This document shows, in pieces, positions 1 through 25,167 of a DNA stretch of 25,167 nt. Each line of letters opens with the position of its first letter. The stretch's first letter is position 1. The notes below the pieces were generated by a model. It saw nothing but the letters and a program-made list of their open reading frames with translations. It did no database searches and was not told the origin of the DNA. The stretch comes from Chloroflexota bacterium. GTDB taxonomy: Bacteria; Chloroflexota; Dehalococcoidia; SZUA-161. Both the position numbers and the translations under genes were made by a program. Where the stretch lies: assembly GCA_030668425.1 (NCBI GenBank), contig DAOUTY010000001.1, positions 1 to 25,167 on the forward strand. Direction: 5' to 3'.

Positions 1-906
1 GTCAATGTCCCCATCGGAATCGCGGCGCTGCTCTGGGGTTATCGCATCATACCCCGCGGCGACACAAATCCCGGACAGCGTCTTGATTTTGCTGGGGCTG
101 CGACTGCTTTTGTCTCTCTGACCACCATACTTCTCTACGCTAATAGGGGCGAGGCCTGGGGATGGCTATCGCCCACGGGCATCGGCTTGCTGATAGTCGC
201 GCTGGGGTCCGGAGCGGTATTTATCTGGATAGAGAGAAGAAGCGCACAGCCCATGCTCAACCTGGCACTGTTCACCAACCGCCGATTCAGCTTCGCCAGT
301 CTGAGCGCACTTCTCAGCTTCATGTCACTGTATGCGCTGGTATTCCTGACACCCTTTTATCTGGCCTTCGCACTGCATTACAGCATTCTCAAGGTGGGCT
401 TAGTAATGGCCGCTTCCCCCATAGCCACTTTGTTCGTAGCGCCTCTGAGCGGTGCGCTCTCCGATCGTATCGGCACAAGGGGGTTGACCGTATGCGGTAT
501 GATTATCTGTGCCTTGGGCCTGTACCTCATGAGTGGTTTGCAGGAATCTTCAGACGCCTTTGATGTCATCTGGCGCATATGTATAGTTGGCGCGGGAATG
601 GGCATGTTCCAAAGCCCGAACAACAGCGCCGTGATGGGAAGCGTTCCCCCCTGGCACCTGGGTATCTCCTCTGGGATACTGGCAGCTATGCGTAATGTGG
701 GCATGGTACTGGGAATAGCTGTTACCGGTGCGGTACTTTACAATGTAGCCCCCATCGCTCTGTCCGGGCATCCCGGTTCCTTCAGCCCTGCTGACATTCA
801 GGAGTTTCTCACCGGTTTGCGCTGGGCCTTCATATCAGGCGCAGTAATTGCAGGCATCGCTGCGCTGACCTCCCTCCTGGCAGTAAACCAACAGAGACAA
901 GCCTAG
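1..906 (+). CDS. MFS transporter, DHA2 (EmrB/QacA, 14-TMS) family; 5' truncated by window edge
   Basis: Frame 1 is open from base 1 (VNVPIGIAALLWG...D..GA), upstream of the 187 start in the ORF track. Shows multiple hydrophobic helices, GALSDRIGTR loop motif, GMGMFQSPNNSAVMG and SGILAAMRNVGMVLGIA typical of the DHA2 C-terminal half. Confidence 0.9.
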   Translation, partial: VNVPIGIAALLWGYRIIPRGDTNPGQRLDFAGAATAFVSLTTILLYANRGEAWGWLSPTGIGLLIVALGSGAVFIWIERRSAQPMLNLALFTNRRFSFASLSALLSFMSLYALVFLTPFYLAFALHYSILKVGLVMAASPIATLFVAPLSGALSDRIGTRGLTVCGMIICALGLYLMSGLQESSDAFDVIWRICIVGAGMGMFQSPNNSAVMGSVPPWHLGISSGILAAMRNVGMVLGIAVTGAVLYNVAPIALSGHPGSFSPADIQEFLTGLRWAFISGAVIAGIAALTSLLAVNQQRQA

Positions 907-1004
907 GCCGAAGGCCATATCTTCGAAGACCGCGCTTGCACTGACCTGCCCCCACTCGCTGCGGATGATAACATCGCACAAGGAGCAAGCCATTAAATAG
1001 CGAT

Positions 1005-2264
1005 CTATTTAATGGCCTCTACGCCCATAAAAGGGCGCAGCGCTTCGGGGATGGCCACGGTGCCATCGGGCTGCTGGTAGTTCTCCAGGACAGAGATCAG
1101 GACACGGGGCAAAGCCAGTCCGGAGCCGTTCAGGGTGTGGACAAACCGCGGCTTTTCCCCTAACTGAGGTCGGTAGCGGATATTGGCCCTGCGAGCCTGA
1201 AAATCGCTACAATTGCTACAGGAACTCACCTCCAGCCACTCGCCACAGCCGGGCGCCCACATCTCGATATCGTATGATTTGGTAGAGGCAAAACCCAAGT
1301 CGCCGCTGCAAAGCTGGAGCACCCGATAGGGAAGTCCCAGCTTTTGGCAAACCTCCTCGGCATGCCCCACCATCCTCTCCAATTCCTCATCCGAACTATC
1401 GGGCTCGACAAACTTGTAGATCTCCACTTTATCGAATTGATGTCCTCTCTTGATCCCCCTGGTATCCTTGCCCGCCGACATACTCTCGCGACGGAAGCAG
1501 GCGGTGTAGGCGACATAATAAAAAGGCAAGGTGCCCGGCTCCAGGATTTCATCGCGGTGCAGATTGGTCACCGGCACCTCAGCAGTGGGCACCAGCCACA
1601 AATCATCCTCCGCGTCGTGATAGAGGTTGTCGGCGAATTTAGGCAAGTTTCCTGACCCCAACATGCACTCCTGCTTCACCACAAACGGAGGATAGACCTC
1701 GGTATAACCATGCTCACTTATGTGGAGATCGAGCATAAAGGCGATGAGCGCCCTTTGAAGCTTGGCCCCCAGGCCCCTGAGCACATAGAAGCGACTCCCC
1801 GATATCTTCACTCCCCGTTCGAAATCTATGATGCCCAGGTTCGTCCCGATATCCCAGTGGGGCAGGGGGGCATAATCGAATCTACGAGCCTCACCCCAAC
1901 TTCGCACCACAACGTTACCGCTCTCGTCCACGCCGACGGGGACCGTAGGGTGCACAAGGTTAGGCAGTCGGAGCAGGAGGTCGTTCAACTCTTCTTCGTT
2001 GTGGCTAATCTCATAGTCCAGAGACTTGATCTGCTCTCCTATATCCCTCATCTCAGAACGTAATTCCTCGGGCTTGTCCTTCATCTGGCCAATCTCCTTG
2101 CTGGCCTGCTTTCGTCTTGCCCGAAGACTTTCCACCTCCTGGATGAGCCGCCGCCTCTCCTCATCAAGACCGATGATCTCATCGAGGGCAGCAGCTTCGC
2201 CGCGCTTGACCAGCGAATCCCGAACGAGGTCGGGGTTTTGGCGGATGAGTTGAAGGCTGAGCAT
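1005..2264 (-). CDS. serS: seryl-tRNA synthetase
   Basis: N-terminal coiled-coil arm, PTAEVP, motif 2 FRRE...RGHQFDKVE, EVSSCSNC.DFQARR, motif 3 TLNGSGLALPR. Confidence 0.98.
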   Translation of the reverse strand: MLSLQLIRQNPDLVRDSLVKRGEAAALDEIIGLDEERRRLIQEVESLRARRKQASKEIGQMKDKPEELRSEMRDIGEQIKSLDYEISHNEEELNDLLLRLPNLVHPTVPVGVDESGNVVVRSWGEARRFDYAPLPHWDIGTNLGIIDFERGVKISGSRFYVLRGLGAKLQRALIAFMLDLHISEHGYTEVYPPFVVKQECMLGSGNLPKFADNLYHDAEDDLWLVPTAEVPVTNLHRDEILEPGTLPFYYVAYTACFRRESMSAGKDTRGIKRGHQFDKVEIYKFVEPDSSDEELERMVGHAEEVCQKLGLPYRVLQLCSGDLGFASTKSYDIEMWAPGCGEWLEVSSCSNCSDFQARRANIRYRPQLGEKPRFVHTLNGSGLALPRVLISVLENYQQPDGTVAIPEALRPFMGVEAIK

Positions 2265-2269
2265 TATCT

Positions 2270-3760
2270 CTACTTCTCTTTAGTTCTCAACTGCGGGAAC
2301 AGTATAACCTCTCTTATCGAGTGCTGGTTGGTCAGGACCATCACCAGCCGGTCAATGCCTACTCCCAACCCCCCCGCGGGCGGCATGCCGTGCTCCAACG
2401 CAACCAGAAACTCTTCATCCATCCTCTCCACTTCCTCGTCACCCATCAGGCTGCGTAGTTGTTCCTGCTCCTCGAACCGTTTCCTCTGCTCTACGGGATC
2501 ATTGAGTTCGGTGAAGGCATTGGCAACCTCAAATCCCCCGATAAAACACTCGAACCTCTCCACCAGCCGCGGGTCATCAGGCTTGGCCTTGGCCAGAGGA
2601 GATATCTCAATTGGGTAGTCGAGAACGAAAGTAGGCTGAATGAAGTTAGGCTCCAGGAATGTGGAGAATAGCTTATCGACGAGCCGACCCCAACTCATGG
2701 CGTCCTCCACCTCTACTCCCAATCCCTTGGCCATTTCCCGCAGTGACGAGAGATCGCGGTATCTCTGGTCGAGGAAATCAAAACCACACTTCTCAAGCAA
2801 CTCATCCCGAAGGTTGACCCTGCGCCAGGGAGGAGAAAGATCGATGGTATCCTCTCCGAAAGTGACTTCATGGCTTCCCAGAACTTCCTGAGCAACATGG
2901 CACACCATCTGCTCCACCATTTCCATGACATCGTTGTAGTCGGCGTAGGCCTCATAGCTCTCGAGCATGGTGAATTCAGGATTGTGCTTGATAGAGATAC
3001 CTTCATTGCGGAAGATACGCCCGATCTCGTACACCTTGTCCAGTCCGCCGATAATCAGGCGCTTGAGATAGAGCTCAGTGGCAATGCGCAGGTAAAGGTC
3101 TTGCTCCAGGGTATGATGATGAGTTGAGAAGGGGCGGGCCATCGCACCAGCGGCCACGGGCAACAACACCGGCGTTTCCACCTCAATGAACCCTCGCCCA
3201 TCAAGAAAGCGCCGTATAGCCGCGATGACGCGGCTGCGTATGACGAATATGCGTCTAACCTCCTCGCTGGAGATGAGGTCCAGATATCTCTGTCGATAGC
3301 GCTTCTCCACGTCCGTTAGCCCATGCCACTTCTCGGGCAACGACTGAAGCGACTTGCAGAGCATGACAAAATCAGAAGCTCCAACAGTAACCTCACCGCT
3401 ACGCGTCCTGAAAAGCTTGCCACTCATCCCGATGATGTCACCGATGTCGAAATCATGGAGTAGCTGATATTTCTCTTCTCCGAGGCGGTCCTTGCGGAAA
3501 TATGCTTGGATCTTGCCCGAGCCATCTCTGACATCAAGGAAGGATGCCTTCCCCATAGATCGGTGGGCAGTGATACGACCGGCAACGCATACTTCGGGGC
3601 TTTGCGCGTTATCTCTTTCCTGCTCTTCGAAAAGCGATACCGCATCCTGGATGGTGTGAGTGCGATGGTAGCGGTGGGGGTAGGGGTCAATGTTGCGGCT
3701 GCGAATCCTGCTGAGCTTGGCCAGGCGCTGTTGGGTTATCTCTTCTTTCCTGTCCGCCAT
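2270..3760 (-). CDS. lysS: lysyl-tRNA synthetase, class II
   Basis: OB-fold anticodon domain (GRITAHRSMGKASF), YRQRYLDL, LRIATELYLKRL, FRNEG...HNPEFTMLE, GLGVGIDRLVM. Confidence 0.98.
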   Translation of the reverse strand: MADRKEEITQQRLAKLSRIRSRNIDPYPHRYHRTHTIQDAVSLFEEQERDNAQSPEVCVAGRITAHRSMGKASFLDVRDGSGKIQAYFRKDRLGEEKYQLLHDFDIGDIIGMSGKLFRTRSGEVTVGASDFVMLCKSLQSLPEKWHGLTDVEKRYRQRYLDLISSEEVRRIFVIRSRVIAAIRRFLDGRGFIEVETPVLLPVAAGAMARPFSTHHHTLEQDLYLRIATELYLKRLIIGGLDKVYEIGRIFRNEGISIKHNPEFTMLESYEAYADYNDVMEMVEQMVCHVAQEVLGSHEVTFGEDTIDLSPPWRRVNLRDELLEKCGFDFLDQRYRDLSSLREMAKGLGVEVEDAMSWGRLVDKLFSTFLEPNFIQPTFVLDYPIEISPLAKAKPDDPRLVERFECFIGGFEVANAFTELNDPVEQRKRFEEQEQLRSLMGDEEVERMDEEFLVALEHGMPPAGGLGVGIDRLVMVLTNQHSIREVILFPQLRTKEK

Positions 3761-3806
3761 CTCACGAGCCTGAGCACAATGGGCAACGGTTTCCTTTTCA
3801 CTGCAT

Positions 3807-4277
3807 TTATTCTATTGCGACCACCTTTAGTTTGAGCGTGCCTCCTGGGACTTGAGCCTCAACCTCAGCACCCACCTTCTTGCCCAACAGGGCGCTGCCC
3901 ACCGGTGATTCGTTGGAGATCTTTCCTTCGCTGGGACCGGCCTCAACACTGCCAACAATAGTATAGTGTTCGTCTTCCCCGTCTTGGTTGCGAACCGTGA
4001 CCTTCGAGCCAAGCTTAACCCATTTCGAAGGAGACTTTCCCTCCTCAATCAAGGTAGCACTCTTAATCATGCTTTCCAGGGTGAGAATCCGCCCCTCGAC
4101 AAAGGCCTGCTCGTTCTTGGCATCATCATATTCAGCGTTGTCAACAGTGCCGCCGAGCTCTTTTGCCCTATGAATCTGCTCAGCAACCTGCGGACGCCGC
4201 ACAGACTGTAGATGTTCCAGTTCCGCCTTCAGCTTCTCCAGCCCCTCAGGCGTGAGAAAGGTTTCCTTCTGCACCAT
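3807..4277 (-). CDS. greA: transcription elongation factor GreA
   Basis: LTPEGLEKLKAELEHL, G..DNAEYDDAKNEQAFVEGRI (catalytic D/E), ISNESPVGSALLG. Start placed at ATG 4277 (or GTG 4274) after GGAGG rather than TTG 4286. Confidence 0.96.
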   Translation of the reverse strand: MVQKETFLTPEGLEKLKAELEHLQSVRRPQVAEQIHRAKELGGTVDNAEYDDAKNEQAFVEGRILTLESMIKSATLIEEGKSPSKWVKLGSKVTVRNQDGEDEHYTIVGSVEAGPSEGKISNESPVGSALLGKKVGAEVEAQVPGGTLKLKVVAIE

Positions 4278-4292
4278 CTCCTCCAACCAATT

Positions 4293-4335
4293 AAAAAAGA
4301 CCGAGAGCGTGCCAACGCCTGGTCACCTGCTCTCG
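4293..4335 (-). terminator. intrinsic-terminator-like hairpin plus U6 inside the greA 5' leader
   Basis: On the minus strand: CGAGAGC..GTG.CCA-loop-TGG-CAC-GCTCTCG followed by GTC-TTTTTT, between the greA promoter and start codon. Confidence 0.6.
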
Positions 4336-4349
4336 ATTATTGAATTGTG

Positions 4350-4378
4350 ATTATAACCGAATTTTCCCCAATTGTAAA
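4350..4378 (-). promoter_or_regulatory. sigma70-type promoter for greA-lysS-serS
   Basis: Minus strand TTTACA (4378-4373), 17 nt, TATAAT (4355-4350). Confidence 0.8.
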
Positions 4379-4407
4379 TAGCCTTGGCCCAAATCGCACA
4401 CACTCGC

Positions 4408-4437
4408 CTTGACACATGTAGTCAAGTAAGGCACAAT
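4408..4437 (+). promoter_or_regulatory. sigma70-type promoter for nitroreductase with palindromic operator over the -35
   Basis: TTGACA (4409-4414), 17 nt, CACAAT (4432-4437). Inverted repeat CTTGAC-N7-GTCAAG at 4408-4426. Confidence 0.6.
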
Positions 4438-4545
4438 ATGAGCTTGCGGGTATCGTCAAAGAAAGCAACTGGCAGCCCCAAACAGAAGTCGGAGAACAAT
4501 CCGGCAAGACACCCCTAGTGGGCATCCAGTAATGAAGGAGTGGCT

Positions 4546-5109
4546 ATGGACGTAATGCAGGCCATAAAGGGAAGAAGAAGTATTCGCAAATACAAGCCTG
4601 ACCCGGTACCCGACGAAGCCGTTAACACAGTCCTGGAGGCTGCCAGATGGGCTCCATCCTGGTCAAATACCCAGTGCTGGCAGTTCATAGTAGTTAGAGA
4701 CCCCGAGGGCAAGAGGGAACTTGCGGGCACCTTGAAACGACTCGCCCACGGCGCAGAGAACCCAGCGGCGGCGGCTATACGGGAGGCTCCGGCTGTTATC
4801 GTGTCCTGCGCCGAACTCGGTAAGTCGGGCTACTACAAAGGGGAGCCAGCGACGGACAAGGGCGACTGGTTCATGTTTGACGTAGCACTGGCAATGCAGA
4901 ACTTAACCCTGGCGGCACATGCCATGGGCTTGGGTACAGTACACGTGGGCCTGTTCGAGGCCAAAGACGTAGCCAGTATCCTGGAAATACCCGAAGGCGT
5001 TGCAGTTGTGGACATGACCCCCCTGGGTTATCCCGACGAGACGCCTGGAGCGATTCCGAGAAAAGACCTTGCCGACATCGTATTTCAAGGCAAATACGGC
5101 AAGAAGTAG
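4546..5109 (+). CDS. nitroreductase family protein (FMN-dependent)
   Basis: AIKGRRSIRKY, ARWAPSWSNTQCWQFIVV, AMQNLTLAAHAMGLGT, LGYP, PRK motifs. ATG 4546 lies 5 nt after AAGGAG. Confidence 0.93.
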   Translation: MDVMQAIKGRRSIRKYKPDPVPDEAVNTVLEAARWAPSWSNTQCWQFIVVRDPEGKRELAGTLKRLAHGAENPAAAAIREAPAVIVSCAELGKSGYYKGEPATDKGDWFMFDVALAMQNLTLAAHAMGLGTVHVGLFEAKDVASILEIPEGVAVVDMTPLGYPDETPGAIPRKDLADIVFQGKYGKK

Positions 5110-5151
5110 CTGCAAGTAAGCAAGCCGATTTGTAATAGCAGAGGTAAGATT

Positions 5152-5244
5152 ATGAGTTCAGTCGTCAAGAAGAGGCGTAAGAAGATGAGGAAGCACAAAC
5201 ACCGCAAGATGTTAAAAAAGACCAGATGGCAGCGACGGCATTGA
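5152..5244 (+). CDS. 30-aa basic protein, AURKAIP1/COX24 domain (ribosomal protein bS22/mS38-like)
   Basis: Translates as MSSVVKKRRKKMRKHKHRKMLKKTRWQRRH*. SD GAGGT at 5141-5145. Pattern matches mycobacterial bS22 (recalled as [29 protein letters not shown]...). Below the ORF-track size cutoff. Confidence 0.88.
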   Translation: MSSVVKKRRKKMRKHKHRKMLKKTRWQRRH

Positions 5245-5297
5245 TGTATATGGAGACGGATAAAGGGCCATCATCGGGTTAGCAAAGGCAATGCGGA

Positions 5298-6338
5298 ATG
5301 TGGAATGTTATCGGTCAGCCCAAGGCCGTGGAGTTGCTGAGGCACAGCCTTGAGAGCGGTCGTCTGGCTCATGCCTATCTGTTTGTGGGACAGCCCCACG
5401 TGGGCAAGGCAACCCTGGCCATAAATCTGGCACAGGCATTGAACTGTGAACAGGGAATAGAACCGTGTGGGCAATGCAGGTCTTGCCTCCGCATCGCCGC
5501 CGGAAAGCATGCCGATGTTCAGATAATCGGGCGCTTGCCGGACACTGGCTCCGGCGAAGCTGGCCCCAAGAAAGAGATCAGCATTGGGCAGATAAGGGAG
5601 CTACAACAGGCTGCCGGACTGCGACCTTACGAGGGAAAGCACCGCGTCTTTATCATCGATAGTGCCGAACATCTGAACGAAGAATCTGCCAACTGCCTGC
5701 TCAAAACCCTCGAGGAGCCACCGCCCGAGGTTCTCATCATCCTGCTTGCAGCGAATGATGCCAGGTTGTTGCCCACGATTGTTTCCAGATGCCAGCGGGT
5801 TGAACTTCTCCCGGTTCCCGCAAATACCATAGAACAGGAGCTAGTCGAACACCGGCAAATAGAACCCGATAAGGCCAAGGCTTTCAGCAGGCTCTGCCGC
5901 GGGGGCATCGGCTGGGCAATCTCGGCCTCACTAAATGAGAGGCTTCCACAGGAACGCTCTCTGAGGTTAAACGAACTTCAAGAACTTGTCACCACCAGCC
6001 TTGACAAGCGATTCGATTTCGCTACCAAGCTAGCGGCACAATTCAACAAGAACCGTGACTCAGTCGAGGAAGTACTCAGACTATGGCTGGATTGGTGGCG
6101 AGACCTCCTGCTGGTCAAGGAAGGATGCGCAGAGTTTATCACAAACGTAGATCAAGAGGAGACACTCGTTCAACACTCGGAGGGTTACAACGTTGCCGAG
6201 ATCAGGCACTTCATCGAAGCCATAAGAGCAGCGCTAGAGCAACTGGAGCAGAACGCAAATCCACGCCTTGTGCTGGAAGTTTTAATGCTGAGCATCCCGA
6301 ATAGAGAGGAAGAAAGGATAAAGCGCCCCAGCGCTTAG
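5298..6338 (+). CDS. holB: DNA polymerase III subunit delta'
   Basis: RLAHAYLFVG..VGK, Zn module CGQCRSC, ANCLLKTLEEPP, LLPTIVSRCQ, C-terminal NANPRLVLEVL. Confidence 0.95.
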   Translation: MWNVIGQPKAVELLRHSLESGRLAHAYLFVGQPHVGKATLAINLAQALNCEQGIEPCGQCRSCLRIAAGKHADVQIIGRLPDTGSGEAGPKKEISIGQIRELQQAAGLRPYEGKHRVFIIDSAEHLNEESANCLLKTLEEPPPEVLIILLAANDARLLPTIVSRCQRVELLPVPANTIEQELVEHRQIEPDKAKAFSRLCRGGIGWAISASLNERLPQERSLRLNELQELVTTSLDKRFDFATKLAAQFNKNRDSVEEVLRLWLDWWRDLLLVKEGCAEFITNVDQEETLVQHSEGYNVAEIRHFIEAIRAALEQLEQNANPRLVLEVLMLSIPNREEERIKRPSA

Positions 6339-6348
6339 ATTCGCTGAG

Positions 6349-7164
6349 ATGACTGAGATTGTAGGCGTTCGGTTCAAACGAGCAGCGCAGATATATTACT
6401 TCGACCCATCGGATATCGAGCTCAAGATCGGCGATAACGTAGTTGTCGAGACCGTTCGTGGTCTGGCAGTTGGTGCGGTCGTGCTGGCCCCAAAGGAGGT
6501 TGCTCCTGACGAGGCAGGCGAACCCCTGAAGCCCGTCCTGCGCCAAGCGCAGCCCGATGACCTGGAGCGAGTGGCGGAAAGGAAAGAAGAGGAAGGCAAG
6601 GCGCTGACTAAGTGCGAGGAACTGGTGGCAAAGTACCAACTCCCGATGAGCCCTCTGGCCGCAGAGTACAACCTGGACGGTAGCCACCTCACCATGTACT
6701 TCAAATCCGAAAAGAGGGTTGACTTCCGTAATCTGTTACGCGAGCTCTCCAGCACATTAAAAACCCGCGTCGAACTACGCCAGGTAGGTGCTCGCGATGC
6801 TGCTAAGTTAATCGGCGGCATGGGCAGATGTGGATGTACCCTATGTTGCGCAAGCCGCCTGTCCAAGTTTGAACCCATCTCTATGAAAATGGCCAGAGAG
6901 CAGGACCTGCCTCTCAACCCAGCAAATATCTCCGGTGTCTGCGGCCGGCTGCTTTGCTGCCTGGCCTACGAAAACGAGCAATACCGCGTTATGAAGCAGA
7001 AGCTACCCACGCCGGGGAAGAACATCACCACCAAAGTCGGTGAGGCCAAAGTGATCGGGTGTAACCCTCTCAAGGAGACCGTTATCGTCCAGCTCGAGAG
7101 CGAAGCCCGCTTGGAACTGCCTCTCTCAGAAATCGAATTCCCCAGCAGAAATAAGCCACAATAG
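6349..7164 (+). CDS. ricT: PSP1-domain protein (RicT/YaaT family)
   Basis: IVGVRFK....YYFDP, RVDFRNLLRELS...TRVELRQVGARDAAK..GG.G.CG..LCC, ISGVCGRLLCCLAYE. Lies directly after holB, as in Firmicutes. Confidence 0.9.
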   Translation: MTEIVGVRFKRAAQIYYFDPSDIELKIGDNVVVETVRGLAVGAVVLAPKEVAPDEAGEPLKPVLRQAQPDDLERVAERKEEEGKALTKCEELVAKYQLPMSPLAAEYNLDGSHLTMYFKSEKRVDFRNLLRELSSTLKTRVELRQVGARDAAKLIGGMGRCGCTLCCASRLSKFEPISMKMAREQDLPLNPANISGVCGRLLCCLAYENEQYRVMKQKLPTPGKNITTKVGEAKVIGCNPLKETVIVQLESEARLELPLSEIEFPSRNKPQ

Positions 7165-7206
7165 ATATCTTTTTTATCCTGTTGGACGCAAAAGTCCCCT
7201 AAAGTA

Positions 7207-7235
7207 TTGCACTAGTATCTAAGATATGTTATGCT
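7207..7235 (+). promoter_or_regulatory. sigma70-type promoter upstream of the HTH gene
   Basis: TTGCAC (7207-7212), 17 nt, TATGCT (7230-7235) with a TGn extension. Palindrome TATCT-A-AGATA lies in the spacer. Confidence 0.65.
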
Positions 7236-7288
7236 TTCTCTCGCTGACCTTCTCAGGTCAGTGGAAGGGGTGATGTGGACTTCACATT

Positions 7289-7480
7289 ATGGAAACTGAG
7301 TTATCGTCGGTAGATGATATAACCAGGATACTTAAAATCAGCAAAGTCACCGCGCAAAGGTGGTGCCGCGACCGAAGGCTTCCTGCGGCAAAGATTGGAA
7401 AATCGTACCGCATCAGGAAAGACGATCTGGATAGATGGTACGAGGGGAAACTTCTGGATCATACTACAGCTGAGCACTAG
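7289..7480 (+). CDS. small excisionase/BldC-like helix-turn-helix protein (HTH_17-type)
   Basis: L.SVDDITRILKISKVTAQRWCRDRRLPAAKIGKSYRIRKDDLDRWY fits the MerR-like/Xis winged-HTH pattern (V..W.R.G.LPA.K.G...RI...DL..W). Confidence 0.8.
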   Translation: METELSSVDDITRILKISKVTAQRWCRDRRLPAAKIGKSYRIRKDDLDRWYEGKLLDHTTAEH

Positions 7481-7512
7481 GTGCTGTAAGCCAGAAGTGG
7501 CCAAGTGTATTT

Positions 7513-7544
7513 GACCACCACCCAAGCGGGGGGTGGTCTTTTTT
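7513..7544 (+). terminator. intrinsic terminator between the HTH gene and the speD-like gene
   Basis: GACCACC-A-CCC-aagc-GGG-G-GGTGGTC followed immediately by TTTTTT. Confidence 0.8.
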
Positions 7545-7575
7545 GTGCCTCAACTACTGGAAGGGGGTGGGAACA

Positions 7576-7974
7576 ATGCACCTGATCATCGATGGCTACA
7601 GTGGCAATGCCCAGAAAATGCAGGACGTAGACTTCATCTACCAACTCCTCGATACTTATCCCTCGCAGATTGGGATGACAAAGATCTCTCCCCCGCAGGT
7701 TTCCAAATACATCGGCTCCAAACCCGAGGATTGGGGTGTTTCCGGTTTTGTCCTCATCGCGGAGAGCCATATCAGCATCCACACCTTCCCCGAGCGTTCC
7801 TACATCAATATCGATATCTTCTCCTGTAAAGAGTTTGACGCCGAGCAAACTATAAGAGACCTTCAGCAACAATTTGGTTTGGCCGAAATCAGGAGCTATA
7901 TTCTCAGTCGGGGGCTGGAATACTACAACAATCAACAGCCATCTTCGCTGTCAGCCTCCGTGAATAGAAAGTGA
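7576..7974 (+). CDS. speD: SpeD-family (AdoMetDC class 1B-like) pyruvoyl-dependent decarboxylase proenzyme
   Basis: MHLIIDGY..., GVSGFVLIAE^SHISIHTFPE self-cleavage motif, DIFSCK. ATG 7576 follows AAGGGGGTGG. Substrate is not certain (see findings). Confidence 0.85.
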   Translation: MHLIIDGYSGNAQKMQDVDFIYQLLDTYPSQIGMTKISPPQVSKYIGSKPEDWGVSGFVLIAESHISIHTFPERSYINIDIFSCKEFDAEQTIRDLQQQFGLAEIRSYILSRGLEYYNNQQPSSLSASVNRK

Positions 7975-7992
7975 GTCGTCTCACTAGCCAGG

Positions 7993-8880
7993 ATGGATGA
8001 AGTGAGCGATGAGTTTTTTCTCCCCCCAAGGTCTTTCGGTGGTATATCTCCTCTCATTACCACCTTTGATCAAGCAAAGGTGGCAGTTTTACCTGTACCC
8101 TACGACAGCACCACTGAGTACAAAAGCGGCACCAGGGAAGGGCCCCAAGCAATCATCGATGCCTCACGATTCTTAGAGCTTTATGACATTGAGCTAGACC
8201 GAGAAATCAGCGAAGTAGGCATTTATACCCTCTCCGAAGTCCAGCCCCTGATGAGCGGGCCCGAGCCGATGATGGAACGGGTTTATCAAATAACGAGTGA
8301 CTTGCTTGATAAAGGCAAACTCCTGGCGATGTTGGGCGGCGAGCATTCCCTTACTCTGGGCACAGTTAAAGCCCATCGGGAAAGGTACCCCGAACTCTCC
8401 GTGTTACACCTGGATGCTCACGCCGACCTGCGCGATCAATATCAGGGAACGAAATACAGCCACGCCTGCGTAATGCGCCGAGTTTGGGAGATTTGCCCCG
8501 TCGTCCACGTGGGCATTCGTAGCCTCAGTCGGGAGGAACACGAGTTTCTGAGTCAACGCAAAATCGAGCCCTTTTATGCTGAAGCCTCAACCGGTTCAGA
8601 CTTTGTAGCCCGGGTTTCCTCCACCCTTTCACCTCAGGTGTATATCTCGATCGACCTAGATGTACTCGATCCCTCAATCATGTCAGCGGTGGGCACCCCT
8701 GAACCTGGGGGGTTAGGCTGGCAACAAGTGCTGGAGTTGCTGCGTGCGGTAGCCGATAGCAAACAAATCGTTGGCTTTGACATCATGGAACTCTGCCCTC
8801 ATGAGGGGCCGAACGCATGTGCCTTCCTCGCTGCCAAACTGGCCTACAAACTTGTGGGATATGCCACATCAACAAGATGA
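7993..8880 (+). CDS. speB: agmatinase (ureohydrolase family)
   Basis: PYDSTTEYKSGTREGP, GGEHS, DAHADLRD, SIDLDVLDP, GTPEPGG metal-binding motifs. Confidence 0.92.
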   Translation: MDEVSDEFFLPPRSFGGISPLITTFDQAKVAVLPVPYDSTTEYKSGTREGPQAIIDASRFLELYDIELDREISEVGIYTLSEVQPLMSGPEPMMERVYQITSDLLDKGKLLAMLGGEHSLTLGTVKAHRERYPELSVLHLDAHADLRDQYQGTKYSHACVMRRVWEICPVVHVGIRSLSREEHEFLSQRKIEPFYAEASTGSDFVARVSSTLSPQVYISIDLDVLDPSIMSAVGTPEPGGLGWQQVLELLRAVADSKQIVGFDIMELCPHEGPNACAFLAAKLAYKLVGYATSTR

Positions 8881-9117
8881 GCTATCCAAAGGCCCGCATA
8901 ACGTGCCTCAGGCTGCACATGATGGAGATCGTGCAATGTCCTGAATAGGTTCAGCTTTCCCAAGGCAGCTGTACTATTCCCACTGACTCTCTATCGGACT
9001 ATTTTCCTACTGCCAACTACCAGATAGAACTATTGTCCTCTCCCCAGAACGTGCGTTAATGTTTATGTAGTATGCTGCAACAGATTATGCCCCCTACAGA
9101 TGCAAAGGAAACAAGAC

Positions 9118-11445
9118 ATGGCGAAAAGAAATAAGCCGACGCGAGGTAAAACGCGCCCAAACACTGTTCAACCAGCAATAACGCTGCTGGACAGGTTGAG
9201 CGCTTTCGCGGACGCATCCGTGGACGCTTTCATCGTGATCGACGAGAACCTTAACTTTGTGAGTATAAACCCCGCCACGCAAAAGCTGTTCAACCTCTCG
9301 GAAGAAGATGTGGTTGGGAAGAATGTCCTGGATGTTGTGCCCGACATCAAAGAAACCGGAAGATACGACAGGTATCTGAATGTTATCAAATCCGGGGAGC
9401 CGTTCTCTGCTGATAATATCATCGTACACCCAAAGTTTGGAAACAGAACTTTAAACATCAAAGCATTCAAGGTGGGAAGCGAACTGGGAATAATAGCCAG
9501 TGATATCACCGAACTCAAGCAGATGGAAGAGCCATTTCGGGAAAACGAGGAACGCCTCCGCTCCCTATATTCCGCCATGAACGAAGGCGTTTGCCTTCAT
9601 GAGATTATCTATGATGAATCAGGACAAGCAGCAGACTATAGAATCATATATGTCAACCCAGCCTATGAGTCACTTCTCGGCTTAAGCAGAGAAAAGGCCA
9701 TAGGAAGCAAAGCATCGGAACTCTATGGGACAGGCAAACCACCTTACTTGGAACTCTATGCGAAGGTGGCGGATTCAGGAGAACCCCTCTCATTTGAAAC
9801 CTATTTCCCGCAAATAGAAATGCACTTCCTCATCTCCGTTTTCTCCCCCCGCAAAGGGCAGTTCGCAACAGTATTCACCGATGTCACCCGGCACAAGAAG
9901 GCGGTAGAGGCCTTACAAAAGAGTGAGGCACACTACCGCCTGCTCGCCGAAAACGTGCAAGATGTTATCTGGACAATGGATATGGATCTGAGATTTACCT
10001 CTATCAGCCCCTCAGTTGAGCGTTTGCGAGGCTACACCGTTGACGAGGCGATGGCACAGGGCATGGAAGAAGCTTTGACTCCTGCTTCTCTTGAAGTTGC
10101 TTTAAAGGCTTTTGAGGATGAGTTGGCCGTAGAAAAAACGGAGCGCAAGAGTTGGTTCCGGTCTCGGATGCTGGAACTGGAGCAGGCCTGCAAAGATGGC
10201 TCCACAATCTGGACCGAGATGAGAATAACCTTCCTGCGCGATCAAGACGGGCAGCCCGTTGGGATCCTGGGAGTAACTCGCGATATCACCGAACGCAAAA
10301 GGGTAGAGGAGGATTTGCGCCAAAGCGAGCACAACTATAGAGTGTTATTCGAGAGCACAATTGACGGTATAGGCGTCATCGATGCCGAAACTATGAAATT
10401 CGTGCTCGCCAATGACAAAGCGGCGGCGATGTTCGAACTCGATTCCATAGAGGATGCGATCGGGGTCAACCCTCTTGACTTCATCCATCCCGACGATAGA
10501 GATAGGGTCGCCAGGATTATCATAGAAGATATGTTTGAAAAAGACCTGCGTGAGATTATCGAATTTCGGGCGTTCACCAAAGATGGCAGGGAAGTATGGA
10601 TAAGCGCTGTAGGTACAAGAACCGAATACCAGGGTAGATTAGCAGGCCTCGTTTCAGTCAGAGATATCACCGAGCGCAAGAAGGCAGAAGAGGAGAAACA
10701 AAGGATGGAAGAGCAGCTTCAACTCGCCGGCCGTTTGGCTGCAGTTGGTCAACTGGCGGCAGGTGTTGCCCACGAGTTGAACAACCCCCTCAGCGCAGTT
10801 CAAGGGTTCGCCCAATTTCTGACCGAAAGGGACAACCTCGACGAAACCACAAAGAGCGGTGTGGAAACCATCTACAGGGAGGCTCAACGCGCTGCTAAAA
10901 TCACCCGGAATCTCCTTTCCTTCAGCCGTACGTACGCTCCTGAAAAGAGCCTCATTTCGATAAACGAAGTCATTGAGAAAACTCTGGATCTCAACACCCA
11001 CCGTCTACAGGTCAACAACATAGGGTTGTCTGTGAAACTAGAGCCTGGTCTTCTTAAAACCATGGCCGATCCAGACCAAATGCAGCAGGTCTTTGCGAAC
11101 ATTATCAACAATGCAGAGCAGGCTATGTTAGGGGGCCCGGATAGGGGAAAGCTTTATATCAAAACGCAAAAGGTGGGCGACAATATCAGAATAGCTTTTA
11201 CTGACAACGGGCCAGGTGTCTCGGAAGAGAACCTCAAGAAGATATTTGACCCGTTTTTCACGACCAAGGAGGTGGGGAAAGGCACTGGGCTAGGTCTGAG
11301 CATCTGCTATGGCCTCGTCGAGGGTCATGGTGGCCATATATATGCTTACAGCAAGCCTGGCAAGGGTGCAACCTTCACTATCGAGATACCCATCGTATCT
11401 GAAGAGCATCATGTTGCTGAGCAGCCTGACCTGGTCTACAACTAA
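9118..11445 (+). CDS. soluble sensor histidine kinase with four PAS/PAC domains (NtrB-like HisKA + HATPase_c)
   Basis: Four PAS repeats ending in ..DITE/DVTR. H-box AHELNNPL, N-box [30 protein letters not shown]. No transmembrane helix evident. ATG 9118 follows AAAGGA. Confidence 0.93.
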
Positions 11446-11456
11446 AGGGGTGTAAG

Positions 11457-12188
11457 ATGAAGGAACACACAGGAACAATACTAATAGTCGATGACGAAGA
11501 GTCCATCAGGGATATCCTTTGCCGCAAGTTGCAGTCACAGGGCTATGACTGCGTAGCCGCAGTCAACGGCAAAGATGCGCTCTGGAAGGCATTCATGCAA
11601 GATTTTGACTTGGTTTTTATGGATATCAAGATGCCAGGGATGTCGGGAATGGAGGTGCTGCCCAAGATGATCACCGACCACCCCGATACCTGTGTAATCA
11701 TGGTTACAGCCGTGTCCGACATACAAACGGCCGTGGAAGCCATGAAGCTGGGAGCATATGACTACCTGCCCAAACCTTTCAACCTGGATGATCTCATAAT
11801 GAGGACAGAAAGGGCTCTGGAAAGAAGGAGATTGGTACTGGATAACAAGCAATATCAACTTCGACTGGAGCAGAGGGTTGAACAGCAAGCAGGACAGATA
11901 CAGCAGTACCATAGCGAGGCCACTGAGGCGCTCAGCCGAGAGCAAGCAGCTCTAGCGGAGATGGAGGCTACTCGCCAGCCGCTGAGAGAAGAGTCAAAAA
12001 TGGAGGCAAGAGCCGACGGAGAGACATCGAGTCCTGCCAAAGGACTCGCCAAAAAGCTGTCTCAGCTATTGGGCGGCAAAACGCCCGGTTCCGCAGACGG
12101 CAGAAGTGATACTGCACACACACAAACAGACGCGACAAGCGAGGAGACTCGGGAGGCACTTCCCCAAGGACAAGTGAAAGAAGCATGA
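11457..12188 (+). CDS. response regulator (receiver domain plus coiled coil and low-complexity tail)
   Basis: ILIVDDEESIR, DLVFMDIKMPGMSG (phospho-Asp), MVT, YLPKPF. No recognisable output domain follows. Confidence 0.9.
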   Translation: MKEHTGTILIVDDEESIRDILCRKLQSQGYDCVAAVNGKDALWKAFMQDFDLVFMDIKMPGMSGMEVLPKMITDHPDTCVIMVTAVSDIQTAVEAMKLGAYDYLPKPFNLDDLIMRTERALERRRLVLDNKQYQLRLEQRVEQQAGQIQQYHSEATEALSREQAALAEMEATRQPLREESKMEARADGETSSPAKGLAKKLSQLLGGKTPGSADGRSDTAHTQTDATSEETREALPQGQVKEA

Positions 12189-12329
12189 AGAGAAGCCACA
12201 CATCAGGTGAATCCGTCCTCTATCCAAGAAAGTTGTCCAGTAGGGAAAGCCTGAAACGCAGAGTACGCTTGCCTGCGCAACAGCTATAGGCCATTTGGCC
12301 AAATTAATAGAATTTGCCTGCCCTATCTA

Positions 12330-12358
12330 TTGACAAATGCATCAAGCGGTGTTAGCAT
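12330..12358 (+). promoter_or_regulatory. sigma70-type promoter for rpoBC
   Basis: TTGACA (12330-12335), 17 nt, TAGCAT (12353-12358) with a TGn extension, about 120 nt upstream of the rpoB ATG. Confidence 0.75.
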
Positions 12359-12480
12359 TTGCGTTTGTGGGATGGAACCTTCTCTTATTCCCAACTTGTC
12401 TCCAACATCATTAACTCTAGGGCTAACTATATCTACGTCACTCTCTTGTTCTAATCTCACTTACTGAGAGGTATTAAACC

Positions 12481-15400
12481 ATGACTTTGTCAATGTCCCG
12501 ATATCCGGGGGTGAGGAAGTCCTATGCCAGAATACCCCCCCTCCTAGAAACACCCAACCTCATCCAGATTCAGCAGGAGTCCTATCGCTGGGCCTGCGAT
12601 CCGTCCCTCGGCGGAGGGCTCAGGGAGTTGTTCGACGAGGTCTCGCCAATTAAGGACTTCACCGGCAAACGTTACGAGCTCCATTTCACAAGCTATGGGT
12701 TCGGTAGCAGCGCTGAGGTGCCGGAGTTTGAGGACGAGAAATCCTTCTGGGAATACATGTGGGCTGCCGCCAAGTACTCACCACAGGAGTGCTATGAACG
12801 CGATGTTACCTACGCTATGCCGCTAAAGGTAAAGGTACAGCTGGTTATCAAGGAGACGGGGGAGATCAAAGAGCAAGATATATTCATGGGAGATTTCCCC
12901 CTGATGACCCCTAAGGGCACCTTTATCGTCAACGGGGCCGAGCGAGTTGTGGTTAGCCAGTTGGTTCGTTCCCCGGGAGTTTACTTTACCCTCAATGAGG
13001 ACCCGGCTACCGGACGGAGGCTGTGTTCCGCCAAACTAATACCTAACCGTGGCGCATGGCTAGAGTTCGAGACCAGTAGCCACGACCTGATCACGGTGAA
13101 GGTTGACCGAAAACGAAAGATCCCGGCTACCACCCTGATCCGTGCTATCAGCGACTCGGAGCACAGCTATGGCACCGACGAGGAAGTGATGGCCCTCTTC
13201 GCTGATGTGGACACCAACCCTGACCACAGCTATATCCAGACCACCATCGAACGCGAGCCAGCAGTTAAGAGCGAGGATGAGGCATTAATCGATCTATACA
13301 AGCGCCTGAGACCCGGAGATCCCCCTACGCTCGACAATGCCCGCGCGCTGGTAAACGCCCTTTTCTTCAACCCCCGGCGCTACGATCTGGGCAAGGTGGG
13401 TCGCTATAAGCTCAGCAAGCGGCTTGGCCTCGAGCAAACACCCGCCCAAAGGGTTCTGGCTAAAGAGGACATCGTGGCGATTTTCCGCCAAATAGTAAGG
13501 CTCAACAACGGAGAGGATGGCCCCGATGATATCGACCACCTGGGCAACCGCCGGGTGCGGGCGGTGGGGGAACTACTGCAGAATCAGATCCGCGTTGGGC
13601 TACTCCGCATGGAGCGAGTGGTAAAGGAGCGCATGAGTCTGCTGCCACCGGACACGGCGACCCCTAGCACCTTGGTTAACAGTCGCCCCGTGGTAGCTGC
13701 TATTAGAGAGTTCTTCGGAAGTTCCCAGCTCTCTCAATTCATGGACCAGACCAACCCGCTAGCGGAACTAACGCACAAGCGTCGACTTTCAGCATTAGGC
13801 CCCGGAGGGCTATCACGCGATCGGGCAGGTTTCGATGTGCGCGACGTCCACTTCTCCCATTATGGCAGGATATGTCCCATTGAAACCCCTGAGGGCCCAA
13901 ACATTGGGCTCATCGGCTCCCTAGCCACCTATGCCAGAGTCAACGAATACGGCTTCATCGAGACTCCTTACCGCAGAGTAGTAAGGGACCTTGGCAACGA
14001 TTCCCCTGATCTCCGAGGCAAAACGCTTGCCCAGGATGTAACTAACTCTAAGGGCGCCGTCGTGGCAGAAGCGGGGTCTGTGATTACCGCTGAGATAGCC
14101 AACAAACTCTCAAGACTCTCTAAACAACGAATCAAGATCAAGCCTTTAGTCTCCCAAGAGATCATTTATCTCTCTGCGGATGAAGAGGAAAACTACGTTA
14201 TCGCTCAAGCCAACACCCTACTCGACGCCAATAACGAGTTCATTGAAGACAAAGTCGAGGTAAGGCATGGCGAGAAGTTTTTGCTGGAGGCACCGGATAG
14301 GGTTGACTTCATGGACGTATCGCCGAGACAAATCGTCAGTGTAACCACCTCGCTGATACCGTTTCTGGAGCATGACGATGCGAACCGAGCCCTCATGGGG
14401 TCCAACATGCAACGCCAGGCAGTCCCCCTGATCCTTCCCCAGTCTCCACTGATCGCCACCGGCATGGAGAAAGAAGCGGCTCGTGACAGTGGCCAAGTGC
14501 TTTTCGCTGCCTATGACGGGGAGGTAACATCGGTCTCGTCCAATGAGATTGTGGTCAGGTACGACAAGGAAAAGGAGCAGGTTTTCCCCTTAACCAAATT
14601 TGCCCGCTCAAATCAAGGAACCTGCATTAACCAAAGGCCAGTGGTGAACAAAGGGGATCGGATCAAGCAGGGTCAGGTTCTGGTAGACGGCTCGTCCACG
14701 GAAGGAGGCGAGCTCGCTCTGGGGCAAAACGTCCTTTGTGCCTTCCTGAGCTGGGAAGGCTATAACTACGAGGATGCTATAGTCATCTCGGAGAACATAG
14801 TCAAAGAGGACAGGTTTACATCGGTTCACATCGACAAACACGAGATTGAGGCCAGGGATACCAAATTGGGCCCCGAGGAGATAACGAGGGACATACCTAA
14901 CATAGGGGAGGAAAGCCTGCGTCATCTCGATGAATTTGGCATTATCCGAGTAGGCGCCGAAGTCGGGTCTGGCGATATCCTGGTAGGAAAGATCACCCCC
15001 AAAGGCGAAAGAGGGCTCACTGCTGAAGAGAAGCTCCTGCGGGCCATCTTCGGCGAAAAGGCTCGTGAGGTTAAGGATACCTCGCTCAGAGTGCCGCACG
15101 GTGAATATGGGAAGGTGATCGATGTCAGCGTTCTCACACGTGATGACGACCACGACCTTCCCCCAGGGGTCAACCAGATGGTACGGGTGTTTGTCGCTCA
15201 AATGCGAAAGGTCTGCGAGGGGGACAAAATGGCTGGCCGTCACGGCAACAAAGGGGTGATTGCCCGAATTGTGCCGGCGGAGGATATGCCTTTCTTACCC
15301 GATGGGCGACCGGTTGATATTATGCTCAGCCCGCTGGGGGTCCCATCTCGAATGAATATCGGACAACTTCTGGAGACACACCTGGGCTGGGCAGCAAAAA

Positions 15401-16239
15401 GCCTCGGCTTCAAGGCAATATCCCCAGTCTTCGATGGCGCCGATGATTCCGACCTCGAAGATGCTCTGGCGAAAGCATGGATAGTGCGCAAGGCTGGAGG
15501 GATCGACTGGGGTCACAATGGTGAGAGTGCCGTCCACCTAGAGCAAGCCAAGTCCTGGCTCGCCGAGCGTGGCTACGATGCTGAAAAGGTATTTAGTGAC
15601 GAGGTCACAGGCGAAGCAAGACAGGCCTGCCTCCGACTGTGGCTGGAGGAGCTGGGTGTAGACGCCTCTGCTCTGAGCGTCGAAGAGGTAGACAGGGCCG
15701 TAGAAAACATCAGTCACGAGAAAGGGATGTCGCCCCCTACCTTTGGCAAGACATTGCTTTACGATGGACGCACTGGCGAACCCCTCGACGACCCAGTGAC
15801 CGTGGGCTACATCTACGTGATGAAGCTAGTCCACTTAGTAGAGGATAAAGTCCACGCCCGCTCTACAGGTCCCTATTCATTGATAACACAGCAGCCACTG
15901 GGCGGCAAAGCCCAGTTCGGCGGCCAGCGTTTCGGTGAGATGGAGGTGTGGGCACTGGAAGCCTATGGCGCTGCCCACAACCTTCAGGAGATGCTCACTG
16001 TCAAATCCGATGATGTAGTGGGTAGAGTCAAAACCTACGAGTCCATAGTCAACGGCGAGGACATATTGGAAGCAGGGGTGCCAGAATCGTTCAAGGTGCT
16101 GGTCAAGGAGTTGCAAAGCCTCTGTTTGGCTACTGAGGTGCTCAATGAGGACGAGGAAAGGGTGACAAGCCTGATGGAAGCTGTAGCAGAAGCCCCGAGG
16201 CTGGGGATAAATCTGGCCGGATTTGAGGAGAGAGAGTAA
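12481..16239 (+). CDS. rpoB: DNA-directed RNA polymerase subunit beta
   Basis: [16 protein letters not shown], rifampicin region [63 protein letters not shown]. Confidence 0.99.
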
Positions 16240-19200
16240 TGCTCGAAGTAAACGACTTTACTACCATTCGCATCTCACTAGCCTCGCCAGAACAGATCAG
16301 GGGATGGTCCTATGGTGAGATTACCAAGCCTGAAACCCTCAACTATCGTACCCTAAAGCCGGAGAAGGACGGGCTCTTCTGCGAGAAAATCTTCGGCCCA
16401 ACCAAAGATTTCGAGTGCTACTGCGGCAAGTACAAGAAAGTCCGCTACAAGGGTATCGTCTGCGATAAGTGCGGTGTCGAGGTGGCTCGCTCCAAGGTCA
16501 GGAGAGAGCGTATGGGCCACATCTCACTGGCATCTCCGGTCAGCCATATCTGGTTCGTAAAGGGTACGCCCAGCCGTATGGGGTTACTACTCGATATATC
16601 CCCCCGTAATCTGGAGCACGTGATCTACTTCGCCAAATTTATCATTACCCATGTCGATGAGGAGAAAAAGCAGCAGGCGGTAAGACAGTTCCGCGATGAT
16701 GTCTCCCGAGAGATAGCGGAGTGGGAAAGGCTGCTGACCGAGAAGATCGAGGAGTTGAAGTCACAGGAGAATGCAGAGCAAGACAAGGAGAAAGTCTTGC
16801 AAGACATAAGCCATCTACAACAGCAGTTCGCGGACGGGAGAAGACAACTCGAGAACGAGCTCAAAACAAGGATCGGGGAGCTCGAGGACCTCGTGCCTCG
16901 AGGCCTGCTGAGCGCAGGCAACTATCGCGATCTAAAACAAAGATGGGGGAATGTCTTCAGCGCCGGTATGGGGGCGGAAGCCATGCTCGAAATCCTCGGC
17001 CATCTCGATCTGGAGCAGATGCGCCAGGAGCTTTACCAAGAGGCTGCCTTGAGCTCAGGACAGCGACGCAAGAAGGCAATCAAAAGGCTAAGAGTTGTCG
17101 AGGGCTTCCGCAAAAGCGGGAACAAGCCGGAATGGATGATTCTTACCGTGCTCCCCGTTTTGCCCCCCGAGTTACGCCCCATGGTTCAGCTCGACGGCGG
17201 CAGGTTTGCTACCAGCGACCTGAACGACCTATACCGCAGAGTGATCAACCGCAATAACCGCCTGCGGCGGCTGCTGCAGATCGGTGCGCCGCAGATCATC
17301 ATTCGCAACGAGAAACGAATGCTTCAGGAAGCAGTCGACTCCCTGATAGATAACGGGCGTCGGGGCAGGGCCGTGGTCACCGGAAATAACCATAAGCTGA
17401 AATCGCTTTCAGACATGCTGCGAGGCAAGCAGGGAAGGTTCAGGCAGAACCTCCTTGGCAAACGTGTGGACTACAGCGGGAGGTCGGTGATTATAGTCGG
17501 CCCTGAGTTGAAGCTCCACCAGTGCGGTCTGCCCAAGAGGATGGCCCTGGAGCTGTTCAAGCCCTTCATCATGCGGCGGTTGGTTGGCCGGGGGCTGGCC
17601 CTCAATATCAGAAGCGCCAAGCGGATCGTGGAGCGCGGCAAACCAGAGGTTTGGGATATCCTGGAGGAGGTAGTTAAGGATCGCCCCGTTTTACTCAATC
17701 GTGCGCCAACGCTACATAGATTGGGTATTCAGGCATTCCAGCCAGTGCTCATCGACGGCAGCGCTATCCAAATCCACCCCCTGGTCTGTGTTGCCTTTAA
17801 CGCTGACTTCGACGGCGACCAGATGGCGGTCCACGTGCCGCTATCGAGGGCTGCGATGGAAGAGGCAAATAAGGTAATGTTAAGTGTCTATAACATGATG
17901 CTGCCCAGTTCCGGTGAGCCTGTGGTGGCACCAACCCTGGACATTGTTCTGGGCTGCTACTACATGACCATGATAAGGGCCGGAATGAAGGGCGAGGGAA
18001 TGATCTTCAGCAACTTCGATGAGGCTAAGCTTGCCCATGAGCTGGATATCGTCGACCTCAGGGCCGAGATCGAGGCCAGAGAGCAAGTTAACGGGGCAAA
18101 GCGACTGAAGACCAGTGTTGGTCGTATCATTTTCAACGAGATTCTGCCCAAGGAACTCGGCTTTCGTAACCAGATCATGGATAAGAAGGCGTTGAAGGAT
18201 ATTGTTGCTGAATGCTATAGGCTCGTTGGTAACTGGGGCACCGCCACCATGGTGGACAACATCAAGCGGCTTGGTTTTCAATACGTCACCAAGTCAGGTA
18301 TCACCATCGCTGTTAACGATATTGAGGTGCCCAAGGAAAAGGCGAGTATTATAGAGGGAGCGGAAGGAAAAATCGCCGACATCGAGAAGCAGTTCCAGCG
18401 AGGATTGATCACTGAAGATGAGCGCTACACTAGCGCGGTGAAGGTATGGACACAGGCAACTGATGATCTTCAGGCTGCGCTGGAACGGTCTATGGATAAG
18501 TACAGCCCGATATACCTGATGGCATCATCCGGAGCCAAGGGAAATATCTCCCAGATTAGGCAGATGGCTGGGATGAGAGGCTTGATGACCGATCCCTCAG
18601 GCAGAATCATCGACCTGCCCATCAAGGCCAGTTTCCGAGAGGGCCTCGCGGTACTGGAGTACTTCATCTCTACCCATGGTGCTCGCAAAGGTCTGGCTGA
18701 CACAGCGCTGAGGACATCCGATAGCGGCTATCTCACCAGAAGGCTCATCGACGTGGCCCAGGAGGTGATTGTCAACGAGGAGGATTGCGGAACGCTATCA
18801 GGCATATGGCTCTCTGCGTCACCGGAGAAGATCATGTTGGCGTCCCTTACCGAGCGCATCGTGGGCCGCATCACTTCCAGCCCAATTGCCCACCCTGAAA
18901 GTGGCGAGATCATCGTAGACCGAAATGAGATGATTAACGAGGAGAATGGGGATGAGATCGCCAGGGCCGGGATCACCAGAGTTCAAGTCAGGTCTCCCCT
19001 CACTTGTCAGTCGCGTCGTGGCATCTGCCAGTTCTGCTACGGAAGAAGCCTCGCTGAGGGTAAGTTGGTGTCTACGGGGCAGGCAGTGGGGATTATCGCT
19101 GCCCAGAGTATAGGCGAGCCGGGAACCCAGCTTACCATGCGTACCTTCCACACAGGTGGCGTTGCCGGACTGGACATCACCAGCGGCCTGCCCCGCGTAG

Positions 19201-20369
19201 AGGAGCTCTTCGAGGCGAGAGCGCCCAAAGGCCAGGCGGTTATCTCGGAGATCGAGGGTGTAGTTGAGATAAGCCGAACCGAAGAGGGGCGTAAGGTCAA
19301 GGTTGTCAGTTCCGAGATCTACCGTGACGAGTACTCTATTCCCACGGGCTACGAGGTGCTGGTGGGAAAAGGTCAGCAGGTAGAAGCTGCAACTGTGCTA
19401 GCGCGGCCAAAAGCTGCAAAGGACGAAACGGCGACCAAGGTAACGCCTCCGCTTATTGCCCCGGTAGGAGGCAAGGTGGAGATTCGTGGTAAGAAACTAT
19501 CGATACTGTACGAGGAAAGGGAAGAACGCGAATACATGGTATCCCCAATGACCCCAATTCTGGTGGAGAACGGTGCCAGGGTTGAGTCGGGACAGCAACT
19601 CACAGACGGCCTGGTCCATCCTCAGGATACCCTCCGCATAATGGGCCGCGAAGCGGTGCAACGATACCTGGTGGATGAAGTGCAGAAGGTCTACCGTGCT
19701 CAAGGCGTGAATATCAACGACAAGCACATCGAGATCATAGTTCGCCAGATGCTACGCAAGGTTAGGGTCGATTCCCCAGGAGACAGCGGCCTCCTGCCAG
19801 GAGAGCTGGTAGACAGCCTAGCGTACGAGGATATCAATGCCAAGGTGCTCGCTGAAGGCGGGGAGCCAGCGACAGCACAGCCCGTATTGCTGGGAATCAC
19901 GAGGGCGTCGCTGAACACTGACAGCTTCTTGGCTAAGGCATCATTCCAGGAGACGACCAGAGTGCTCACCGAGGCTGCGCTCATGGGAAGTACCGATAGG
20001 CTAACAGGGCTGAAAGAGAACGTTATCATCGGCAAGCTCATCCCGGCCCGGAGCGAAGTCTCTAAGGCCGCCGATAGAAGAATGGCGTTGCCGCTGCTGG
20101 AAGGAGAATTGGAAGAGGCAGCGCAGGGCGACCAGGAAACTGACCTGGAAGGCAAGTTGGAGGATGTGGTACAGGATGTAGCGCAGGGCGACCAGGAAAC
20201 AGACCCGGAAGGTAAGTTGGAGGATGTGGTACAGGATGTAGCGCAGGGCGACCAGGAAACAGACGAGAGAGATGAGTCGGAAGCTACGTCAGAGGAAACC
20301 GGGGCGGTAGAAGAAGATGCAGGGTCGGTTGACTTAGATACCGATTCGAAATCGGATACTCCAATCTAG
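16239..20369 (+). CDS. rpoC: DNA-directed RNA polymerase subunit beta'
   Basis: Zn site CYCGKYK..CDKC, active site [33 protein letters not shown]. Overlaps the rpoB stop (TAATG). Confidence 0.99.
20121..20264 (+). repeat. 60-bp in-frame tandem repeat (about 2.4 copies) in the rpoC 3' end
   Basis: Units 20121-20180 and 20181-20240 are identical at 57/60 positions. 20241-20264 repeats the first 24 nt. Encodes AQGDQETD(L/P)[11 protein letters not shown]. Confidence 0.97.
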
Positions 20370-20434
20370 CGAGCATAGAGTCCAGTTTGATCAAGCCAAT
20401 AAAGACCTGCCCGAGAAGTGGCTAAGGGGATTTG

Positions 20435-20463
20435 AGGGCCATGAACGCTGTTCGTGGCCCTTT
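20435..20463 (+). terminator. probable terminator after rpoC
   Basis: AGGGCCATGAAC-gct-GTTCGTGGCCCT (one G.U pair) followed by TTATC. The U-tract is short. Confidence 0.55.
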
Positions 20464-20506
20464 ATCACATAGCGCACAAACGAGGTCTTTGAACGAAGTC
20501 GCCCCT

Positions 20507-20535
20507 TTGACGCAGTAGACAGGGCACTGTAAAAT
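20507..20535 (+). promoter_or_regulatory. sigma70-type promoter for valS
   Basis: TTGACG (20507-20512), 17 nt, TAAAAT (20530-20535). Implies a leader of only about 30 nt. Confidence 0.7.
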
Positions 20536-20571
20536 GTAGGGCGATATTTGGAATGCGAGGCAACCTCACTC

Positions 20572-23400
<2,829 letters not shown>

Positions 23401-23447
23401 AAACCGCTGCTTGCATTTCTGGCGTTGATAGTATACTTTAATGTGGA

Positions 23448-23626
23448 GCATGGACCTCGTTACATGGTGTTTTCAAGTGGTGACCTGGGAAATCCGACGC
23501 CGTAGCCACAGCGGGGGTAGCTGACAGCAGCTTTCCCCTTGGAACACGGAAGTCAAAGAAAAGGTCTTGGGCCGCAAACTGCATCAAGGACGGGGACTGC
23601 CTAATTAAGCGGAAAGGAGGTCCAGC
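23448..23626 (+). ncRNA. putative structured cis-regulatory 5' leader RNA of the zinc-ribbon gene
   Basis: Long-range pairing TGGACCTC (23451-23458) with GAGGTCCA (23617-23624, overlapping the SD). Nested helices GACCT/AGGTC and GGGAAA/TTTCCC. Folded by eye; no family recognised. Confidence 0.4.
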
Positions 23627-23627
23627 G

Positions 23628-23921
23628 ATGGCGTTTGAGGACAAGACCTTGGTATGCCGAGACTGCGGAGCAGAGTTCGTGTTCAGCGCTGGGGAACAAG
23701 AGTTCTACCAGTCGCGAGGCTTGGAGAATGAACCTAGCCGTTGTCCAGATTGCCGAGCATCTCGACGACAAGACCGCGGCGGCTCTTCCAGAGGGCCGCG
23801 GGAGAGGACAACCATAACCTGCGATTCGTGCGGGGCCGAGGCCAGCGTGCCTTTTCAACCGCGGAGTGGCCGCCCGGTTTACTGCGACGATTGCTTCGCT
23901 AAGATGCGAAACCAGAGCTAG
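23628..23921 (+). CDS. double zinc-ribbon protein (zf-trcl-like plus CxxC-x17-CxxC domain)
   Basis: DKTLVCRDCGAEFVFSAGEQEFY..RGL.NEP.RCPDCR and CDSCG..A.VPFQP..GRPVYCDDCF. Strong SD AAAGGAGG. Confidence 0.92.
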   Translation: MAFEDKTLVCRDCGAEFVFSAGEQEFYQSRGLENEPSRCPDCRASRRQDRGGSSRGPRERTTITCDSCGAEASVPFQPRSGRPVYCDDCFAKMRNQS

Positions 23922-23953
23922 CAGTACAAGATTAAACCAATAAACGAAACCTT

Positions 23954-23988
23954 GAAACGCTTTGCCCCAGCTTGGGGCAAAGCGTTTC
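23954..23988. terminator. perfect 16-bp inverted repeat after the zinc-ribbon gene (terminator or stabilising hairpin)
   Basis: GAAACGCTTTGCCCCA-gct-TGGGGCAAAGCGTTTC, with no clear U-tract. Confidence 0.6.
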
Positions 23989-24172
23989 GCCTTTGCATCA
24001 AATCGCTCTACTATGGTAGTTCCAACCACTCGTTTGACATCTGCCCCACTGTATGATTAACTGAGACCAAACCCTCAAGGGCAAATACCTGCCAACGAAC
24101 GACGAAAAATGGTGTGCCGGATACCGTTCGTGGCGGGCTCTTTGGCTTTGTGCACAGCAGGCTCTAATATGG

Positions 24173-24198
24173 GTAGGTTGCCCGACGTCGGGCAACCT
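24173..24198. repeat. GTAG-tagged REP-like perfect palindrome
   Basis: AGGTTGCCCGACGTCGGGCAACCT (24175-24198) is a perfect 24-bp palindrome, and GTAG at 24173-24176 overlaps its 5' end. Confidence 0.6.
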
Positions 24199-24221
24199 GC
24201 ACTGTAGAACGATAAACAGCC

Positions 24222-24296
24222 TTTCGACAGTCCCGTCCTGAGTTCATCGAAGGGCTTCCTTCGACGGGCTCCCTTCGACAAGCTCAGGGCGAACGG
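24222..24296. repeat. cluster of TTCGAC(AAGCTCAG)-type REP-like units
   Basis: CCGTCCTGAGTTCATCGAAGGG is inverted against CCCTTCGACAAGCTCAGGGCGAACGG, with extra TTCGAC cores at 24223 and 24260. Antisense translation gives the ALSLSKG / PFDELRTG peptides typical of this repeat. Confidence 0.75.
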
Positions 24297-24333
24297 AATA
24301 AACCTGTTTTCAAAGCAAGCTTGAGGTTTTACG

Positions 24334-24627
24334 ATGAACATCGGCGCTATGATAGTGAGGCTCCGCCTTCCCGAAAACCATTCCCTCAAGGGTAAAAGAA
24401 AAGTAGTGAAATCGATCACCTCACTGGTAAGTAATAGGTTCAACGTCTCCATCGCTGAGATTGACGACCATGACTTATGGCAGGTGGCTACATTGGGAGT
24501 TAGCTGCGTCAGCAATAATGGCCGGCACGCAAATGAGATTCTGTCCCACGTGATGGACTTCATCGAGGCAAACAGGGGCGATGCCGAGATCTTAGACTAC
24601 GAAATCGAGATCATGCACGCCCTGTGA
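24334..24627 (+). CDS. DUF503 (YlxP-like) protein
   Basis: LRLPENHSLKGKRKVVKSI......FNVSIAEIDDHDLWQVATLGVSCVSN pattern. Confidence 0.9.
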   Translation: MNIGAMIVRLRLPENHSLKGKRKVVKSITSLVSNRFNVSIAEIDDHDLWQVATLGVSCVSNNGRHANEILSHVMDFIEANRGDAEILDYEIEIMHAL

Positions 24628-24643
24628 GAAGCCAAGGGAAGCG

Positions 24644-25167
24644 ATGAACACCTCGGACTTTCTTCCCCACCTCAAGAACGTCCCCGCCTACAGGGATCAA
24701 ATCGTTCACATCGAGCACATCCCACCTACGGAAGCAAGTTACGGCGAGTTAGACAAGCCTCTGCACCCCAAGCTTAAGGCTTCCCTCGAGTCAAACCGCC
24801 TGCTCCCGCTTTACAGCCACCAGGCTTCAGCTATTAACATTGTCCAGGCAGACAAGAACGTCGTTGTGGTCACCCCAACAGCCAGCGGCAAGACGCTTTG
24901 CTACAATATCCCCGTCCTCGACGCCATCTTAACTCATGGAGGCAGTCGTGCCCTCTACCTTTTCCCCACCAAGGCCCTGGCTCAGGATCAATTGCGAAGC
25001 TTGAGAGCATTGACCGCCCCGCATCAGATGAAGCTAAACTACGCTACCTTCGATGGCGACACCCCCCAGTGGGAGCGCGCCGAGATAAAGAAATCGGCAG
25101 AGATCGTGCTCTCAAACCCGGATATGGTACACCTGGGCATCCTGCCCAACCACCGTTCGTGGAGGGA
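24644..25167 (+). CDS. DEAD/DEAH-box helicase, MrfA/YprA/Hrq1 (DUF1998-associated) type; 3' truncated
   Basis: Translated by hand: MNTSDFL..., Q-motif LYSHQ, motif I TPTASGKT, motif Ia LFPTKALAQDQ, FDGDTP, NPDM.H.GILPNH. Not in the ORF track because it runs off the edge. Confidence 0.9.
   Translation, partial: MNTSDFLPHLKNVPAYRDQIVHIEHIPPTEASYGELDKPLHPKLKASLESNRLLPLYSHQASAINIVQADKNVVVVTPTASGKTLCYNIPVLDAILTHGGSRALYLFPTKALAQDQLRSLRALTAPHQMKLNYATFDGDTPQWERAEIKKSAEIVLSNPDMVHLGILPNHRSWR

Follow-up and report, generated by a model that had tools for sequence, protein, structure and literature searches.

A conserved intrinsic terminator inside an HTH-speD-speB operon of Dehalococcoidia: a candidate attenuator whose stem resembles a Shine-Dalgarno/anti-Shine-Dalgarno helix

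In a 25,167-nt stretch of DNA (hereafter the window; contig C173) from a Dehalococcoidia metagenome-assembled genome (1.75 Mb, 90% complete), the gene of a small helix-turn-helix (HTH) protein is followed by a strong, conserved intrinsic terminator and then by two genes of polyamine synthesis. The reading favored here, at a probability of roughly 55%, is that positions 7207-8880 are a single transcription unit in which this terminator keeps expression of the two enzymes down relative to that of the HTH protein, control being exerted at the promoter. A preliminary description had placed a terminator/antiterminator switch in this gap. That proposal is partly confirmed: the features observed are real, but the switch mechanism at its center fails. 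What is new is the operon itself, along with a terminator stem that mimics the helix between a Shine-Dalgarno (SD) sequence and its complement in 16S rRNA, and not a riboswitch. The main elements are as follows.

Up to 7164 (end of the PSP1-domain gene), + strand: nitroreductase, holB and PSP1-domain genes, the upstream neighbors of the HTH gene
7207-7235, + strand: predicted sigma-70-type promoter, with -35 TTGCAC (7207-7212), a 17-nt spacer and a TG-extended -10 TATGCT (7230-7235)
7289-7480, + strand: HTH_17/excisionase-family protein of 63 aa (Pfam PF12728, TIGR01764)
7513-7544, + strand: intrinsic terminator, GACCACCACCC (7513-7523) and GGGGGGTGGTC (7528-7538) enclosing the loop AAGC, then T6 (7539-7544)
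7560-7571, + strand: SD sequence of the speD-like gene, GAAGGGGGTGGG, very strong and nearly invariant in the alignment
7576-7974, + strand: speD-like pyruvoyl decarboxylase proenzyme (Pfam AdoMet_dc, E = 4e-27)
7993-8880, + strand: speB agmatinase (TIGR01230 agmatinase, 242 bits; Pfam Arginase, E = 6.6e-71)

Translation of speB could alternatively begin at an in-frame GTG at 8002. Further downstream on the + strand lies a long ORF at 9100-11445, with more ORFs beyond it.

The HTH protein matches the HTH_17 profile PF12728 with E = 2.6e-16 (60.1 bits, cut-off 27) and TIGR01764 with 44.1 bits (cut-off 28.8). A sequence search against the PDB gave no significant match. The structural model (pLDDT 85.9) was matched by Foldseek to BldC (6AMA), mycobacteriophage Xis, lambda Xis, RdfS and RacA, with 6AMA as the top match (probability ~1.0, TM-score 0.67/0.75, rmsd 2.0, 17% identity, E-value 0.05). 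Judging by this model, the protein shares the BldC/Xis fold, and orthology is not implied. The earlier designation as Xis/BldC-like therefore holds for the fold, on the combined evidence of Pfam and Foldseek, and not for descent. The accompanying view that the protein is not a prophage excisionase is borne out, since dozens of genomes have its gene in the same place, with PSP1 on one side and speD on the other, and the neighbors that were checked (nitroreductase, holB and PSP1) are housekeeping genes. Across 29 intact aligned homologues, the HTH protein is 52-90% identical to that of the window, a span that includes clades whose speD-like protein is ~60-70% identical; it is more conserved than the adjoining enzyme. 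In L008/L122, L011/L016 and L030, the HTH sequence has degenerated with the ORF length kept.

The speD-like protein passes the AdoMetDC equivalog only narrowly (78.1 bits, cut-off 75.65), and a second SpeD paralogue, located beside speE on contig C35, scores 104.5 bits on the same profile. Nothing like the HTH-speD terminator occurs at the speD2-speE locus, where the promoter is a plain one. AdoMetDC homologues that have turned into arginine decarboxylases have been described in SpeDA-SpeB gene clusters (PMC10407285), and by analogy the speD-like gene probably encodes an arginine decarboxylase of the SpeDA type that feeds the agmatinase, a substrate assignment that we infer. A pyruvoyl arginine decarboxylase of the PdaD type was not found in the genome. 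One gene for a PLP-fold decarboxylase is present.

The arrangement was followed through 190 loci with relatives of the speD-like protein, taken from relatives' genomes, GTDB species genomes and metagenomes. The order PSP1-HTH-speD-speB was found in 22 of 30 relatives' loci. An HTH gene lies directly upstream of speD in 51 of 53 distinct loci whose speD-like protein is at least 73% identical to that of the window and in 23 of 43 at 64-73% identity, where 8 further HTH genes were picked up by HMM; below 64% identity, it was seen in 4 of 47 loci. This distribution indicates a stable trait of one large clade rather than the remnant of a mobile element. The earlier view of HTH-speD-speB as a conserved unit is upheld, the order being kept at 74 of the 96 distinct loci where the identity of the speD-like protein to that of the window is 64% or more. 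The gaps between the HTH and speD genes are of two types. In families f4 and f2, only 22-40 nt separate stop from start and no hairpin is present, which is indicative of co-transcription. The gap is longer, 84-170 nt, in the family of the window and in several sister clades, and in most cases it contains a hairpin with a T-rich tract behind it, which lies 20-35 nt ahead of the SD. Lineages without the terminator include f4, f2, L012 and L023/L162; in L012, L023/L162 and L123, from a few genera of the window's family, the gap is equally long but has no T-tract terminator. Since several lineages do without it, the terminator is not essential to the operon.

The terminator of the window has a stem of 11 bp, including one A.G mismatch, and a hairpin energy of -17.5 kcal/mol; it was found by consensus scan and is kept in the minimum-free-energy fold. 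It ranks 8th among the strong hairpin+T5 sites of the 1.75-Mb genome, of which there are only 47 with both strands counted. Rho is encoded in this genome, which may account for the sparseness of canonical terminators, and the rarity of such sites together with the presence of Rho argues that the terminator is a deliberate feature. The stems of the other terminators of the genome are unrelated to that at 7513-7544, so it does not belong to a repeat family, and a genome search for ACCACC...GGTGGT followed by a T-run returned no other attenuator-like copy. The whole 161-nt region folds no better than shuffled sequences (z = -0.99). Among relatives, the hairpin with its T-tract is kept in most of 55 distinct long gaps. 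Clade-specific stems were observed (CCACTCTCCCC/GGGGGGGTGG, GTCCCCTGAGCC/AGCTCAGGGGGT and TCCTGGCAGACT/GGTTTGTCAGGG), and this difference in stem sequence between clades indicates that the terminator structure is maintained. In an alignment of 39 distinct sequences of the family, the invariant columns are ACCAC, GTGGT, the T-run and the speD ribosome-binding site, and the stretch from the stop codon to the terminator is the most variable part. A purine-purine mismatch adjoins the stem core in many members. Thus, the terminator is as real and strong as had been described, with -17.5 kcal/mol, a T6 tract and conservation across the window's family and sister clades. Its distance of 31 nt from the speD-like ATG is likewise correct, with the ATG itself at 7576 and not 7577.

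The predicted dependence of the enzymes on transcription through this terminator follows from the position of the promoter. The block TATTGCAY-17-TATGCT/TATTAT upstream of the HTH gene is kept in all clades, and its copy at 7207-7235 presumably acts as the operon promoter. A simple consensus scan detected no sigma-70-like site within 6800-9300, and it overlooks the promoter at 7207-7235, which matches 7 of 12 consensus positions. The earlier statement that no promoter separates the terminator from speD agrees with the empty scan there and with the T-tract-to-ATG distance of 31 nt. With the sole conserved promoter placed ahead of the HTH gene and none after the terminator, speD and speB would depend on read-through. 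In L007, L021 and L135, the HTH ORF is truncated or deleted, yet speD is still preceded by the promoter, the leader hairpins and the first codons of that ORF. Survival of the promoter where the HTH ORF has decayed suggests that it serves speD-speB, and this retention provides the strongest argument that the enzymes of the window would be reached only through the terminator. The leader between the promoter and the HTH gene is structured.

7243-7262, + strand: 5'-UTR stem-loop GCTGACCT / AGGTCAGT, from RNAalifold, near the predicted 5' end of the transcript
7263-7286, + strand: HTH ribosome-binding site, with the SD GGAAGGGGTGAT at 7263-7274
7274-7278 / 7282-7286, + strand: spacer hairpin TGTGG/TCACA between the SD and the HTH ATG, conserved and with compensatory pairs

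For the 5' stem-loop, RNAalifold on 38 sequences predicted 8 pairs, 4 of them with compensatory changes, and for both leader hairpins together such changes were observed in 6 of 16 predicted pairs. The duplex of the HTH SD with the 16S tail amounts to -17.7 kcal/mol. A supposed covariation of the 5'-UTR hairpin with the terminator arm, judged by eye, was inconsistent and was discarded.

A cell usually requires less of a regulator than of an enzyme. A terminator that favors the regulator is therefore unexpected, except if it acts conditionally or if the HTH protein is an abundant one. According to the attenuator reading, the sigma-70-type promoter at 7207-7235 would drive the structured leader and then the small Xis/BldC-fold HTH_17 gene, and the terminator at 7513-7544 would end most transcripts after that gene. 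The fraction that reads through would supply the speD-like enzyme, whose ORF comes first and has an exceptionally strong ribosome-binding site, and speB; the two enzymes would together make putrescine from arginine. The attenuator would in this way set the ratio of regulator to enzyme with no RNA sensor involved. Conditional control, if any, would reside at the promoter, possibly through autoregulation by the HTH protein, or in general factors that alter termination efficiency. Within this scheme, partial read-through and a regulatory role of the HTH protein are what we infer. The sequence-level marks of an intra-operon terminator were found in silico, namely a G+C-rich hairpin with a U-tract, co-oriented genes and a promoter-less downstream part. 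Internal intrinsic terminators that set the product ratio of operons have been described (PMC9045158), for example in ABC-importer operons of cellulolytic Clostridia.

What a plain terminator does not call for is the sequence of the stem. Against the 3' tail of the 16S rRNA of this genome, GGAUCACCUCCUUUCU (contig C52), the 3' arm of the terminator pairs with -19.6 kcal/mol and the speD SD with -19.0; the 3' arms of the other 46 terminators reach a mean of -5.1 +/- 2.9 and at best -15.1 kcal/mol. The 5' arm, compared by eye, matches GAUCACCUCCU of the 16S tail at 8 of 11 positions. Since the 3' arm pairs with the tail like a real SD and the 5' arm resembles the tail itself, the hairpin amounts to a mimic of the SD/anti-SD helix. 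The pairing is kept in most clades with differing 3' arms (e.g., GGGGGGTGGTC vs GAAGGTGGTGAT), and sub-clade arms of differing sequence gave -19.3, -17.5, -22.0 and -19.1 kcal/mol; a weak pairing of -7.5 kcal/mol was observed in L061, L185 and L160. The core ACCAC/GTGGT shows no compensatory change in 39 sequences, and its flanks are saturated with change. The invariant core and the mimicry point to apparent sequence-specific selection, which would be needless for a plain terminator. The 5' arm is in addition complementary to the speD SD, as had been claimed, through 6 contiguous pairs (CCACCC / GGGTGG); the duplex of -14.7 kcal/mol compares with -7.6 +/- 3.4 for the 5' arms of the 46 other terminators, 4% of which equal it. 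A second hairpin of the SD/anti-SD-mimic kind lies within the first 90 nt of speB, and bS21 is encoded in the genome.

These observations leave one serious rival, which we consider unlikely: a conditional attenuator built on the mimic, coupling polyamine synthesis to the state of translation. A ribosome component (the 30S subunit or bS21) or a polyamine-dependent stability of the helix would change hairpin formation; equally tentatively, the 5' arm would alternate between two partners, the 3' arm as a decoy and the true speD SD. Such a scheme is favored by a 3' arm that outpairs those of all 46 other terminators on the 16S tail, by the persistence of this pairing in most clades despite differing arms, and by a core that is invariant without covariation, which would be the pattern if a second partner existed for each arm. 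The pairing of the 5' arm with the speD SD at a strength few other terminators attain, the mismatch beside the core in many members and the similar hairpin early in speB are also consistent with it. So is the presence of bS21, since the P6 stem of OLE RNA is an intramolecular SD/ASD mimic bound by this ribosomal protein (PMC12054373). However, binding of such a factor to the window's hairpin is hypothetical and is suggested by that analogy. The terminator, with 11 bp and a 4-nt loop, is far more stable and faster-forming than a 6-bp arm-SD pairing over ~40 nt, the mimicry is weak in some clades (those with -7.5 kcal/mol), and the SD-likeness of the stem could be the relic of a duplicated ribosome-binding site. 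Because of this stability and the possible relic, the mimic reading is kept as the main rival and not as the explanation. Its fullest form, in which the hairpin would be a deliberate copy of the SD/anti-SD helix tuned by 30S subunits, free bS21 or polyamine-dependent helix stability, with a second such helix in speB, is decidedly unlikely. If it were true, read-through into the putrescine genes would reflect either the condition of the translation machinery or the polyamine pool.

The preliminary description had centered on a different partner for the 5' arm, a hairpin just upstream, and had pointed to another at the HTH stop codon.

7473-7485, + strand: stop-codon hairpin AGCAC-TAG-GTGCT, 5 bp, read from the sequence
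7497-7518, + strand: candidate antiterminator, GTGGCCAA (7497-7504) and TTGACCAC (7511-7518), 7/8 pairs

Both hairpins are present in the window. The one straddling the HTH stop codon is exactly as described, but relatives have a 3-4 bp version only and a function for it is not supported. The competing hairpin does form 7 of 8 pairs; its role in a conserved antiterminator switch does not stand, since the pairing equals that of shuffled sequences and is missing in most relatives, occurring in the closest kin of the window only. As the measure, the free-energy gain from pairing of the 5' arm with everything upstream was compared with that for shuffled upstream sequence, and it was no better than in the shuffles either for the window (z = -0.12) or over 55 sequences (mean z = +0.15). 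In the two largest sub-clades, the gain is ~0 kcal/mol, with less complementarity than in shuffles, because the upstream sequence is A-rich; such non-complementary sequence is what would be expected for an unobstructed terminator. RNAalifold on the 39 sequences retained five pairs of the terminator core and no other shared structure. A conserved terminator with an unconserved antiterminator had been named beforehand as the pattern that speaks against the switch, and this is what both RNAalifold and the shuffles yielded. A weak, lineage-specific antiterminator effect is conceivable.

The form that such an effect might take is translation-coupled antitermination confined to the window's genus, which is very unlikely. 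A ribosome on the HTH stop codon would melt the stop-codon hairpin and free GTGGCCAA to pair with the 5' arm. With the stop codon and 12 nt masked as if by a ribosome, the window and L002, L006 and L016 do outpair shuffles (z = -1.7 to -2.3), with gains of -5.5 to -10.7 kcal/mol. However, z fell below -1.64 in just these 4 of 55 sequences, the mean being +0.12, and the pairing partners vary among the responding sequences. The window's gain of -6.4 kcal/mol is opposed by -17.5 for the terminator, and the effect is missing from the clades with the best-kept terminator.

A speD-speB promoter that went unrecognised at the end of the HTH gene or within the terminator, so that the terminator simply ends the HTH (and holB-PSP1) transcripts, is highly improbable. 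It draws on the fact that promoters of Dehalococcoidia are poorly known and that the consensus scan overlooked even the conserved HTH promoter. The sequence between stop codon and terminator is nevertheless the least conserved part of the region, and only 20-35 nt lie between T-tract and SD. Lineages without an HTH ORF retain the upstream promoter and leader, and the distance between the HTH gene and speD is 22-40 nt in both f4 and f2.

A riboswitch for agmatine, a polyamine or SAM on a terminator/antiterminator platform, suggested by a terminator immediately before a metabolic gene and by the alternative small hairpins of the window, can be given hardly any credence, as Rfam is empty, the ~30 nt before the terminator are variable, the terminator core is the sole conserved structure in RNAalifold and the antiterminator is unconserved. 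The Rfam search, with an E limit of 10 on the window and of 1 on 29 loci from relatives, gave no relevant match; the hits were isrD (E = 6.5), which reflects nothing but the shape of the terminator, and a single weak, unrelated one to leuA-Halobacteria. The earlier remark that no riboswitch pattern was recognised is in accord with this lack of a relevant match, and the ligand-controlled read-through once proposed is not supported, since ~30 poorly conserved nt between stop codon and terminator leave no room for a conserved aptamer. No conserved sensor, be it an aptamer, a leader peptide or protein-binding repeats, was found in the HTH-speD gap.

Further candidate elements of the gap were tried and rejected. 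An outer helix around the terminator (CTAGA...TCTAG in one sub-clade) and a hairpin between the T-run and the SD covary by eye in some sequences, break in L130, L139, L144 and L148 and are dropped by RNAalifold. An upstream ORF starting from the NTG after the T-run and using the SD-like 3' arm varies in frame, length and peptide; the NTG itself is kept in 37 of 39 sequences, with ORF lengths, by eye, from 2 to ~100 codons.

Overall, the analysis defines a conserved operon with a promoter, a leader, a candidate regulator, an internal terminator, a probable arginine decarboxylase of the SpeD family and an agmatinase; a literature search found nothing on the control of polyamine synthesis in Dehalococcoidia. 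It removes a false riboswitch lead, and the oddity that is left is a terminator stem imitating the helix of mRNA and 16S rRNA. Polyamines act mainly on ribosomes and RNA, which makes a link between ribosomes and polyamines attractive; if the mimicry is functional, polyamine supply would be tied to ribosome status. The operon would then be governed by an attenuator that has no sensor or senses the ribosome, a type without earlier description.

How does this operon compare with known systems? Its HTH protein has the fold of BldC, Xis, RdfS and RacA, small MerR-like winged-helix DNA-binding proteins, but is only 14-23% identical to them in sequence; unlike Xis, it is encoded at a fixed chromosomal position before polyamine genes, with no integrase among the checked neighbors. 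As in the SpeDA-SpeB clusters (PMC10407285), a SpeD homologue stands beside an agmatinase and a second SpeD occurs with SpeE elsewhere; the text of that paper mentions neither Dehalococcoidia nor a helix-turn-helix protein, and the activity of the window's enzyme is a prediction. Terminator/antiterminator attenuators and transcriptional riboswitches share with the window a strong terminator just upstream of promoterless biosynthetic genes, but the window has no conserved antiterminator, aptamer, leader peptide or protein-binding repeat. The internal terminators of Clostridia (PMC9045158) are alike in having a hairpin and U-tract between co-oriented genes with no promoter after it, and in favoring the first gene over later ones. 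Unlike that case, the window would favor a small DNA-binding protein and attenuate enzymes, with read-through being a prediction, and its stem core is invariant in sequence and mimics the SD/anti-SD helix. In this last respect it resembles the P6 stem of OLE RNA, whose two strands are copies of the 16S 3' tail and of an SD, respectively. OLE is a large non-coding RNA of Bacillota for which binding was shown by experiment (PMC12054373), whereas the helix of the window is the stem of a terminator inside an mRNA.

A candidate structured element was noted upstream of the HTH gene in seven loci of family f4:
Loci L009, L019, L022, L127, L141, L149 and L154, roughly 150 nt ahead of the HTH start: long leader with the same promoter.
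This leader is closed by a helix, AGTTGC/GCAACT, in which compensatory changes are present, and the three hairpins inside the helix were also observed to covary. An SD-like GGGAGGTG is located 5' of the closing helix, and the interval between the HTH gene and speD lacks a terminator at these loci. A search of Rfam gave no match for the long leader of the f4 loci. It is a candidate new structured leader of the HTH-speD operon.

Five other loci (L008, L122, L011, L016 and L030) carry a degenerate HTH sequence with altered recognition helix and wing. Despite this degeneration, all five retain an ORF of 62-63 codons, the promoter and the leader, and the terminator is also retained, with the exception of L030. 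This pattern could reflect either relaxed selection or a cis role of the ORF's translation.

Short ORFs were found upstream of speD at a few loci:
L064/L181 (between the HTH gene and speD), and L180 and L189 (loci without an HTH gene), 13-57 nt ahead of speD: short ORFs.
The encoded peptides are MARRWFCATIAK, MGRRWFIPAWT and MDRRWFITAWT, and their RRW portion corresponds to an SD-like AGGAGGTGG. These ORFs may encode a leader peptide that contains two rare Arg codons and precedes a probable arginine decarboxylase; alternatively, they may represent a chance ATG ahead of an SD-like motif. In relatives, the frame upstream of speD is shut by an in-frame TAG (within CTAGAAGG), for which the window has TGG (7543-7575), and a TTG at 7543 is therefore in frame with speD. 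The SD-like terminator arm lies ahead of this TTG, and initiation there could add 11 residues to speD, an extension that is probably of no consequence.

Two hairpins were located further downstream in the window:
7969-7984: hairpin AGTGAG-TCGT-CTCACT (6 bp, no mismatch), which overlaps the stop codon of speD and lies 9 nt ahead of the speB start.
8060-8083: hairpin CCACCTTTG-ATCAAG-CAAAGGTGG within speB, at approximately codons 23-31.
The speB-internal hairpin extends to 14 bp in relatives, in which the 5' arm, GATCACCACCTTCG, is a near-copy of the 16S tail and the 3' arm, CGAAGGTGGTGATC, encodes a conserved AKVVI. Among 61 distinct HTH-clade sequences, 77% of cells pair, compared with 36-50% for shifted registers, and the site ranks as the strongest SD-like site of the entire speB ORF in 32% of these sequences, versus 5% outside the clade. 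The window's own copy is weakly SD-like (−8.1 kcal/mol).

The window's own genome (G000) also encodes a second speD paralogue:
Contig C35, 182-1462 (locus L191): speD paralogue lying immediately 5' of speE.
The promoter here is of a plain TATAAT type, and the locus has neither an HTH gene nor a terminator. It is the canonical AdoMetDC-spermidine synthase pair.

Follow-up and report, generated by a model that had tools for sequence, protein, structure and literature searches.

A conserved leader RNA with two alternative partners for its 5' end upstream of a zinc-ribbon gene in Dehalococcoidia

The add adenine riboswitch of Vibrio vulnificus is a translational riboswitch platform with competing anti-Shine-Dalgarno (anti-SD) pairings. 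The 5' untranslated region (UTR) of E. coli cspA is a thermosensor, represented in Rfam by the CspA thermoregulator family. Autoregulatory leaders are known for ribosomal-protein and other RNA-binding-protein genes, and the ompA and aprE-type leaders are 5'-terminal stabiliser stem-loops.

The leader described here precedes a gene for a small zinc-ribbon protein in a Chloroflexota bacterium and shares traits with each of these systems. Like add-type platforms, it has a closing P1 strand with an alternative partner at the SD and two near-isoenergetic predicted folds, the ribosome-open one being favoured first by the order of transcription. Unlike them, it has no conserved aptamer core, its apical domain is dispensable in related leaders, the strand in competition is the mRNA's very 5' end, and it matches nothing in Rfam. 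The cspA UTR is likewise structured and longer than 150 nt, belongs to the gene of a small abundant protein, and has alternative folds that differ in SD/AUG exposure, but no sequence or structure match exists between the two, the zinc-ribbon product is without a cold-shock domain, and no consistent temperature response is predicted. As in ribosomal-protein-type autoregulation, gene-specific conserved structures lie by the SD, in a version particular to each paralog; the zinc-ribbon protein is, however, a putative RNA binder, and no mimicry of a known target was identified. As in ompA and aprE-type leaders, a helix is predicted to start a few nucleotides into a highly expressed mRNA, with an open SD region after it, but the closure is long-range (140 nt) and not a local hairpin, and its 5' strand matches the SD in the source clade. 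The leader is an RNA family new to Rfam and of a familiar kind, namely a structured, SD-competing leader. The reading preferred here, with a probability of about 0.45, is that it is a 5'-terminal clamp and at the same time a bistable switch or timer of translation.

Locus, promoter and transcript

The window analysed is the whole 25,167-nt stretch of contig DAOUTY010000001.1 (assembly GCA_030668425.1, positions 1 to 25,167 of the forward strand). The leader is sited in a 227-nt gap between valS (20548-23400) and a 97-aa ORF (23628-23921). The transcription unit is framed by the following features.

23411-23416, + strand: -35 promoter hexamer TTGCAT, matching a TTGCxT/TTGATT that is invariant across 11 orthologs and the paralogous leader groups
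23432-23439, + strand: -10 region, either TATACT at 23432-23437 (spacer 15) or TACTTT at 23434-23439 (spacer 17), from the ortholog alignment
23628-23921, + strand: zinc-ribbon protein gene, 97 aa (zf_Tbcl + zf_Tbcl_2 / CxxC-x17-CxxC), assigned by Pfam and TIGR04272
23953-23989, + strand: strong hairpin past the stop codon, a perfect inverted repeat of ~15 bp, 32 nt after the stop

Sequence conservation in the ortholog alignment sets in at the -35 hexamer, with none farther upstream. The -10 region aligns with TATAGT or TATACT of the orthologs at spacer 17, and TTGCxT-N17-TATAxT is conserved in every orthologous and paralogous leader. This alignment bears out the promoter-like hexamers, TTGCAT and TATACT/TACTTT, that had been picked out from the single sequence. 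A simple sigma-70 scan did not find a promoter at the leader. The transcription start site (TSS) of the zinc-ribbon mRNA is predicted at about 23444-23446.

Parts of the locus are contained in 20 runs labelled or guessed as RNA, and the DNA runs with the locus are mostly marine or other sediment metagenomes. Contigs assembled from four metatranscriptomes, which carry no strand information and possibly come from close strains, are confined to 23456-23934. Three of them bridge the junction of leader and coding sequence (23456-23672, 23486-23730, and 23552-23874), and none in these four metatranscriptomes lies on valS, upstream of 23456 or beyond 23934. Because the contigs bridge the junction and spare valS, the leader is co-transcribed with the zinc-ribbon gene from its own promoter. 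The zinc-ribbon mRNA is far more abundant than the valS mRNA; it assembles even from small sediment metatranscriptomes, in which valS is not seen.

On the 3' side follow genes for a DUF503 protein (24334-24627) and for the N-terminus of a DEAD/DEAH-box helicase (ResIII; 24644-25165). RNA contigs are absent over both, so neither gene is co-transcribed to a similar level with the zinc-ribbon gene. The hairpin past the stop codon is without a U-tract and was missed by a simple terminator scan, and the RNA contigs stop at 23934. It is probably the 3' end of the transcription unit and may function as a terminator.

An RNA of ~185 nt that is rod-like and abundant could also be a free-standing small RNA, of the 6S type or another, that has a 3' end of its own. 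This reading is scarcely credible, as no terminator lies between leader and ATG, the three RNA contigs cross the junction into the coding sequence, the element is always fused to the same gene, and neither 6S nor any other Rfam family matches it.

Metatranscriptome word depth peaks at 23665-23715 (84 in one run vs ~3 on either side). The peak coincides with a conserved AGEQEFY-coding segment common to many short contigs from other organisms' paralogs, and these contigs suggest high expression of many zf_Tbcl genes in sediments.

Conservation, leader groups and consensus fold

The ~185 nt of untranslated RNA ahead of the zinc-ribbon gene form a genuine leader, conserved and folded. Orthologs of the 97-aa protein in 13 genomes (74-91% amino-acid identity) have the upstream ~185 nt in common (76% mean column identity), and the sequence farther upstream and the neighbour gene differ among them. 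A covariance model built from the ortholog leaders, R1, finds exactly one copy in the source genome and matches 14 of the 24 genomes of family f1 and all three of its sister family f4 (33-46 bits). Each matching genome of the two families has a single copy, immediately 5' of the orthologous zinc-ribbon gene, with the exception of genome G010, which has three matches on two contigs. In a search of 151 genomes across the class, R1 found no full-length copy outside the order; matches there span 50 nt only, comprising the 5' box, the SD and the gene start. The leader appears to be restricted to one order of Dehalococcoidia.

A coding (uORF) reading of the leader was rejected, since ORF starts, lengths and frames differ between orthologs. 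The variable leader columns have no 3-nt periodicity (44/46/47).

Comparison of the whole window with Rfam 15 (cmscan) gave no match at gathering thresholds, and at E up to 10 only miRNA-like matches, which are spurious and lie on the downstream hairpin 23953-23989. The original prediction had proposed this comparison, 6S included, and had found no fit to c-di-GMP, c-di-AMP, ZTP, fluoride or SAM consensus structures. That judgement holds, as no 6S or other family was matched at gathering or permissive thresholds. Its proposal of an undescribed RNA acting in cis on the zinc-ribbon gene is likewise upheld, as regards a conserved and structured leader, by the want of an Rfam family, the location at a single gene, the co-transcription, and the covariation given below. 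The literature searched yielded nothing on leaders of zf_Tbcl / CxxC-x17-CxxC genes, and the leader adds a candidate RNA family missed by present Rfam models.

Related leaders, including those of paralogous genes, were treated in six groups.

Group A: family f1, source sequence included
Group A': family f4
Group B: L002-type paralog, ~125 nt
Groups C and D: family f2
Group E: L066

The leader of the source sequence itself is divided as follows.

23447-23460, + strand: 5' box AGCAUGGACCUCGU, the 5' strand common to the exclusive helices P1' and P1, near-invariant in group A
23465-23470, + strand: P2 5' strand UGGUGU, paired with 23581-23586, with covariation
23480-23490, + strand: P3 5' strand GUG.CCUGGGA, consensus pairing with 23565-23575
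23491-23564, + strand: variable apical domain (helices 5 and 6) with a conserved hairpin at 23539-23550 (UUGG AACA CGGA) and a GAAGUC motif
23565-23575, + strand: P3 3' strand UCUUGGGCCGC, with UCUUGRG conserved in groups A, A', D and E
23581-23586, + strand: P2 3' strand GCAUCA, consensus pairing with covariation
23590-23602, + strand: internal SD-like decoy ACGGGGACUGCCU, the P1' 3' strand, from RNAalifold pairs, covariation and cognate duplexes
23603-23614, + strand: A-rich linker from decoy to SD, unpaired in the consensus, variable in sequence and A-rich in all groups
23615-23627, + strand: Shine-Dalgarno AGGAGG and spacer UCCAGCG, of which 23617-23626 is the 3' strand of the SD lock (P1), from complementarity and the minimum free energy (MFE) fold

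In the orthologs, RNAalifold joins the 5' box to the internal site, forming P1', and not to the SD. Within P1' it places P2 (23465-23470/23581-23586), P3 (23480-23490/23565-23575) and two apical hairpins. Anti-SD pairing had been put forward as the closure of the domain; comparative folding pairs 23447-23460 with 23590-23602 instead.

In a covariance-model alignment of 19 sequences the consensus structure is 92.5% paired, against 32-50% in slid controls, and 18 pairs are changed on both sides, a count reached by 0 of 500 shuffles; this alignment is fitted to the model structure, so that pair counts lean towards that model. Helices 1 and 2, which make up P1', are 91-94% paired with seven pairs changed on both sides. 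P2 (helix 3) is 93% paired with three such pairs (for example CGGUGU/ACAUCG and UGCUGU/GCAGCA), and corresponds to the TGGTGT/GCATCA helix of the original prediction, which is thus conserved and co-varying. P3 is paired in 91.6% of ortholog cells, with C-G changed to U-A in family f4, and in the apical domain helices 5 and 6 reach 90-91% pairing and include pairs changed on both sides.

The source sequence's own fold departs from this consensus. The P3 register has a probability of 0.03 there, and an alternative register from the original prediction is preferred. The GTGGT/GCCGC helix described earlier overlaps P3 and is 84% paired. The two innermost helices, GACCT/AGGTC (23482-23486 with 23562-23566) and GGGAAA/TTTCCC (23487-23492 with 23532-23537), do not survive the comparison, with 61 and 65% of ortholog cells paired, respectively, and the register conserved in their place is that of P3 (23480-23490/23565-23575); despite this poor conservation they are favoured in the source sequence's own MFE. 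Whole-leader folding energy is close to that of dinucleotide shuffles (z = -0.58 over 200 nt, +0.42 over 240 nt), and stability of the whole leader alone is therefore no evidence.

All groups have the same motif order, which is promoter, 5' box, an AUUCA-like joint, GUGCUGUUUUC, GCCGCAAACAGCA, internal site, A-rich linker, and SD. RNAalifold on a MAFFT alignment of all six groups predicts no pairs, because helix registers and bulges differ between the groups. In independent MFE folds of each group, the 5' end closes onto a site 20-35 nt upstream of the SD. This P1' closure is seen in groups A', B, C, D and E despite very different sequences, and examples of the closing helix are CGCUAU..CCUG/CAGGAUAGCG, GCGCUACCC/GGGaUGGCG, UUACCC/GGGUAG, and AUCCAAUUGGAUUC/GAAUCAAAUUGGAU. 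An alignment-free comparison over the six groups gives cognate duplexes of 5' end and internal site a mean of -15.5 kcal/mol, vs -10.8 kcal/mol for cross-group duplexes, and the cognate duplex ranks first or second for most leaders. Since cognate duplexes beat non-cognate ones and the groups were folded independently, P1' is, on comparative grounds, a conserved and co-evolving closing helix of the leader.

The apical domain is wholly absent from groups B and C, which argues against a conserved ligand pocket. This bears on the suggestion that the leader is a small-molecule or metal-ion riboswitch, in which rod and apical domain would form the aptamer and a ligand would stabilise P1' and free the SD. 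A multi-helix domain with a P1-like closing strand that competes with the SD has the classic geometry of an expression platform, and its helices are backed by the covariation given above. A riboswitch, and a metabolite riboswitch in particular, is nevertheless very unlikely. The apical domain is missing from these two homologous, paralogous leader groups and registers vary, which leaves no conserved ligand-binding core; the multi-group alignment has no common consensus fold past the basal rod; the element is tied to one gene family of uncharacterised function and not to a pathway; and no Rfam riboswitch matches.

The SD lock and the proposed switch

In the source sequence, GC-a-TGGACCTC (23448-23458) is complementary to GAGGTCCA-GC (23617-23626), as the original prediction stated, and the complementarity ends one base before the ATG at 23628. 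The resulting helix, the SD lock or P1, consists of 8 bp, a bulge and 2 bp, and is present in the ViennaRNA MFE of 23441-23640, again as described. The duplex of 5' box and SD has an energy of -19.6 kcal/mol, vs a null mean of -12.3 (sd 2.8), and only 0.98% of 510 other GGAGG-type SD regions of the same genome form one as strong as the cognate duplex. It reaches 4-6 bp past the GGAGG core. UC directly after GGAGG occurs in 22 of 526 GGAGG-type genes of the source genome, vs four of its five zinc-ribbon paralogs, and the spacer between SD and AUG is conserved in the orthologs as UCUAGCG/UCCAGCG. The 16S 3' tail was not found in the source MAG.

The lock appears to be kept only in the source clade. 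The duplex of 5' end and SD is stronger in cognate than in non-cognate combinations in group A (-16.0 vs -12.5 kcal/mol), marginally better in group C, and no better in groups A', B, D and E. The anti-SD pairing is thus kept within group A; outside it, the lack of conservation is what the original prediction had named as refuting it. Groups A and A' (with two weak rows of B/D) allow the pairing in 85.6% of cells and show little variation in it; three of its pairs are changed on both sides, and 99 of 500 shuffles do as well. Since the lock is near-invariant in group A, covariation cannot prove it. The sole informative pair is G23453-C23622: L006 shares the G-C of the source sequence, L015 has A-U and L016 has G-U at this place, and in genus g4 the pair is deleted. 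A metagenome pattern scan for further group A variants returned 28 loci, of which five are true leaders, near-identical to known ones, and added no power for separating P1 from P1'. By thermodynamic modelling, the SD lock is real in the source sequence and its close relatives.

The SD and spacer of group A resemble the internal decoy (ACGAGGCCUGGCU vs AGGAGGUCUAGCG), and in L007 and L012 the variants of the internal site and of the SD site resemble each other. L007, a same-genus ortholog, has an altered SD region, with the lock weakened to -8.4 kcal/mol. At this locus (positions 1780-1980, minus strand, genome G001) the SD region reads AAGGGGACUUAGCG in place of AAGGAGGUCCAGCG, copying its own decoy ACGGGGACUGGCU. 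The change could be a concerted one of two partner sites, or an assembly variant.

The predicted energies of the two states lie close together. In group A the mean duplex energies are -16.0 kcal/mol for the SD lock and -17.0 kcal/mol for P1', and the best structures of the source sequence under the two constraints are 1 kcal/mol apart (-62.5 vs -63.5 kcal/mol). Sequential folding assigns P1' a probability of 0.86 in transcripts that end before the SD, and the SD lock one of 0.78-0.98 once the SD is present. In partition-function folding, many group A leaders give a mixed ensemble in which the SD is paired for the most part (unpaired probability 0.00-0.2 in nine of 13 orthologs). P1' is dominant in the remaining groups, where the SD is mostly open; in groups A', B, D and E the SD is unpaired with a probability of 0.25-0.97, mostly above 0.5.

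In the preferred reading, the leader (~23444-23627) folds as a long irregular rod made up of P2, P3 and the apical domain, with the first bases of the transcript at its base. The 5' box has an anti-SD-like CCUC core and would choose between two exclusive partners 16 nt apart. In the P1' state it would sit on the decoy, leaving the real SD open in the A-rich linker; in the P1 state it would cover SD and spacer and block ribosome binding. P1' is the ancestral helix of the two and the one that co-varies, and the SD region of the source clade has grown similar to the decoy, so that the two states lie almost level in energy. During transcription P1' would form first (translation on) and the mRNA would then relax to the SD-locked state (off), unless P1' were held or the SD occupied. 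Either state would bury the 5' end and so provide a 5'-terminal clamp that likely protects the mRNA. In the cell the leader would toggle between P1' and P1, with the balance set by an effector; as a first guess, this would be the gene's own product or the initiating ribosome.

The main rival to the bistable switch is a stabilising 5' UTR whose role is structural only. Its long-range 5' stem would shield the mRNA against 5'-end-dependent decay and display the SD in the open A-rich linker; the match of 5' box and SD would be incidental, following from the SD-like character of the internal partner, and the leader would not switch. In all leader groups P1' begins no more than ~3 nt from the predicted TSS, and in the source sequence the helix lies within ~4 nt of the TSS predicted from the -10 region, with RNA contigs starting at 23456. 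The abundance of the mRNA in small metatranscriptomes without valS agrees with this reading, as do the SD regions of groups A', B, D and E, mostly predicted open and not on the 5' end, and the failure of the lock to be conserved beyond group A. It does not account for the SD being predicted paired in most group A orthologs (9/13), for a 5' box-SD duplex that extends 4-6 bp past GGAGG and falls in the top 1% of SD regions, or for the SD-AUG spacer, which is usually free to drift and is here conserved with a G-C/A-U co-varying pair. A structural UTR alone is rather unlikely, though the most serious of the competing readings.

A specific version of the switch model is an autoregulatory operator, with the zinc-ribbon or another RNA-binding protein bound to the rod or internal site, displacing or stabilising P1' and thereby setting the SD-locked share of the mRNA. 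In its favour are the separate conserved leaders of the individual paralogs in this multi-copy family, the two zinc knuckles and the Arg/Gly-rich linker of the protein, and long stretches of conserved primary sequence that are predicted to be unpaired; that conservation may, however, simply reflect the shallow divergence of the clade, and RNA binding by the protein is putative, with no solved homolog or significant fold match. Such an operator is considered doubtful. The same doubt attaches to a protein- or ribosome-responsive switch that would set decoy SD against SD, with the zinc-ribbon protein as an RNA-binding regulator or chaperone feeding back on its own leader family. If this is true, the switch would govern a zinc-ribbon protein encoded in several copies by nearly all Dehalococcoidia, absent from 14 model organisms and strongly expressed in marine sediments.

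An RNA thermometer, cspA-like or of the melting type, would open the SD at a given temperature. A long SD-occluding leader on the gene of a small, abundant and possibly nucleic-acid-binding protein would suit it, and 18 of 21 relatives yielded no cold-shock-domain gene. In thermodynamic predictions, however, the SD of the source sequence stays paired from 4 to 65 C (unpaired probability 0.00-0.08) and the direction of change differs between orthologs, which speaks against the thermosensor originally suggested. The Rfam thermometer families ROSE, FourU and CspA thermoregulator gave no match, and cold-shock-domain and zf_Tbcl genes are not complementary across the class. A thermometer is highly improbable.

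The proposed competition of decoy SD and SD for the mRNA's own 5' end could be tested in vitro without culturing. The leader with its two competing pairings also offers an experimental handle on zf_Tbcl regulation, and indirectly on function, in an uncultured and abundant lineage.

The zinc-ribbon family and its other leaders

The 97-aa protein matches zf_Tbcl (PF13451; 9.7e-25, 86.7 bits), zf_Tbcl_2 (PF23477; 5.3e-18, 64.9 bits) and TIGR04272 (62.5 bits), all above the family cut-offs. Its four CxxC motifs have cysteines that are invariant in 32 homologs, and form two zinc knuckles with an Arg/Gly-rich linker between them. No sequence homolog was found in the PDB, and Foldseek matches of an AF2 model (pLDDT 83.6) all stayed at E = 0.06 or above. 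Zinc binding is documented for small CxxC-x17-CxxC proteins of Methanosarcina mazei (PMC12704099).

The source genome (1.75-Mb assembly) has five paralogs of the zinc-ribbon gene, and all 41 of 41 related genomes have at least one copy, with a maximum of nine. Within the class, zf_Tbcl genes turned up in 131 of the 151 Dehalococcoidia genomes sampled, mostly as several copies, and were not found in any of 14 model genomes. Cold-shock-domain genes occur in 29 of the 151 sampled genomes, with none in the source genome or in 17 of its 20 closest relatives. The idea that the zinc-ribbon protein replaces cold-shock proteins was rejected: cold-shock domains are rare in the class (29/151), yet they are not complementary to zf_Tbcl genome by genome.

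The closest paralog (69% identity; L002, positions 1774-1901, minus strand), together with L022, L031 and L128, has a 125-nt 'mini' leader devoid of an apical domain. It is closed by CGCUAU..CCUG/CAGGAUAGCG, and its SD is predicted to be open.

Another conserved leader, of ~110 nt, precedes three paralogs of the same genome (L003:1256-1400, minus strand; L004:1370-1500 and L005:1370-1500, both plus strand). Its promoter is near consensus (TTGACA-N16/17-TATTCT or TAGTAT). In this leader CCAUGGAUGA pairs with UCAUCCAUGG over the SD end and the start codon, and a 5' GACCU box is able to pair with CAGGU(U) or with the AGGUC of the SD.

In other phyla, conserved leaders specific to the lineage precede the zf_Tbcl genes of Ktedonobacteria (L088-L133) and Selenomonadaceae (L079-L119). 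The Ktedonobacteria leader pairs CUAGG..GGACCU with AGGUCCCUAG, spanning the SD of a zf_Tbcl gene that starts with TTG, and that of Selenomonadaceae has a co-varying 5' hairpin behind a TTGCTT-N17-TATAAT promoter. The mean predicted SD-unpaired probabilities, computed without shuffled controls, are 0.35 in Ktedonobacteria and 0.19 in Selenomonadaceae.
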